Source: an uncultured delta proteobacterium (GTDB taxonomy: Bacteria > Desulfobacterota > Binatia > Binatales > Binataceae). Taken from it: a stretch of 64,000 bases of DNA. Where the stretch lies: positions 3,488,001 through 3,552,000 of the forward strand of contig CAWEEQ010000004.1 in the NCBI GenBank assembly GCA_963808235.1, read 5' to 3'. The notes under the pieces were generated by a model, which was not told the DNA's origin, ran no database searches, and saw nothing but the letters and a program-made list of their open reading frames with translations. Positions 1-64,000 of this stretch are shown here, piece after piece. The first letter of the stretch is position 1, and each line of letters starts with the position of its first letter. Made by a program: the position numbers and the translations under genes.

Positions 1-35
1 CTGTTCGAAGAGCCAGATATGACAGCGATATCACG

Positions 36-1901
36 ATGAAGACCCTTGAGGAGGCGGTCACGGCACAGCACTCGGCCGCGGACGCATCTGACGAAATTCT
101 CGCGACTTTGCGCCGCTTCTGGGGTTACGAGAGTTTTCGGCCGCTGCAGGCCGACGCGATCCAGGCGGGACTCGAGCGGCGCGACTCACTGGTGGTGATG
201 CCGACCGGGGGCGGGAAGTCACTTTGCTACCAGGTGCCGCCGGCGGTCGCTCGACGCACCGATATAGTGGTTTCGCCGCTGATCGCGCTAATGAAGGACC
301 AGGTCGATGCGCTTCGCGCGTGCGGCTATCCCGCGGTCGCGTTGCATAGCGGCATCGATGCGGCGGACATTCGCGATCTCGAGAGCAAGATCGCCGCCGG
401 AGGTTATCATCTTATCTTCGTCGCGCCGGAGCGGTTGCTGACGCCGCGCTTTTTGGAACTTGCCACGCGGCTCAAGGTCTCCGCCTTCGCGATCGATGAA
501 GCGCATTGCATCAGCCAGTGGGGGCATGATTTCCGACCGGAATATCGGCAGCTCGCGGAACTGAAGACGCGTTTCAAGGGCGCAAGCATCCACGCATACA
601 CGGCGACCGCGACCGAGCGCGTGCGGATCGACATCGTCGAGCAGCTCGGGCTCGTCGATCCGGCGGTGCTGGTCGGATCGTTCGATCGGCCGAACCTTCT
701 CTACCGGGTTCTTCCGAAAGTAGATGTGAGCGCGCAAATCGCCGACGCCCTGCGAAGGCATAAGGGGGAAGCGTCGATCGTTTACAGCATCAGCCGCAAG
801 GACACCGAGAATATCGCGGGATATCTGGCGCGCGAGGGTTTCCGCGCCGCGCACTATCATGCGGGTATGGAGCCGGACCAGCGCCGGCGCACGCAGGACC
901 GTTTTGCCGGCGAAGAAATCGACGTGGTGGTGGCGACGGTTGCGTTCGGGATGGGAATCGACCGCAGCGACATCCGATGCGTGATCCATGCGGCGATCCC
1001 GAAATCGGTCGAATCTTACCAGCAGGAGACCGGCCGCGCGGGGCGCGACGGCTTGCCCGCGGAGTGCGTACTTTTCTATTCAGCGGCGGACGTGATGCGC
1101 TGGCAGAATCTGATCGAGCGTAGCGCAGAAGAAGCCGCGACTCCTCCGGAAGTAGCGCAGAGTGGGGTGCAGCTCCTCGAGGAGATTCGCCGCTTCGCTA
1201 CGGTCGTGCGATGCCGGCATAGCGCGCTGTCTGCTTACTTCGGCGAAATTTACCAGGGTGCAAACTGCGGCGCGTGCGACTTCTGCCTGAACGAGGTGGA
1301 GGGAGTCGCCGATTCGACAGTGCTGGCGCAGAAGGTGCTCTCGTGCGTAGCGCGCGTCGAGCAGCGCTTCGGAGTCGAGCATGTTGTGGATGTGGTTATC
1401 GGTGCGAGCAGCGAACGGATGCAGCGATATGGTCACGAAAAGCTTTCCACTTATGGTCTGCTGAAGGACGTTCCGCGCAAGCAGTTGACCAACCTGGTCT
1501 ATCAGCTAATCGACGCAGGATTTCTGGAGCGCACGCCGGGCGAGCGGCCGGTGCTGAAGCTGAACGCGATGTCATGGGAAGTGATGCGCGGCCGACGCGC
1601 CGTCAGTTTAATGCAAGCAAAGAAGCCGCGGGCGTCGAGGACGAAGATCGAAGAGACCTCGTGGCGCGATGTGGACGAAGCGCTCTTCGAGAAGCTGCGG
1701 AATCTGCGCCGAGAAATCGCGGCCGAGCGAGGAATGCCCGCTTACGTGATCCTGCACGACGCGACGCTGCGCGAAATCGCGAGCGTGCGGCCGAAGACGT
1801 TGGACTCGCTGCGACACATCCGCGGAATAGGCGAGAGAAAACTCGCCGACTTTGGCGCTCGCGTGATCGAGTGCATTGGGTCTCAAGACCCGTCGCGTTG
1901 A
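36..1901 (+). CDS. recQ: ATP-dependent DNA helicase RecQ
   Basis: Walker A MPTGGGKS, DEAH box, SQWGHDFRPEY, QETGRAGRDG, Zn-binding CRH...CGACDFC, RQC and C-terminal HRDC (PAYVILHDATL). Confidence 0.97.
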   Translation: MKTLEEAVTAQHSAADASDEILATLRRFWGYESFRPLQADAIQAGLERRDSLVVMPTGGGKSLCYQVPPAVARRTDIVVSPLIALMKDQVDALRACGYPAVALHSGIDAADIRDLESKIAAGGYHLIFVAPERLLTPRFLELATRLKVSAFAIDEAHCISQWGHDFRPEYRQLAELKTRFKGASIHAYTATATERVRIDIVEQLGLVDPAVLVGSFDRPNLLYRVLPKVDVSAQIADALRRHKGEASIVYSISRKDTENIAGYLAREGFRAAHYHAGMEPDQRRRTQDRFAGEEIDVVVATVAFGMGIDRSDIRCVIHAAIPKSVESYQQETGRAGRDGLPAECVLFYSAADVMRWQNLIERSAEEAATPPEVAQSGVQLLEEIRRFATVVRCRHSALSAYFGEIYQGANCGACDFCLNEVEGVADSTVLAQKVLSCVARVEQRFGVEHVVDVVIGASSERMQRYGHEKLSTYGLLKDVPRKQLTNLVYQLIDAGFLERTPGERPVLKLNAMSWEVMRGRRAVSLMQAKKPRASRTKIEETSWRDVDEALFEKLRNLRREIAAERGMPAYVILHDATLREIASVRPKTLDSLRHIRGIGERKLADFGARVIECIGSQDPSR

Positions 1902-2003
1902 GCGCGACCCCAGACCTTTTCAGCGACATTGTTCCGCATTAGGCTTTTGCGCGGTGGCGACTTGAATGGGCGCTGGGGCGCTCGCGAGAACGCTGAAGGA
2001 GAG

Positions 2004-3398
2004 ATGACTCACATGATGACCGGAGAGCAATACAAGAAATCGCTCAATGACAATCGCGAGACGTATTTCGAAGGCGAGCGGGTGCGCGATATCGTCACGC
2101 ATCCGATACTTGGCAAATGCGTTTCGCGGATCGCGCGCGGCTACGACCAGTTCTACTCGCCGGCAGTCGGCGCGGTGAGTCCGCTGATGGCGATTCCGCG
2201 CTCGGCGCAGGAATTGCGCGATCGGATACCGCTGCTGCACGAGTCCGACATCGTGGCGAACGTTACTTACCAGTCAATCATGACGCTGACGACCGCGGCG
2301 ACCCGAATCGCAGACGCGTTGCCGGACTATGCGGAACGCATTCGCAGGTACGTTGGTGCGGCGCAGCGGAGCGACATTCGGATCGTCGAATGCATCACGG
2401 ATGCAAAGGGCGATCGTAGCCGTCCGCCGGGCAAGCAGGACGATCCTGACGCGTACACGCGCGTAGTCGAGCGGCGCGCCGACGGCGTGGTGATTCGCGG
2501 TGCGAAGCTGCATATCACGGGCGCCTCGATGGCGCATGATCTGATGGTCATCCCGACCAAGGCGATGAAGCCCGGCGAGGAGGCATACGCGATCGGATGC
2601 GCGGTGCCGGTCAACTCACCGGGGGTCAAGATTATCGACACGACTTTTGCGCCGCGGCATCCAGACAGCCGGCAGTTTCCGATCTCGGCGAAAATCCACA
2701 TGCCAGAAGGGTTTGTGATCCTTGACGACGTGTTCGTCCCGAACGAACGAATTTTTCTCGACGGCGCGGTGCAGCAGGCGGCGGTCTTCGCGCATTCGCT
2801 CGGGCTTTGGGAGCGGCTCGGCGGGCTTTCCGCGATGGCGGAGGAGGCCGATCAACTGGTCGGCTTTGCGCAGCTCGTGGCGGAGGCCAACGGGCTGGCG
2901 AAAGAGGGGCATATCAAGGAGAAGATTTCCGAGATGCTCATCCATGCGACGTTGATTCGCGCCGCGCTCGAAGCTGCGATCGCGAACTGCCAGATCACCG
3001 AACAGGGTGCGTTCCCCGACGAGCTCTACACCAATGCGGGCAAGTATCACGGTGCTGCGAACTACAATCTGATGGTGCGGCATCTGCACGACATCTCGGG
3101 CGGCTCGATCCTTACTGCGCCCGGGGTTGCCGACCTCGAGAACGAAGTGACCGGCCCGCTGGTCCGGAAGTACATGGCAACCAGCAACGGAATAGACGGC
3201 GACTATCGCGCACGCTTGTTTCATGCGATCCGCGACTTGACCGCCGACGCGTACGGCGGGTGGAAGGCGGTCACCAACGTGCAGGCCGGCGGCGGGCTTT
3301 ACGCACAGCGGATCGTGACGCGGAGATACTACAACCTCGAAGGCGCCAAGAAGAAGGCGCTGAAGGTGGCGGGACTGAGCGACGAAATCGCCGAATGA
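2004..3398 (+). CDS. HpaB / 4-hydroxybutyryl-CoA dehydratase family flavoprotein
   Basis: MTGEQYKKSLNDNRETYFEGERV N-terminus, TDAKGDRS, GVVIRGAKLHITGA, DDVFVPNERIF; ATG at 2004 follows a GAAGGAGA RBS. Confidence 0.85.
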   Translation: MTHMMTGEQYKKSLNDNRETYFEGERVRDIVTHPILGKCVSRIARGYDQFYSPAVGAVSPLMAIPRSAQELRDRIPLLHESDIVANVTYQSIMTLTTAATRIADALPDYAERIRRYVGAAQRSDIRIVECITDAKGDRSRPPGKQDDPDAYTRVVERRADGVVIRGAKLHITGASMAHDLMVIPTKAMKPGEEAYAIGCAVPVNSPGVKIIDTTFAPRHPDSRQFPISAKIHMPEGFVILDDVFVPNERIFLDGAVQQAAVFAHSLGLWERLGGLSAMAEEADQLVGFAQLVAEANGLAKEGHIKEKISEMLIHATLIRAALEAAIANCQITEQGAFPDELYTNAGKYHGAANYNLMVRHLHDISGGSILTAPGVADLENEVTGPLVRKYMATSNGIDGDYRARLFHAIRDLTADAYGGWKAVTNVQAGGGLYAQRIVTRRYYNLEGAKKKALKVAGLSDEIAE

Positions 3399-3448
3399 TT
3401 TTTCGGTAGCGTCTTTCGAGTCATCGGATATTCTTTTCGGGCCGGTGG

Positions 3449-4921
3449 TCAGATTCCCGCTTCGGGACCGTAGAACTGCACGTCTTCCCGATAGCCGCCT
3501 TGACCTTCACCCAGCATACGGCAGTCCTCGACGAGTTCGATCGAGCGGATCCATTTCACCATCTTGAAGCCTAGCTGCGTCTCTACCCGCAGGCGGCACG
3601 GAGCTCCGTGCGCGACTTGCAGCGGCGCATCGTTCATCTCGTAGGCCAGAATCGTTTGCGCGTGAGACGCGAGCTCAAGATCGATCACTTCGTAGTATGC
3701 AACGCCTGGCTCGGGCTCCTGCCAGGAACGGAACACGAGGTAGCGCGCGTTCGCAAGCGGGCGGCATCGCGCCAATATGTCCGTCATCGCGACACCAGTC
3801 CATCGCGCAACACCGGACCATCCTTGAATACAATGGTGCAGCGTGATCTGAGACTGCGCCCGCATCGCGCGAAGATCTGCGAGCCCGAGCTGGACTGGAT
3901 TTTCGACCAAGCCTCCGATTTCGAGCCGCCAGTTTTCGAAGTTCGCCGCCGCCATCTGCTGATACGCAGCAGTTTCCGGCGGACGCCCGTTGACCCGGAA
4001 GTATGCAGAAATCGCCGAAGCCGGATACGCCTGGCGCGAGCGTACATGATGAAGGAGGATGCGTCGGACCGGTTCTATCAATATCCCTAAGGCGCGCTGC
4101 ACGAACTTCGGATCGCGCAACGACACCTGGGTCGCCCACACGTGCAAGATCATGACCGCGATGAGTCCGCCGATCCCGATCGCGACAGAAAGCCCTTCCA
4201 GCGCATGCCGCCCGTGGATGATGTAACTCATGTTGGCGGGGAAGTCCTCGACGGCGACCAGGGTGACGTGCACCACGGTGAAGAGACAAATCGCAACCAG
4301 CCCGAGAAAATGGATGCTACGAGCGGACTGGCGTCCGCCAAGTATCTTGATATAGCCAGGAAAGCGCGCTGCGACCGCCGGCGACATCGCGGCGCCCGTC
4401 GCGATCATCAGCGGCGCAATCACGAATACAGTTCCGGCATAGGCGAGCTGTTGAACGGGATTGTAGGGATGCCCCGGCGGTGGCAGATGGAAGTGCGCAT
4501 AGATCGACGCGGTATGAATTGCGGCGGGAACGATGCTCCATGATGTTGGTATCAGCCGGCGCCATCCGCCGATCGCGAACAGCGCGAACACGTAAACGAC
4601 GCCATTGAGCACCCAGAAAATGATCGAACAGAAGTGCCAATGGCGGCCGATCCCGAGATTCATATGGCCCGGCAGCGCTATCCACGATGAGAACGGTTCC
4701 TGCTCGTCGGAGGCGGTCCAGAGCCTGTCCGCTGGCATCACCTTGCGCGTGAACTTGAGCCACTCGCTCCCGACGCGGCAGTCATCGTTCCAGTAGAGTT
4801 TGGGATGTGCGCTTAGAATCTCCAGCCCGCTGCGAATGAGCAGGCTGATGAAGAGAAGATTGATGAAGTGACTGATACCGGCCCAATTGAAAAAGCCGAA
4901 TGCTTGCGCGAAGAATCTCAT
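3449..4921 (-). CDS. Cytochrome b domain fused to sulfite-oxidase-family (MsrP/YedY-like) molybdopterin oxidoreductase
   Basis: N-terminal TM helices with His residues (SHFINL, RHWHF, YNPVQQLAY, RSIHF, VHV); C-terminal HHCIQGWS Mo-Cys motif and HGAPCRLRVETQLGFKMVKWI. Confidence 0.88.
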   Translation of the reverse strand: MRFFAQAFGFFNWAGISHFINLLFISLLIRSGLEILSAHPKLYWNDDCRVGSEWLKFTRKVMPADRLWTASDEQEPFSSWIALPGHMNLGIGRHWHFCSIIFWVLNGVVYVFALFAIGGWRRLIPTSWSIVPAAIHTASIYAHFHLPPPGHPYNPVQQLAYAGTVFVIAPLMIATGAAMSPAVAARFPGYIKILGGRQSARSIHFLGLVAICLFTVVHVTLVAVEDFPANMSYIIHGRHALEGLSVAIGIGGLIAVMILHVWATQVSLRDPKFVQRALGILIEPVRRILLHHVRSRQAYPASAISAYFRVNGRPPETAAYQQMAAANFENWRLEIGGLVENPVQLGLADLRAMRAQSQITLHHCIQGWSGVARWTGVAMTDILARCRPLANARYLVFRSWQEPEPGVAYYEVIDLELASHAQTILAYEMNDAPLQVAHGAPCRLRVETQLGFKMVKWIRSIELVEDCRMLGEGQGGYREDVQFYGPEAGI

Positions 4922-5067
4922 GGCCGTCGATTCCGTTTTATGCTTCGCGAGCGAAACCGACAAATTGACGGAACCTGTTAGATGTATTCTGACCAAAGAT
5001 CTCGCGCGTGGTCGCGATGACGATGAAAGGGTAGTACTACTCATGCTCGATTTTCGGGAGAGCTCAA

Positions 5068-6633
5068 GTGGATAGGCCTGCCTCGCCGCGGCAACTGCTC
5101 ATCGGTTTGGACGCGATGGACTGGAGTCTCGTGCAGAGGTGGGCATCTACGAACAAGATGCCGACCTTCCGACGTCTCATGGAAGAGGGCACCCAAGCCG
5201 AGCTATCGACGGTCGCCGATCGTTTGCCGGACATTTCGTGGAACTGTCTTTGTTCGGGGCTCAACCCCGCTTATCTAGCTCGCTACTTTTACGTACAGCA
5301 CGATCCAAGGACCGCGGGCTTGCGCTATATGCCGGATGACTCGTTCGGAGTGAACTATTTTTGGGATCATCTAAGCCGAGCGGGCCGGCGCGTAGGGGTG
5401 GTGGATGTCCCGCACGTGAGTACTTCCGCCGAGCTGAACGGATTTCAACTCACCTCGTGGGGAACGCACGCAGCCCACGGGCCGCGGTCTTCAACGCCTC
5501 GATCGCTCCTGCGCGAGGTGGACGAACGCTTCGGACGCTATCCGGTAGGAGAATGCGACGCGGTGGGCTCGGCTCCCGAAGCCAGAGTGGCGTTGCGCCC
5601 GCGTCTGCTGGCCGGCGTACATGCGCATGGTGAATTGTTCCGCCATTGCATCACCGAGCCGGCGTGGGAGGTCCTGATCACGGTCTTTGCGGCTGCGCAC
5701 TGTGCGGGTCACTTCTACTGGGCCGACATGGATCCCACGCATCCTGCGCACGATCCAGAGGATCGGCATCGGCTCGCCGACACCATTGAGGCAGTCTATC
5801 GCGCAATCGATCGCGAGGTCGGCGAGATGGTCGAGGCCGCGGGTCCCGGCGTGCGAGTATACGTATTCGCCGCGCACGGGATGGGACCGCTCTACCACGC
5901 GTCGTGGAACCTTCCCGAAATTCTCGACTACCTGGGATACGGGAAAGAGGATTCCCGCGGCGCGGATCGGCGTGGGGAAATGCGTCGGTCCGACGTAAAT
6001 TTCTGGCGCACGCTGCGGATGGTGGTGCCGGGGAGGCTGCAATACGCAATCAAAGCTGCGCTGCCTCAATGGTTGCAGAATGAACTGATCTTTCGCTTCT
6101 ACCGGGGTAACAGGTCCTGGGAAATGTGCCGCGCGTTCGCCGTACCGAACGTCGACGTAGTCGGCGCAATTCGCATCAGTTTGAAGGGGCGCGACTACAA
6201 CGGCCTGGTGGAACCCGGTGCTGAGTACGATCGCGTTTGCGAAGAGATCTGCGCAGTGCTCGCCGAGCTGCGCGATCCCGTGAGCGGGCGGCCGGTCGTC
6301 AAACATATTTCGCAACTCCAACGGGAACTCCACGGTCCGTACCTCGACCGCTTACCCGACATCACCGCGCTCTGGGATCAATCCTTTCCGTGGAGGTCGA
6401 TAAACTCGCCGCGCTTTGGCACCGTCCAGTTGCGAAACCAGGATTCGCGCACCGGCTCGCATGCTCCCCGCGGCTTCCTGCTCGCGTCCGGCGAAGGTAT
6501 CGCAAGCGGAGCCACCCTGTCGGGCGCATCGATTTTCGATTTTGTCCCTACAATCTTAAACAGCGCCGGAACGCGCGTGCCTGAGATTTGTGAAGGACGC
6601 CCGCTATTCACGACTGGATCCGCGCACGCATGA
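5068..6633 (+). CDS. Alkaline phosphatase superfamily protein (type I phosphodiesterase/nucleotide pyrophosphatase-like)
   Basis: IGLDA, MPTFRRLMEEG, YRAIDREVGEM, GSHAPRGFLLASG, SIFDFVPTIL. Confidence 0.8.
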   Translation: MDRPASPRQLLIGLDAMDWSLVQRWASTNKMPTFRRLMEEGTQAELSTVADRLPDISWNCLCSGLNPAYLARYFYVQHDPRTAGLRYMPDDSFGVNYFWDHLSRAGRRVGVVDVPHVSTSAELNGFQLTSWGTHAAHGPRSSTPRSLLREVDERFGRYPVGECDAVGSAPEARVALRPRLLAGVHAHGELFRHCITEPAWEVLITVFAAAHCAGHFYWADMDPTHPAHDPEDRHRLADTIEAVYRAIDREVGEMVEAAGPGVRVYVFAAHGMGPLYHASWNLPEILDYLGYGKEDSRGADRRGEMRRSDVNFWRTLRMVVPGRLQYAIKAALPQWLQNELIFRFYRGNRSWEMCRAFAVPNVDVVGAIRISLKGRDYNGLVEPGAEYDRVCEEICAVLAELRDPVSGRPVVKHISQLQRELHGPYLDRLPDITALWDQSFPWRSINSPRFGTVQLRNQDSRTGSHAPRGFLLASGEGIASGATLSGASIFDFVPTILNSAGTRVPEICEGRPLFTTGSAHA

Positions 6634-7958
6634 CCGAGCACACGAGCATGACCGCATCGCGGCGATCGCTTGCGATATACGCCGATCGGCGCGTGCTGCT
6701 GATCCTGCCGCTTGGCTTTGCGAGTGGCTTGCCGCTGCTGCTCACATTTTCGACGCTGTCGGCATGGCTTGCGACTGCGGGCGTCAGCCGAGCGACGATC
6801 GGCGCGTTTGCGCTAGTCGGCACGCCCTACGCGTTCAAATTTTTGTGGTCGCCGCTCATCGATCGCCTGCCACCGCCGCTTCGAGTGGGGCGGCGGCGCG
6901 GATGGGGGATCGCGATACAGCTGGCGCTCATCGCCGCGACGCTCGGCCTTGGCAGTTGCGATCCCACGCGCAATCTTTTTGCGATGGGCGTGCTCGCGAT
7001 CCTGGTCGCGTTTCTCTCCGCCAGCCAGGACATCGTGATCGACGCGTATCGAGTCGAGATTCTGACGCCCGAGCAACAAGGTCCGGGCGCAGCGATGATT
7101 CAGACCGGTTACCGCCTCGCGACGCTGGTCGCGGGCGCAGGCGCTTTGATGATCGCTGACCGCCTCGGATGGTTCGCGGCCTATGCCACGATGGCGGCGC
7201 TTTTGGCGATCGGATTGCTGGTCTTCATATTCGGGCCCGAGCCGACGCCGCCGGCAGAAGAGAGGCGCGACGGATCGGGAGCACTCAGTGATTTCCTGGC
7301 AACCGCGGTGGTCGGGCCTTTCAGGGACTTCATGCTTCGTCCGATGTGGCCGGTGATCATCCTCTTCGTGCTCGGCTACAAGCTCGGCGAAGCGATGGCG
7401 GGCGTGATGGCGATGCCGCTCTACATCTCGCTCGGATTTTCGCTCAGCCAGATCGCTGCGATATCCAAGCTGGTCGGATTCTTCGCGACCATTATCGGGG
7501 CGCTTATCGGTGGGATCGTGACAGTGCGACTCGGAGTTATCCGAGCGCTCATACTATGCGGGTTGCTGCAGTCGGCGGGAAATTTATTTTACGTGCTGCA
7601 AGCGGTCGGAGGGCATCGTTTGGACTATCTCGCGCTCTGCGTTGCGGCCGAGAACCTGACGAGTGCGATGGCGGGCGCGGCGCTGGTCGCTTATCTCTCC
7701 GACCTCTGTTCGCCTGCGTACACTGCGACCCAGTACGCTTTGCTCTCATCGCTCGCGGCGGTCGGGCGAACTATGGTTGCTTCTTCCGGCGGCGTGCTCG
7801 CCGACAAGCTTGGTTGGGTGCCGTTCTTCCTGATCACCACGGTGGCGACGCTGCCCGCCCTTGCGCTGCTCATATGGATCGCGCGTCGGACCGGAATGCG
7901 AATGGAACGGAAGGTAGCTTCGCCCGCATCTACAACGAGCGAAACCGGACTTTCGTGA
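6630..7958 (+). CDS. ampG: AmpG family muropeptide MFS transporter
   Basis: LGFASGLPLLL, PYAFKFLWSPLID, SASQDIVIDAYRVE, ATQYALLSSL; ATGA overlap with the upstream gene. Confidence 0.9.
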   Translation: MTEHTSMTASRRSLAIYADRRVLLILPLGFASGLPLLLTFSTLSAWLATAGVSRATIGAFALVGTPYAFKFLWSPLIDRLPPPLRVGRRRGWGIAIQLALIAATLGLGSCDPTRNLFAMGVLAILVAFLSASQDIVIDAYRVEILTPEQQGPGAAMIQTGYRLATLVAGAGALMIADRLGWFAAYATMAALLAIGLLVFIFGPEPTPPAEERRDGSGALSDFLATAVVGPFRDFMLRPMWPVIILFVLGYKLGEAMAGVMAMPLYISLGFSLSQIAAISKLVGFFATIIGALIGGIVTVRLGVIRALILCGLLQSAGNLFYVLQAVGGHRLDYLALCVAAENLTSAMAGAALVAYLSDLCSPAYTATQYALLSSLAAVGRTMVASSGGVLADKLGWVPFFLITTVATLPALALLIWIARRTGMRMERKVASPASTTSETGLS

Positions 7959-7963
7959 CGTGC

Positions 7964-9127
7964 TCAGCGAAATAGACGGCTCGATGCGAGATCGGCGCCT
8001 GCGCGCATCGCGCGCAACTTTTCCCAGACGATTTCCTCGGCGACCTCTCCGAGTCCAGCCGACGTTTCGAAGCCGCAATCAGTTCCCGCCATCACGCGGC
8101 GCGGATCGCCAATCGCCTGCGATGCGCGTTCAAGGCGATCGGCAATCACTTCGGGATGCTCGACGTAGTTGGTCTTGGTATCGATGACGCCGGTGACGAG
8201 GCTCATCTGCGCGGGCAGCGGATAGGTTTTGAAGTATCGGTATTCGTGCTGATGGCGCGGATTTGCGGCCTCCAATACGAGAGCACCGACCTTGGCATGG
8301 TAGAGCAGCGGCAGAATGTCGCCGAGCGACACGTCGAGATCGTGCGGAGCCGAGTAGTTACCCCAGCAAACGTGCATGCGGACGCGGTCGGGAGAGATGC
8401 CCTGAAGCGCGCGGTTCATCGCCGCGATATTCAGTTCTACATATGAGAGAAAATACTTGAGCGGGCGATCGGCGTAAGAGGTATGCCGCTCCATCGCGAG
8501 ATCCGGGCAGTCAACCTGGAGCAAGAATCCTTGCGCCACGATGTATTGATACTCAGCCGCAAGAGCATTGGCGACGGCGTTTACATATCTCTCGTAGTTT
8601 TCGTAGTGCTCGTTGAGCATCGCCGACGCGATTATTCCCGGCGATGGCGCAGTCATGAAGGGTTCGGCGAATTTGTGAGACTGTTCGTTGAGGATGCGGA
8701 GAGTATCGGCGCATTCGAGTTCGACGGGCTTTCGGTCAACATATTGCACATCGCCGACAGCCTTCGGCGCGTGAAGCAAATCGACCATAGAGCGTTGAAA
8801 GAGCGGCGCGATCAGCTTGCGAAAACTCGGGTAGCGGACAAGGTCGCGCATGATCGGTCGTTCACTGCGGCCGCCGAAACCACTCATGCGGTGTTGCACG
8901 TGGGTGAAGAAGCTCTCGCGCGATTGTTCGCCGTTATTGCCGATGTCGATGCCCGCGTCGAGTTGTTTGGCGACGACGTGGCGGGTGGACTCCTCGATCT
9001 CGCGCGCGAGCGCATCGTTATCGACTGCCTCGCCGCGGCTTTTCTGCACGAGCATCGCGACCAGGCGGTCTCGCCTCGGCAAGCTGCCGGCGTGGGTGGT
9101 CAAAATTCGGCCTTCGCTGCGGACCAT
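7964..9127 (-). CDS. Cobalamin-independent methionine synthase II family protein (single-barrel MetE-like)
   Basis: ILTTHAGSLPR, Zn ligands HVCWGN, LEAANPRH, GTDCGF. Confidence 0.9.
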   Translation of the reverse strand: MVRSEGRILTTHAGSLPRRDRLVAMLVQKSRGEAVDNDALAREIEESTRHVVAKQLDAGIDIGNNGEQSRESFFTHVQHRMSGFGGRSERPIMRDLVRYPSFRKLIAPLFQRSMVDLLHAPKAVGDVQYVDRKPVELECADTLRILNEQSHKFAEPFMTAPSPGIIASAMLNEHYENYERYVNAVANALAAEYQYIVAQGFLLQVDCPDLAMERHTSYADRPLKYFLSYVELNIAAMNRALQGISPDRVRMHVCWGNYSAPHDLDVSLGDILPLLYHAKVGALVLEAANPRHQHEYRYFKTYPLPAQMSLVTGVIDTKTNYVEHPEVIADRLERASQAIGDPRRVMAGTDCGFETSAGLGEVAEEIVWEKLRAMRAGADLASSRLFR

Positions 9128-9264
9128 CGTTTTTTTCTCCTGGGGACGGGACCGACCATAACACAGGACGCCCCCGTTTGCGGAATTGGAAACAGGTCTC
9201 GATATCGAATTGCGGATCAGCGAAGATAGGAGTGCGTTAACCAAATCGATTGGAGGCGACAACC

Positions 9265-10476
9265 GTGGACATAGACCCGAAGCGCGGCGGATTCGCGCCG
9301 GAACGAATCAACCGGATCACCGAGCATCTCAACAGGAACTACATCGAACCCGGCAAGATAGCAGGGTGTCAGGCGTTGGTGGCGAGGCACGGTCACGTTG
9401 CCTACTTCAAGTCTTTGGGCTTGATGGATCGCGAGCGCCGCAAGCCGGTCGCCGACGATACCATCTTCCGCCTCTATTCGATGACCAAGCCGATCGCGTC
9501 AGTCGCGCTGATGACGCTCTATGAGCGCGGCTACTTTCAGCTCAACGATCCGGTCTCGCGGTTTATTCCCAGTTGGCGCGATCACAAGGTGTGGGTTTCG
9601 GGCGAGGGTGCGAGCATGGTAACAGCCGCTCCGGCTCGGCCGATGACGATGCGTCATGTGCTGAGTCATAGTGGGGGCCTGACCTATGGCGCGACGAATC
9701 ATCCGGTTGACCGCGTCTATCGAGAGGTCGGAGTGGGGCGCGGCTCTGGAGAGACGCTGGCGGGATTTGTGGAGAAGCTCGCGAAGGTGCCGCTGCGCTA
9801 CGCTCCGGGCGAGCGCTGGATGTACTCGCTTTCCACTGATGTTTGCGGCTACCTGGTCGAGACGATCTCCGGGAAGCGCTTTGACCAGTATCTGCAGGAG
9901 ACGATCTTCGATCCACTCGACATGAAGGATACCTCCTTCATGGTAGCGCCGCGCAAGCTCGAGCGCTTTGCCGCGAACTATCAGCGTGAGGCTGATAAGA
10001 CGCTCAAGTTGATCGACGATCCGGAGCGCAGCAACTATCTGAAACAGCCGACCTTCTTTTCGGGTGGTGGCGGATTGACGGGAACTACGGCCGACTATTT
10101 CCGCTTCTGTGAGATGTTGCGCCGCGGAGGAGAGTTGGACGGCGCGCGTATCCTGGGTCCTCGTACTATCGAGATCATGCATCGCAATCATCTCGCAGGC
10201 GGCAAAGACCTGAGCCAGATGGCGATCGGCGGATTCTCCGAGACTGCAAATGAAGGCGTTGGCTTCGGACTCGGATTTGCGATGACGCTCGGGCAGGTCG
10301 AGACCGGAGCGCTCGGCGGCGGCGACTACTACTGGGGCGGTGCAGCCTCGACAATCTTCTGGGTCGATCCCAAGGAGGACATGGTCGTGATATTCATGAC
10401 CCAGCTGATGCCGTCGGCGACGTTTAACTTCCGTGGGCAACTAAGAAACATCATCTATTCCGCAATCGTCGACTAA
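9265..10476 (+). CDS. Serine hydrolase, beta-lactamase/class C-like family
   Basis: FRLYSMTK (SxxK), PGERWMYS, WGGAASTIFWVDP; GTG at 9265 after GGAGG. Confidence 0.9.
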   Translation: MDIDPKRGGFAPERINRITEHLNRNYIEPGKIAGCQALVARHGHVAYFKSLGLMDRERRKPVADDTIFRLYSMTKPIASVALMTLYERGYFQLNDPVSRFIPSWRDHKVWVSGEGASMVTAAPARPMTMRHVLSHSGGLTYGATNHPVDRVYREVGVGRGSGETLAGFVEKLAKVPLRYAPGERWMYSLSTDVCGYLVETISGKRFDQYLQETIFDPLDMKDTSFMVAPRKLERFAANYQREADKTLKLIDDPERSNYLKQPTFFSGGGGLTGTTADYFRFCEMLRRGGELDGARILGPRTIEIMHRNHLAGGKDLSQMAIGGFSETANEGVGFGLGFAMTLGQVETGALGGGDYYWGGAASTIFWVDPKEDMVVIFMTQLMPSATFNFRGQLRNIIYSAIVD

Positions 10477-10514
10477 GTGGCTTTTGCCGGCTAAGTGATC
10501 GGAGGAGATTCGCG

Positions 10515-11477
10515 ATGAAGGCTGCAGTCTATTATCAGAACGGTGGTCCTGAGGTTCTTAAGTACGAAGACGTTCCCGATCCGGTTTGCTATCCGCAGGG
10601 CGTAGTGATCCGCGTCGAGGCGGTAAGCATCGAAGGTGGCGACACGCTCAACCGTTGGCATGGAGCACTGCTCAACAAGCCGCACATCGTTGGCTACCAG
10701 GCTGGTGGCGAAATCGTGGAGGTTGGCGCGGGGGTTACCAACCTGAAGGTAGGCCAGAAGGTGGCCGCCGTTAATGCGTTCGGCTCTCATGCCGAGCTGC
10801 TAGTGGTTCCGGCGCGCAACGCGTGGCCGGTACCGAAAGGATTCGACATCAAGCTCGCCGCAGCCATACCGGTGCCGTTCGGAACTGCCGACGATTGCTT
10901 GTTCGAGTTCGGCCGGCTGAAGGCTGGCGAGACAGTCCTGGTGCAAGCGGGCGCAAGCGGAGTAGGTGTCGCGGCGATTCAACTCGCCAAGCGCGCGGGT
11001 GCGACGGTGCTCGCGACGGCGTCCAGCGACGCGCGCCTGGAACGGCTCAAGCCATTAGGTCTCGATCATGGAATCAACTACCGGACCGAAGACGTCGCCA
11101 AGTCGGTCATGAAACTTACTGACAACAAGGGCGTCAACCTGGTCGTCGATCCGGTCGGCGGGGCTACTCTGCAATCGAGCCTGTTATCGCTCGCCTACCG
11201 GGGACGCGTCTCGATGGTCGGCGCAGCGGGACGCGAAGCGATGACGATCAACGTCTCGTCGCTGATGGCGGGTAACCGCTCTTTGACCGGAGTTTTCCTC
11301 GGCGCGGAGATCGGGAGCGACCGCGCGCACGACATGATCCAGCGCCTGATCGAAGAGGCCGCCCGGGACGAGATCAAAGTAGTGATCGATCGAACTTACC
11401 CACTGAAGGAGGCCGGCGCCGCTCACGCCTACATAGAAAGCCGGCAGGCGGTAGGCCGCGTTCTTCTGATCCCCTAA
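10515..11477 (+). CDS. NADPH:quinone oxidoreductase (MDR family)
   Basis: GGPEVLKYEDVPDP, AGASGVGVAAIQLAK, IDRTYPL. Confidence 0.9.
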   Translation: MKAAVYYQNGGPEVLKYEDVPDPVCYPQGVVIRVEAVSIEGGDTLNRWHGALLNKPHIVGYQAGGEIVEVGAGVTNLKVGQKVAAVNAFGSHAELLVVPARNAWPVPKGFDIKLAAAIPVPFGTADDCLFEFGRLKAGETVLVQAGASGVGVAAIQLAKRAGATVLATASSDARLERLKPLGLDHGINYRTEDVAKSVMKLTDNKGVNLVVDPVGGATLQSSLLSLAYRGRVSMVGAAGREAMTINVSSLMAGNRSLTGVFLGAEIGSDRAHDMIQRLIEEAARDEIKVVIDRTYPLKEAGAAHAYIESRQAVGRVLLIP

Positions 11478-11558
11478 TAGGTCGCCGAAAAATAAACACT
11501 GCGCGAGTTGTAGGTCCTCGCGCAGCGCACTCCCCCGGGAAATCCAATGCAGCTTGAT

Positions 11559-13277
11559 CTAATTGTTAATGCGCGCCTGCGCCATCGGTCCGCGCAGCAG
11601 ACGACCGGACAGCGCTCCGGTGTGTTCGTTGTCGCGCAGCAGGACTTTGCCATTGACGACAGTGGCCAGCAATCCATCGGATTTTTGCTTCAGGCGACGC
11701 GCACCGGCGGGAAGGTCGTGCGCGAGTTCGGGCAACTTTGGCGCGATTCTCTTCGGATCGAACACGATCACATCCGCAAAATTGCCCGCGCGCAGCAACC
11801 CGCGTCCCGCGAGGCCCCAATGATAGGCGGGGACGAAACTCAGCATTCGAATTGCCGCTTCCAGCGTCAGCGCTTCCTTCTCGCGCACCCAGTGACTTAG
11901 CACATGGGTCTGCAGCGACGAGTCCATGATTTGCGAGACATGCGCGCCCGAGTCCGAGAAGGTCACCACCGAGCGCGGATTTTTCATCATCTCGAGGACA
12001 TGGTCCTGATTCTCGTTGGTGAGAGTCTGGAGGAAGAATTGTTTGAGATGTTTCTCGAGCGCGAGATCGATGATCACGTCAACCGGGTCCCTGTTCTGCT
12101 CGGCAGCGAGCTCGGCGATCGAGCGATACGGAGGCATCGCCTTGTCCAGCGGGAACATCCAGTTGAAGTTTGCGACGCGGGCTTCCGCGCCGACTCCACG
12201 ATTGCCGTCGCCCGGCCGCTCACGGGCAGCCTCGACCAGCGCACGCCGGGTGTCGGGATTGCGCAGTGCGGCTTCCTGTTCGGCGAGCGAAAGTTTGCGA
12301 ATCTCGCGCCAAGCCGGCAATCGATCGAAGGGCATATGCGTCTCGAACGACAGCAGCAGATTAAGCGAGCGGCTATGTACCTGGATGAACATCCGGCCAC
12401 CGGCGGCAGCGGTCTCTTCGGCGGTTTCGAAATATCGGCGCCAGTAGTTGGGCGCGCGGCGCGAGCTGAACATCCCAAATGTCACCGGCACTGAACTCTC
12501 GACCGCGAGCGATTTAAGCCGCCCCAGGTAATCGTCGAGACGCGGACCCTCGGCACCGGTGTCCTCGCCGGCGATCTCAAAGATTCCCGCGCCCAACTCG
12601 CCCATCACTCCGACCAGCTGACGCACCTCGTCCCAATTCGCGATCCGGCTCGCGACCGGACGACCGTCCGGCGTCTGATGATTGCTGGTTCGCGAGGTGG
12701 TGAATCCGATTGCGCCGGAGCGAATGCCATCGCGCAGCTCGTCGCGCATCATCTGGAGGTCTTCGGTGGTAGCTTGTTCATCGAAAGCGCGCTCGCCCAT
12801 CACGTGGGTGCGCAGCGCGGAGTGTCCCATGTAGGCGGCGTAGTTGATTCCTTTGGGCAGGCGATCGACCGTATCGAGGTATTGCGCGAATGTAGTCCAC
12901 GACCATTTGATTCCCGCCTGCATCGCTTCGGGCGAGATATCTTCCGCGCGTTCCAGATTCCGCATCACGAGCAGTTTGTCTTTCTCTGCGCATGGCGCGA
13001 GCGAAAATCCGCAGTTACCCATCACCACCGAGGTGACGCCATGCCAGCATGAGCAGGTCCCGAGCGCATCCCAGAAAACCTGCGCGTCCATATGCGTGTG
13101 CGCGTCGATGAGTCCCGGCGCGACCACGTGACCTTCGGCGTCGATCGTTTCGCGCGCGCTCTCGTGAATTTTTCCGATCGCCGCGATCCTGTCGCCCTCG
13201 ATTCCGACGTCAGCTCTGAAACGCGGCATACCGCTTCCATCGACGACAGTGCCATTGCGGATAATCAGGTCGTACAT
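11559..13277 (-). CDS. N-acyl-D-amino-acid deacylase family amidohydrolase
   Basis: YDLIIRNGTVVDGSG, PGLIDAHTHMD, GVTSVVMGNCG, SDSGAH, ADVIVFDP. Confidence 0.9.
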   Translation of the reverse strand: MYDLIIRNGTVVDGSGMPRFRADVGIEGDRIAAIGKIHESARETIDAEGHVVAPGLIDAHTHMDAQVFWDALGTCSCWHGVTSVVMGNCGFSLAPCAEKDKLLVMRNLERAEDISPEAMQAGIKWSWTTFAQYLDTVDRLPKGINYAAYMGHSALRTHVMGERAFDEQATTEDLQMMRDELRDGIRSGAIGFTTSRTSNHQTPDGRPVASRIANWDEVRQLVGVMGELGAGIFEIAGEDTGAEGPRLDDYLGRLKSLAVESSVPVTFGMFSSRRAPNYWRRYFETAEETAAAGGRMFIQVHSRSLNLLLSFETHMPFDRLPAWREIRKLSLAEQEAALRNPDTRRALVEAARERPGDGNRGVGAEARVANFNWMFPLDKAMPPYRSIAELAAEQNRDPVDVIIDLALEKHLKQFFLQTLTNENQDHVLEMMKNPRSVVTFSDSGAHVSQIMDSSLQTHVLSHWVREKEALTLEAAIRMLSFVPAYHWGLAGRGLLRAGNFADVIVFDPKRIAPKLPELAHDLPAGARRLKQKSDGLLATVVNGKVLLRDNEHTGALSGRLLRGPMAQARINN

Positions 13278-13543
13278 CGCACACTCCTTTTGCCGGCTCG
13301 CACGCGCGGCGGATCGATCGGCGGCGATTGCCGGTCATTCGGCGAGATCATCTGAGCAGCTCAACTCACACGTCTGCTTATTTCAGAATCGAGGGTCCGT
13401 GAGCAAGCGGATGTGCCTGTCACTTGCGAGTGTTCGGGGCCAGCCAAGTCATTCCACGCAATGCGGAGTCTATACAGAGCTTACAAATAAGTCTACTTCT
13501 TGTAGGTATAGCTCTTGCTGGATCCTCCGGCGGGGGTATCGCG

Positions 13544-14014
13544 ATGAAACTACAAGCGCATTGGCCCACAGTCAGCATCAACGCGCGCGATTGGCGCGCC
13601 GCGATGATCGCGTTGGTTTCGCTTTTCGGAGCGTCGATAGTCCTGGTGACCTTGCAATCGGGAGTCTTGCTCGACAATCCATTGTTCGAGAGGCTCGAAC
13701 TCTCACCGGTCGCCGGTCCTCGTATTAACCTGCTTAATGTCGCCCGAGGCGTTTCGCTCGATCTTCACCCGTCTGATTATGCTAGCGAACTCTGGAAGGG
13801 TTTCTCCGTTGCGCACGCGCTACCGGCAAACGTCGCTTGGTCGCAACGATTCTCGATTGGTGCGAAAGAGCGAACCGCATTCGAGGTTTTTGGCGACGCG
13901 GCGCTTCGCGAGATATTGGCGGACGAGCGAACAGAGCGCCAACTCAAACCGCGGCACAATCGTTTGCTCCTGATGCTGATGCTGCTCCGGCTGCACGAGG
14001 ATCGCCGCGGATAG
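13544..14014 (+). CDS. Hypothetical membrane-anchored protein
   Basis: 156-aa ORF filling an intergenic gap, one N-terminal hydrophobic helix (AAMIALVSLFGASIVLVTL); no recognisable motif. Confidence 0.55.
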   Translation: MKLQAHWPTVSINARDWRAAMIALVSLFGASIVLVTLQSGVLLDNPLFERLELSPVAGPRINLLNVARGVSLDLHPSDYASELWKGFSVAHALPANVAWSQRFSIGAKERTAFEVFGDAALREILADERTERQLKPRHNRLLLMLMLLRLHEDRRG

Positions 14015-14088
14015 ATTGCGCTTGGCGATCGCAAAGTCACGATACTAAGGTTGACGTACAGGTATCGATACTTTGCGGAGGCATCGCG

Positions 14089-15540
14089 ATGTCGAGCGGG
14101 AAGTCACGCGCGCAGGAGATCAAGGCCAACCTCAAGCATCCGATCATCGACGCCGACGGTCACTGGCTTGAATTCGGTCCGGTGATTGTTGAGCAGCTCG
14201 AGAGGCATGGCGGGAAGATTGCGGTCGACGGATTCCGCGCGTTCAACGGGCGCGTATCGAAAGCGCTCGCGGAGTCGGGCGAGGAACGCAAACGCAAGCG
14301 CGTCGCGCAGGAAGCGTTCTGGGCGTTGCCCACGAAAAATACTCTGGATCGCGCGACCGAGCTTCTGCCGAAACTTCTCTATGAACGCCTGGACGAATTC
14401 GGGATCGATTTCAGCGTGCTCTACCCGACTTCCGGATTGGGCGTGCCGTTTCATCCCGACGAGCAGACCCGCCGCGTGACATGCCGGGCCTTCAATTCCT
14501 TCATCGCGGAGTTCTTCGCCGACTATGCCGACCGGATGACGCCGGCGGCGGTGATCCCGATGCACACGCCGGAGGAAGCAATCGCGGAACTCGAGCACGT
14601 GGTCAAGAATCTCGGGCTCAAGGTGGTGATGATGGCGAGCATGGTGCGCCGGCCGATCCCGGCAGCTGCCAACGCGCCCGCCGCGCCGCGTTTCGCTACC
14701 TGGCTCGACATGCTCGGGCTCGACAGCGAGTACGATTACGATCCGGTCTGGGCAAAGTGCGTCGAGCTGGGGATCTCGCCGACCTTTCATTCCGGTTCGC
14801 GCGGGATCGGACTGCGCGTTTCTCCGACCAACTTTGTTTACAACCATATCGGGCATTTCGCGGCCGCCAGCGAAGCGGTCTGCAAGGCGATCTTCCTGGG
14901 TGGCGTGACCCGGCGCTTCCCAACGCTCAAGATGGCGTTCCTCGAAGGCGGCGTCGGATGGGCCTGCGGTCTCTACAGCGATCTCATCGGGCACTGGAAA
15001 AAGCGCAACCGCGAGGCGCTGGAGGAGGTCAATCCCGCCAACCTCGATCGGCCGCGGCTTGCCCAGCTGATCCGCGAGTACGGCGGCAAATGGATCGAGA
15101 ACCGCGCCGAGCAGCTGGACTCAGTCGCGGCCAGCGAGCAGAGCGCCGCGACTGGCGGACTTCGCGAGCTGGACGACTTCGCGGCGTGCAAGATTTCGCG
15201 CGTAGAGGAGATCCGCGATCTGTTCGCGAAGAACTTTTATTTCGGATGCGAGGCCGACGATCCCGCCAACGCATACGCGTTCAATCGCAAACTGAATCCG
15301 TATGGAGCGAAACTGAACGTGCTGTTCGGATCGGATATCGGGCACTTTGACGTGCCGGATATGAAAGAGGTCGTGCCCGAGGCGCATGAGCTGCTCGAAG
15401 AGGGGCTCATCACCGACGATAATTTTCGCGACTTCATGTTCACCAATCCGGTGCGTTTCTGGGCCGAGGCCAATCCGAATTTTTTCAAAGGCACGCGCGT
15501 GGAGAAGGAAGCGGCGGCCCTGCTCGCGGGCCGCGGTTAA
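14089..15540 (+). CDS. Amidohydrolase_2 family protein
   Basis: IIDADGHWLE, YDPVWAKCVELG, FPTLKMAFLEGG, FGSDIGHFD; GGAGG RBS before ATG 14089. Confidence 0.88.
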   Translation: MSSGKSRAQEIKANLKHPIIDADGHWLEFGPVIVEQLERHGGKIAVDGFRAFNGRVSKALAESGEERKRKRVAQEAFWALPTKNTLDRATELLPKLLYERLDEFGIDFSVLYPTSGLGVPFHPDEQTRRVTCRAFNSFIAEFFADYADRMTPAAVIPMHTPEEAIAELEHVVKNLGLKVVMMASMVRRPIPAAANAPAAPRFATWLDMLGLDSEYDYDPVWAKCVELGISPTFHSGSRGIGLRVSPTNFVYNHIGHFAAASEAVCKAIFLGGVTRRFPTLKMAFLEGGVGWACGLYSDLIGHWKKRNREALEEVNPANLDRPRLAQLIREYGGKWIENRAEQLDSVAASEQSAATGGLRELDDFAACKISRVEEIRDLFAKNFYFGCEADDPANAYAFNRKLNPYGAKLNVLFGSDIGHFDVPDMKEVVPEAHELLEEGLITDDNFRDFMFTNPVRFWAEANPNFFKGTRVEKEAAALLAGRG

Positions 15541-16178
15541 CTATCGCCTGGGGTTTTCAGATCCGCGACGAAACGCTGAATCTCTGCGATTGCTTCCGCA
15601 ATGTTCTGAGCCTCGGTTCGACCCGAGCGGGCCGGGGACTTCAGAGAGTGATCGCCCGCTTCGATCCAGACGATCCGAATTTTCGTTGACAGTTTGTAAT
15701 TCGCGACCTCATCGGGCCGTCCGAACGAATCGCGCGTGCCTTGGAGGATCAGTGTAGGCGTGCGGAGACTCTCGAGATGCTTGACCCGAGTGCGCCCGGG
15801 ATTTCCGGGTGGATGAAACGGGTAGCCGAGACATACCAGGCCCGCCACGCCTGCGTCGTCGGCGACCATGCTCGCGATCCGGCCGCCCATCGATTTTCCT
15901 CCGATCACGAGTCGAGTGACGTCGCCGAGCTTTGCGATAACGCTGCGCCATGACTCGAGCAGTATCGGCTCGCGATCGGGCGCACCGCGTTTTCCGCTGA
16001 TGCGTCGGGCCGCCATGTAGGGGAATTCGAATCGCACAACTCGCACGTCTTCGCCGCCGATTGCTCCCGCAACTTTGTTCATAAACGGCGCGTCCATCGC
16101 GGCGCCCGCGCCGTGCGCGAGCACCAGGGTGATCGGCGCTCCGGTTGAACCGTTCACCAGAAGCGAATCATCTCGCAT
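15537..16178 (-). CDS. Small alpha/beta hydrolase (KANL3/Tex30-like)
   Basis: LAHGAGA, GGKSMGGR nucleophile elbow, LGYPFHPPG, QGTRD, GDHSL. Confidence 0.88.
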   Translation of the reverse strand: MRDDSLLVNGSTGAPITLVLAHGAGAAMDAPFMNKVAGAIGGEDVRVVRFEFPYMAARRISGKRGAPDREPILLESWRSVIAKLGDVTRLVIGGKSMGGRIASMVADDAGVAGLVCLGYPFHPPGNPGRTRVKHLESLRTPTLILQGTRDSFGRPDEVANYKLSTKIRIVWIEAGDHSLKSPARSGRTEAQNIAEAIAEIQRFVADLKTPGDS

Positions 16179-16187
16179 CGTGAAGTC

Positions 16188-16790
16188 TTACTTGGGGAAG
16201 CCGTCGACTAATTCGCGGAGGCGTTGTTTTGCGCCGTCGATCACCGATGCTCCGTCGCCGACCAGGATTGTGTCGAAGTCGAGGGCGAGCAGTTGCTGTA
16301 TGTTGCGCCGCAATCGAGGCGGGTCATCCATGACGCTCTCGCGGAGCAGCTTGAGGCGTCCGGGCGGATCGCCCCCGACCGCGTCGCCGACGATCAGGCA
16401 TTTTCGCACGGGCCAGAGGAATGCCACTTCGCCGGGGCTCTTTCCGCTGACGCCGATCACTTCGAGCGCGCCGATTTTTTCGCCTGCGCGGAGCTCACCG
16501 TCGACCACGGCGCCTTGTGCTTTCGCATAGGCGGCATCATCCGGATGAATGTAAGTGCGAGCCCCGGTATTCTCGCGAACGCGATTTGCCGCGCGGAGAT
16601 GATTTCGGTTGGTAAGGAGAATCCGGCTCACGCCCAGCCGAACCAGTTCGCTCATCACTTGATCATTCGGATCGACCGGGTCGATACACAGATTGCCCGA
16701 CGGATCGGGGATCAGCAGGCTGTTGAAGTTGTATCCATGCGGCTCGGAAAACCAGACCCACGTAAGTACATCGCCGAGAATCGTTTCCAT
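16188..16790 (-). CDS. MBL-fold metallo-hydrolase-like protein (degenerate metal motif)
   Basis: CIDP, LLTNRNHLR in place of HxHxDH, GKSPGE, LIVGDA, ILVGDG. Confidence 0.75.
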   Translation of the reverse strand: METILGDVLTWVWFSEPHGYNFNSLLIPDPSGNLCIDPVDPNDQVMSELVRLGVSRILLTNRNHLRAANRVRENTGARTYIHPDDAAYAKAQGAVVDGELRAGEKIGALEVIGVSGKSPGEVAFLWPVRKCLIVGDAVGGDPPGRLKLLRESVMDDPPRLRRNIQQLLALDFDTILVGDGASVIDGAKQRLRELVDGFPK

Positions 16791-16965
16791 CGCACGCGCT
16801 CCTCACAGATGAAGTCGCGCCGCCAATCTTAATCCCGCGCGAGAGTGCAATTCCAACCCTCCAACGGGTTCACGCGGTTGGCAGCCGGCACGCGACCCGA
16901 CTATTGATAGAAAATGCCCGCGGCGAGCAGGGCTGGAAATCACGCGAGGGAGAGAAAAAGTCATC

Positions 16966-17829
16966 ATGGGCAAACTTGAAAAGAAAGTAGCAGTCATCAC
17001 TGGCGCAGCGAGTGGAATCGGGCGCGCCACCGCAATCCGGTTCGCGGGTGAGGGCGCCGCGGTCGTGATCGCCGACCTCAATCGCGAGGGCGGCGAGGCC
17101 GCGGTGCGCGATTGTCGAGAGAACGGCGGCAGCGCGGTGTTTCAGCTCGCGGACGTGTCGAGCGAAGAAGACATCAAGGGCGCGGTCGATCGTGCGGTCA
17201 AGGAGTTCGGACGCCTCGACATAATGTACAACAACGCCGGCCTGGGCGGCGCGGTCGGCCCTCTCGAGAAAACCAGCGCCGCGAACTGGGACCGCAGTTT
17301 CTCGATTCTGCTGCGCGCGGTGTTCCTGGGGATCAAGCACTCGGTACCCGAGATGCGCAAGACCGGCGGCGGATCAATCGTCTCGACGGCCTCGATTGCC
17401 GGATTGCGCGGTGCCCCCGGGTTGCACGCATACTGCGCCGCCAAGGCTGGAGTGATCAGTCTGACCCGCTCGGCATCGATCGAATTCGCCAAGGACAAGA
17501 TTCGCGTCAATTGCATTTGTCCGGGACTGATCGCAACGCCGCTGACTTACAACCGCATACCAGGTGGTGAGCAAACGGCGACGCAACTGTTTGCGGCGTT
17601 TCAGCCGTGGCCGCGCGCAGGACGTCCCGAAGACATCGCGGCGATGGCGTTGTTCCTGGCGAGCGACGACTCGGAGTTCGTCAGTGGTCAAGCGATGGTG
17701 GTAGACGGAGCAGTGACATCAGGGATGGGCGCGGGAAGCCTGGCGCAAGGGTCGCAAGGGGCGTCGATGCCGTCGATCTTAGATGACGAATGGTCGGGGC
17801 CGTCATTCCAGATGAAGCGGCCTTCTTGA
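16966..17829 (+). CDS. SDR family NAD(P)-dependent oxidoreductase
   Basis: TGAASGIG, NNAG, YCAAK, IRVNCICPG. Confidence 0.93.
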   Translation: MGKLEKKVAVITGAASGIGRATAIRFAGEGAAVVIADLNREGGEAAVRDCRENGGSAVFQLADVSSEEDIKGAVDRAVKEFGRLDIMYNNAGLGGAVGPLEKTSAANWDRSFSILLRAVFLGIKHSVPEMRKTGGGSIVSTASIAGLRGAPGLHAYCAAKAGVISLTRSASIEFAKDKIRVNCICPGLIATPLTYNRIPGGEQTATQLFAAFQPWPRAGRPEDIAAMALFLASDDSEFVSGQAMVVDGAVTSGMGAGSLAQGSQGASMPSILDDEWSGPSFQMKRPS

Positions 17830-17845
17830 GAGGGAGATCTACATC

Positions 17846-18298
17846 ATGAAAACGATCGATGAACTGGTTATCGAGCTTGCCGATCGCGAAGCGATTCGTG
17901 ACTTGCCGGTTCGCTATTGCGATTGCGTTTGGCAGAACGATCTCAAGACGATGGTCGAGCTTTTCACCGAGGACGGAACATTCGTGGTAAAGGGGCCTAA
18001 GCGCGAAGCGACCACCAAAGGGCGCGCCGAACTTCGCAAGATGTACGAACAGGCGCTAGGCGACGTATCGCCGCGTCCTTACATCCACAACCACGTCGTG
18101 AATTTGCAGAGTAAGAGCAAGGCGAGTGGCAGGTGCTACGTCGAGCTGCGCAGTGCCGCGCGCAATATGGAGTGGATAGGAACCGGCTACTATGACGATG
18201 AGTACGTGAAGGTCGGCGAGGAGTGGAAGTTCGCGTTGCGGCGGTTCACGAGTATCAGGCTTCCGGCGCCGGCTGAGCAGAGCGGAAAGAAATCATAG
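17846..18298 (+). CDS. SnoaL-like / NTF2 family protein
   Basis: DREAIRDLPVRYC, LFTEDG, GYYDDEYVKVGEEWKF. Confidence 0.85.
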   Translation: MKTIDELVIELADREAIRDLPVRYCDCVWQNDLKTMVELFTEDGTFVVKGPKREATTKGRAELRKMYEQALGDVSPRPYIHNHVVNLQSKSKASGRCYVELRSAARNMEWIGTGYYDDEYVKVGEEWKFALRRFTSIRLPAPAEQSGKKS

Positions 18299-18332
18299 AT
18301 AGAACGACCACCTGGATCGGGAGCGTCGAGAA

Positions 18333-19043
18333 ATGATCGTCCAAATCTACAGCATGACTTCGATAGCCGATGCCGTCGCGACGGCCCAGGCAGGTGCTGC
18401 CCTTATCGGCGTGGTCGTCGCGGAGCCGGGTATCGTTGCCGAGGGTATCGGCGCCGATGCGGCTCGCGAGGTGCTGGCGGCGATCCGGCCGCGCGCTCGC
18501 GGTGTAGCGCTCTCACTTTCGGACGATCGCGAGGAGATCTGCGCGATGGTCGACGCGGTGCAGCCCGACGTCCTGCACCTCGCCGCGCGTGAAATCGAAC
18601 CGGAGGACTGCGCGTGGATTCGCAAGCGCATCGCCCCGATTATGCTGTTGCGTGCGATTGCCGTCCGCGCCGGAGAGACTCTCAGCGAGGCCGATGCGCA
18701 TCAAGAGTGCGCCGATTATCTGATGCTCGACTCCGGTGCGAAGAACCTGCCCTCGCTCGGCGCGACCGGCGAGACGCACGACTGGTCCGTGAGCCGGACC
18801 ATCGTCGAGCGCTCACGTATACCGGTGATCCTGGCGGGCGGCTTGTCTGCGGAGAATGTCGCGGATGCGATCGCCGCGGTCAGGCCGTGGGGCGTCGATT
18901 CGTTCACGCACACTGACGTGCCGGGGCATCGTGGAAAAAAGGATCCGGTCAGAGTGCGCGCGTTTACGGCGGCGGCGCTTCGCGGTTTTGCGGCAATGAT
19001 CGAATCGCAGACGCCAAAGAACTTGGCCAGGAACAGCTGGTAA
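18333..19043 (+). CDS. trpF: Phosphoribosylanthranilate isomerase-like protein (divergent TrpF family)
   Basis: LLDS-type Asp motif (LMLDSG), GATGETHDW, PVILAGGLSAENV, RPWGVDS, KKDP; N-terminal VKICG motif reads VQIYS. Confidence 0.75.
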   Translation: MIVQIYSMTSIADAVATAQAGAALIGVVVAEPGIVAEGIGADAAREVLAAIRPRARGVALSLSDDREEICAMVDAVQPDVLHLAAREIEPEDCAWIRKRIAPIMLLRAIAVRAGETLSEADAHQECADYLMLDSGAKNLPSLGATGETHDWSVSRTIVERSRIPVILAGGLSAENVADAIAAVRPWGVDSFTHTDVPGHRGKKDPVRVRAFTAAALRGFAAMIESQTPKNLARNSW

Positions 19044-19181
19044 TCGAACATTTACCAGACACATCCAATTAATTCGCGACGCAGTGTTGGCTCGTACGTG
19101 AATAAGATGTAAGAGGATAGACGGGTGGAGGAATCGGGATGGCGGTTGGCCAGCACGGACTCTTTCGAGCCGGCTTTTATT

Positions 19182-19206
19182 GTTCTCTGTTACATCTACA
19201 GAGAAC
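19182..19206. promoter_or_regulatory. Perfect 9-7-9 inverted repeat upstream of gmhB, possible operator
   Basis: GTTCTCTGT-tacatct-ACAGAGAAC. Confidence 0.4.
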
Positions 19207-19296
19207 CCTAGAAGCAAGGTTCACCCATTCCCAGAAAATGTCTCTTGTCGCATACGCAATGTAGTTGCGATGCGGCATAGTGACCACGCATAGATC

Positions 19297-19830
19297 ATGA
19301 GATCGCGCCGTGCCATATTTCTCGACCGCGATGGGGTGATTAATCGGGTCATCTTTCGCGATGGGAAGCCTGCGGGACCAAGAGAGGTTTCTCAGTTCGA
19401 ATTTGTGCCGGGAATCGAGGAGCCTATCGGACGTTTGCGCACCGCCGGTTTCAAGCTCTTTGTCGTCAGCAATCAACCCGATATTGCACGCGGTCTTCTG
19501 ACCGCGGAACAACTGCAGCTGATGAGTGATAAGCTTGTCGCTAAGCTGCAAGTTGACGCCGTGCGGGTGTGTCCGCACGATGACCATCACGGATGTAGCT
19601 GTCGCAAACCGAACCCGGGCATGCTCCTGGACCTGGCTCGCGAGTACGACATCACACTCGCTGGTTCCTACCTGATAGGTGACTCATGGAAAGACACGCT
19701 GGCCGCGCGAGCAGCTGGTTGTGAGCCGATCATGCTCGATCGGCCTTACAACCGGGATGACTCGGCGGATAGACGAGCGTCGGATCTGAGTGAGGCAGTG
19801 GATATGATACTCGGGGAGGCCGGGCGATGA
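19297..19830 (+). CDS. gmhB: D-glycero-D-manno-heptose 1,7-bisphosphate phosphatase (HAD-IIIA)
   Basis: AIFLDRDGVIN, VSNQ, CPH...CSCRKPNPGM, IGDSWKD. Confidence 0.88.
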   Translation: MRSRRAIFLDRDGVINRVIFRDGKPAGPREVSQFEFVPGIEEPIGRLRTAGFKLFVVSNQPDIARGLLTAEQLQLMSDKLVAKLQVDAVRVCPHDDHHGCSCRKPNPGMLLDLAREYDITLAGSYLIGDSWKDTLAARAAGCEPIMLDRPYNRDDSADRRASDLSEAVDMILGEAGR

Positions 19831-20441
19831 ACGATCAGTTCGGGGAATACGTCGCGTCGTATCTGCTTGAGGCGCAAAAGATCTGTTCTACCGTCTCCCA
19901 GAGTGACATCGCAAAGATCGTCGAAGGGTTGGTGCATCTGCGGAGCAAAGGTGGACGTCTTTTTTTCCTGGGTGTGGGCGGCAGCGCTGCAAACGCGTCG
20001 CACGCGGTGAACGACTTTCGCAAGATCGCCAACATCGAGAGTTACGCACCTACCGACAACGTTGCAGAGCTAACCGCGCGCATCAATGACGACGGCTGGG
20101 AGCATTCCTATTCGCGATGGCTAATGGGCAGCAAGCTGCGTCGCGAAGATGCGGTCTTCGTATTATCGGTGGGTGGGGGCAATGCCGAGCGACGTGTTAG
20201 CGTGAATTTGATCGAAGCGTTGCGAGTAGCAGAGAAAGCAGGAGCTAAAATCTACGGAATAGTCGGCCGCGATGGAGGATACACCGCGAAGGTTGCCGAC
20301 GCGTGCGTAATTGTGCCCGTCGTCAATTCCGAAACGGTCACACCACACACAGAGGCATTTCAGGCTGTGATATGGCATCTCATCGTGTCGCATCCTAAGC
20401 TGATCGCCAATAACATGAAGTGGGAATCGATTAAAAAGTAG
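19827..20441 (+). CDS. gmhA: Phosphoheptose (sedoheptulose-7-phosphate) isomerase, SIS domain
   Basis: GVGGSAANASH, LTARINDDG, GRDGG, PHTEAFQ..IWH; ATGA overlap with gmhB. Confidence 0.85.
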   Translation: MNDQFGEYVASYLLEAQKICSTVSQSDIAKIVEGLVHLRSKGGRLFFLGVGGSAANASHAVNDFRKIANIESYAPTDNVAELTARINDDGWEHSYSRWLMGSKLRREDAVFVLSVGGGNAERRVSVNLIEALRVAEKAGAKIYGIVGRDGGYTAKVADACVIVPVVNSETVTPHTEAFQAVIWHLIVSHPKLIANNMKWESIKK

Positions 20442-20473
20442 GCGTGCATCTAGATCGCGGAGGGGGATTGAGA

Positions 20474-21151
20474 ATGAAGATATTCGTCGACACGGCGAAC
20501 TTGGGGGAGATCGAAGAGTCACTTAAGCGTGGCTTCGTTGCTGGAATCACTACGAATCCATCGATCATGTCGAAAGAGGATCGCACGGACTTCCATCAGC
20601 ATATCGGCAAAGTAATCAAGCTGCTCAACCGCTACAAGCTCGAGATCCCCTTAAGCGTCGAAGTATTCACCTCGGACCCGAAGGAAATGGTGAGGCAGGC
20701 TCGTGAATTCGTTGCAGAGTTTGGCGCCTACAAGGGCTTGACCGTTAAGGTGCCTATAGGTTGGAACGAATTGGAAGTGATCAGCAAGCTGAAGGCTGAA
20801 GGCATTCGTGTAAACTGCACCTGTTGTATGTCGTTCAATCAAGCGGTGATGGCTGCCGGCGCAGGGGCCGATTTCGTGAGCATCTTCTATGGCCGAATCA
20901 GGGACATCGGATACGACGCTCGCTCGGTCGTCGAGTCGGTGCATCGTGTTTTCAAAGAATGGTCGAGTCCATCGCAGATCATCGTAGGTAGTATCCGGCA
21001 TATCTACGATATCAATGACGCGATTATGGCCGGCGCAGATATTATCACCGTGCCTCCGAAGTTCCTGCCGCAGATGGTAAGTCATCCCAAGACCGATGAG
21101 GCGGTGAATCAGTTCCTGACCGATTTCAAGAAATGGACGAATGAGAAATAG
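20474..21151 (+). CDS. tal: Transaldolase (short TalC/FSA type)
   Basis: MKIFVDTAN, GITTNPS, VKVP Schiff-base Lys, NCT, GRIRD, GSIR, HPKTD. Confidence 0.88.
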   Translation: MKIFVDTANLGEIEESLKRGFVAGITTNPSIMSKEDRTDFHQHIGKVIKLLNRYKLEIPLSVEVFTSDPKEMVRQAREFVAEFGAYKGLTVKVPIGWNELEVISKLKAEGIRVNCTCCMSFNQAVMAAGAGADFVSIFYGRIRDIGYDARSVVESVHRVFKEWSSPSQIIVGSIRHIYDINDAIMAGADIITVPPKFLPQMVSHPKTDEAVNQFLTDFKKWTNEK

Positions 21152-21154
21152 TAT

Positions 21155-21173
21155 GCGCATCGCAGGGATGCGC
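21155..21173. terminator. Hairpin between convergent tal and hddA
   Basis: GCGCATC-gcagg-GATGCGC; no clear U-tract. Confidence 0.35.
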
Positions 21174-21179
21174 GGTGGT

Positions 21180-22166
21180 TCAGCGATCGCGGACTAAGAC
21201 TACCGAGCCATCGAAATCGAAGCCGAAGTCCATCTCGGACAAACCTGCTCCCTGCATCGTCGTCCGCAGCAAGCGGCGGTCATTGGTGTGGAACAGCAAA
21301 AATCCGCTCCCACCTGCGCCGACCAGCTTGCCACCTGTCGCCCCACCCTTCGTGCGCGCCAAATCGTAAAGCTGGTCGATTTGTTCGCTGGTCATTCCAA
21401 TTGAGCGAGCTCTCTTGCGCATCCAATGCTCGTGCATCAGTTCGCCAAAGTGGCGTACATCGCCTTTCTCGAGCGCGGTTCGAATCTCGAAACCCAACTG
21501 CTTAACGAAATGCAAACCATCGAGCATTGCCGCGTCGCCCTGCTCGGATTTATTTTTCTGGTCGCTCAGCAGGTCCGACGAGGCACGAGTGTATCCGACG
21601 AAGAATAGCATCAGCGAATCGCGCAGCTCGCGGAGCGCCGATTCGCTCATCCGTAGCGGCGTGACGGCCACGCCCTCGTCGGTCATATATTCCTGGCAAG
21701 TCAGTCCACCGTAAGCGGCAATGTAGTGATCCTGCTTACCGACCGGCATCCCAAGCCGATTCATCTCGATGTCGAACGCCTCCCTGGCCAGCGTCTCGGC
21801 ACCAACTGGTTGACGCTTGTAAGCGTGCAGGGCGTGCAGCAGTCCGACCAGGAATGTCCCGGAAGAGCCGACGCCCGTACCGGAGGGCACGTCGGCGATG
21901 CTAACGATTTCGACCGGGCTCGGCATGTTATGCAGGCGTAGCGCCTCGCGAATTAGCGAATGGCGGATTGCATCAATCGTTTCAGCCAGTTCCATTTCCG
22001 AGTACTTGAGAAAATATCCAGGGAAGAAAGTTCTGTTGATGCTGATGTAAGTGTACTTGTTGATCGCCGCGGAGATTACAAAGCCACCGAACTGGCGATA
22101 GTAAGACGGCAGATCCGTTCCGCCTCCTCCGAGTGAGATACGAAGGGGTGTCCTGGTTATGATCAT
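21180..22166 (-). CDS. hddA: D-glycero-alpha-D-manno-heptose 7-phosphate kinase (GHMP family)
   Basis: RTPLRISLGGGGTD, PSGTGVGSSG, GKQDHYIAAYGG, GGKLVGAGGSG. Confidence 0.88.
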   Translation of the reverse strand: MIITRTPLRISLGGGGTDLPSYYRQFGGFVISAAINKYTYISINRTFFPGYFLKYSEMELAETIDAIRHSLIREALRLHNMPSPVEIVSIADVPSGTGVGSSGTFLVGLLHALHAYKRQPVGAETLAREAFDIEMNRLGMPVGKQDHYIAAYGGLTCQEYMTDEGVAVTPLRMSESALRELRDSLMLFFVGYTRASSDLLSDQKNKSEQGDAAMLDGLHFVKQLGFEIRTALEKGDVRHFGELMHEHWMRKRARSIGMTSEQIDQLYDLARTKGGATGGKLVGAGGSGFLLFHTNDRRLLRTTMQGAGLSEMDFGFDFDGSVVLVRDR

Positions 22167-22198
22167 CTGTTTCTTCCTCTCATTCGAACGATGATCGA

Positions 22199-22942
22199 TT
22201 ACGACTTTGATCTGCCTCCCGTAACTGTCCGCAGAAAGGCATCTGTCTCGGCAAGGCCTATGGGTGAGCCAACCTCATAAAAGCGCTCGCTGACTTCATA
22301 ACCGCCAAGGAGACCTTGCCTGGCCAGATCTTGATATATGTCTGCCAGATCAAACGCTACATCTGCTGGCCGCGCCGACAACACGCTCGCTTCGAGTACG
22401 CCCAGTCCGTAGTCGATGTAGAGCATCGCAGCAGTGTGATGAGCCTTGTCATAACGTCGAACGACGCCGTCCGCAAACTCGACGTTGCTCTTATCAAAGC
22501 GGTCGATGTTGCGATAGACTGTCATGAGAGCTGGATGCCCTGAGGCACGGAAGGCCGCATAGACCGGACGGAAAGGCGTCCCAAGGTAGCTGTCTCCGTA
22601 CATTACCATGAATCTCTCGCCGAGCATGGGCAGAGCACGACGTAATGCGCCACCGGTGCCTAGCGGCGTATCACCATCGCGTGAAAAACGCACCCGGCAG
22701 CCGAACATCGCGCCATCTTGAACAAAAGACTCTATCTGCTCACTTAGGAAACCTGTGCAGATGACAACTTCGGTGATCGACTGACGCACGAGCATGCGGA
22801 GCTGATGGGCGATGAATGGCTCGCCAGCAACCAAGATCATCGACTTAGGAATAGTCGCTGTAATCGGTCGTAGTCGCGTTGCCTGCCCTCCAGCTAGCAG
22901 CGCCAACCGCGGCATTCGCTCATTGTCGGATAATGCGGTCAT
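22199..22942 (-). CDS. hddC: Sugar-1-phosphate nucleotidyltransferase (HddC-like heptose-1-P guanylyltransferase)
   Basis: LAGGQATRL, PKSM, PLGTGGAL, YGDSY, FYEVGS; alternative start at 22915; located in the heptose cluster. Confidence 0.78.
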   Translation of the reverse strand: MTALSDNERMPRLALLAGGQATRLRPITATIPKSMILVAGEPFIAHQLRMLVRQSITEVVICTGFLSEQIESFVQDGAMFGCRVRFSRDGDTPLGTGGALRRALPMLGERFMVMYGDSYLGTPFRPVYAAFRASGHPALMTVYRNIDRFDKSNVEFADGVVRRYDKAHHTAAMLYIDYGLGVLEASVLSARPADVAFDLADIYQDLARQGLLGGYEVSERFYEVGSPIGLAETDAFLRTVTGGRSKS

Positions 22943-23915
22943 CGGCTATCAGCGCAAGCAATGATGCGCGCAAGGCTTCGCGGCTGCTATGAAGGCATTG
23001 CCACCCTAGACTTCGGATCCGGTCAGTATTCATCCGCACCACCGGGACATCCCCTTTCCATCCGCGGTCACCCCCAGAATACTCGAACCGCGGATGGACG
23101 GGCAGCGCGAGGCATTCGACGGCAAGCTCCGCGATTTCGGTTACCGTTATGTAGTCGCCGGTAGCAACGTTGAATGCGTCGAAGCGCTTGGTTGAGTGAC
23201 GATTGGCATGCATGACTGCCGCGATCACATCTGAGACATGAATGTACGACTTGCTTTGACTGCCATCGCCGAGAATTGAGAGGCGGCTCGGATCAGCCAC
23301 GAGGCGACGAACAAAGTCGAGCCCTACGCCGTGTGTCTGCCGCGGTCCGACGACGTTGCCAAACCGAAACGCACAGCCACTAAGATCGAACATGAAACAG
23401 TATGCACTAATCAGAGCCTCACCCGATAGCTTGCTTGCGCCATAGGTGGATACTGGAATGAGTGGGCCGTGATCTTCTTGCGCTTCAACTTCGCCGAGAT
23501 CGCCGTAGACGCCACTTCCGGAAGCATAGAGGATACGCCGCACGCCGGTACGACGCATCGCTTCAATGACATTGTTGGTGAGTGCCGTGCCCTGGTGGAA
23601 GTCAATCTCTGGTTCGACCGCCGCTCTCGCGATATCGGGATTTGAGGCAAGATGGATGACGATATCGTGGCCGCTCATCGCGGCGGCTAGACGAGCCATT
23701 TCGCCGATGTCGCCGCGCACTATGCGCAAGCGCGCGTCGTCGAGATGATGTTCATAGTGCCATTCGCGCCCAGACGAGAAGTTGTCGTAGATCGTCACGG
23801 CACCGACATGCCGGTCGGCGAGCAGATGATCGGCGAAGTGACTGCCTAGAAAGCCAGCGCCACCCACAATCATGTAGCGGTTACCCAAATCCGCCCGTAT
23901 TGATGCGGCAGTCAT
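22920..23915 (-). CDS. NAD-dependent nucleotide-sugar epimerase/dehydratase (extended SDR)
   Basis: GGAGFLG, HLASN, ASGSGVYG, YGASK, RFGNVVGP, KSYIHVSD. Confidence 0.9.
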   Translation of the reverse strand: MTAASIRADLGNRYMIVGGAGFLGSHFADHLLADRHVGAVTIYDNFSSGREWHYEHHLDDARLRIVRGDIGEMARLAAAMSGHDIVIHLASNPDIARAAVEPEIDFHQGTALTNNVIEAMRRTGVRRILYASGSGVYGDLGEVEAQEDHGPLIPVSTYGASKLSGEALISAYCFMFDLSGCAFRFGNVVGPRQTHGVGLDFVRRLVADPSRLSILGDGSQSKSYIHVSDVIAAVMHANRHSTKRFDAFNVATGDYITVTEIAELAVECLALPVHPRFEYSGGDRGWKGDVPVVRMNTDRIRSLGWQCLHSSREALRASLLALIADDRIIRQ

Positions 23916-24051
23916 CGTGGGTTCTCGACGCCAGGCCTTTTCACTCTTCAATCATAGCGCTTTTTTCAAGGCATTTTCACCTGTATCCTCATATGGCGCA
24001 TGGTGGGGACTTCGAGTGGCCGGAATCGTGCGGGGTGCGCCCGGGGGGAGC

Positions 24052-25704
24052 GTGAATAGGACTGTTTCGATCTGGCTCGAAAAAGGAGGCACTCTCCTGA
24101 GCCGCGATGTTGGAGTGGCTTCGGCCTTCGTCGGCGTGATCGCGTTGAGTTTGCGGCTTCTGTTGCTGCCTATCATTCCGCGACCAGTGCCTATCACTCA
24201 TGATGAATTCAGTTATCTTTTGGAAGCCAAGACTTTTTTGTCTGGACGCCTCACTAATCCCACCCATCCGATGTGGATACATTTTGAGACGTTTCATGTA
24301 CTGTCGCATCCCACTTATGCCTCGAAGTATCCTCCAGGTATGGGTCTAATGTTGGCTCTTGGCCAGCTGGTGTTTCATGATCCTTGGGCCGCAGTCTTGA
24401 TCAGCATGGCTGTGCTGTGCGGGCTTATCACATGGGCACTATGGGGTTGGCTGTCGCCTCGGTGGGCGATAGCGGCAGGACTTATTGCTGCCCTTCAACT
24501 CACCGGAACCTATTGGACCGACAGCTACTGGGGAGGGAGCCTCGCGGCCATAGGAGGCGCACTCCTGGTAGGGGCGTTTGCCAGGTTAGTGCGGCGCCCG
24601 GCAATGGCACCCTCATTGGTATTCGGCCTCGGGCTGGCAATTCTGGCAAATACGCGACCTTACGAAGGTTTCGTTCTCGGCGCCTTGTGTACTGTTATCT
24701 TGCTCATCCGTTTGAACTCGTTGGTCCAGAGAGCTCACACTGACTATTCGGGTTTGGTTCGTTCCATCGGTCTGCCGATAGCGTTCGTTTTGCTGCCGAC
24801 GGTCCTCTGGATGGGATACTATAACTACCGCGTGACAGGTAATCCGCTGCTGATGCCATATCAGTTGTATGAGCAGCAATACTCTTCCTGGTCGCAGTTT
24901 GTATGGTCCAATAATCCGCGACCGGAACCAAAGTACGATCACGAGATATTTCACACCTTCTGGGCAGGCTGGGACGCAAAGGAGAAGCAGTCACAGCGGC
25001 AGCACTTCTTGTTAGTACATGTGCAAAATATTCTGGAGATTACCGTTTTCTTCGTTTCTCTCCCATTGCTTTTGTGTGTGCTCCTGAGCCGCAAGAGCCT
25101 GATGCGGAATCGGCGCTTACGAATTCCCATGTATCTTTTGTTGCTCTTCTACCTGGGACTAGCTTTTGAATCGAACCTTTTACCACATTACTTTGCCCCG
25201 GCGACGGTTCTGATCTTTCTGATCGTAGCTGCCGCAGCGCGAGATTGTCTGTCCCGATTCGCGCCTGGCACTCCACGTAGAATCGCGTCCTTCGTCCTGG
25301 TCTGTTCTATGATCTCATTCGAAATTCCCCGGATCGTTTACACTGCGCGTCCCACCGATCCTTATAGGATCGATTTCCTTGCGAAACGCGACTTCGTGCT
25401 AAAGCAATTGGATAAGGAGCCCGGACTGCTCCTCGTCTTCGTTCGCTATGGTCCGAATCACTTCATTCATACCGATTGGGTGTACAATGACGCCGATATC
25501 GATAGTTCCCGGATTGTGTGGGCGCGTGCGATGCCCAATGGAAAGGACGAAGAGTTGCTGAAGTATTACCCCAATCGGCGAGCCTTTATACTCGATGATG
25601 ACGTGAAGCTGTCGCTGGAACCTATGAACACGGCAGCGCGGAAGGCGTCATCCAAGGTATTGACTCGACCTATAGACAAAAACGAGGATGGTTTGCATGG
25701 ATAA
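24052..25704 (+). CDS. Polytopic membrane protein, probable GT-C fold glycosyltransferase
   Basis: About 10 hydrophobic helices; acidic HDEFSY motif in first loop after TM1, KYPPG, NTRPYEG; soluble C-terminal domain; GTG at 24052 after GGAG. Confidence 0.65.
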   Translation: MNRTVSIWLEKGGTLLSRDVGVASAFVGVIALSLRLLLLPIIPRPVPITHDEFSYLLEAKTFLSGRLTNPTHPMWIHFETFHVLSHPTYASKYPPGMGLMLALGQLVFHDPWAAVLISMAVLCGLITWALWGWLSPRWAIAAGLIAALQLTGTYWTDSYWGGSLAAIGGALLVGAFARLVRRPAMAPSLVFGLGLAILANTRPYEGFVLGALCTVILLIRLNSLVQRAHTDYSGLVRSIGLPIAFVLLPTVLWMGYYNYRVTGNPLLMPYQLYEQQYSSWSQFVWSNNPRPEPKYDHEIFHTFWAGWDAKEKQSQRQHFLLVHVQNILEITVFFVSLPLLLCVLLSRKSLMRNRRLRIPMYLLLLFYLGLAFESNLLPHYFAPATVLIFLIVAAAARDCLSRFAPGTPRRIASFVLVCSMISFEIPRIVYTARPTDPYRIDFLAKRDFVLKQLDKEPGLLLVFVRYGPNHFIHTDWVYNDADIDSSRIVWARAMPNGKDEELLKYYPNRRAFILDDDVKLSLEPMNTAARKASSKVLTRPIDKNEDGLHG

Positions 25705-26932
25705 CGCCCCAGCCTCGCTGGCATCGAAACCGGACTTTGCAGCCGAGCCGGACGGTAAGGCTCCCGAGTTAACCATCCTGGTGCCAACGTTGAATGAGGA
25801 GATAACCGTCGAAGCGTTTCTGGATTGGTGTTACCAGGGAATTGACCGCTCAGGAGTCAGCGCAGAAATCATTCTGATTGATAGTTCGAACGACAGCACG
25901 CCGGCGAAAGCGAGGGCAAAAGGCGCGCGTGTCGTGACGCCGTCACGAAGAGGGCTCGGGCGGGCGTACCAGGAAGGTATACCATTCGTTCGCGGCAAGT
26001 ACGTTATCATGGGCGATGCAGACTGTACCTACGACTTCCGCGAGTTGGAGCCGTTCATACAAAAGCTGCGCGATGGTTATGAGTTCGTTATGGGCTCGCG
26101 CTTTCGGGGATACATCGAGCCGGGTTCCATGCCGGCCTTGCACCAGCATTTCGGAACGCCAGTCACGACCTGGATTCTGAACATACTCTATCGAACGCAC
26201 TTCTCGGACATTCATTGCGGGATGCGTGCTATCACCAGAGATGCCCTGGTTCGAATGGAACTCGGGTCGGAGTCATGGCAGTACGCTTCCGAGATGGTCT
26301 TGAAGTCAGTGCACATGAAGCTACGGACGGCCGAAGTCCCTGTTCGCTTTTTCAAGGACCCGGAAGGAAGACTGAGTCATCACAAGCGCGCTGGCTGGCT
26401 ATCACCATGGAAGGCGGGCTGGTCGAATCTCGAGGTGATGCTAACCCATGGCGCCGAGTTTTTTACGATTCAGCCCGGACTCGTGCTGACCGCGCTGGGA
26501 TTGTTATTTACGCTTCCGCTGATTCTGGGTCCTGTCCAAATCGGGCAGTTCAGGTTTTCGCTGTACTGGATGCTATTAGGACTGACACTTACGGTCGTCG
26601 GCATGCAGAGCGTATACGTGGGCTGCGTTACTCGGGTACTCCACGACTATAGTGGAGAGTCAAGTCGCCAACTGCTCAGACTATTCAGCTACAACCGGTC
26701 GGTACTGTTCAGCGCAGGCGTCTTCGTTGTGGGGGCCTTGTTCACGATCCCACTAGTTAGAGAATATGCGAGGCTGGGATTTACCCTATCGGGTGAGATT
26801 GGCCGACCTCATCATATGGCAATCGCCGGCTTGCTCTTTATGATAATAGCTTTCACCAATTTCGTCTTCACTCTTGTTTTGCACTCCGCAGCTTTTCGGG
26901 TACATCGACGAGATGTCTCCACAAATCCCTGA
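25697..26932 (+). CDS. GT2 polyprenol-phosphate glycosyltransferase (DPM1-like) with four C-terminal TM helices
   Basis: PTLNEE, RGLGRAY, GDAD (DxD), VMGSRF, SDIHCGMR, four hydrophobic C-terminal segments. Confidence 0.88.
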   Translation: MDNAPASLASKPDFAAEPDGKAPELTILVPTLNEEITVEAFLDWCYQGIDRSGVSAEIILIDSSNDSTPAKARAKGARVVTPSRRGLGRAYQEGIPFVRGKYVIMGDADCTYDFRELEPFIQKLRDGYEFVMGSRFRGYIEPGSMPALHQHFGTPVTTWILNILYRTHFSDIHCGMRAITRDALVRMELGSESWQYASEMVLKSVHMKLRTAEVPVRFFKDPEGRLSHHKRAGWLSPWKAGWSNLEVMLTHGAEFFTIQPGLVLTALGLLFTLPLILGPVQIGQFRFSLYWMLLGLTLTVVGMQSVYVGCVTRVLHDYSGESSRQLLRLFSYNRSVLFSAGVFVVGALFTIPLVREYARLGFTLSGEIGRPHHMAIAGLLFMIIAFTNFVFTLVLHSAAFRVHRRDVSTNP

Positions 26933-27587
26933 ACGGACGGCGTCTTTCGGCGAGCGCTATGAGCTCACCTGGGTGGATCGATTCGGCGTGTGGCTTTCGT
27001 CGCGACAGGTGCGGCGTCTGGCCCCGAAGTTCGAAGGAAGCTCAGTTGGCGATTTCGGATGCGGATATCAAGCCACTTTCGGTCGCACGCTCATCGGCGT
27101 CGCTGGTGAGCTGACTTTAGTCGATGTGTCTATCGCATCGGATCTCAAACAGGACCGGAGAATTCGGAGTATCGAGGGCTGGCTGCCGGAAGCCATTGCG
27201 GGGATCAAATCTGAATCGCTTGACATCGTTCTCTGCCTTTCGGTTTTGGAGCATCTCTGGCATCCTCTCGAAATGTTAAAGGAATGCCGGCGCGTCCTTG
27301 TTCCAGGCGGTGTCTGCATGATCAATGTGCCGTCCTGGATGGGTAAGCGATGGCTCGAATTCTCGGCATTCCGCCTGGGTCTTAGTCCGCGCGCAGAGAT
27401 CGATGACCACAAGCGCTACTACGATCCTAAAGAACTCTGGACGCTGCTGGTTAGTGCCGGATTCCGCCCTTCGGAGATTCGTTGCTTCAGGCATAAGTTC
27501 GGTTTGAACACCTTTGCGATGTGCCGGCGGAGTAACGCAGATCACGACGCCAGGTCGGACGAGGAGAGCGCCAGGCGTGCAACCTGA
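26913..27587 (+). CDS. Class I SAM-dependent methyltransferase
   Basis: DFGCG, CLSVLEHL, RVLVPGG. Confidence 0.85.
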   Translation: MSPQIPERTASFGERYELTWVDRFGVWLSSRQVRRLAPKFEGSSVGDFGCGYQATFGRTLIGVAGELTLVDVSIASDLKQDRRIRSIEGWLPEAIAGIKSESLDIVLCLSVLEHLWHPLEMLKECRRVLVPGGVCMINVPSWMGKRWLEFSAFRLGLSPRAEIDDHKRYYDPKELWTLLVSAGFRPSEIRCFRHKFGLNTFAMCRRSNADHDARSDEESARRAT

Positions 27588-28332
27588 CAACTGGGATCAG
27601 CATTGGGCCGAATATGCAGCGTCGGCGGAGTCGAATCCCGCGCAAGGCTATAGGCGTCGACTGATTTCGCACTTGCTTGGCAGTAATTCGTCAAAGAGCG
27701 CGCGACGAATAATGGATCTGGGAAGCGGACAAGGAGACCTGTTGGCCGCCCTTAGTCGAATGGACGCCTGGAGCGGCATGCTGGGAGTCGAATTCAGTGC
27801 GGTAGGTGTGCAGATAGCCGCCAGGAAGGTTCCTACCGCCTCCTTCTTGCAACAAGACTTGTTGCAACCAGTACCAGCGGCGTGCCCATATCTGGGATGG
27901 GCCGACTATGCTGTCTGTTCCGAGGTCCTGGAACATCTGGACGATCCCATATCGTTCCTCAGAAACGCGGCAGCTTTGATGTCTCCGGGATGTACTTTGA
28001 TTGTCACGGTGCCGGGAGGTCCCATGTCTGCCTTCGATCGCCATATCGGTCATCGGAAACACTATTCCGTCTCCGAGTTGCGCAGTCTGCTCGAACAAAG
28101 CGGATTTTCCGTTAAAACCGTCATGGCGGCAGGGTTTCCATTTTTCAATCTCTACCGCTCGACGGTTATCCTGAGGGGCAGCGCTCTCATTCAAGATGTT
28201 TCGAGCAACCCTCCGATAGTGGTTAGGATTGCCACTTACTCGATGATGTGGTTATTTCGACGGTTGTTTGCCTTCAACAGGACACGAGGCCGGCGGGGCT
28301 GGCAGATCGTGGCGGTTGCTGAATGGAAGTAG
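27577..28332 (+). CDS. Class I SAM-dependent methyltransferase
   Basis: MDLGSGQG, CSEVLEHL, TVP, GHRKHYS. Confidence 0.85.
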   Translation: MQPDNWDQHWAEYAASAESNPAQGYRRRLISHLLGSNSSKSARRIMDLGSGQGDLLAALSRMDAWSGMLGVEFSAVGVQIAARKVPTASFLQQDLLQPVPAACPYLGWADYAVCSEVLEHLDDPISFLRNAAALMSPGCTLIVTVPGGPMSAFDRHIGHRKHYSVSELRSLLEQSGFSVKTVMAAGFPFFNLYRSTVILRGSALIQDVSSNPPIVVRIATYSMMWLFRRLFAFNRTRGRRGWQIVAVAEWK

Positions 28333-28430
28333 GCAGCGACTGAGCTGCCGGACTCGCCGCTTGCTAGGGTTCGAAGACAAGGGAGTAGCCTGCGGATTCT
28401 GTTCGCGGCGTTACTGCTCCGGAGGCAGCC

Positions 28431-28966
28431 TTGGAACTATCAGCTTATCGGCGGAATCTTTACCCGGTCATGGTCGTAATTGCTTTGCTTGGCCTCGCGC
28501 CGCCGCTGGCGCATACCGCACGCGCGCAGCAAAGCTCCGGAACTTCGACGGCGACTCAAGATGAGATCCGCGGCGCAACGATGCGTTTCTATGTCGCGCT
28601 CAACAGTGCGCTCCATAGCGATCTCGATCCTCTGGGCGCCGTATGGTCCCACGGCCCGGACGTATCGAACCTGAGCTCGGATGGCGGCCGCGCGGTCGGA
28701 TGGAATGAGGTTCACGCGGAATTTCAAAACATGGCCCGGCTTTATCCGGCGGACGGATTGCACCGCGGGACATTGTCGTCGTCACGAGCAGGGAAATGGG
28801 TTATTCAGTCTGCACAGAGACCGGGCAACTGCGTTCGCCGGAGGGTCCGATGGTCAGTTTCACCCAGCGCGCAACCAACATCTTCCGGCTTGAAGACGGC
28901 AAGTGGAAGATGATCCACCATCATGCGGACGCCGGTTCTACCGGTTCGCAAGGGCCCAGCCGATAG
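28431..28966 (+). CDS. Secreted SnoaL/NTF2-like protein (frameshift near 28748)
   Basis: Signal peptide ending TARA; FYVALN..VWSHG..GWNEV. After a one-base shift it continues ..RATNIFRLEDGKWKMIHHHAD to TAG at 28964-28966. Confidence 0.75.
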
Positions 28967-28969
28967 CTA

Positions 28970-29727
28970 CTATGCGGGCGCGGTCGAGAAGAATTTCGTT
29001 ACCTCATCTTTGAAGAATTGATCGTAGGGCGCTGTCATGTGATCACGGCCCTCGAGTTTTACGATCCGGCTCGTCGGAATCATCTTGGGCAGCTCGTCAT
29101 GCGCGCCGATCGCGTCGTCGTTTCTGCCGACTACTATCAGCGTTGGCACCTGCACCTTCGCGAGTCTGCCCGGCTCGATGCGCCTGCGCTCCGCAGAAAT
29201 TATGGCGGCGAGCGCAATCAGGTCGTTTCCTGCCGCCTCGGCGAATCGCCGGTAAGCACGCGCTACCGGGTCGATGATCTGATCGCGGTTCGGCGCGAGC
29301 AGCGCGTCTGAAATAGCTGCGCGCAGCGAAGGATTCTCGATCCCATCGTCGTACGCTATTCCGCCCAGCACCGCCGCACGCAGCCGATCCGGATGATCCA
29401 TGAGCAGCTCGATCGCGAGGCTCGCGCCCATCGAGTAGCCCATGATCATCGCACGAGCAATCTCCAGATGATCCAGCAAGCGAATGACGTCGCCCGCCAT
29501 CTGCACGCGTCCATAGAGGTCCTTGCCATGCGGCTTGGCGCTGCGACCGTGCCCGCGGCAATCCATCGCCAGCACGCGAAATCGGGAAGAGAGCATTTCA
29601 ATCCATCCGGTGTCACCGAAGTTCTGCTTCGCGGTCGAGCCCCACCCGTGCACGAGCACGACTGGATCGCCGCCGCCCACATCGTCGAAACAGATTTCAA
29701 CTCCGCTCCGAGCGAAAATGATGGCAT
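28970..29727 (-). CDS. Alpha/beta fold hydrolase (probable frameshift near 29715-29718)
   Basis: VLVHGWGS, DCRGHGRS, GYSMGA, GRDH. The ATG at 29727 joins the FARSGVEICFDDVG frame if one base is added to a T4 run. Confidence 0.85.
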
Positions 29728-29754
29728 CGCGGTTCCGTACTCGCCGAGTTGTGC

Positions 29755-30174
29755 TCAGCCTCCGCGTGCGATTAAGGCGACGAAGTCTCCCTCGGTCAGG
29801 ATGCCGACCAGCCGCCGATTCTCGACAACCGGAAGGCAGCCGATCTTGCGCTCCGTCAAGATTCGCGCAGCCTCCACCAGAGGAGTCTCCGGACTGATCG
29901 TCACCACGTCGCTGGTCATCACTTCTTTGACGGACAGAGTGTTGAGAAGCTTGCGCTGAGCATGCTTGCCGTAGCCGAGCGCTTGGGCAAGCGCGTCACG
30001 AAAGAGATCGCGCTGGGTCACGATGCCGACGAGAACTTGACCCTCGTCGTCCAGCACGGGCAGATGGCGAACCCGTCCCAAACGCATGATGTCATCCGCC
30101 AAGGTGAGCTTATCGTTACGTTTGAGGCTGGTAGGATCTGCCGTCATCACGTCGCGAACTTTCATTTCCTTCAT
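29755..30174 (-). CDS. CBS domain pair protein
   Basis: VRDVMT, RHLPV..LVGIVT, VKEVMT, IGCLPVV..LVGILT. Confidence 0.92.
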   Translation of the reverse strand: MKEMKVRDVMTADPTSLKRNDKLTLADDIMRLGRVRHLPVLDDEGQVLVGIVTQRDLFRDALAQALGYGKHAQRKLLNTLSVKEVMTSDVVTISPETPLVEAARILTERKIGCLPVVENRRLVGILTEGDFVALIARGG

Positions 30175-30314
30175 GCCGATTTCTCCGATAGGAGTTTACC
30201 TGCAACGCAATTGCGGCGCGAGGCCAGGGGCCGTGTCTCGATCGCTTCTCTGTTCAGCCCGCCGCTGGACGTTAAGTACTGGCTGCAGCTAGTATCCGCA
30301 ACGTAGCTCGAAAG

Positions 30315-31842
30315 ATGGCATCGCCTCTCAATGTATTGTTTATCACCGCCGACCAATGGCGCGGCGAGTGTCTATCCGCGCTCGATCATCCCGTAGTTCG
30401 TACACCTAATCTCGATTCGCTGGCCGCCGAAGGAGTACTTTTCCGGCGTCACTTCGCCAATGCGGTGCCATGCGGTCCCAGCAGGGCGTCGCTTCACACC
30501 GGGATGTATCTGCAGAATCATCGTTCCGGAACCAACGGCACGCCGCTGGATGCGCGCCACACCAACTGGGCCAAGGAAGCTGCGGCCCATGGCTACGACC
30601 CGGTGCTATTCGGCTATACCGACACGAGCCAGGATCCCCGCGGTCTCGAGGCCGCCGATCCATGGCTCAAAAGTTATGAGGGCCCTCTGCCTGGCATCCG
30701 CCCCGTATGCTTGATGATTGGCACGCCGACGCCATGGACCGATTGGCTTAAGTCGCGCGGCTTCGACGTACCTGCGGATATTCGCTTCGCCTATGGCTAT
30801 CGCGAGCCAGGTCCGGACTATGAAGACGGAGCAGCGTACCCAAAGCCGCTCAAGTATCCCGCGGAATTCGACGACACCGCGTTCCTTGTCACGCAAACGA
30901 TCGACTACATGAAGAGCGCAAGCGGGCCCTTCATCGCGCACCTCTCACTCCTTCGCCCACATCCGCCCTGGGTCGCGCCCGCGCCATACAACACTATGTA
31001 TGATCCGGCACTCATGCCCGGCTTCATAAGATGTCCGACGCCCGAAGATGAAGCACGTCAGCATCCGTGGCTAGCGCATCAACTAAGTCGCCCTCCGTTC
31101 AGAGCTCCGGAAAAAGAGAAGAAGCTTCGGCGGTTTAAGGCCGTTTACTACGGACTCATAAGCAGGGTCGACGCCGAGATTGGGCGACTAGTTCACTTTC
31201 TCAAGGAGACCGGCCGTTGGAATTCGACGCTGATCATCTTTACTTCGGATCATGGCGAGCAGATGGGCGATCACTGGATGGTAGGTAAGTGCGGCTACTT
31301 CGACGGCTCCTATCACATCCCGCTAATCGTTCGCGATCCGCATCCGCAAGCCGATTCTGCCAGGGGCGCGAAAGTCTCGTCATTCACCGAGAACGTCGAT
31401 ATCATGCCGACGCTACTGGAAGCGATCGGCGCCGAAATTCCGGTGCAATGCGACGGGCGTTCGCTTGCTCCATTCCTCGGAGGCGCTGGACGTCCCGACA
31501 AATGGCGCAGCGAAGCGCACTGGGAGTTCGATTTTCGCGATCCTCGCGACAGTTCGACTGAGCAAAAGCTCGGACTCACGCTCCACCAATGCACGATGAA
31601 CGTCATAAGGAGCGATCGCTACAAATATGTCCATTTCACAAATCTGCCGCCGCTGTTCTTCGATCTGGAGAAGGACCCGAACGAGTTCGCGAACCTGGCG
31701 GACGTCGCCATCGTATGCGCCCCTAGTACTCGAGTATGCGCAGAAACTACTGTCATGGCGCATGAACCACGACGAACAAACGTTGACGCACATCATGCTT
31801 AGCGAAGGAGGTCCCATCTCGCGGCGCGCCGCGCGCTACTGA
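30315..31842 (+). CDS. Phosphonate monoester hydrolase / sulfatase family (PehA-like; frameshift near 31700)
   Basis: NVLFITADQWR, CGPSR formylglycine motif, RPHPP, TSDHGE, WEFDFRD, YKYVHF..LPPLFFDL; C-terminus YAQKLLSWRMNHDEQTLTH lies in a shifted frame ending at 31842. Confidence 0.85.
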
Positions 31843-31857
31843 ATCCGTTCCAGGTGG

Positions 31858-32676
31858 CTATGGCCGCTCTCCGCAACTCATCCGATTCTCGATCGCGTCG
31901 ATAGCAGCCTCGCAATCCGCGACTGCGTCGATCACCTGGTGCGCGCCGGCAGCTAACAGCCTGGTCCGCGCATCGTTCAGCCGACGCATCTTTTCCGCGG
32001 ATGTGAGCGCGGCAAAGTCCTCCGAGGACAGCCCAACCATGTTGCCGGTGCGCGCGACACCTATCGTCCACACTCCCGCTCGCAACCCTTCCTCGATGTC
32101 GATAGCAGTGTCTCCGACTTTGACGATTGCCTCGAGTGGTTCGACTTGTAGCTCGATAGCATTGGCGAAGATCATCCATGGATGCGGTCGTCCACCGCCT
32201 ACTTCATCCGGAGTAACTGCGCAGTCCGGATGGTAGCCTTGCTTCTCCGCGGGTCGCAGTACCAGGTCAAGCATCGCTCGCGTGTATCCCGTAGTACTTC
32301 CAATCTTGATTCCGCGTTTGCGCAAACGCGCAACAGCTTCCGCGACGCCGTCGATCACCTGCGAGTCGCTGACTAAGCACTCGAGTTGGAGCGGCACGAA
32401 ATCGGCGAACAGACTTTCTACGTCCGCCTCGCGCGGTTCTTCTCCGATAGCATTGCTCCATCGGCCCGAGACGCCACCCTCCAACAATATTTTCCGAATG
32501 TGATCCTTTTTGAGGACTCCCATGTCGCGCCGCGCTTCCTCCTCCGAGATGGAGACGCCGCGCCGCGCAAACACCTGTTGCAGCACGCGCACCGGCGCAA
32601 GGCTGCCGTGGTCTACGGTCGTTCCCGCCCAATCGAAAATGACGGCCTTCACCCTTCCTGAATACTTCGCAGTCAC
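31858..32676 (-). CDS. phnX: Phosphonoacetaldehyde hydrolase (phosphonatase)
   Basis: AVIFDWAGTTVDHGS.AP, MGVLKKDHI (Schiff-base Lys), STTGYT, GRPHPWM, KVGDT; GTG overlaps the upstream TAG. Confidence 0.93.
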   Translation of the reverse strand: MTAKYSGRVKAVIFDWAGTTVDHGSLAPVRVLQQVFARRGVSISEEEARRDMGVLKKDHIRKILLEGGVSGRWSNAIGEEPREADVESLFADFVPLQLECLVSDSQVIDGVAEAVARLRKRGIKIGSTTGYTRAMLDLVLRPAEKQGYHPDCAVTPDEVGGGRPHPWMIFANAIELQVEPLEAIVKVGDTAIDIEEGLRAGVWTIGVARTGNMVGLSSEDFAALTSAEKMRRLNDARTRLLAAGAHQVIDAVADCEAAIDAIENRMSCGERP

Positions 32677-33812
32677 TATATCGCCATCTCGCGAATCATC
32701 TGTTCCGCCAATCCGAACGACAGCGTCATCCCGGAGCCGCCGACTGCGGTAACGATGCGAACTCCGGGCGCGGCGTCGATCGCGACGTAGGATTTCTCCG
32801 GATGCCTGGCGTACACGCCGTACCATCGCTCTCCGATCGCGAGGTCCGGCGCAATCAGGAAGCTCCGCACATTGCGCATCACGAGCTCATCGATTTCGCT
32901 TTTGTTGAAGACATCCACGGCGAGACCATACTCGTGCGAATCGCCAAGCGTCAGCGCTCCATCCGCGGTCTGCGAAACCAGGGTATGAATCGCAAACCGA
33001 TCGTATTCCGCCATTTCGCGCGCGATTCGCGCCTTATATTTCGGCAATGTCTCGGTGCAAATTTCAAATGCCGGATAAAACCGCAACGTGAGTCCCGCGG
33101 CGAGCGACGGCCCAAGCTCCCACTTATGTTTCTGCGGCGCGGTACGCATCATCTGCAGCTTGCATCGATCGATTCCACTGTGCGCGAACAATTCCGGGTA
33201 GAGTGTTTCAAAATCGTCACCGCCGCATACAATCGCGTGGCCGGCCTCCCAGGTCTCCGATCCGGCGTCGACGCGCGGTAACTCAATCGATCGCACAACC
33301 GTACCAAAGCGTAACTGAACGCCAAATTTCTCAGTCAGAAAGGCCGGCAGCCGCGCTAGTATCTGTCGCGGATCGACGGTGAGTTCCGTTGGACTCCAGA
33401 TACCGCCAAGAAGCCCATCAGGATTGACGGCTTGGCTTCGTTTCAGCACTTCCGCCGGCAATAGCCACGCGCAGGTGTAACCCAAACTCGGCGCGCGCTC
33501 GACAAACTCGCGCCCCACCTCCGCCTCGTCACGATGATAAACCACGTGGAGCGAGCCGGTCGGACGATACGGCAATCCCGAGGCGTCCAAAATCTCCTGC
33601 CAGATTTGACGACTGCGCGTCGCCATCTGATGTATCGCGCCGGCTCTTTGTCCAATCGGCCAGATCATCCCGAAGTTGCGCACCGACGCCCCCTGCGCCC
33701 TGGGCGTGCGCTCGAACACCACCACCGACTTTCCGCGCTTAGCTGCGAAGTAAGCGTGCGCGAGGCCCAGGATTCCCGCGCCGACGACCGCCACATCTGC
33801 TTTTCGGATCAC
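32676..33812 (-). CDS. FAD-dependent oxidoreductase, TIGR03364 (HpnW/Pbf-like) aminophosphonate oxidase
   Basis: VVGAGILGLAHA, GASVRNFG, CKLQMMRT, GDSHEY, GGSGMT; coupled to phnX. Confidence 0.82.
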   Translation of the reverse strand: MIRKADVAVVGAGILGLAHAYFAAKRGKSVVVFERTPRAQGASVRNFGMIWPIGQRAGAIHQMATRSRQIWQEILDASGLPYRPTGSLHVVYHRDEAEVGREFVERAPSLGYTCAWLLPAEVLKRSQAVNPDGLLGGIWSPTELTVDPRQILARLPAFLTEKFGVQLRFGTVVRSIELPRVDAGSETWEAGHAIVCGGDDFETLYPELFAHSGIDRCKLQMMRTAPQKHKWELGPSLAAGLTLRFYPAFEICTETLPKYKARIAREMAEYDRFAIHTLVSQTADGALTLGDSHEYGLAVDVFNKSEIDELVMRNVRSFLIAPDLAIGERWYGVYARHPEKSYVAIDAAPGVRIVTAVGGSGMTLSFGLAEQMIREMAI

Positions 33813-33813
33813 T

Positions 33814-35606
33814 TCAGGCGCTTACAATCTGGGTAGCTCGTTCGATAGGTACTTGATCGGGATCAAGCAGCGCGGTTGTCGCTGCTTCTTCCCAATCCGA
33901 TCTTGGCAGCTCGAGCGGATCCTCCGCGCGTAAGCGATGCTCTACGACCATGCGCGCGAGGATCATCCGCCGCGCGTCATGCCCCTTTGCGCCCGCTGTC
34001 GCTCCTTCCCACGTCATCAGCGCCGCGCTCGCTACATTATATAGTGCGTCCGCCGCGAGCCGTGCCAATCGCTCATGCTTGGGCTTCGATGCGACCTCCG
34101 CTGCGAACGCGACTGCGCGATCGACCAGCTGCGCGATCTGCGCGCGAAAGCCGGCCGGCGCCGCGCTCGCGAGCTGCAGTTTCATTTTCAGTGCGCGCCC
34201 CAGCACCTCGTGACCGCCGGATTTGCCGACTGCGCGATTGATCACGTCGAGCGCATTGATATTGCTGGTCCCCTCCCACAGCACGCCGATATGCGCGTCG
34301 CGAATCAGCCGCGAGTTCACCCAATCCTCGATGTACCCGTTGCCGCCGCGCACCTCCATCGCGCCCGTCGCCACCTTGATATTGTCGCGGCACGCGCGGA
34401 ACTTCAGCACCGCCGTCAGGATTCGCATCACCCGCTCGGCTTCCGCGTCGCCGGCGCGCGCGCGATCCATCATGGTCGCATCGTAAGTGAAAACCGAAAG
34501 CGCCTGCTCAGTCGGCACCATCAGCTTCATCAACTGGCGCCTGAGCAGTGGATGCTCGATGATCGGCCGGCCGAACGCCGCGCGATTGCCCGCGACCTGC
34601 ATCGACTCGTTAAGGCATCGTCGCATCATCCCGGCCGCGCGCGCGCCATGCGACATCCGGCTCATATTGACCATGTCCATCATCTGCCGAGGCCTCGGTC
34701 GATTGCGCCGAGCTGATACGCGATTGCGCCCTCGAGCACCACTTCTCCACTCGCCATCGAACGCGTTCCGAATTTTTCCTTGAGCCGTGCGATTCGATAA
34801 TTGTTGCGCTCGCCGTTCTCCAGTCGCCGCGGCATGATGAAAAGCCCGAGCCCTCGCGAGCCCGCGGGCGCACCATCCGGCCGCGCCAGCAGCAGCACCA
34901 CGTCGCCGTCAACCGCCGAACAAAACCACTTGTCGCCGTAAAGCCGCCAGAAATCTCCCTCGCGCCTGGCAACCACCGCGCTGTTGGCGAGGTCGGATCC
35001 GCCCGCCCGCTCGGTCATGTATTGCGCGCCCTTGAAAATCTCGTCCATGTTTTGCGACAGCATGCGGCTTAAGTAACGCGCCTTGATATCCTCGCTGCCG
35101 TAGTTCTCCACCAGCACCGCGCCGGTATCGGTCACGCTGACCGGACACATCAGGCCAAACTCCGCCTGCACGAACAAATATTGAAACGCGTACTTCGCTA
35201 TATAAGGAAGCGGCTCCGGCCATCCGAGTACGCCCGCCCGATGCGCCATCGCATGGAGCCCGAATTCGCCGAACGCAATCCGTTCCATCTCGCGATACGC
35301 CGGATGAAACTCGACCCAATCCTCGTCGCGCCCAAACCGATCGCGCGGATGCAACACCGGCGGATGCTTGTCCGCAATCTCCGCCAGCTCGTCGAGCCTG
35401 CCGCCGGCAAGCTCGCCGAGCCTCTCGAGATGCGGCTCCATCGCAGCCCGCAACCGCGGCTCCATGTGCAGATCGAGCAAGGCACGCAGCCCGTGATCGA
35501 TACGATAGAAATTCATCCCCCGACAATCAGGCGCAACCAGCGCCGCCGCACTCTGATCGCTTCCGGCCTGGCGCGTTGCGAGTCTTTCGGGATTCACGGA
35601 TGCCAT
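33814..35606 (-). CDS. AidB-like acyl-CoA dehydrogenase (frameshift near 34690)
   Basis: QAEFGLMCPVS, MTERAGGSD, GDKWFCS, RLKEKFGTRSMASGE; second half NMSRMSHG, GGNGYIE, LWEGTSNI. Halves join as GL(R)QMM with one added base. Confidence 0.85.
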
Positions 35607-35705
35607 AGAACGTTTACAATTAATCTTTTCGCATCGCGATGGCTACAAACGCGGGCCGTCGTCGAGAACGCCGCTGTTCATCCTTTGCGGAGCGATCGGG
35701 ATGCA

Positions 35706-36662
35706 CTAACCCCTGAGTTTCGTTTCGAACTCGACCAGTAGCTGTGTGAACTGTTCCGGATGTTCGCCGTGCATCGAGTGCGGCATGCGCGGAAAGGACC
35801 TGTAGTCGATCGACTGTCCAGCGCGCGAAACCAGTTCGCATACGCGCTTTGCCTGCAGGTCCGAGGCAGCACCTAATAGGTAGCCTCCGTTCTCGTCGAC
35901 GTGGCGGAAATGATGCGTGTACAGCACCGGACATTTAACGCTGGCCAGCATCCGCGCGTGATCGCACCCGGCGTATACGGAACCCTCCCAGAAGGCGCGC
36001 GCCCATTCCGGATCGTATTCCTTGACGCGCTGCGGAATTTCGCCGGCCGGACCAAACATCATCGGAATTGCGCGCGACAGCCAGTCGGGAAGCTCGGTCT
36101 TTGCGGCTTCGAGCATTCCAGCCCAATCGCCGACGCTCCATTGGTCGCCCAGGTATTTGCTCATAAGTGCAAAAGTCGGCCCGATAGTTTGGCGGATAGA
36201 CGGCCCGCAAGAAGTATCGACCTCTGACGAGAACAACGGCGGATCTTCGTATACAGCGCCGCGGATCGTGCCCGGCATCTCGTACGCGGAAAGCCACGCG
36301 CTGATCACGCCTCCCGACGAGAGTCCGCTGACGATCACCGGCTGCCCGATAGCGAGCGCGATAAACCGCACCATGTCGTTGCCGAAGTTGTCGAGCGTAT
36401 AACGCCCCGGCGTCCTGCTCGATCTTCCCTGTCCCCGCAAGTCGACCGCGAACGCCTGGAAGTGCTCTTGCAGCAGACCCATTGCCTGCTCGTAGCCCCA
36501 CCACGATTCGGTCTGTCCCGGGATCAGCAACAACGCAGGCTTGTCGCGCGCTCCCGCCACCGCGTAGTTGATCACGGCCTCGCCGATGTCGATCGTTTGC
36601 TCCGGATAGGCGTGCGCGACGTAGGTCGCCGCGTTGTCGGGCCCGAACGGGAGTGGCTTCAT
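35706..36662 (-). CDS. Alpha/beta hydrolase resembling bacterial ZenA-type resorcylic acid lactone (zearalenone) lactonases
   Basis: PALLLIPGQTESWWGYE, VDLRGQGRS, YTLDNFGND.VRFIAL, GLSSGG elbow, LGDQWSVGDW, KEYDPEWARAF, LLGAASDLQA; these blocks match ZenA as I recall it. Confidence 0.78.
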   Translation of the reverse strand: MKPLPFGPDNAATYVAHAYPEQTIDIGEAVINYAVAGARDKPALLLIPGQTESWWGYEQAMGLLQEHFQAFAVDLRGQGRSSRTPGRYTLDNFGNDMVRFIALAIGQPVIVSGLSSGGVISAWLSAYEMPGTIRGAVYEDPPLFSSEVDTSCGPSIRQTIGPTFALMSKYLGDQWSVGDWAGMLEAAKTELPDWLSRAIPMMFGPAGEIPQRVKEYDPEWARAFWEGSVYAGCDHARMLASVKCPVLYTHHFRHVDENGGYLLGAASDLQAKRVCELVSRAGQSIDYRSFPRMPHSMHGEHPEQFTQLLVEFETKLRG

Positions 36663-37600
36663 GATCTTTCTCTTCGCAGACGCGGAAACAGCGCCTCGGC
36701 GTTGCCTCGATCGATCGATGCGCGTTGCGCGTCGTTCAGCGAGTAGCGCTCATACATCCCGGTGAACGCGCCGACTATAGGGTCCGCGGCATACGGCCAG
36801 TCACTTCCGTAGAGTATGTGGTCGGGCCGCGCAAACGCCATTAAGCTCGGCAGCGCCGTAGGACTCCCGGAAAGCGCGAGGTCGAAGTAGAACTTCTGCA
36901 ACTGCGCGAGTCCGTCCGCAAAATCCCGCTTCGGCGACGCCGCTCCAGCGATCCGATGCGCCGCGTACGGCACGAACCCGCCCGCATGCGACAGGATCAC
37001 TTTGATATCGGGACAGCGATCGAGCGTGCCCGATCCCGCCAGCCGCACTGCCGCGCGCGTCGTATCGAGCAGGAAATCCGCGATGTACGCCGGCACCCCC
37101 ACGAGCGGCTCAATCCCGTACAGCTGCGACGGATGCACGAACACGACGGCCTTGCGCTTGTTCAATTCGTCGAACAGCGGATCGAATGCCGGGTCGCCTG
37201 GATAAATCCCGCGGCTGTTTGCGAGGATAACGACGCCGTCGGCGTGCAGCTTGTCGAACGCATACGCAGCTTCGTCAATCGCTCCTTTGACGTCAGGCAG
37301 GGTGAGCGTCGCGAAGAATCCGAATCGGCTCGGATTCTTCCGCACCACCTCGGATGCGAACTCATTCACCTCGCGCGCCTTTTCGCGCGCCTCGACGTCA
37401 TCGCCCAGATGAACTCCCGGCGTCGATACCGACACGATCGCGGTCTGAATCCCGTACTTGTCCATCAGCGCGATCGCGGAATCGGCACTCCACTCCGGAA
37501 TGGGCAGTCCTCCGGCTTCGGCCCCCTTCCGCCGCAGCCAAGCCGCATACGACCCAGGCACAACATGCTGATGCGTATCGATACGTCGAAGAGCCGCCAT
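36659..37600 (-). CDS. Amidohydrolase_2 family decarboxylase (6-methylsalicylate/orsellinate decarboxylase-like)
   Basis: RIDTHQHVVP, WS..MDKYGI..AIVSVSTPG, VVFVHP, FLLDTTRA, ILSHAGGFVPY, YGSDWPY; ATGA overlap with the lactonase; GGAGG RBS. Confidence 0.78.
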   Translation of the reverse strand: MAALRRIDTHQHVVPGSYAAWLRRKGAEAGGLPIPEWSADSAIALMDKYGIQTAIVSVSTPGVHLGDDVEAREKAREVNEFASEVVRKNPSRFGFFATLTLPDVKGAIDEAAYAFDKLHADGVVILANSRGIYPGDPAFDPLFDELNKRKAVVFVHPSQLYGIEPLVGVPAYIADFLLDTTRAAVRLAGSGTLDRCPDIKVILSHAGGFVPYAAHRIAGAASPKRDFADGLAQLQKFYFDLALSGSPTALPSLMAFARPDHILYGSDWPYAADPIVGAFTGMYERYSLNDAQRASIDRGNAEALFPRLRRERS

Positions 37601-37736
37601 GTCGATCCTCCCGACCAGTCGCAGCAAAGCACCGCGGACCAGAATACCTCGCTCGTTATTTTATGGGAGAGGTGGCCGACCACCAGGCGGTCGGTAGGTG
37701 AGGGTTCTGCGGAGAACGAGCCCGCCACCCGCCGTT

Positions 37737-37772
37737 GTTGACTGTCAACTTTCATCCTGTTATGTATACAAT
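37737..37772. promoter_or_regulatory. Promoter/operator region of the RHH gene
   Basis: Palindromes GTTGAC-T-GTCAAC (37737-37749) and TGTATACA (37763-37770); TTGACT at 37738 and TACAAT at 37767, not canonically spaced. Confidence 0.45.
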
Positions 37773-37795
37773 TAAGGACGAGAGGTTCAACGGCG

Positions 37796-38221
37796 ATGCC
37801 GACGAAAAAGCAGAAGCCCACCGATTTATCGAGCGATACCATCGTGGTTTCGTTTCGTGCTCCGCGTGATTTGGTTAACCAGCTAGACAAATTCGCTCTG
37901 GGAGATCAGCGCACGCGGGCAAACTTCATCGTCCGCACCCTAACGCAAGCAGTCACGCTCGAACCGGCAATTCAGGTGATTGAGCAAATTCTCCCCATGC
38001 TTGTCGAGGAAGACAAGAGAGACTCCGGTAGCATTCAGACCGAATACAATCGGGGGCTAATGATGGGTGCTCGATGGGTTATTGAAGCGTTCTTTGGAAA
38101 GCGTGCGATCCGCTGGGTCAACCAGAGGGTCCGCACGCGCACCGGTTTGCCAATGCCTCACGCGATTGCACTCGCCCGCGACGGCAATCGCTATGGATTC
38201 GATTCCGAAGCGGACTTTTGA
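37796..38221 (+). CDS. Ribbon-helix-helix (CopG/Arc-like) protein with C-terminal extension
   Basis: IVVSFRAPRDLVNQLDKFA...RTRANFIVRTL beta-alpha-alpha pattern; AGAGG RBS. Confidence 0.7.
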   Translation: MPTKKQKPTDLSSDTIVVSFRAPRDLVNQLDKFALGDQRTRANFIVRTLTQAVTLEPAIQVIEQILPMLVEEDKRDSGSIQTEYNRGLMMGARWVIEAFFGKRAIRWVNQRVRTRTGLPMPHAIALARDGNRYGFDSEADF

Positions 38222-38232
38222 GGCAGTTCTCC

Positions 38233-39051
38233 ATGGGACAGCTTGGGATAGGATTGGTGGTCATTCTTTTCGCAGCTCTCTCCTCGTCCATGGCATTAGA
38301 GGCTGAAAGCGTTCCCCCATCCAGAACCAAACCCCCATCAAGCTTTCAGGTCTATGGCAAGGACGGCAGTGAGGTCTTGAGCGCCGAGTGCGCGCCAATT
38401 GCTCCAATTGATCCCGGTCTTCCTCAGAAGGAGTGGGAGTCTCGCCGAAATGCTGCAATCGCCGTGTCCTGTGATTTTCTGGACCTCAGAATCAACGGTC
38501 CTGATCTGAAGAAGACCGAAGCATCAAGAGCTGAAATGGAGAGCGCGTTAAAGAAGCCCGATGCGCTTCCGACGCCCGACAAGGAGATGTTGCAGAAAAT
38601 ACGGGACAAGTTGAACGACAAAAGCATAGGACCAAAAGAAGCAGACTTCCTAAAGCGCCTGCTTGTTGCCGAGAGATCGAACGACCAACGGTCAATTGTC
38701 AGTCTGATCCTGGATATGGACCGCAGGACGTGCGGGATTTACGCACAGGATTTTTCGGTCGATTTTAAAAAAATTGGCGAGACCACTTGGGTTAGCGATG
38801 GTTCTCCCCAGGGACTTTGCAAGATGGTATCAATCTACAAGCTTGAGCGCGGCAGTTTTGATGGCGATTGGACCCTCACACAAACCAATTTGGCGGTCGG
38901 AGGACCGAGGGGCTCGATCTGCGATGATTTGCGGAAGGGACTAGATTCCACTCCCGAGGTTTTCGGAGGCGAAGACTCGCGGAAGAACTTTGAATTCCCC
39001 TGTGACTTCATCGACTGGACAGGCAGTTCGAGCGCGTTCCTTCACCGATAA
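38233..39051 (+). CDS. Hypothetical secreted protein with six cysteines
   Basis: Hydrophobic signal-like N-terminus (LGIGLVVILFAALSSSMA), six Cys, low GC. Confidence 0.65.
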   Translation: MGQLGIGLVVILFAALSSSMALEAESVPPSRTKPPSSFQVYGKDGSEVLSAECAPIAPIDPGLPQKEWESRRNAAIAVSCDFLDLRINGPDLKKTEASRAEMESALKKPDALPTPDKEMLQKIRDKLNDKSIGPKEADFLKRLLVAERSNDQRSIVSLILDMDRRTCGIYAQDFSVDFKKIGETTWVSDGSPQGLCKMVSIYKLERGSFDGDWTLTQTNLAVGGPRGSICDDLRKGLDSTPEVFGGEDSRKNFEFPCDFIDWTGSSSAFLHR

Positions 39052-39066
39052 TGTAGTATCTCTCCA

Positions 39067-40020
39067 GTGGATCCTTTTGCTCGAATTTTCACGCCCGACA
39101 TTATTGACAAGATGCGTGTACGCGCTGTCAACACACGTAATGCCGATTTTAGGTACAGGGTTGTTTCAGTACCACAAAGAATGGCCGATAAAGAGGTTGA
39201 CTGGCACAGCCGGGATTTCGAGTTGGAATTCCTGCGCGAAAAGCAACGGAAGTGGCGCGAATGGATTGGTGTGGCGTGGAACTCCGGGTTTTTTCAGGAG
39301 CCCTACGGCGGTGATCTGAGAAGCAGGCTTGCCGGAAAGGATGACGATGGGTTTCGTTCGGCTCTAGGAGAGTGCATGGCCTGTTGGGCACTGTCTCAAG
39401 ACCTGCGGATGAGCGTGAGTCCGAGACCCAAAGGCAGGGATGCTTGCGTGCTTGAATTGTCGGTCGAAACGGAACGCGGGGAGATTCACGTAGAGGTTAA
39501 ATCTCCAAGACTCGTTGAGGACTCGCGCTCGTCAGATGGCGACATCACAGCTAGCGATGGAGGAGCCTTCGATGCCCGTTGGGCCGTCGAACCGCTTAGC
39601 CGTGCATTACAATCTGCAAACAAACAGTTTTCAGATGGGTGCCAGAATGTCTTGATATTGGCGTTGCCAGAATTGTCCGATGGTCCTGTCGGAATCTGCT
39701 GCGACAATTGGCCTTGGTCGCTGATCCAATCCTTTTACGGAGAGGAGCGATTGGTCACGCCTCCCATGGGCCAACCTGTTAGCAAGTTCTTTCCAAACGG
39801 TCACTTCTTGAAGCAGTTCGCGAGTGTTCCACGCTTTACTCGAACTAGCGCCGTGGTTGTTGTAGAGGATCTGGGTTGGTACCCAAGACTCCAGACTGTC
39901 GTCCTGCACAATCCCTACGCGAAATACTTAACATCCGCATCAACGTTCGGTGACTGGCGACAGCTAGTCCCTCATGAAGGTGAGTTGCGTTGGAGCACGG
40001 AACGGTTGATTCGCGTGTAG
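39067..40020 (+). CDS. Hypothetical protein, putative PD-(D/E)XK restriction-endonuclease-like fold
   Basis: SALGE helix, IHVEVK motif, SANKQF, VLHNPYA; the PD position reads VLE. Confidence 0.5.
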   Translation: MDPFARIFTPDIIDKMRVRAVNTRNADFRYRVVSVPQRMADKEVDWHSRDFELEFLREKQRKWREWIGVAWNSGFFQEPYGGDLRSRLAGKDDDGFRSALGECMACWALSQDLRMSVSPRPKGRDACVLELSVETERGEIHVEVKSPRLVEDSRSSDGDITASDGGAFDARWAVEPLSRALQSANKQFSDGCQNVLILALPELSDGPVGICCDNWPWSLIQSFYGEERLVTPPMGQPVSKFFPNGHFLKQFASVPRFTRTSAVVVVEDLGWYPRLQTVVLHNPYAKYLTSASTFGDWRQLVPHEGELRWSTERLIRV

Positions 40021-40092
40021 TTCTCCCCACCGTGCAAGAGCGTCCTGCTCCCTGCGCGCTTAAGACGGGAAATCCAAAACGCACTCGAAGCT

Positions 40093-40286
40093 TGCAGGGG
40101 CCGCCCCTTGCACTCACGCCAAGGGACTTCTTCTTTTACTCCTCATTCACACTTCTAACAGGCGCCCTTCGACTTCGCTCAGGACAGGCTCCGCGCCGCA
40201 TCTTTCTTTTAACACTGCGTGCAGGGGTCACCCCTGCCCAGGGAAGTATGAAACCCACGGTGGGTTTCATTACAATTAACTTCCTG
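40093..40286. repeat. Cluster of palindromes / REP-like element
   Basis: TGCAGGGG-ccg-CCCCTTGCA (40093-40112), CCCTTCGACTTCGCTCAGGACAGGCT (40165-40190), GCAGGGG-tca-CCCCTGC (40221-40237), ATGAAACCCAC-g-GTGGGTTTCAT (40248-40270). Confidence 0.6.
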
Positions 40287-40347
40287 ATCGATCCGCCAAC
40301 CGCGCCTGCAAACTCCGGCTGGTCTGCGATCTAAGGGAGCACGCCAC

Positions 40348-41727
40348 ATGAGGTTCGGACTCTTCTATGAACATCAACTTCCCCGGCCCTGGACTGAGCA
40401 CAGCGAAGAGACGCTGATTCATCATGCGCTCGAGCAGATTGAGCTTGCCGATCGGCTCGGCTTCCACAGCGTCTGGGAAGTCGAGCATCACTTTCTCGAG
40501 GAGTATTCGCATTCGAGCGCGCCGGAAGTTTTTCTTGCGGCTGCCAGTCAACGCACCAAAAATATCCGGCTCGGACACGGCATCATTCTGACCGCGCCCG
40601 GATACAATCATCCGGCGCGCACTGCGGAGCGGGTCTCGATGCTCGATCTTGTCTCCCATGGCCGCGTCGAGTTCGGCTCGGGTGAATCGGGGTCGATGTC
40701 CGAGCTGGGCGGATTCAATCTTGCTCCGATGCTCAAGCGCGAGATGTGGCGCGAGGGCCTCGAAGTCGCGGTCCGATGCATGTCCGAGACGCCATTTGCC
40801 GGCGTCGAGGGCAAGTACGTCCGGATGGAACCGCGCAACGTGGTGCCCAAGCCGGTCCAGAAACCGCATCCGCCGCTGTGGGTTGCATGCTCTCGCCGCG
40901 AGACCATCACGCTCGCCGCGGAACTCGGAATCGGCGCGCTCACTTTCGCTTTCATCGATCCGGAAGAGGCGGTCCATTGGGTGACCGATTATCGCAAGAC
41001 GCTGGCCGAGCGATGCGTTCCGATTGGCGGCGCGATCAATCCCGAAGTCGCGTGCGTGACGCCCATGATGGTCCATCATGACGAGCGCGAGGCGATTCTG
41101 CGCGGTCTCGAAGGTGGAAATTTCTTCGGCTACTCGCTCGGCCACTTCTATATCTTCGGCGATCACAAGCCCGGACGCACCGACGTGTGGAGCGAATTTC
41201 AAAAGCGGCGCGCCGAGCGCGGCTTCTCACCGGACGTCGCGATCGCGATGCGCCAGCGGCGGCTCGCCGCGCGCCTCGACGACAGTGCAGGCAGCCAGCA
41301 GGGAATCCGCGGCGCGGTCGGCACCCCCGAGCAGTTGCGCGAGTATCTGCGCCGTTACGAAGAGGCCGGCGTCGACCAGATGATCTTCGTGATGCAGGCC
41401 GGGATGAACAAGCACGAGCACATCATGGAGGCGATCGAACTGTTCGCGCGCGATGTGCTGCCGGAGTTCGCCGAACGCGACGAAGAACTGCGCCGGATAA
41501 AGCGCGATTTGCTCGCACCCGCGATCGAAGCCGCGATGAAACGTGAAAAACGTAAACCCGAACGCGCGCCGCAGGTCCCCGACGACTACACGATTCCCGC
41601 GCTGGCGAAGCCGTTCGTCGAAGCGCATGGCGGCCACGAACTGGTCGAGAAGCTGGCCAACGATTCCGCGATCGGAATCCCGCGCCCGCGCGATTTGCAG
41701 GAGCAACTGATAGCGCGCCGGAAATGA
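40348..41727 (+). CDS. LLM class (luciferase-like) flavin-dependent oxidoreductase
   Basis: MRFGLFYE, WEVEHHF, RTKNIRLGHG, LDLVSHGRVEFG, PKPVQKPHPPLW. Confidence 0.92.
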   Translation: MRFGLFYEHQLPRPWTEHSEETLIHHALEQIELADRLGFHSVWEVEHHFLEEYSHSSAPEVFLAAASQRTKNIRLGHGIILTAPGYNHPARTAERVSMLDLVSHGRVEFGSGESGSMSELGGFNLAPMLKREMWREGLEVAVRCMSETPFAGVEGKYVRMEPRNVVPKPVQKPHPPLWVACSRRETITLAAELGIGALTFAFIDPEEAVHWVTDYRKTLAERCVPIGGAINPEVACVTPMMVHHDEREAILRGLEGGNFFGYSLGHFYIFGDHKPGRTDVWSEFQKRRAERGFSPDVAIAMRQRRLAARLDDSAGSQQGIRGAVGTPEQLREYLRRYEEAGVDQMIFVMQAGMNKHEHIMEAIELFARDVLPEFAERDEELRRIKRDLLAPAIEAAMKREKRKPERAPQVPDDYTIPALAKPFVEAHGGHELVEKLANDSAIGIPRPRDLQEQLIARRK

Positions 41728-42181
41728 AGCGAACGTTCTTCGGGATGCCGTCATGAGCTGCCGAAACGCCACCCGCGGCGCCTTGCCCGCAACTGATTCG
41801 GCGACTCGCCTATGCGCAAAATATTGTGGGTAATTCCATGCGTCGCTCTGAGCGTGGCACGCGGCGCGCCCGACGCTCATGCCCGAGGACAACCGTTGTC
41901 AGTTTGATAATGGTACTCTTATGTACTGAAGATGAACCACAGAAGAACCAGCCCAGCCATAGAGAGGAACTCCGTCAGCCCCGAACCGCGGAGACGAAAG
42001 AACTCTCGCCGACGCCCGTCGCCATTCTACGCGCCCGATGAAACGATCCGCCAACTGCCCGATACCGCGCCGGCCGGCAAGCTACGGCAAGGCCCCCAAA
42101 AAGTGAAAATTCTGGCTTTTTTACGAATATCAACTTCCCGCCCGCTAAAGCGAAATAAATCGAATTAGTTTTCGAATCTCC

Positions 42182-42667
42182 ATGAGCACCACGCATACCA
42201 TCGTCGTGAACGGCCAGCCGCATCAGGTGACGGTCGATCACTACGAAACCCCGCTTCTCTACGTGCTGCGCGACGACCTCGGTCTGAAGGGAGCGCGCTT
42301 CGGATGCGGCGTCGGAAGCTGCGGCTCGTGCACCGTGCTCGTCGACGGGCACGCCCAGCGCTCCTGCGAATTGCCGGTGTGGAGCGTCGAGGGCAAATCG
42401 ATCACGACCATCGAAGGCCTCGGCACCCTCGATCACCTTCATCCACTGCAGCGCGCCTTCATCGACTTCCAGGCCGGGCAGTGCGGCTACTGCCTGTCGG
42501 GAATCATCATGACGGCGGCAGAACTGATCGGCAGCGGCGTCGAGCCGTCGCGTGAGAAAATCGTCGCTGCGCTCGACGCCAACCTGTGCCGATGCGGCGC
42601 GCATGGGCGAATCATCAAGGCGATCGAGGCGGCGTGGAAATTGTCCATCAGTGGAGACTCGCGATGA
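42182..42667 (+). CDS. (2Fe-2S)-binding small subunit of a xanthine-dehydrogenase-family molybdoenzyme
   Basis: GCGVGSCGSCTV..RSC and QCGYC...NLCRC. Confidence 0.93.
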   Translation: MSTTHTIVVNGQPHQVTVDHYETPLLYVLRDDLGLKGARFGCGVGSCGSCTVLVDGHAQRSCELPVWSVEGKSITTIEGLGTLDHLHPLQRAFIDFQAGQCGYCLSGIIMTAAELIGSGVEPSREKIVAALDANLCRCGAHGRIIKAIEAAWKLSISGDSR

Positions 42668-44793
42668 CGCAGCCGAGGCTCCCGTGGAGCATCGCGGAGA
42701 ATCCGCTTCTTTCCCAGTGGGTTGATTTCGGCGCAGCGGGCATCGCGCGCGTGTTTTCATCCAAGGTCGAGATCGGACAGGGAATCGTCACCGCCGTCGC
42801 GCAAATCGCCGCCGCCGAGCTCAAGCTCCCGATGTCGAAGGTGGTCGTCGTGTCGGGCGATACCCGATTCTGCCCGAATGAAAGCTACACCGCCGGCAGC
42901 ATGTCGATCGAAATCGGCGGCACTTCCGTCAGGATGGCGTGTGCCGACGCACTCCGCGCGATCGTCGAGCGCGCCGCGCGCATGCTCGATGCGGACGAGT
43001 CGCGCGTCACCGCCGACGGCGGGCGCATTCTACTCGATGGGACGCCGTCGGGACTCGACTACTGGAGTGTCGCGCGCGAAGTTGACTGGAAGCGCGCGAT
43101 CACGGGAACGGCGCCGTTCAGTTCGGCCGAGAGCTCGACCTCGATCGGCAAGAACGTTGCGCGTCTCGATCTTCCGGCGAAGGTCGCGGGCAGCGCTTTC
43201 ATCCACGACTTCGAATTGCCGGGAATGATTCATGGACGCGTGATGCGGCCGCCTTCCTACGGCGCGCGGCTCGAATCGCTCGATGAGTCTGCGGCGGCGC
43301 GGCTTCCCGGAGTGGTCAAGATTTGGCGCAGCGGCGACTTCGTCGGCGTCTGTTGCGAGCGTGAGTACCAAGCGGTCAAGGCGATCGAAGCGATCCGCGC
43401 GGCTGCACGCTGGATCGAGAGCGAAGTATCCGCCGACACTCGAAGCTGGCGCGAATTGCTCCCCACCCTTCGCTCGATCGATTCGCGAGACTGAGGCGGG
43501 CGAGCGTCCGGTCCCGGCGCAACGTGCGGCGCGTGTCGGCGACTTATTCGCGGCCTCCGATCGCGCACGCCTCGATGGCGCCTTCATGCGCAGTCGCACT
43601 CTATGACGATGGACAGTTGACGGTCTGGACGCACTCGCAAGGCGTCTTCCCGCTTCGCGGTGCGCTCGCGTCCGCGCTTGGTCTCGACGAATCACGCGTC
43701 GCCGTGATTCATGTGCAAGGCGCTGGAGTATACGGGCACAACGGTGCCGACGACGCCGCGCTCGACGCGGCCCTGCTCGCGCGCCAGGTTCCGTCGCGCC
43801 CGGTGCGCATCCAGTGGAGCCGCGAGGATGAACTCGCATGGTCGCCGCTGGGCTCGCCGATGGTCGTCAAGATCGAAAGCGCGCTAAGCCCGGCCGGCGA
43901 CATCGTCGATTGGACGAGCGAGATCTGGAGCGGACCGCACGGCCAGCGGCCTCGCGCGCACGGACCAGTCAACCTTCTGGCCGCAGGTCACGTCGATCCG
44001 CCGATCACCTCTCCCGAGGCGTACGAAGTTATGTCGGGATTCGCCGGCGGTGCTCGAAATTCCGAACCGGCATACGATCTGCCCCATCGAAAGATCGTGT
44101 TGCACAGTCTGCCCGGGTTTGCCGTTTCGAACTTCCGCGCTGCGCACCCTTGGCGGTTACGCGAACGTGTTCGCAACCGAATCGTTCATGGACGAACTGG
44201 CCGACGCCGCGCGCGTCGATCCCGTCGAGTTCAGGCTGCGCTACTTGTCGGACGCGCGCGCGCGACGGGTGATCGAGACAGCCGCGCGTCGAGCGAACTG
44301 GCAGTTCAATGCGGAACGCGGCACCGGCCGCGCGGCGGGAATCGGCTTCGCTCGATACAAGAACACCGCGGCATACGTGGCGGTCGTTGCTGACGTTGAT
44401 GTTAGTGAAGCGGTACGGGTCTCCAGGGTCGTCGCTGCGGTCGATGCGGGACTGGTGATCAATCCCGACGGGGTGATCAATCAAATTGAAGGCGGCATCG
44501 TGCAATCGATCAGCTGGACGCTCAAGGAGCAAGTCGTCTTCGACGGCCACCGCGTTACCACGCGGACCTGGGAAACGTATCCCATTCTGCGCTTCGATGA
44601 GGCGCCTCTGCTCGAGGTCGAGCTGATCGAGCGGCCGGATTCTCCGCCGCTTGGAGTGGGAGAGGCGGCGCATGGTCCTGCGGCCGCCGCAGTCGCGAAT
44701 GCGGTGGCGCGGGCGCTCGACTTGCGCGTCCGGGATTTGCCGATCACGCGCGAGCGTGTCGTCGCGGCCAGCGTCGCTACGCCTCGCCAATAG
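42664..44793 (+). CDS. Molybdopterin-binding large subunit (NicB/IorB-like), at least two frameshifts (about 43486-43520 and 44118-44120)
   Basis: KVEIGQG, TAGSMS, AHASMAPSCA, GAGVYG, LRTLG..NVFA.ESFMDELA, NQIEGG, GVGEA; these motifs are spread over different frames. Confidence 0.85.
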
Positions 44794-44835
44794 TTTGCGG
44801 CGCGGAAAATTATTTCAAGGAGGTCACAATCGCCA

Positions 44836-45795
44836 ATGACCAAGCATCCGATTCGATTTGGGTTCCAGTCCGGACAACAGAACGTCACGTGGGAGCGGAT
44901 GCGCGACGTGTGGGGGAAGTTCGACGCCTGGGGCTACGACTCGCTGTGGGCGTTCGATCACTTCTATCCGATCTTCACGCCCGATCCGGCCGGCCCCTGC
45001 ATGGAGAACTGGACGCTGCTGTCGGCGCTCAGTCAGCGTACCAAGCGCGCTCGCATCGGCGCGCTCGTCAACAGCAACACCTATCGAAATCCGTGCCTCA
45101 CAGCGAAGATGGCGGCGACGCTCGATCACGTGAGCGGGGGCAGGCTCAATCTTGGCCTGGGTGCCGGATGGTACGAGCTCGAGCATCGGAGCTTCGGCTT
45201 CGACTTCAAGACCGTGCGCGGGCGTCTCGAAGCGCTCGACGAGTCATGCGACATCATCAAGCGGATGTTCACCGAGGACAAAACCACCGTCGAGGGCAGG
45301 CACTACCACGTGGTCGACGCGGTTTGTAATCCCAAGCCGCTCCAGAAACCGCGCATCCCGATGATGATTGGCGGGCGCGGAGAAAAATCACTTTTGAAGA
45401 TCGTCGCGAAGCATGCCGATATGTGGAATACGATGCATGCGAATCCGGCCGAGATGAAACGCCTGATCGATGTCATCGAGCGGCACGGAGACACCGTCGG
45501 GCGCGACACCGACGAAATAGAAAAGACGATCATGATGCCGCTCTGCTACAAGGCGTCCAAAGATCGCGAGGAGATGATCTCCGCAACCGTTGCGGGGATG
45601 GCGCGAATCACTCCTGCAGAGGCGCGCGATCGAATCATGATTGGGAGCAAAGACGAGTGCCTCGATAAGATCGCGCAGTACACAAAAGTCGGCGTCACAC
45701 ACTTCATCTTCAACTTGCGCTGGCCAATTCTCGTCGAGGAAGAATTTCAGGCATTCGCCGAAGAAGTGATTCCGTCGGTCCGTCGCGGTGGATGA
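44836..45795 (+). CDS. LLM class oxidoreductase, probable F420-dependent (TIGR03560-like)
   Basis: WAFDHF, YRNPCLTAKMAATLDHVSGGRL.LGLGAGW, PKPLQKP, GGRGEK. Confidence 0.85.
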   Translation: MTKHPIRFGFQSGQQNVTWERMRDVWGKFDAWGYDSLWAFDHFYPIFTPDPAGPCMENWTLLSALSQRTKRARIGALVNSNTYRNPCLTAKMAATLDHVSGGRLNLGLGAGWYELEHRSFGFDFKTVRGRLEALDESCDIIKRMFTEDKTTVEGRHYHVVDAVCNPKPLQKPRIPMMIGGRGEKSLLKIVAKHADMWNTMHANPAEMKRLIDVIERHGDTVGRDTDEIEKTIMMPLCYKASKDREEMISATVAGMARITPAEARDRIMIGSKDECLDKIAQYTKVGVTHFIFNLRWPILVEEEFQAFAEEVIPSVRRGG

Positions 45796-45811
45796 CTCTA
45801 CCAGCCCTTAA

Positions 45812-47155
45812 CTAGGGCGAAGACGTGTCTTGAGCTTCGATTGGGGAGCCGTCGATTCGACTTTGCTTCCAAACCTCGGGAAGGAATTCATGATAACGAA
45901 TGGCGCCATCGCCAATCATGACGAAGACCGCCGGACCGCGCTGATCAAGCTTGTGTGCGGTGGTAGTGGGCAGGCTTTTGTCGAGAATTCCCGAATAGAG
46001 CTGATCGAAGTTGTCGGCGGAACCTGCGTCCCGAAACGTGAGCATCCATAGCACGGTCAGCGATTTTCCCTTTTGTAACGCGACGATCCGATCGCCCGCC
46101 CACTTAGTCGCGGCCTGCAGGTAAGGTGTCTGCTCGCCCATCGTGCGCTCGAGCATTATCTTGAGCATCAACTCACCTAGCGAGTCCTCGTCGACCTTCT
46201 TCCAATCGTGCAGTACCTTCTCGTAACCGGCGAGCTTGACGGTTTTGGCGAACGTCGGATGGTCGAAGTAAAGCTCGGGATGCATAATCTGTTGCGTCGA
46301 TAGCGGCGGCCCATTGAAGAGGGCATTCACACCGTCCCACTTTTTGCGATGGTAAGCCTCGGCGACAAAGCGAGCGCCTTCTGTGTACTGAAAGAGGACC
46401 GGATACGTGATCGCGCGCGGCTTACCTTCCTCTTGTCCCATGAAGATAGGAACGATGTCCTGTAGATTACGGTCGAAGTAGTCGATCGTCCGGTCATCCA
46501 CGCGCCCAGTCACGACTGAAAATCCGGACAGGGTAGCATCGCCTTCGACGATTGCCTTGAAGGCGAGTTCGCGGTCGGTATTTCCCTTGTACTTCTTTTG
46601 CGTGGCGCCGATGTCAAAGTGCTGGTCCTGAAGTGCGTGGGTCAGCTCGTGCCCCATCACGCCAGCGGTTTGGAGTTTCTTGAACACTGTCACAGCATTT
46701 CGATATCGCGCCGGCAAAGCGATCGCGACAGGACGATCGACAATGACGATGTCCTTATGACGAGGATCGTAGAAGCCTGCCAGCTCAAGGCTGATGTCGG
46801 CGAGGTTGTTGCGTTCGATTTTCAGATCGGGCGGATAGAGAGCGATCATCTTGCCCTCCGCCAGCCCGATATCGATATCTTCCTGGCTAGTCTGCTGCGC
46901 GAACTCGGTTCGGAATCTGGATTCGGTCTCGGCGACGCTGAGATACGACACCGAAGTATCGCCCTTCAGCTTGAGCCCGCGTATCTTCTGAACGCGAGCC
47001 TTGACCTCTGCGGCCTCGTTGCCGCTAAGAGCGTCTTCCTGCGCGACACCCAGTTTGCAGAAAAGTGCAGCGACAACGCATGCGGATACGATTATCGCGA
47101 TAAACAGTCTAGCGCGGGTTCCCCCCAAAATACGTCCCTTCCTACTCGGTCGCAC
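45812..47155 (-). CDS. Exported putative zinc metallopeptidase (HExxH)
   Basis: N-terminal hydrophobic helix, AGFYDP, GHELTHALQDQHF, EGDA, FQYTEG, PPLSTQQIMHP; start uncertain. Confidence 0.72.
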   Translation of the reverse strand: MRPSRKGRILGGTRARLFIAIIVSACVVAALFCKLGVAQEDALSGNEAAEVKARVQKIRGLKLKGDTSVSYLSVAETESRFRTEFAQQTSQEDIDIGLAEGKMIALYPPDLKIERNNLADISLELAGFYDPRHKDIVIVDRPVAIALPARYRNAVTVFKKLQTAGVMGHELTHALQDQHFDIGATQKKYKGNTDRELAFKAIVEGDATLSGFSVVTGRVDDRTIDYFDRNLQDIVPIFMGQEEGKPRAITYPVLFQYTEGARFVAEAYHRKKWDGVNALFNGPPLSTQQIMHPELYFDHPTFAKTVKLAGYEKVLHDWKKVDEDSLGELMLKIMLERTMGEQTPYLQAATKWAGDRIVALQKGKSLTVLWMLTFRDAGSADNFDQLYSGILDKSLPTTTAHKLDQRGPAVFVMIGDGAIRYHEFLPEVWKQSRIDGSPIEAQDTSSP

Positions 47156-47232
47156 CTCATTAGCGGGGTTTCCAACGGAAGGCAACCGGCGATGATTCAG
47201 TAACTGACGCCGGCAAGTGCTAATCTCGCGGC

Positions 47233-48108
47233 GTGAGATTGCATCTCGTCGATGGTACCTACGAGCTCTATCGGGCGCACTATGCGCCGCGTCCCGGTCA
47301 CTACGCACCTAACGGAGCTGATGCTAAAGCTACCGTCGGCATCGTGGAGTCGCTATTGGCCTTGCTACACGATCCTGCGGAAGCGGTCACTCATATTGCG
47401 GTCGTATTCGATAATCCGATCCACTCGTTTCGCAACGATCTCTTCCTCCAATACAAAAGTGACGAAGGTGTTCCTCCTGAATTGCGCTCCCAGTTCGATG
47501 CTGCCGAAGACGCTGTTCGCTCGATCGGCATGAAGGTCTGGTCGATGCGCGCGTACGAGGCGGACGACGGTCTCGCCAGCGGCGCGCGCCGATTTCGCGA
47601 CCAGGTCGAGCAAGTGCGAATTCTCACGCCGGACAAGGACCTCGGTCAGTGTTTGCAGGGCGAGCGAGTAGTGCAGGTCGACCGACGCCAAAAGAAGGTG
47701 GTGAGTGAGGCGGTGTTTCGCATCGAGCGCGGCTTCGCACCGGATAGCATGCCAGACTACCTGGCGCTGACGGGCGATGCGGCTGACGGATTTCCCGGGC
47801 TGCCGGGCTTTGGCAAGAAGAGCGCATCGATCCTGATCGGCGCCTATGAGCGGCTCGAGCGGATTCCTGATGATCCGTCGGATTGGAGGGTCAAGCCACG
47901 CGGCGCAATCCAGCTAGCGGCCACACTGAAGGAGCATCGCAACGACGCGCTTCTTTACCGACGGTTGGCGACCTTGGTCGACACTGTTCCACTCGACGAC
48001 TCACTAGAGGATCTGGAATTTCGCGGAGTACCTCGAGCTCGATTCGAGCAGTGGTGCGACGAGCTAGGTGTGAGCAGGCTGAAGACAGTGCCTCGAAGAT
48101 GGCAATGA
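47233..48108 (+). CDS. Stand-alone 5'-3' exonuclease / flap endonuclease
   Basis: LHLVDG, VVFD, YK, YEADD, DKDL, LTGD.AD..PG..G.GKKSA (H3TH). Confidence 0.9.
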   Translation: MRLHLVDGTYELYRAHYAPRPGHYAPNGADAKATVGIVESLLALLHDPAEAVTHIAVVFDNPIHSFRNDLFLQYKSDEGVPPELRSQFDAAEDAVRSIGMKVWSMRAYEADDGLASGARRFRDQVEQVRILTPDKDLGQCLQGERVVQVDRRQKKVVSEAVFRIERGFAPDSMPDYLALTGDAADGFPGLPGFGKKSASILIGAYERLERIPDDPSDWRVKPRGAIQLAATLKEHRNDALLYRRLATLVDTVPLDDSLEDLEFRGVPRARFEQWCDELGVSRLKTVPRRWQ

Positions 48109-48118
48109 TAGTCTCCAC

Positions 48119-49106
48119 CTAAACGGATCGCAGGAGCGCTTGAGCATTGCGTTCGAGGATTTTCGCTTCGTCGTCGCCGCTCAGTTTGAGGGCTCTGACT
48201 TCCTCCACAGGATGAGCGAGACCGGCCGGCAGCGGATAGTCACTGCCCAGCACAAATCTATCTGCCCCGTAAGTCTTTACCAGGTGGCCAAGCATTTCGC
48301 GGTTGTGCGCGATGACATCGAAGTAGAACTGCGACAAGTAAGTCGACGGCGGACGCGGAATCGCGTTGCGGCATTCGGGAACGAGCCGGTATCCCATATC
48401 GAGTCGCCCCACCAATGCGGGCAACGCTCCGCCCGCATGATAGAGAACGACGCGTAGATTAGGATGGCGTTCGAGCACTCCGCCATAAATCAACAGCGCG
48501 GCAGCGAGTCCGGTGTCGTAAAGATTGCCGACCAGGTTGCCGAGGAAATATCTGGAAAGCGCTCCAGTCGGCGCTGCTTCAAACGGATGGATACAAACCG
48601 ACCATCCCCAGCGCCTCCGCAGCTTCCCAGAAGATCTCGAAATCTGACTCATCAAGCTGACGCTCAAGGACTTTCGGCGGAATCTCGACTCCACGAAGTC
48701 CCAGCTTCGCGGCGCGCTCCAGCTCCTTGGACGCTGCGCCCGGATCCTGAATCGGCACCGATGCCAACGGTACGAAATGAGCGGGATCGCTGGCTCCCAG
48801 AGCCTCCATCGCATCATTGTTGACTTGCGCGATCGCTAGCCCAAGGCTGGCATCGACATCCGGGTACATCAAAAACGGAACACAAGATACGGCCTGCGTC
48901 GCGATGCCCTCGCGGTCCATGTCCGCGATCCGTGCGCGCGCATTCGAGATAGGTCCGTCGATCGGACGCATCGCCTTTTCCTGGATCATGAAGAAGCGGC
49001 GGCCGTCGCGCTCGACGACCCTGGTTGCGAAGTGCTTGCCTTCGCGGATCAGAAAATCGATCACCTCAGGCGCGACGAAGTGATTGTGCATGTCGATGAC
49101 GTTCAT
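48119..49106 (-). CDS. Amidohydrolase_2 family (ACMSD-like decarboxylase), frameshift near 48598
   Basis: IDMHNHF, QVNND, FWEAAEALG then (shifted) VCIHPF, HAGG, LGSDYP. Confidence 0.82.
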
Positions 49107-49132
49107 GCGCCCTACCACCGTAACTTTTCGTG

Positions 49133-49624
49133 TTACAGGATGAAACTGATTTTCCCGTGCGGACGAAGGGCCTCGTTATCAAGGATGGCTCTTCGCTGCC
49201 GAATTTTCAGATTGCTCCCCATACGCGCAAGCTTGTAGTCATAGCGGCCGATATACGTATCCACCGACTCGTAGCGCATCCGATAGACGGCAAAGTTCGC
49301 GGTCGCGAAAATGTCTTCGCCCTCAGCCGCAATCACGCGCACGTTGGATATCATACGCCGGGTGCGCGACCGTGGATTTTCCGACCACGCCGACTTGCCT
49401 AGTAGCTGCTTGACGCGAGATCGAATTCGCACCGCATCGTCGGCTATAATGAACAGCGTGTTCCGTGAGTCACCCTCGGGAACGTCGGTCGGTGGGATTT
49501 CGTAAGTCGCGTCTTCGGTAAGAAGCTCGAGCCATTCGTCGAGCCGCCACTCGTCTAGAAGCGCGGCCTCCTTGTATAATAGGTCTTCTACTTCATCGCG
49601 ACTGGGCAGGTCGGTGTTACTCAC
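49133..49624 (-). CDS. Aromatic ring-hydroxylating dioxygenase beta subunit
   Basis: VEDLLYKEAALLDEWRLDEWL, SENPRSRTRR.ISNV; GTGA overlap with the alpha subunit. Confidence 0.92.
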   Translation of the reverse strand: MSNTDLPSRDEVEDLLYKEAALLDEWRLDEWLELLTEDATYEIPPTDVPEGDSRNTLFIIADDAVRIRSRVKQLLGKSAWSENPRSRTRRMISNVRVIAAEGEDIFATANFAVYRMRYESVDTYIGRYDYKLARMGSNLKIRQRRAILDNEALRPHGKISFIL

Positions 49625-50913
49625 GCCGCTTTCCTCGCGCGCCTTACTTGAGGCTCCGTCATGAGCTGATTCCACCTACGCCAGAAAGCGCGCATCTGCA
49701 GTTCGTCGGTGATCGACGGATGCTCGCGCTTCATGCCGCGCGAAATGTCGGACCATCCGACCTCACGATTGGCAAAGCCGCGCTGACATGATTCGAGCAT
49801 CTCGACGTCGTCCGGCGTCGCGAATCCTCCGGGGCCGAGGAAGGTCAGGAAGTTGTCCAGGCGCAGTGCGGAATCTTCGGCGCTCTCTTCGGCCGGCGCC
49901 AACGCCCACGCGTTCACCTCCATGTAGTCGGGTGACACCGGATAGAAAGTGCGCACCGTGATCGCCATAATGTCATTGATTACGAGATTAGGAAAAATTC
50001 CGAGATTGCGGCTGGTCTCACAGATGCGACGCGCCCTCTCGGGACCGAAGCGATCGTCGAATCGGCGCCGCAACTGTTCGAAGTGCGTTTTGCGATGCTC
50101 TCCGAACGGCGCTACCCAGTGCGCGATCGGGCGTCCCCACGCGCTCTGATATTCCACCACCGCGTGACCGTTGCCGAGATCGACCGCCTGCTGACTCTTC
50201 GGCGAGGACAGATTCATGTTTTTCAAATCGACGCCGATGTCTCCGAGAAAACTGAAGTAGCGCTGATGCGTCGGCAGGCCGTGATAGCCGTCGTAACTAT
50301 TCTCTACCAGCAGCTTCCAGTTGGCGCGCGCGCTGTATGACTGCTGACCCGCTACGATCTTCATTCCTAATTCGGACTGATCGACTACCAGGTCGAGATA
50401 CTCTCTTGCCCCGGCCAGGTAGTCATAGAGGCTTTGCGCAGCAAGGTCGAAGCAGGCGAATATGAATCCGCGGTAACTATCCACCTGAGGCGGGGTAGCT
50501 AGCCCCATTTCATCGCGCTTAAACGCGTCGCTATAGGAGTCCTCACCTGGCACTCCAACCAGTTGGCCTCGCGAGTTGTAAGTCCATGCATGGTAAGGAC
50601 ATTGAAATGTCCGCGCGTTGCCGGACTTCTGCCGGCAGACCAGCGACCCACGATGCGTGCAAGTGTTAAGGAGGACGCGCACCACGCTGTCATCGCCGCG
50701 AACCAGGATGAGCGGGTGGCCTGTTACAGTCCTGGAGCGATAGTCACCCGCGTGCGGAACCTCCGACTCATGACCTACATATATCCAGCACTTATCGAAG
50801 ACCCGCCGCCGCTCCTGCGCGAGGCATTCGGGATCGGTGAAGGCCCGTCGATTCACGCGAAACAGTCCCGCGTCCTCATCATCGATGATAAAGCTCTCGG
50901 TAGATTTATCCAT
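49621..50913 (-). CDS. Rieske aromatic ring-hydroxylating dioxygenase alpha subunit (p-cumate/benzoate-like group)
   Basis: Rieske CTHRG...CPYHAW, NWKL..ENSYDGYH...TH, ATPDDVE. Confidence 0.93.
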   Translation of the reverse strand: MDKSTESFIIDDEDAGLFRVNRRAFTDPECLAQERRRVFDKCWIYVGHESEVPHAGDYRSRTVTGHPLILVRGDDSVVRVLLNTCTHRGSLVCRQKSGNARTFQCPYHAWTYNSRGQLVGVPGEDSYSDAFKRDEMGLATPPQVDSYRGFIFACFDLAAQSLYDYLAGAREYLDLVVDQSELGMKIVAGQQSYSARANWKLLVENSYDGYHGLPTHQRYFSFLGDIGVDLKNMNLSSPKSQQAVDLGNGHAVVEYQSAWGRPIAHWVAPFGEHRKTHFEQLRRRFDDRFGPERARRICETSRNLGIFPNLVINDIMAITVRTFYPVSPDYMEVNAWALAPAEESAEDSALRLDNFLTFLGPGGFATPDDVEMLESCQRGFANREVGWSDISRGMKREHPSITDELQMRAFWRRWNQLMTEPQVRRARKAA

Positions 50914-50922
50914 ATTGCCTCT

Positions 50923-51735
50923 CTACTCGTCCGACGGATTCCACGCCCAGTAACTCGCAATCGCGCCGGCATCAACGCGCAAATCGGTTCCCGTGATCAT
51001 GCCCGCGTCGTCCGACGCGAGAAATACCGCAGCGCGTCCGTAGTCGCGGGGACTCGGCAGCTTTTGCATCGGCACGCGGGTGCGAAATGGCTCGAAAGCC
51101 TGCTTGAGTCGCTCTTCGTTCGGAACCTTGCGGCCCCACCTTGCGGCGCGATCGAGCGACTCCGACGGATCGGTCGCGGTCGGCGTCAGGCTGTTGACGC
51201 GGATGCCATGCGCGACCAGCTCCATCGCCGCGGAGCGCGTGAAATTCAGCAACCCACTCTTGGCCGTGCAGTACGCGATGTTGTTCGGCTCGCCCTGATG
51301 CCCCGCGGTCGAAATAATATTGATGATGCTGCCTTTGCGATTCTGTTCGATCATCAACTTCGCCACGTGCTTGGTGAACAGGAAAGCGCCGGTCAGAATG
51401 ATCTCGAGTTGACGCTGCCATTCATCGAGCGGCATGTCGATCACTCCCTTCTTATTGAAGATCGCCGCGTTGTTCACCAGGATGTCGATTCCGCCCAATG
51501 ACTCGCGCGCGGCGGCGACTGCGCCGTCAACCTGGCGCTCGTCGGTCACATCGCACGTCAACGCGATCGCGCGACCGCCTACGCTTTTGATGTAGCGCGC
51601 GCAGTCGGCGGCATTTTCGGCGCGCGAATCGACGCACACGAGCGCCGCGCCCTCGGCCGCAAGACCCTCGGCAATACCGCCGCCGATATTCGTGCTGGTT
51701 CCAGTCACCAGGGCCACTTTCTCACTCAGTTTCAT
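50923..51735 (-). CDS. SDR oxidoreductase (candidate cis-dihydrodiol dehydrogenase)
   Basis: ALVTGTSTNIG, NNA, YCTAK; located next to the dioxygenase. Confidence 0.85.
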   Translation of the reverse strand: MKLSEKVALVTGTSTNIGGGIAEGLAAEGAALVCVDSRAENAADCARYIKSVGGRAIALTCDVTDERQVDGAVAAARESLGGIDILVNNAAIFNKKGVIDMPLDEWQRQLEIILTGAFLFTKHVAKLMIEQNRKGSIINIISTAGHQGEPNNIAYCTAKSGLLNFTRSAAMELVAHGIRVNSLTPTATDPSESLDRAARWGRKVPNEERLKQAFEPFRTRVPMQKLPSPRDYGRAAVFLASDDAGMITGTDLRVDAGAIASYWAWNPSDE

Positions 51736-52772
51736 CGCGGCGGCGCCATCAGAAAACACTTCGAGGAATTGAAAATCCACGTATCGATGAATTCAGTGTC
51801 CGCCGGCTTGCGATGAAGCTCAGCGAGAGCACCGGCCAGGCACATCCAATTGAGAATTTCCTGCTGGCCGCTTGCTTCGACTGATGCCGCCGGATAATTC
51901 CGCCACGCGTCGTAGTTGCCCGCGCGCAACGCGTCGAACAGCGTGCGATCCGCGGGCGTATCCGGATACAGGAAGTGATTCTTTTGCGTGAGGAAAGCGT
52001 GCGACCAACCCGACGACGCCATCAGCGCGACCCGCCACGGACTATCCGCAAAGATGCGCGCGGTTGCGGCGCCGAGATCAAATAATCGACGCGGCGTCGG
52101 CGCAGGCGGATCGAGTTGTGCCTCCGAAGGTGGATTTTCAAACATCGGCAACCCGCCGCGCTGCGCGATCACTCTGCGCCCATAGCAATTGATTGCGAAT
52201 GGAATGATCGGATACGGAAACCCCTTGCGATCGTAGTCGAGGAACATCACCGCGTTGGCGAACGCGTGACCGAGCGGATGATGCAGCGGCTTGTAGGAGT
52301 AGGCCGCGTCGAACCCCGCCTCGATCAGGCCGTTGGCAAGAAATTTGGCGGCGGCCACGTTGCCCGAGGAGCGGAATTTTTTCCCGGCCGGCTCATTCCA
52401 GATATTGTTCGCCGGCGGTCCGAACTCAAAGGAATCGTGCGCCAGGATGCAGTAAGGCGGGATCACGTCCTCGCGGAAATTTTCGTACTGATCGTCGCCC
52501 CACACGACGATGAAATCGGGATGAAACTCGTCGATTTGCGCGCGCGCCTTGCGCAGCGATTGAAGCAGACGCTCGCGATGCTTCCGCGCGGAGGTGACGC
52601 CTTCGTCATTGCCCCACTCCGCGCGCATCGCCTCCGGCCAATTCTCAGCGCTCCGATATTTTTCCGGCAGATGCGGATTCTGGAGCATCCGCTTTAGAAT
52701 CCACGCCATCGCTTCGTCACGTCCGGCGAGCGGCGGATAGTGGGTAATTCCAATCGCCAGGATCTCACCCAT
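51732..52772 (-). CDS. LigB-type (class III) extradiol ring-cleavage dioxygenase
   Basis: MGEILAIGITHYPP, PDFIVVWGDDQYE, GHAF, ASSGWSH, GQQEILNW. Confidence 0.8.
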   Translation of the reverse strand: MGEILAIGITHYPPLAGRDEAMAWILKRMLQNPHLPEKYRSAENWPEAMRAEWGNDEGVTSARKHRERLLQSLRKARAQIDEFHPDFIVVWGDDQYENFREDVIPPYCILAHDSFEFGPPANNIWNEPAGKKFRSSGNVAAAKFLANGLIEAGFDAAYSYKPLHHPLGHAFANAVMFLDYDRKGFPYPIIPFAINCYGRRVIAQRGGLPMFENPPSEAQLDPPAPTPRRLFDLGAATARIFADSPWRVALMASSGWSHAFLTQKNHFLYPDTPADRTLFDALRAGNYDAWRNYPAASVEASGQQEILNWMCLAGALAELHRKPADTEFIDTWIFNSSKCFLMAPPR

Positions 52773-53967
52773 TGTGATTTCCTCCGACTCTGTCAGCGTC
52801 GTGAAGAATTCGCTCTTCGTACAGCGCCGCGATGCGATCTTCTGAATACCCCAAAACGCGCGAAAGTACATCTGCATTGTCGGCGCCGAGCCCCGGTACG
52901 TAGTCACGCGCATGCGCGTTGGCATGATTGAACTTAAACGCCGGATTCGGCACCTTGAGCGGTCCCGCGCCGTCGTCGATCACGCGGAAACTTCCACGCT
53001 GCTCGAGATGCGGATGCTGAAGCGCCTCGCGCACAGTGAAATACCGTGAGCATGGAACGCCGCCCTCGGTAAGAATCGCTTCACACTCTTCGGTGGTCCG
53101 CGTCGACGCCCACGCATCGAGCATCGACATGAATATCGCCCAGTTCACAGCTCTGCCTTTGGCAGTGCCGAAACGCGGATCGGCCATCCATTCGGGATGT
53201 CCGACGGCGCGCGCCAATGCTTCGTAGTTATTCGGCTTGACCGCTGCGATCATTATGAATCCATCTTTCGCGCGCGTCGCCTGAAAAGTATTGTTTCGCT
53301 TTTTTTGAGGGAACTGCGCTTCCTGAAACTCGTAGATGAGCATGCCGAGGACGCCGTCCATCATCGAGAGATCGATACAGTCGCCGCGTCCCGTGCGCTC
53401 GCGCGCGAGCAACGCGGATTGAATTGCACCGAACGCGTACGTACCGCCGAGCACGTCGCCAACGTAGATACCGGTATTGAGCGGACGCTCGAGACCATCC
53501 TGATACGACAAGTTGACAAGATCGAAGCCGCTCGCCGCGTGCAGCATCGGCGCGTACGCACTTCGAGTCGCCCACGGACCACTCTGGCCGAAGCCCGAAA
53601 TCGAGCAGTACACGAGGCTCGGGTTGAGCGCCGCAAGGGTCGCGTAGTCAAGCCCGAGCCGCTGCATCACGCCGGGCCGCGAGTTTTCGACCAGCACGTC
53701 GGATTTGGCCGCCAGTTGTTGGGTAAGCTCGATCGCTCCGGGCTGCCGCAGATCGATCGCGAGGCTTTTCTTGCCGCAATTCAGATGAGCGAAGTACGCG
53801 CTCTTGCCAGCGCGGATCGGTGGCTGCGTGCGGATGAAGTCGCCCTCGGGAGGCTCTATCTTGATCACCTCGGCGCCGAGATCCGAGAGCAGCCGTGTGC
53901 AATACGGCCCCGACACGATCGTCGTGAAGTCGAGCACTCGCACTCCGCCGAGGATATCGTTATTCAT
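52765..53967 (-). CDS. Family III CoA-transferase (CaiB/BaiF)
   Basis: GVRVLDF, GPYCTRLLSDLGAEVIKIE, NCGKKS, ENSRPG, SISGFGQSGP, GDVLGG. Confidence 0.93.
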   Translation of the reverse strand: MNNDILGGVRVLDFTTIVSGPYCTRLLSDLGAEVIKIEPPEGDFIRTQPPIRAGKSAYFAHLNCGKKSLAIDLRQPGAIELTQQLAAKSDVLVENSRPGVMQRLGLDYATLAALNPSLVYCSISGFGQSGPWATRSAYAPMLHAASGFDLVNLSYQDGLERPLNTGIYVGDVLGGTYAFGAIQSALLARERTGRGDCIDLSMMDGVLGMLIYEFQEAQFPQKKRNNTFQATRAKDGFIMIAAVKPNNYEALARAVGHPEWMADPRFGTAKGRAVNWAIFMSMLDAWASTRTTEECEAILTEGGVPCSRYFTVREALQHPHLEQRGSFRVIDDGAGPLKVPNPAFKFNHANAHARDYVPGLGADNADVLSRVLGYSEDRIAALYEERILHDADRVGGNHNG

Positions 53968-54706
53968 CGCGGCCTCCCGCGCGGTCCTTCTCTTTCAGCA
54001 GCGACAGGTAGTGGCGATTGAGGCGTTCGAGATGCTCTTCCATTTCGGCGACGGCCGCATCGCTGTCGCCCGCTTCGAAGTGCTTCATAAATCGCCGGCG
54101 TGACGGAATCACCCAGGGATTCCGCTTCTGTCCGATCGCCCGAATGAAGTGCTGCATCACGTCTATCAGCGCTTCCATCACAATCACCATCACCGGATTT
54201 TTGGTCGCGCGTGCGATGATGCGATGAAACTCCAGGTGGATCGCCGCCTGATCGAAAAAGCCGATCTTCTCGCGGGCGGCACGTTCCGCCGCGGCGATAT
54301 TCGCGTTGAGCGCCTCGATATCTTTCCTGGTTGCGCGATCGCACGCGGCGCGCACCGCGATCGATTCGATCATCACGCGCGCCTCGGTCAGATGTGCGGG
54401 CTTGATTGCGCCCAGGTGAAACATGTCGCGCAAGCCGGTCACGATCGCGTCGCCGGTGCTCTCACGCACGAACGCGCCGCCGGTCGCTCCTTTCTGGAGC
54501 CGGAGCAGCCCGGAATTTTCCAAAGAGCGCAGCGCCTCGCGCAGGGTGTTGCGTGAAACACCGAACTGTTCGGCCAGGGCACGCTCGGCCGGAAGCCGAT
54601 CCCCTGCGCGCAGGCGGCGACTGACGAGCTGTCCTCGAATCTGCTCGGCGATCTCCTCGAACGCGCGCGGTGTTCTGATTCGCCGGAATTCCGGGGCGGC
54701 GCTCAT
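53960..54706 (-). CDS. GntR family (FadR subfamily) transcriptional regulator
   Basis: GDRLPAERALAEQFGVSRNTLREAL wHTH; FCD domain (FHRIIARATKNP). Confidence 0.93.
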   Translation of the reverse strand: MSAAPEFRRIRTPRAFEEIAEQIRGQLVSRRLRAGDRLPAERALAEQFGVSRNTLREALRSLENSGLLRLQKGATGGAFVRESTGDAIVTGLRDMFHLGAIKPAHLTEARVMIESIAVRAACDRATRKDIEALNANIAAAERAAREKIGFFDQAAIHLEFHRIIARATKNPVMVIVMEALIDVMQHFIRAIGQKRNPWVIPSRRRFMKHFEAGDSDAAVAEMEEHLERLNRHYLSLLKEKDRAGGRDE

Positions 54707-54747
54707 GCGAGATTTTCGTCCGTGGCGTTCAAGGTGTTGGCGTCGGC

Positions 54748-54812
54748 TTGACATTCTAGATGTCGCTGTGTCATTGGTCCAACCATTGGCATGGTGACGC
54801 CTCAATTGTCAA
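54748..54812. promoter_or_regulatory. Divergent promoter region with FadR-type operator
   Basis: TGGT-cca-ACCA at 54775-54785, between TTGACA on + (54748-54753) and TTGACA on - (54812-54807). Confidence 0.6.
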
Positions 54813-54855
54813 GCAGCCGCTCCCAGCCAAAATCTTTTGCGTCGAGGAATTTACC

Positions 54856-55938
54856 GTGATCTCCTTCGAATTGTCCCAAGAACAAACACTTGCGCAGTCG
54901 ATGGTGCGCGACCTCGCCGGCTCAGCGCTGCGGCCGGCTGCGCGCGGGGCCGACGATCGCGAAACGATCCCGCAATCGGTTCTCGATGAAATTTGGGCGA
55001 CCGGGATCATTCAGTCGCAGGCGGACCCTGACCCTGATGCTCGATCGGCGACGCTGAACGCGATCTTGCTTGAGGAGTTGGCAGTGGCTGACGCTTCGTT
55101 CGCGATCGCTGCGGCCGCGCCAATCGGATTTCTTGGGACGGTCGCTGCGCAAGGCTCGCCGGGGCAGAAGAAAAATCTGCTGCCGCTGTTTTCAGGAGAG
55201 AAGTATCGATGCGCCGGGGTCGCGATCATGGAGCCTGGTTTCGATTTTGACGTTTCCACGATCCGGACTGCTGCAATCAAAACACGCGACGGGTATCGCT
55301 TGTCGGGAGTCAAAGGACTGGTTCCGCTCGCAGGTCAGTGCAGTCACTTCATCGTGGTCGCTCAATCCGAGGGAAAGCCCGAGGCGTTTATCGTGGACCG
55401 TGACATCAAGGGCGTTATTGTCGGCGAGGCGAACCCGAATATCGGGTTGCGCGCGCTCGGGATGGCGACCGTGAGTTTCAAGGATGTCGAGTTGAAACCG
55501 GGCGCGCGACTCGGGGAGTCGGCGGGCTGCGATGTTCAGCGGATCATCGATTCGGCCCGTACCGCGCTGTCGGCGATCATGACTGGAACAAGTCGCGCGG
55601 TGATGGAATTCGTGATGCCTTACGTCAAGGAGCGCGCGGTGCATGGAGACGCTTTGGCGAAGAAGCAGACGATCGCATTTCGACTCGCGGACATGCGGAT
55701 CGAAACGGACGCGATGCGATGGATGACGTGGAAGGCCGCCTCGATACTCGAGCAGGGTGGGGACGCGACACGGCAGGCGCAACTCGCATACACCTATGCC
55801 GGCGAGCAAGCGATGTGGATTGCCGATGAAGGCGTGCAGATGCTCGGTGGTCACGGTTACCTGCGCGATAATCCGGTCGAGATGTGGTATCGCGACACGC
55901 GCACGGTATCGGTACTGGAAGGCGCGGTCGGAGTTTAG
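54856..55938 (+). CDS. Acyl-CoA dehydrogenase (FadE24-like subunit)
   Basis: ISFELSQEQ, EELAVAD, QTIAFRLADM, GVQMLGGHGY; ends immediately after VLEG. Confidence 0.88.
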   Translation: MISFELSQEQTLAQSMVRDLAGSALRPAARGADDRETIPQSVLDEIWATGIIQSQADPDPDARSATLNAILLEELAVADASFAIAAAAPIGFLGTVAAQGSPGQKKNLLPLFSGEKYRCAGVAIMEPGFDFDVSTIRTAAIKTRDGYRLSGVKGLVPLAGQCSHFIVVAQSEGKPEAFIVDRDIKGVIVGEANPNIGLRALGMATVSFKDVELKPGARLGESAGCDVQRIIDSARTALSAIMTGTSRAVMEFVMPYVKERAVHGDALAKKQTIAFRLADMRIETDAMRWMTWKAASILEQGGDATRQAQLAYTYAGEQAMWIADEGVQMLGGHGYLRDNPVEMWYRDTRTVSVLEGAVGV

Positions 55939-55966
55939 TTTTCGATAAGCGGAAAGAGGAAACGCG

Positions 55967-57109
55967 ATGATAGATTTTCAACTCACCGAGGCTGACGAAA
56001 AAGTTTTGAAGGGCGCGCATGAGCAAGCGCTGATCGCGCGGCGCTACGCGAGCTATTACGACAAGCATGAAGATGAACTCGAGCCGGCGGAGTTTCCCGA
56101 GGCGAGGGATCTCCCGAGCTTGACGCAACTGGCCGAGCAAGGAGTCAGTGGAAGCAGCGGGCCGCGAATCCTTCACTCGCTGGTGATGCTCGAAGTCTAT
56201 TGGGGCGGCATCGCGCTGCATCGTAGCAAGTGGGGACTTGGCAACACTGTGCTCAAGACGGTTGCTACTCCCGAGCAGTTCGAGAAGTGGAAGAACCACA
56301 CGATAGCTATCGCGATTACCGAGCCCGGCGCCGGCTCCGATCCCGCGAACATTCGAACCACTGCGACTTTCGATCGCGAGACTGACGAATGGATACTCAA
56401 CGGCGAGAAGATCTTCATCTCGCAAGCGCAGTCGGGCGATGCCGCCATGGTGTTATCGCGATTTGTAGGAGCCGACGGCAGCCGCGGGCTCACGACCTTT
56501 ATCGTCGAAAAAGGCACACCGGGGTTCACAGTAGGACCGCAACTGAAGAAGCTTGGCATCCGCTCTCATGACACCTGCAACTTGCTCTTTGAGAACTGCC
56601 GGATACCGGAGTTCAACCATATCAAGGGCGACTTCAAGTCCACCATGTCGGTTTTCAACGACTCGCGGCCGATGGTGGGCGCGATGGCTCTGGGAGTGGC
56701 TCGCGCAGCGCTGGACTTCACGCGAGAGAAGCTCGCGGCGCGCGGAATCGAACCTAGCTATCGCGGCGGCGTGCGCAGCCGTTCGGCGGTCGTTGATCGT
56801 TTGATCCGAATGGAAGCGATGTACGAGGCGGCGTTGCTGACGGTGTTGCGCTCCAAGTGGCTCGAGCAGCAGGGCGTGCCGCCGAAGGTGGAAGCGTCGA
56901 TTGCGAAAGCTGCGGGCGGCAAGGCAGCGAGAAAGATCACGCAGGGATGTATCGACTTACTCGGCCCGGAGGCGCTCTCGGAGGATCATCCGCTGGATCG
57001 ATGCTTCCGAGACGGGCGCATCTTCGATATCTATGAAGGTGCCGGAGAGATACAACGACTGATCATCGCGCGTTCGATACTTGGATATACGTCGCGAGAT
57101 CTGAGGTAG
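55967..57109 (+). CDS. Acyl-CoA dehydrogenase (FadE23-like subunit)
   Basis: AITEPGAGSD, NGEKIFI, KLGIRS.DT, IYEGAGEIQRLIIAR. Confidence 0.9.
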   Translation: MIDFQLTEADEKVLKGAHEQALIARRYASYYDKHEDELEPAEFPEARDLPSLTQLAEQGVSGSSGPRILHSLVMLEVYWGGIALHRSKWGLGNTVLKTVATPEQFEKWKNHTIAIAITEPGAGSDPANIRTTATFDRETDEWILNGEKIFISQAQSGDAAMVLSRFVGADGSRGLTTFIVEKGTPGFTVGPQLKKLGIRSHDTCNLLFENCRIPEFNHIKGDFKSTMSVFNDSRPMVGAMALGVARAALDFTREKLAARGIEPSYRGGVRSRSAVVDRLIRMEAMYEAALLTVLRSKWLEQQGVPPKVEASIAKAAGGKAARKITQGCIDLLGPEALSEDHPLDRCFRDGRIFDIYEGAGEIQRLIIARSILGYTSRDLR

Positions 57110-57139
57110 GTGACCGGTCGCGGTCCTGCGACATTCAGC

Positions 57140-57227
57140 GTCATCGCGAGCGGGTGGTGGTGCTAGCAAGGTGTGGCGCGATCGGCCCCGAGAAAGATCC
57201 GGGGTTCTTCGCTTCGCTCAGAATGAC
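57140..57227. repeat. REP-like stem-loop between convergent genes
   Basis: GTCATcgcGAGCG (57140-57152) pairs imperfectly with CGCTCagaATGAC (57215-57227); inner CCCCG/CGGGG hairpin; CTTCGCTCAG core shared with 40165-40190. Confidence 0.55.
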
Positions 57228-57256
57228 ACAACAAAAGAGCGTCGCTGCGGAGATAG

Positions 57257-59008
57257 CTACCTCTTAGTGAAGGTGAAGTGATCGGCCATTCGGGCTTGTA
57301 CCTCGCCCAGGTGGTTACAGTATTGGAAGAAGCCGCCGTTGTAGTTGCCGTCCTGGCGGCGCTGGAACTCGCCTTCGAAGTTGTAGTAGCCCGGGGTGCA
57401 ATCCTGATTGCGGTTGGTCTTGCCGCGATGCTCTATTACCTCGTTCACCCACCATTCCTCGGCGTCACGAGTCGGATCGATGGACTGAAAGCCGTGGCGG
57501 CGCGCGTAGTCGATGCAGGCGGCGATGTGATCGCCCTGAGCCTGTAGCATATCGGTCAAGTTGAACTGGAATGAAGCCTGGTAGCCGCCCATGATAAAGA
57601 GGTTCGGGTAACCCTGAGAGTGGATTCCCAGCAAGGTGCGGATGCCTTCCTTGTACTTGTCATTGAGCTCGAGCCCGTTCACGCCTTTGATCTGGTTGTA
57701 GATGCCGGTCTTCTGGACCTCGAAGCCGGTCGCGTAGATCAGGACGTCGAGCTCGTACTGCTTACCCTCGAAGACAGGTCCTTTGGCGGTGATCTCGGTG
57801 ATGCCTTTGCCCTTAGTATCAACCAGATGGACGCTCGACCGGTTGAAAGTCGGCAGATAGTCGTTGTGGAAGCAGGGCCGCTTGCACATCAGCATGTACC
57901 ATGGCTTGAGCGCGTCGGCGGTTGCCTTATCCCTGACGATCGAATCGATGCGCTGATGGATCTTCATCATCGCCTCGATGTTCGCGTTCTCCTGCCGGCG
58001 GATCTTCTCTTCCGGCGACATAGCGGCCTGCTTGGCCTTTTGCGCCTCGCTAAGCTGGGGAGCCATCCGCGCGCGCTCGCGTCGGCGCGCCTGCCATCCT
58101 CGCGGGAGTCGACGCGCCCAGTTGGGATCGGTCGGCCAGTCGTCGCGGATATCGATCGACGAGGGAGTGCGCTGGAAGACATACAGCTCCTTCGCCGCAG
58201 CGCCCAGGCCGGGGATGGCTTGTACTGCTGTTGCGCCGGTGCCGATGATACCTACTACTTTGTCTTCGAGACCCGATAGATCCTCTTTAGTGTAATCGTA
58301 GTCCCATCGTGAAGTATGAAATGAGTGGCCTTTGAAGGTCTCCAGGCCTTTGATCTTAGCGAGCTTGGGCTTGGACAAGGTGCCGTTAGCGCAGATGACA
58401 AAGCGCGCCTTCATCTTATCGCCACGGTCGGTGGCGATGTTCCACATCTGTTCGGTATCGTCCCATAGCGTCGAAGTAACAGTAGTCTGAAAGACTGCCA
58501 GCTCGTAGAGGTTGTACTTACGGGCGATAGCCTGGCAGTGAGCGAAGATCTCGGAGCCTCTGGCGTAGTGGTCCTTGGGTACATAGTCGAGTTCGTCAAG
58601 TAGAGGCAGATAGTCATAAGCGACTACGTCGCATGCTACTCCGGGGTAGCGATTCCAATACCAGGTACCGCCTACATCGGCACCGCGCTCGACGATGCGA
58701 ATGCTCTCGACGCCACGCTCTCTTAGCCGTGCGGATGTGAGAAGCGCCGAGAAGCCGCCGCCTATGAACAGGACTTCGACGGTATCGTTGATGGGCTCGC
58801 GAGGCGTGGGCTCGTTCGCGTAGGGATCGACTTCGTATTTCGACAGCGCGCCGGTGAAGTCGGAGGTGTACTGCGCGGTGCCGTCGGGCCGGTAGTTCAG
58901 CCGGACGTCGCGTTCCTCAGCGTACTTGCTCTTGATGTTATCGTAGAACTCTTGCGGCCGGGTGGGCCTTGCGGCCAGGCCGATGGGCTTATCGAGCGGC
59001 TCCTTCAT
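57257..59008 (-). CDS. Type I Baeyer-Villiger monooxygenase
   Basis: IGGGFSA, GGTWYWNRYPG..CD, fingerprint FKGHSFHTSRWD, IGTGATA, CKRP, ATG. Confidence 0.92.
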   Translation of the reverse strand: MKEPLDKPIGLAARPTRPQEFYDNIKSKYAEERDVRLNYRPDGTAQYTSDFTGALSKYEVDPYANEPTPREPINDTVEVLFIGGGFSALLTSARLRERGVESIRIVERGADVGGTWYWNRYPGVACDVVAYDYLPLLDELDYVPKDHYARGSEIFAHCQAIARKYNLYELAVFQTTVTSTLWDDTEQMWNIATDRGDKMKARFVICANGTLSKPKLAKIKGLETFKGHSFHTSRWDYDYTKEDLSGLEDKVVGIIGTGATAVQAIPGLGAAAKELYVFQRTPSSIDIRDDWPTDPNWARRLPRGWQARRRERARMAPQLSEAQKAKQAAMSPEEKIRRQENANIEAMMKIHQRIDSIVRDKATADALKPWYMLMCKRPCFHNDYLPTFNRSSVHLVDTKGKGITEITAKGPVFEGKQYELDVLIYATGFEVQKTGIYNQIKGVNGLELNDKYKEGIRTLLGIHSQGYPNLFIMGGYQASFQFNLTDMLQAQGDHIAACIDYARRHGFQSIDPTRDAEEWWVNEVIEHRGKTNRNQDCTPGYYNFEGEFQRRQDGNYNGGFFQYCNHLGEVQARMADHFTFTKR

Positions 59009-59183
59009 ATCCGTGCTCTCCGTTCGTGATGGTCATTGCGTTGCTCGATCGCATTCGTCAATGCCGGCGATCCAGTCAAAAGTCAGAAAGGAGCTTGCCA
59101 CGAGAGCGGATCGGCTTGCCAGCGCGCCGAAAAGGTCGATTTCGACCGAAAATCCAAAGTCTCGTAGCCCATTGCCAATCGTT

Positions 59184-60458
59184 TCAGGCTGGGGCGTTGG
59201 CTGCGGCGGGGTTGACGGGGAGCGGGCGGAGGCGAGCGATCTCCTGCTCCAGGGGAATGCAGGCGAATATCGCGAGCGCTGCGCCGAGCCACATCGCCGC
59301 GAAGACGCCAAACGCGATCGCGTAGCTGCCGCTCAGGTCGAAGATCCGTCCGGCTGCGACGGGGCCGATCGCGGCGCCGATAGTTGCGAGGATTCCCGCC
59401 ACGCCCTGCACCGAACCGAGACGCTTCAGCCCGAGTGACTGGATGAAGACCAAGGGGAGCAGCACCAGCGGCGTGCCCGACGCGATACCCACCAGAACGA
59501 TGAACCCCGCCAGCATCAAGCCGCTTCCCGCCGAGAGCAAGAGTAACGTGCCGACTGCGGCTCCGGCGAAAACCAGCGAGAGCACGACGCGGGGACTCAG
59601 CCGATCGGCGGAGGGGCCGAGCGAAAGTTTTCCCACCGTCGACATCAGATAGATCATACTCAGGCTGCTGGCGGAAAGGGTGGCGGTGTATCCGGTACCG
59701 ATCAGATAAACGACGAGATGGACCAGAATCCCGCCGATTGCGCAGGCATAAAAGAACTCGGCGATCGCGATCAGCCAAAACGAACGCGTGCGGAACGCCT
59801 CGGTCAGTTCAACGCCGGGTAGCACGACCGGGGCGGAAACGGTTGTACTCGTCGGCTCCGGTGAGTCGACGACGCTAGGTTTCGAGGGACGACTGCGCAC
59901 CACGAACAGCACCAGCGGCGCCACGATCAGGAGCATCGGCAGCGCCATCGCCAGATAGCCTGCCCGCCATCCTCCGAAGGCGATCACCCTGTTTGCGACA
60001 AAGATCATCACCGCACCGCCGAGAGAGGTGCCGGCGAAAGTCAGGCCCATCGCGAGTCCGCGGCGGGCACCGAACCAGTTTGCGATCACCAACGATGCCG
60101 GGATCAAGGTCGCCGCAGGGACGCCGATTGCGACGATCAGATTGGCGGCGAGCAGGGAAGCGTACGAATCGGAACGGCTCGCGACGATGAAACCGGCGCC
60201 GACGGTGATCGCACCGAGGAGCATCACGCGGCGCGCGTCGAACCGATCGACGAGCCAGCCGACAAACGGGCCGCACGCGCCGGCCATCAGCGCTCCCGCG
60301 GAGCCGAGCGTCGAGACGCGGGCGCGGGTCCATCCGAAGTGCTTGAGCAGCGGGGGAAGGAAAACGGGGCCGGTGTTGACGCCGCCGCCCCAAACCAGGA
60401 ACAGCGTGACGAACAGGCTCGCCGCGATGATCCAGGCCTTGCGCTCCCGCGGGTTCAT
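59184..60458 (-). CDS. MFS transporter
   Basis: About 12 TM helices, GWLVDRFDARR motif A, WFGARRGLAMG. Confidence 0.9.
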   Translation of the reverse strand: MNPRERKAWIIAASLFVTLFLVWGGGVNTGPVFLPPLLKHFGWTRARVSTLGSAGALMAGACGPFVGWLVDRFDARRVMLLGAITVGAGFIVASRSDSYASLLAANLIVAIGVPAATLIPASLVIANWFGARRGLAMGLTFAGTSLGGAVMIFVANRVIAFGGWRAGYLAMALPMLLIVAPLVLFVVRSRPSKPSVVDSPEPTSTTVSAPVVLPGVELTEAFRTRSFWLIAIAEFFYACAIGGILVHLVVYLIGTGYTATLSASSLSMIYLMSTVGKLSLGPSADRLSPRVVLSLVFAGAAVGTLLLLSAGSGLMLAGFIVLVGIASGTPLVLLPLVFIQSLGLKRLGSVQGVAGILATIGAAIGPVAAGRIFDLSGSYAIAFGVFAAMWLGAALAIFACIPLEQEIARLRPLPVNPAAANAPA

Positions 60459-60497
60459 CGTTTTCTCGTGGGTTCAGGCCGCCGAAATAATCGTCCC

Positions 60498-62037
60498 CTA
60501 GCGCGCGTCCCAAGCCTGGCGCTCCGCGCTGTATGGATCGTTTTCGAGGCGGCATTGGTTGTCGAACATCATCGTGGGACGACTGCTCCGGAGAATACGG
60601 CGGCCAGTTTGGAATGCCTTCGTTATTGGGATTTCCGGTGCGTGCGAAACTGAGCCAGGTCCGGCTCATCTTGTCGGCCAGTGCGAATCGGGTTGGCGAA
60701 TCTCCGGTCAGGCCGGAGGTATTCACGGTGTCGAATACGAATGGAATCTCGAGTGCATGCGGCGATTTGAGCTTGCCCTCGAGCACCGGGGTTTCCCAGG
60801 TGAACATATAAACGAACACGGGCGCCGCGTGTTGCGCTGCCTTGCGGTCGGCGGTGACGAGCGACGGAATTCGCATCGCATGGTCGGTTGCGATGGCGAG
60901 CACGAGATCGCGCATCGAGTCGTTAGGTCGCGCGCGCCGGTAATGCTCGATGATGCGATCGGCCTGGTCGCCGACGAACATCTGGACGCGTTGGCGGAAG
61001 CGGCTCTCGTCGAGGCCGTCGAGCCATGGGGCGAGCCCGAGAAAGAGCGTCATCTCGTCCTTGTTGGTGCCGATCATCAGAGGAACGTTGGCGGAGATCG
61101 CGGGAGCGGTGGGCTCGAAAGGACCGCCGGGAAGGATTTTTCCGTCGACGACGGGATTGAAGCCGACGCGCCTGCGGTTGGCGAAAGCCATCATGCTGAC
61201 TTTCTTCAGGACTGCGGCTTGCGCGCGTGCGATCTCGGGCGAAGGAATGCGGCGGAGCTCGCGGATCTGGTCGGAGCTCAAGTTCAGCTCGGCGAGCAGT
61301 TGGCGCGCGGTTTCGGCGCCGTCATCGCGGCTGGCCATTTGCACCGCTGGTCCACTTTGAATGATCGCTTTATGAAAGAGGCCGTGCGCCGCGGGCATCG
61401 CCATCAGCACGCTGACCTTCGCGCCGCCACCGCTCTCCCCGAAGATGGTAACGTTAGCGGCGTCGCCGCCGAAAGCCCCGATATTGTCGCGGACCCATTG
61501 GAGCGCCGCGACGATGTCGAGCATACCGGCATTTCCGGACGCCGAGAATTCTTCGCCGCCGACTTGCTCCAACTGCAGGTAACCGAACGCGCCGAGGCGG
61601 TGGTTGATCGTCACAACGACCACGTCGCCCCGGGTGCACAGATTGGTTCCGTCGTACCAGGGCGAATCGCCGGAGCCGGCGATGAACGCGCCGCCGTGAC
61701 ACCAGAACATCACGGGGCGTCTGCGCCCGTCGTTGACGGCGGGGGTCCACACGTTGAGCACCAGGCAATTTTCGCTCATCGGGGGAAGCTCGCGACCCGC
61801 GAACAGCTTCAAGAGCGCGGGCGGAAGGGCGAATGCGTTGTCGTCCTGCATCGCGCGGTCGCCGAATTCGAAGGCGTCGCGAACGCCGGTGAAGGGCTCG
61901 AGTTTTCCGGGCGGCATGAAACGGCCTTCACCCGTGGGCGATTCGGCGTATGGGATGCCCTTGAAAACGCTGATTCCGTTCGCGGCGATCCCGCGAATTT
62001 TTCCGCAACTGGTTTCGACAACAACATGATTGGCCAT
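60498..62037 (-). CDS. Type B carboxylesterase (PnbA-like), frameshift near 60583-60586
   Basis: FKGIPYA, SENCLVLNVW, HGGAF, FGESGG, HALEIPFVF; true C-terminus RPTMMFD..ENDP...RQAW lies in a shifted frame ending at TAG 60498-60500. Confidence 0.9.
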
Positions 62038-62097
62038 AGCCGAATGCCTCCGCGTGAAGAGGTTATCGCATCTCGTGAGAGGTTTGTCAGCCGAGAA

Positions 62098-63486
62098 TCA
62101 ACCAGGATCTTCGAGCTTGCGGGCCAGGGTCTTGCGATCGACGCCCAGTATCGCAGCCGCTTCTCCGCGGTGACCGTTGACTGACGCGAGGACCGCGCGC
62201 GCGTACTCGCGCTCGACCTCCTCGAGCGGCATGCGCTGGGACGCAAGCTCCGCGAGGCGGGCGGGCAAGTGATGCTGGTCGCCGGTGATCCTACTGGGCA
62301 GGTCGCCCGGCGTAATCTTAGCGCCAGAGGATAGGATGACAGCCTGCTGAATCGCGTTCTGCAGCTCGCGAATATTACCCGGCCATCGATATCGGGCCAG
62401 GCACTCAAAGGTTTGCGGGTCCAGTTCGGGCGCGGCTCTTCCGGCCTCGGCGCCGGCGCGGAGGAGAAAATGTTTGACCAGCAGCGGGATGTCTTCGGGC
62501 CGATCGCGCAGCGGCGGCACGGCGAGGGTCACGGTCGCGATGCGATAGAACAGATCGGATCGGAAGCGGCCGTCGGCGACGGCTTTTTCCAAATCAGCAT
62601 TGGTGGCGGCGATGACACGCACGTCAACCGGTGTCTCGCCGGTGGCGCCGAGCGGGCGGACGCGTTTGTCCTCGATAACGCGGAGCAGCTTGGCTTGAAC
62701 CGAGGGAAGCATCTCGCCGATTTCGTCGAGGAACAGGGTGCCGTGGTTTGCGGCGACAAAGAGGCCGAGCTTGTCCTGCTTCGCATCGGTGAATGCCCCG
62801 CGCAAGTGTCCGAACAACTCGCTCTCGATGAGGCTCTCGGGAATCGCCGCGCAGTTCACGGGGACGAACGGACCGGCGTGCCGCGGGCTCAAGAAGTGAA
62901 GCGCACGGGCAAGAAGATCCTTGCCGGTTCCGCTCTCGCCGGCGATTAACACACTGACCGAGCTATCCGCCACCTGGGCGAGCTTGCTTAGCAGCGCGAT
63001 CATCTTCGGACTCGTGGCGATGATATTTTCCAGGCCGTAGTTGCGCGCCAGCTCGATTCTGAGTTGCTTGACTTCGCGGCGCAGATCGCGATTTTCAAGC
63101 GCGCGCGAAACGATCAGCAGCAGTTCGCCGTTGCTGAAGGGTTTGGTTATGTAATCGAAGGCGCCAAGCTTCATCGACTCGACGGCGGTCTGAATCGAGC
63201 CGAAAGCGGTGATGATAATTACCGGCAGGTCGGGCGCGATGCGCTTAAGCTCGGCTTGCAATCCGTGCCCGCTCATCCCGGCCATCCGAAGATCGGAAAT
63301 AAGGATATCGGGGGTTTCGCGCTCGACTATCGCGAGAGCGTCGTGCCCCGAGTACGCGCCGAAGGGAAGGTATCCTGCCTTGCGGAGGATATCGCAGAGC
63401 GCGCCGACCATATCGCGATCATCGTCGACCACAACTATGGTCGGGTGGCCGCTATGCACGGCGCTGTTGTCGGGAGCCGGGGGCAT
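62098..63486 (-). CDS. Sigma-54-dependent response regulator (NtrC/AtoC family)
   Basis: REC (VVDDD, SDLRM, TKPF), GESGTGKD, ESELFGH, GAFTDA, FLDEIG, WPGNIREL, Fis-type HTH. Confidence 0.95.
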   Translation of the reverse strand: MPPAPDNSAVHSGHPTIVVVDDDRDMVGALCDILRKAGYLPFGAYSGHDALAIVERETPDILISDLRMAGMSGHGLQAELKRIAPDLPVIIITAFGSIQTAVESMKLGAFDYITKPFSNGELLLIVSRALENRDLRREVKQLRIELARNYGLENIIATSPKMIALLSKLAQVADSSVSVLIAGESGTGKDLLARALHFLSPRHAGPFVPVNCAAIPESLIESELFGHLRGAFTDAKQDKLGLFVAANHGTLFLDEIGEMLPSVQAKLLRVIEDKRVRPLGATGETPVDVRVIAATNADLEKAVADGRFRSDLFYRIATVTLAVPPLRDRPEDIPLLVKHFLLRAGAEAGRAAPELDPQTFECLARYRWPGNIRELQNAIQQAVILSSGAKITPGDLPSRITGDQHHLPARLAELASQRMPLEEVEREYARAVLASVNGHRGEAAAILGVDRKTLARKLEDPG

Positions 63487-64000
63487 GCTCGATTATCTCG
63501 CTGGATGGCATCGGGATCGACACCACGAATCGCGATCCCGATGGACCTGTGCTGAAGGTTATCTCGCCGTCGTGCTCGCGTACGATAGATTGGCTGACCG
63601 CGAGACCCATCCCGGTTCCCTTACCGGGCTCCTTGGTGGTGAAGAAGGGCGCGAAGACGCGATCCTTGTCTTCGGGTGCGACGCCGGCGCCGGTATCTTC
63701 GAACGCGAGCATCGCGCGCGCCTTATCGGGGCTCAGATCGGATTGCGCGGTTATTCGCAGGGTTCCGCCACGGGGCTGCATCGCGTCGAGCGCGTTCATG
63801 ATCATGTTCACGAACACCTGTTCGATTTGATCGGGGTCGCAATTTACCAGCAGCGGAATTTCGCCGAGCAGTGCGACGGTCCTCACGTTGCGGAGCGCGG
63901 CCTCGGGTTCGAGGAGAGCGAGTGCGCGGTCGGCGATCGATCTCAAGTCGCAGATCGATTTGTGCGATTCGCTCTTGCGCGAGTAGTCGAGCAGCATGCG
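63452..64000 (-). CDS. Sensor histidine kinase, C-terminal HATPase part (truncated by window edge)
   Basis: QVFVNMIMNALDAM (N box), DTGAG, FAPFFTTK, GTGMGL. Confidence 0.9.
   Translation of the reverse strand, partial: RMLLDYSRKSESHKSICDLRSIADRALALLEPEAALRNVRTVALLGEIPLLVNCDPDQIEQVFVNMIMNALDAMQPRGGTLRITAQSDLSPDKARAMLAFEDTGAGVAPEDKDRVFAPFFTTKEPGKGTGMGLAVSQSIVREHDGEITFSTGPSGSRFVVSIPMPSSEIIEHAPGSRQQRRA

Follow-up and report, generated by a model that had tools for sequence, protein, structure and literature searches.

In the genome of a soil bacterium from the Binataceae, an ATGA overlap joins two minus-strand genes, one predicted to encode an ester or lactone hydrolase of the ZenA family and the other a candidate metal-dependent decarboxylase (the partner). 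We assign a probability of about 0.6 to the reading that the two genes are translated together and act as an entry module in the degradation of ortho-hydroxy aromatic acid esters. The acids in these esters would most likely be 6-substituted β-resorcylic (2,4-dihydroxybenzoic) acids, as in fungal resorcylic acid lactones or similar polyketide esters. ZenA is a feed enzyme used against the mycoestrogen zearalenone, and its native substrate was left open by its discoverers, according to the ZenA study (PMC10913051).

Arrangement of the gene pair

The window, by which we mean the whole 64,000-nucleotide stretch of DNA that was analysed, contains the hydrolase gene at positions 35706–36662 (minus strand, 318 aa) and the partner ORF at 36659–37627 (minus strand, TTG start). 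Read from the ATG at 37600, the partner gene occupies 36659–37600 and encodes 313 aa, and this start is supported because a Shine-Dalgarno-like GGGAGGA (37606–37612, minus strand) precedes the ATG with a 5-nt spacer. At the gene junction, the letters of the minus strand are ...agatcATGAagcc..., and therefore the TGA of the partner and the ATG of the hydrolase share positions 36659–36662 (minus strand). This stop/start overlap, a signature of translational coupling, had been reported in the first-pass annotation and is read directly from the sequence. The same annotation had judged the host to be non-actinobacterial, in agreement with our finding that the nearest relatives are Binataceae/Candidatus Binatus metagenome-assembled genomes (MAGs).

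The divergent intergenic region contains a perfect palindrome, GTTGACAGTCAAC (37737–37749), which might possibly serve as an operator. On the other side, 99 bp downstream of the hydrolase gene and on the same strand, is a gene for an AidB-like acyl-CoA dehydrogenase (33814–35606, minus strand; Pfam AidB_N with ACAD_M and ACAD_1), which is broken into two ORFs here and reads through as one frame (about 593 aa) in six genomes of the same genus. This gene is probably not part of the module: three downstream genes, for the AidB-like dehydrogenase, an HpnW-like oxidoreductase and PhnX, were considered as members and rejected as unrelated and not conserved beside ZenA elsewhere. At this site, the host genome has the two-gene module alone, without a ring-degradation extension. 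None of the 11 sequencing-run rows that partly matched the stretch contained half or more of its words, and no RNA run was listed.

The hydrolase and its partner compared with characterised enzymes

In a sequence search of the PDB, residues 8–314 of the hydrolase matched ZenA of Streptomyces coelicoflavus (ZenAScfl, 8cln) with an E-value of 1.4e-109 and ZenA of Rhodococcus erythropolis (ZenARe, 8clt) with 1.6e-107, and the best α/β-hydrolase outside the ZenA group scored 8.5e-11. By its sequence, the window hydrolase is a true ZenA-family member, well separated from other α/β-hydrolases, as had been supposed in the first-pass annotation from eight motif blocks. All eight blocks (PGQTESWWGYE, DLRGQGRS, YTLDNFGNDMVRFIAL, SSGG, AWLSAYEMPG, LGDQWSVGDW, KEYDPEWARAF and LLGAASDLQA) are present in the translation and align one for one with both 8clt and 8cln, and with such E-values the resemblance greatly exceeds what chance would give.

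The likeness to these two enzymes extends over the whole length and includes the catalytic triad, the double-serine elbow, the Gln oxyanion residue and the Phe residues of the resorcylate site. According to PMC10913051, ZenA has a Ser-His-Asp triad in which the Asp follows β-strand 6, an oxyanion pair consisting of the Ser next to the nucleophile and of a Gln with a residue other than Gly in front of it, and a binding site that holds the resorcylic moiety tightly and leaves the macrocycle flexible; the ring and ligand contacts given there for ZenARe are Q63, F177, F232, F211 and L210. It was found that S115, H295 and D140 of the window hydrolase align with S128, H303 and D153 of ZenARe, that the Ser and Gln of the oxyanion pair are kept as S116 and Q50, and that Q63, F177, F232 and F211 are kept as Q50, F164, F224 and F203. 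The differences from ZenA are Met202 in place of Leu210, Gly56 in place of Ser69, a cap lip that is longer by an insertion of 5–6 residues, and Gly49 ahead of the oxyanion Gln (PGQT), a canonical GX-like arrangement, where both ZenARe and ZenAScfl have Glu. Given Gly49 and the longer cap lip, the substrate may have an alcohol moiety unlike that of zearalenone.

The partner matched the Pfam family Amidohydro_2 (PF04909; ACMSD superfamily) over residues 7–306 with an E-value of 5.5e-30 and 105.6 bits (cut-off 26.4), and a search of NCBIfam with the same protein matched no model. Its closest solved relative is 2f6k (Lactobacillus plantarum LP2961, "amidohydrolase II"; E-value 1.6e-43, 31% identity, TM-score 0.91), which also has an N-terminal HxH motif; this structural genomics entry has no known function, and therefore it cannot name the reaction of the partner. 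Beyond 2f6k, both sequence and fold searches returned the decarboxylases of γ-resorcylate (γ-RSD; 3e-23 by sequence), 5-carboxyvanillate (LigW; 5.8e-21), 2,3-dihydroxybenzoate, iso-orotate, ACMS and salicylate, with LigJ and LigY among the PDB matches at 1e-7 to 1e-9. The AlphaFold2 model of the partner (pLDDT 96.7) is a (β/α)8 TIM barrel with query-normalised TM-scores of 0.76–0.86 to γ-RSD (2dvt, 4qro/3s4t), LigW, IDCase, 2,3-DHBD, ACMSD and SDC; the Foldseek matches after 2f6k were mostly decarboxylases, with the uncharacterised amidohydrolases 3nur and 3ij6 lower down.

The Amidohydro_2 decarboxylases are defined by an N-terminal HxH (or ExH) motif followed by His, His and Asp. In the partner, the corresponding residues H10, H12, H156, H205 and D267 (the last in a DWP motif) are invariant or at least 90% conserved among 55 homologues, and H156, H205 and D267 align with the active-site residues of γ-RSD and other ACMSD-family decarboxylases, although overall identity to these enzymes is just 20–26%. 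Sequence and model together make the partner a probable candidate for a metal-dependent, non-oxidative decarboxylase of hydroxy-aromatic acids. The first-pass annotation had been more specific in giving it the motif set of 6-methylsalicylate/orsellinate decarboxylases. The fold and catalytic residues are those of Amidohydro_2 non-oxidative decarboxylases at large. The orsellinate decarboxylase of the lichen Cladonia uncialis belongs to the same metallo-hydrolase superfamily and has the ligands Glu5/His7/His150/Asp274, according to PMC12967840, and the partner lacks this pattern, with His10/His12 in place of Glu5/His7. A Glu-x-His motif is likewise given for γ-RSD. What links the partner to the putative 6-methylsalicylate/orsellinate group is the automatic JGI name "6-methylsalicylate decarboxylase", carried by some of its homologues, and the names of cluster members for 10 representatives are automatic labels only. 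The 3,6-dihydroxypicolinate decarboxylase PicC was rejected as the identity of the partner, since PicC is γ-RSD-like (45% identity, EEH-type motif), and the partner shares just some 25% identity with γ-RSD.

Pairing across genomes and extended operons

ZenA and the partner are genuinely paired, though not in every genome. Among 121 sampled genomes from the host's family, ZenA was found in 33 and a partner orthologue (at least 75% identity) in 13, and in all 13 the orthologue lies directly upstream of ZenA; it is missing from 20 of the 33 genomes that have ZenA. For comparison, the 4.59-Mb host genome has about 25 places with PF04909. Among 80 ZenA-homologue loci, 15 have an adjacent partner orthologue, a further 4 have a C-terminal remnant of the partner directly upstream of ZenA, and 5, from separate ZenA clades, have a more distant Amidohydro_2 gene within about 2 kb upstream on the same strand; such more distant genes adjoin ZenA in Nonomuraea, Actinomadura and an alphaproteobacterial MAG. 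The ZenA-linked partners make up one supported clade (15 of 18 rows), and because most paired loci fall in one related clade, the counts of paired loci are not independent. When the search was made from the side of the partner, with an alignment of 14 closer homologues (a single-sequence search gave 7 loci), 69 of 80 loci were without ZenA. One predicted protein of 547 aa (P0051), which appeared to combine Amidohydro_2 with a hydrolase, was rejected as a gene fusion, as its garbled junction and C-terminal stretches are typical of frameshifts.

The Rhodococcus locus is a case in which the pairing is absent. The hydrolase on plasmid NZ_CP014942 of Rhodococcus sp. BH4 is about 99% identical to 8clt across 285 compared residues, and the window hydrolase is about 53% identical to this ZenARe-type gene of Rhodococcus plasmids. 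No Amidohydro_2 gene was found within 9 kb of zenA on NZ_CP014942, where the neighbours encode an FAD monooxygenase, a VOC dioxygenase-like protein, an FAH-family hydrolase, an acetoacetate-CoA ligase, an SDR and a thiolase. The window thus differs from the ZenARe system both in its host, Binataceae instead of Actinomycetia, and in the coupled Amidohydro_2 gene; zenA on the Rhodococcus plasmid is embedded amid aromatic-catabolic genes. Since no Amidohydro_2 gene lies near it, ZenA can evidently work without a dedicated decarboxylase. Hydrolysed zearalenone decarboxylates spontaneously but slowly, according to PMC10913051, and decarboxylation at the Rhodococcus locus may be spontaneous or oxidative. 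Where the partner orthologue occurs in the family sample, it is inherited with ZenA as one unit.

In several related genomes, the pair is part of a longer gene cluster. The locus L010 has, with overlapping genes, an HsaA-like oxygenase, a BphC/HsaC-like dioxygenase, the partner and ZenA; L061 has genes for TetR, VOC, FAH, an FAD_binding_3 hydroxylase, Amidohydro_2 and ZenA; and L054 has an AMP-ligase, the partner (54%), a ring hydroxylase and ZenA. Partner homologues without ZenA also occur amid genes for hydroxylases, extradiol dioxygenases and the meta pathway. The host genome lacks a close counterpart of the L010 oxygenase (best match 32%), and the best host match to the L010 dioxygenase (41%) is away from the ZenA/partner site.

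A possible pathway and its alternatives

A route from ester to hydroxybenzoic acid to phenol is plausible for the window pair, judging from its genes. The ZenA-type serine hydrolase (S115-H295-D140) would cut the ester to give a free hydroxybenzoic acid. The metal site of the partner (H10, H12, H156 and D267) would then bind the carboxylate and the ortho-hydroxyl, and with H205 as the putative catalytic histidine, CO2 would be lost without oxygen, leaving a resorcinol-type phenol. In related genomes, this phenol would be consumed by the phenol hydroxylase, extradiol dioxygenase and FAH-family hydrolase. Resorcylic acid lactones and depsides are the substrates that we infer. Lichens and fungi have a two-step route in which orsellinate-depside hydrolase (EC 3.1.1.40) is followed by orsellinate decarboxylase (EC 4.1.1.58). 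As proposed here from genes alone, the window pair would resemble this route in ester hydrolysis followed by non-oxidative decarboxylation of a 2,4-dihydroxy-6-alkylbenzoate; the lichen/fungal route differs in being eukaryotic, and to our knowledge none of its genes is paired with one for a ZenA-type hydrolase.

The same order of reactions could serve esters of other ortho-hydroxy aromatic acids (salicylate-, naphthoate- or gentisate-type) or esters derived from plants or lignin, and not β-resorcylates, which we regard as unlikely. Such substrates would be in keeping with the HxH motif, which the partner has in common with ACMSD and the 2-hydroxy-1-naphthoate decarboxylase HndA and not with γ-RSD or the lichen orsellinate decarboxylase. 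They would also be in keeping with the insertion in the cap lip of the hydrolase and with the neighbours at L010, which resemble HsaA and HsaC and thus enzymes that act on bulky phenols and catechols. However, the residues with which ZenA contacts the resorcylic ring are kept in the window hydrolase, and all eight of the soluble ZenA homologues assayed hydrolysed zearalenone, according to PMC10913051. It is quite improbable, in our estimate, that the partner is no decarboxylase at all and acts elsewhere in the same pathway as a hydratase, lactonase or C-C hydrolase, for instance on a ring-fission product. The Amidohydro_2 family does include the LigJ hydratase and the LigY hydrolase, which are among the weaker PDB matches, the nearest structure is uncharacterised, and the partner has no NCBIfam match, but named decarboxylases outscore the hydratases and hydrolases by far in the sequence search and follow 2f6k in the fold search, with 3nur and 3ij6 coming lower. 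Moreover, L061 has an FAH-family hydrolase of its own, and L010 and L061 each have their own dioxygenases.

We consider it very improbable that the two genes are neighbours only by historical linkage, co-inherited in one lineage with unrelated substrates and no common pathway. The concentration of paired loci in one related clade, and the many ZenA homologues and partner homologues that stand alone, would be expected from such linkage. Against it are the ATGA overlap, which is direct evidence of coupling, the position of every partner orthologue in the family sample beside ZenA, the low PF04909 baseline in the host genome, and the recurrence of more distant Amidohydro_2 genes beside ZenA in separate clades.

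Our search of a paper library found neither an enzymatic decarboxylase of hydrolysed zearalenone nor a ZenA-decarboxylase cluster, the lone "decarboxylase" match being an ornithine decarboxylase. Beyond the reading of the pair as an entry module, we tentatively suggest that the native role of ZenA could be the first step of an undescribed bacterial pathway for fungal and lichen β-resorcylic acid esters. A dedicated "alkylresorcylate decarboxylase" clade of Amidohydro_2, represented by the window gene, would make the decarboxylation of hydrolysed zearalenone enzymatic, and HsaA-like or FAD-type hydroxylases, an extradiol dioxygenase and an FAH-family hydrolase would finish the ring in operons of the L010 and L061 types. 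The value of these results lies in a question made testable by comparative genomics and not in a demonstrated new activity. The gene pair and the longer operons with hydroxylase, extradiol dioxygenase and FAH hydrolase lead to a specific hypothesis on the natural ZenA pathway that experiments can address, and the pair offers an enzyme that may carry out the step after zearalenone hydrolysis. The ZenA family, found mainly in Actinomycetia before, now extends to the Binataceae and other soil phyla, and if the tentative wider pathway is correct, the Binataceae may be a major overlooked soil reservoir of it.

The paired genes and their families

The hydrolase gene occupies positions 35706-36662 of the minus strand (318 aa), directly downstream of its partner, the longest open reading frame of which spans 36659-37627 on the same strand from a TTG start codon (37627). 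The partner gene is likely 36659-37600 (minus strand, 313 aa), because the ATG at 37600 has GGGAGGA 5 nt ahead of it. The first-pass annotation had placed the start there and had described an overlap of the two genes, which is indeed present as ATGA at 36659-36662, where the TGA stop of the partner meets the ATG start of the hydrolase. The two genes are translationally coupled.

The resemblance of the hydrolase to Rhodococcus ZenA, noted initially from eight motif blocks, was borne out. All eight blocks are in the translation and align block for block with two solved ZenA enzymes. In a search of all PDB sequences, the top four distinct matches were ZenA entries, namely 8cln and 8clp of S. coelicoflavus (E 1.4e-109 and 1e-108) and 8clt and 8clu, the R. 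erythropolis 'zearalenone lactonase' (ZenARe; E 1.6e-107), whereas the next alpha/beta hydrolase had an E value of 8.5e-11. In tblastn, the hydrolase is 53% identical to the ZenARe-type gene of Rhodococcus plasmids. Key residues, as defined in the consulted sections of the ZenA paper (PMC10913051), were transferred by alignment: the triad is S115, D140, and H295, with S116 as the second serine and Q50 as the oxyanion/ligand glutamine, and the ligand-contacting aromatics F177, F232, and F211 of ZenARe correspond to F164, F224, and F203. The differences are M202 in place of L210 of ZenARe, a 5-6 residue insertion in the cap lip, and the replacement by Gly49 and Gly56 of the Glu62/Ser69 pair of ZenARe, which those sections describe as not strictly conserved. 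Because of this replacement the Gln is preceded by Gly, in contrast to the 'uncommon' motif stressed in the same sections, which also report that 8 of 8 soluble ZenA homologues assayed hydrolysed zearalenone. By sequence, the hydrolase belongs to the ZenA family, and its predicted catalytic residues are conserved.

The partner matched Pfam Amidohydro_2 (PF04909; 105.6 bits) and no NCBIfam model. Its nearest PDB sequence is 2f6k, an uncharacterised protein of L. plantarum from structural genomics (E 1.6e-43), followed by gamma-resorcylate decarboxylase (gamma-RSD; 3e-23) and 5-carboxyvanillate decarboxylase (5.8e-21), then by 2,3-dihydroxybenzoate, iso-orotate, ACMS, and salicylate decarboxylases; weaker matches (1e-7 to 1e-9) came from LigJ, a hydratase, and LigY, a hydrolase. 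An AlphaFold model (mean pLDDT 96.7, from an alignment of 55 homologues) likewise retrieved 2f6k first in Foldseek (TM 0.91), followed by the same decarboxylases (query-normalised TM 0.76-0.86). Among the 55 homologues, residues H10, H12, H156, H205, and D267 either do not vary or are kept in at least 90%, and the last three align with the corresponding gamma-RSD residues in the PDB sequence search. According to the consulted part of the PicC preprint, this HxH/His/His/Asp set is that of Amidohydro_2 decarboxylases, and the HxH occurs in ACMSD and HndA, whereas gamma-RSD has EEH; the pattern also differs from the Glu5/His7 given for the Cladonia orsellinate decarboxylase in the available text of PMC12967840. 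Some close homologues carry the JGI label '6-methylsalicylate decarboxylase', a name assigned automatically. The partner is placed in the Amidohydro_2 family, with its putative catalytic residues conserved.

Distribution and conservation of the pair

The genome (4.59 Mb, 4 contigs, 93% complete) holds one copy each of the hydrolase and partner genes, against a baseline of about 25 PF04909 places. The closest ZenA homologues, at 78-87% identity, come from MAGs that bear the labels Binataceae, Candidatus Binatus, or 'delta proteobacterium', in agreement with the non-actinobacterial host suspected in the first-pass annotation; the consulted text of PMC10913051 had ZenA homologues mostly in Actinomycetia. 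In an even sample of the same family, a ZenA homologue (E <= 1e-60) was found in 33 of 121 genomes, a count that takes in one unpublished genome (G064), and in 22 of the 77 good-quality genomes.

Pairing was surveyed in the 80 best ZenA-homologue loci, three of which have less than 1 kb of upstream sequence, and the counts come from kin, which are not independent. The conserved neighbourhood that the first-pass annotation looked to was found in part: a 66-84%-identical partner lies directly upstream on the same strand at only 15 of the 80 loci (one cut by a contig end), whereas within the 121-genome family sample a partner of at least 75% identity is present in 13 genomes and abuts ZenA in all 13. 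The other 20 genomes with a match have only 39-48% paralogues, located elsewhere, and therefore the partner orthologue never occurs without ZenA in this sample, whereas ZenA often occurs without the partner. At four of the 80 loci (L009, L027, L036, and L037), only a C-terminal partner remnant of 26-72 residues is left, 10-20 bp before ZenA and 64-77% identical to the Amidohydro_2 gene; the persistence of these remnants points to deletion as the way in which several Binataceae lineages lost the partner. A more distant Amidohydro_2 gene (32-55% identity) is on the same strand within ~2.1 kb upstream at five loci (two of Nonomuraea, one of Actinomadura, and two of alphaproteobacterial MAGs), five have weak or opposite-strand matches that may be chance, and 51 have none.

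In the ZenA tree, the Binataceae-type clade holds 12 paired and 4 remnant loci of 36 rows, and its sister is half paired or remnant (4 of 8 rows, basal branches included). The ZenA-linked genes form one supported clade in the partner-family tree (15/18 rows), which also has another small group, from Nonomuraea, and two outliers on long branches. The hydrolase and partner are co-inherited. Viewed in reverse, ZenA is present in only 11 of the 80 best partner-homologue loci (48-84% identity).

Near-identical partner homologues (branch lengths 0.014-0.037) were seen under different phylum labels, in two Nostoc MAGs (L111 and L119) and an Acetobacteraceae MAG (L118), which could reflect recent transfer or a binning artefact. 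A 547-aa Amidohydro_2 and hydrolase 'fusion' in another MAG (P0051) has a scrambled junction and C-terminal sequence and most likely reflects a frameshift artefact rather than natural gene fusion.

Neighbouring genes

Phenol hydroxylases of three kinds recur beside ZenA homologues: an ACAD-fold HsaA-like oxygenase (16 loci), a FAD_binding_3 ring hydroxylase (7 loci), and an HpaB-type hydroxylase (7 loci). A Binataceae-type MAG (L010) has a divergent TetR gene, then four overlapping genes for an HsaA-like oxygenase, a BphC/HsaC-like extradiol dioxygenase, the partner, and ZenA. An alphaproteobacterial MAG (L061) has, on one strand, TetR, VOC dioxygenase-like, FAH-family hydrolase, FAD_binding_3 hydroxylase, Amidohydro_2 (40%), and ZenA (59%) genes, and the order in Nonomuraea (L054) is AMP-ligase, partner (54% identity), ring hydroxylase, and ZenA (70% identity). 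Partner homologues without ZenA have neighbours of the same kinds, including DmpF/DmpG-type meta-pathway genes, TctC or MFS transport genes, and LysR/TetR regulators. Two such loci (L104 and L106) keep the order TetR, ACAD-fold oxygenase, BphC-type dioxygenase, and partner, and so the core of the module may be the decarboxylase-hydroxylase-dioxygenase trio, to which ZenA would add the handling of esters.

The zenA locus proper was examined on a plasmid of Rhodococcus sp. BH4, where the gene is nearly identical to ZenARe across 285 compared residues (E 4e-196 against 8clt). The genes there run FAH-family, VOC, acetoacetate-CoA ligase, zenA, SDR, and thiolase, and upstream lie a FAD monooxygenase and two regulators. 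No Amidohydro_2 gene occurs within 9 kb of this zenA, in contrast to the window, where one adjoins the hydrolase. The BH4 locus resembles the route by which bacteria degrade orcinol, with its hydroxylase, ring-cleaving dioxygenase, and acylpyruvate-type hydrolase. Class A flavoprotein hydroxylases are also capable of oxidative decarboxylation, and therefore a separate decarboxylase could be unneeded there.

At this site of the present genome there is a two-gene module only, and the best counterparts in the genome of the oxygenase and dioxygenase of L010 lie elsewhere, at only 32% and 41% identity. The same-strand genes downstream encode an AidB-like dehydrogenase, an HpnW-like oxidoreductase, and the phosphonatase PhnX, which are not conserved beside ZenA in the other ZenA loci examined. 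The 99 bp that follow the hydrolase gene showed no terminator-like site, so that read-through may occur. The AidB-like acyl-CoA dehydrogenase gene (33814-35606, minus strand) is split into two ORFs (308 and 289 aa; ATGA junction at 34680-34683), and its orthologue (at least 90% identity) is a single open frame of 592-595 aa in six same-genus genomes; the split gene is either a frameshifted pseudogene or the result of an assembly indel. A second Amidohydro_2 gene (~48128-49097, minus strand), next to 49133-51780 and adjoined by genes for Rieske ring-hydroxylating dioxygenase alpha/beta subunits and an SDR, is apparently also in two adjoining pieces, and the two split genes hint at indel errors in the assembly.

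Immediately after the strand run of the pair, on its downstream side, lie phosphonate-related genes (30315-33812) that look like a 2-aminoethylphosphonate utilisation set. The TIGR03364 HpnW-type FAD oxidoreductase and the phosphonoacetaldehyde hydrolase PhnX score above their cut-offs, at 408 and 340 bits, and the PehA-like phosphoric/sulfuric ester hydrolase, at 522 bits, falls under its cut-off of 900. Divergently from the pair, a region of low GC (37796-40020, plus strand; 0.53 compared to ~0.60) has three ORFs with no Pfam or NCBIfam match, the first (141 aa) with a ribbon-helix-helix-like N terminus and the second with a signal-peptide-like start, both by eye; this region may be an acquired islet.

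A candidate hydrolysis and decarboxylation pathway

We propose, with a probability of roughly 0.6, that the pair acts as a hydrolase followed by a decarboxylase. The hydrolase would free an ortho-hydroxy aromatic acid, for which a 6-substituted beta-resorcylate is the likeliest candidate because the ring-binding residues of ZenA are kept; within this proposal, beta-resorcylate esters specifically are a tentative choice, falling a little short of an even chance. The metal of the partner would chelate the carboxylate and ortho-hydroxyl, and CO2 would be removed to give a resorcinol-type phenol, which, in genomes with longer operons, would then be hydroxylated and cleaved. Chemistry of this kind, hydrolysis and then decarboxylation, has long been known for lichen depsides, and there is nothing mechanistically surprising about the gene pair.

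In the ZenA paper (PMC10913051), decarboxylation after zearalenone hydrolysis is described as slow and spontaneous and the word 'decarboxylase' is absent; 'decarboxylase', 'gene cluster', and 'operon' each occur 0 times in the available text of a 2025 review on enzymes that degrade zearalenone. Our search of open-access papers and preprints found neither an enzymatic decarboxylase for hydrolysed zearalenone nor a ZenA-decarboxylase cluster. The partner is a candidate second enzyme after ZenA-type hydrolysis, and the gene pair turns the native role of ZenA into a testable question.
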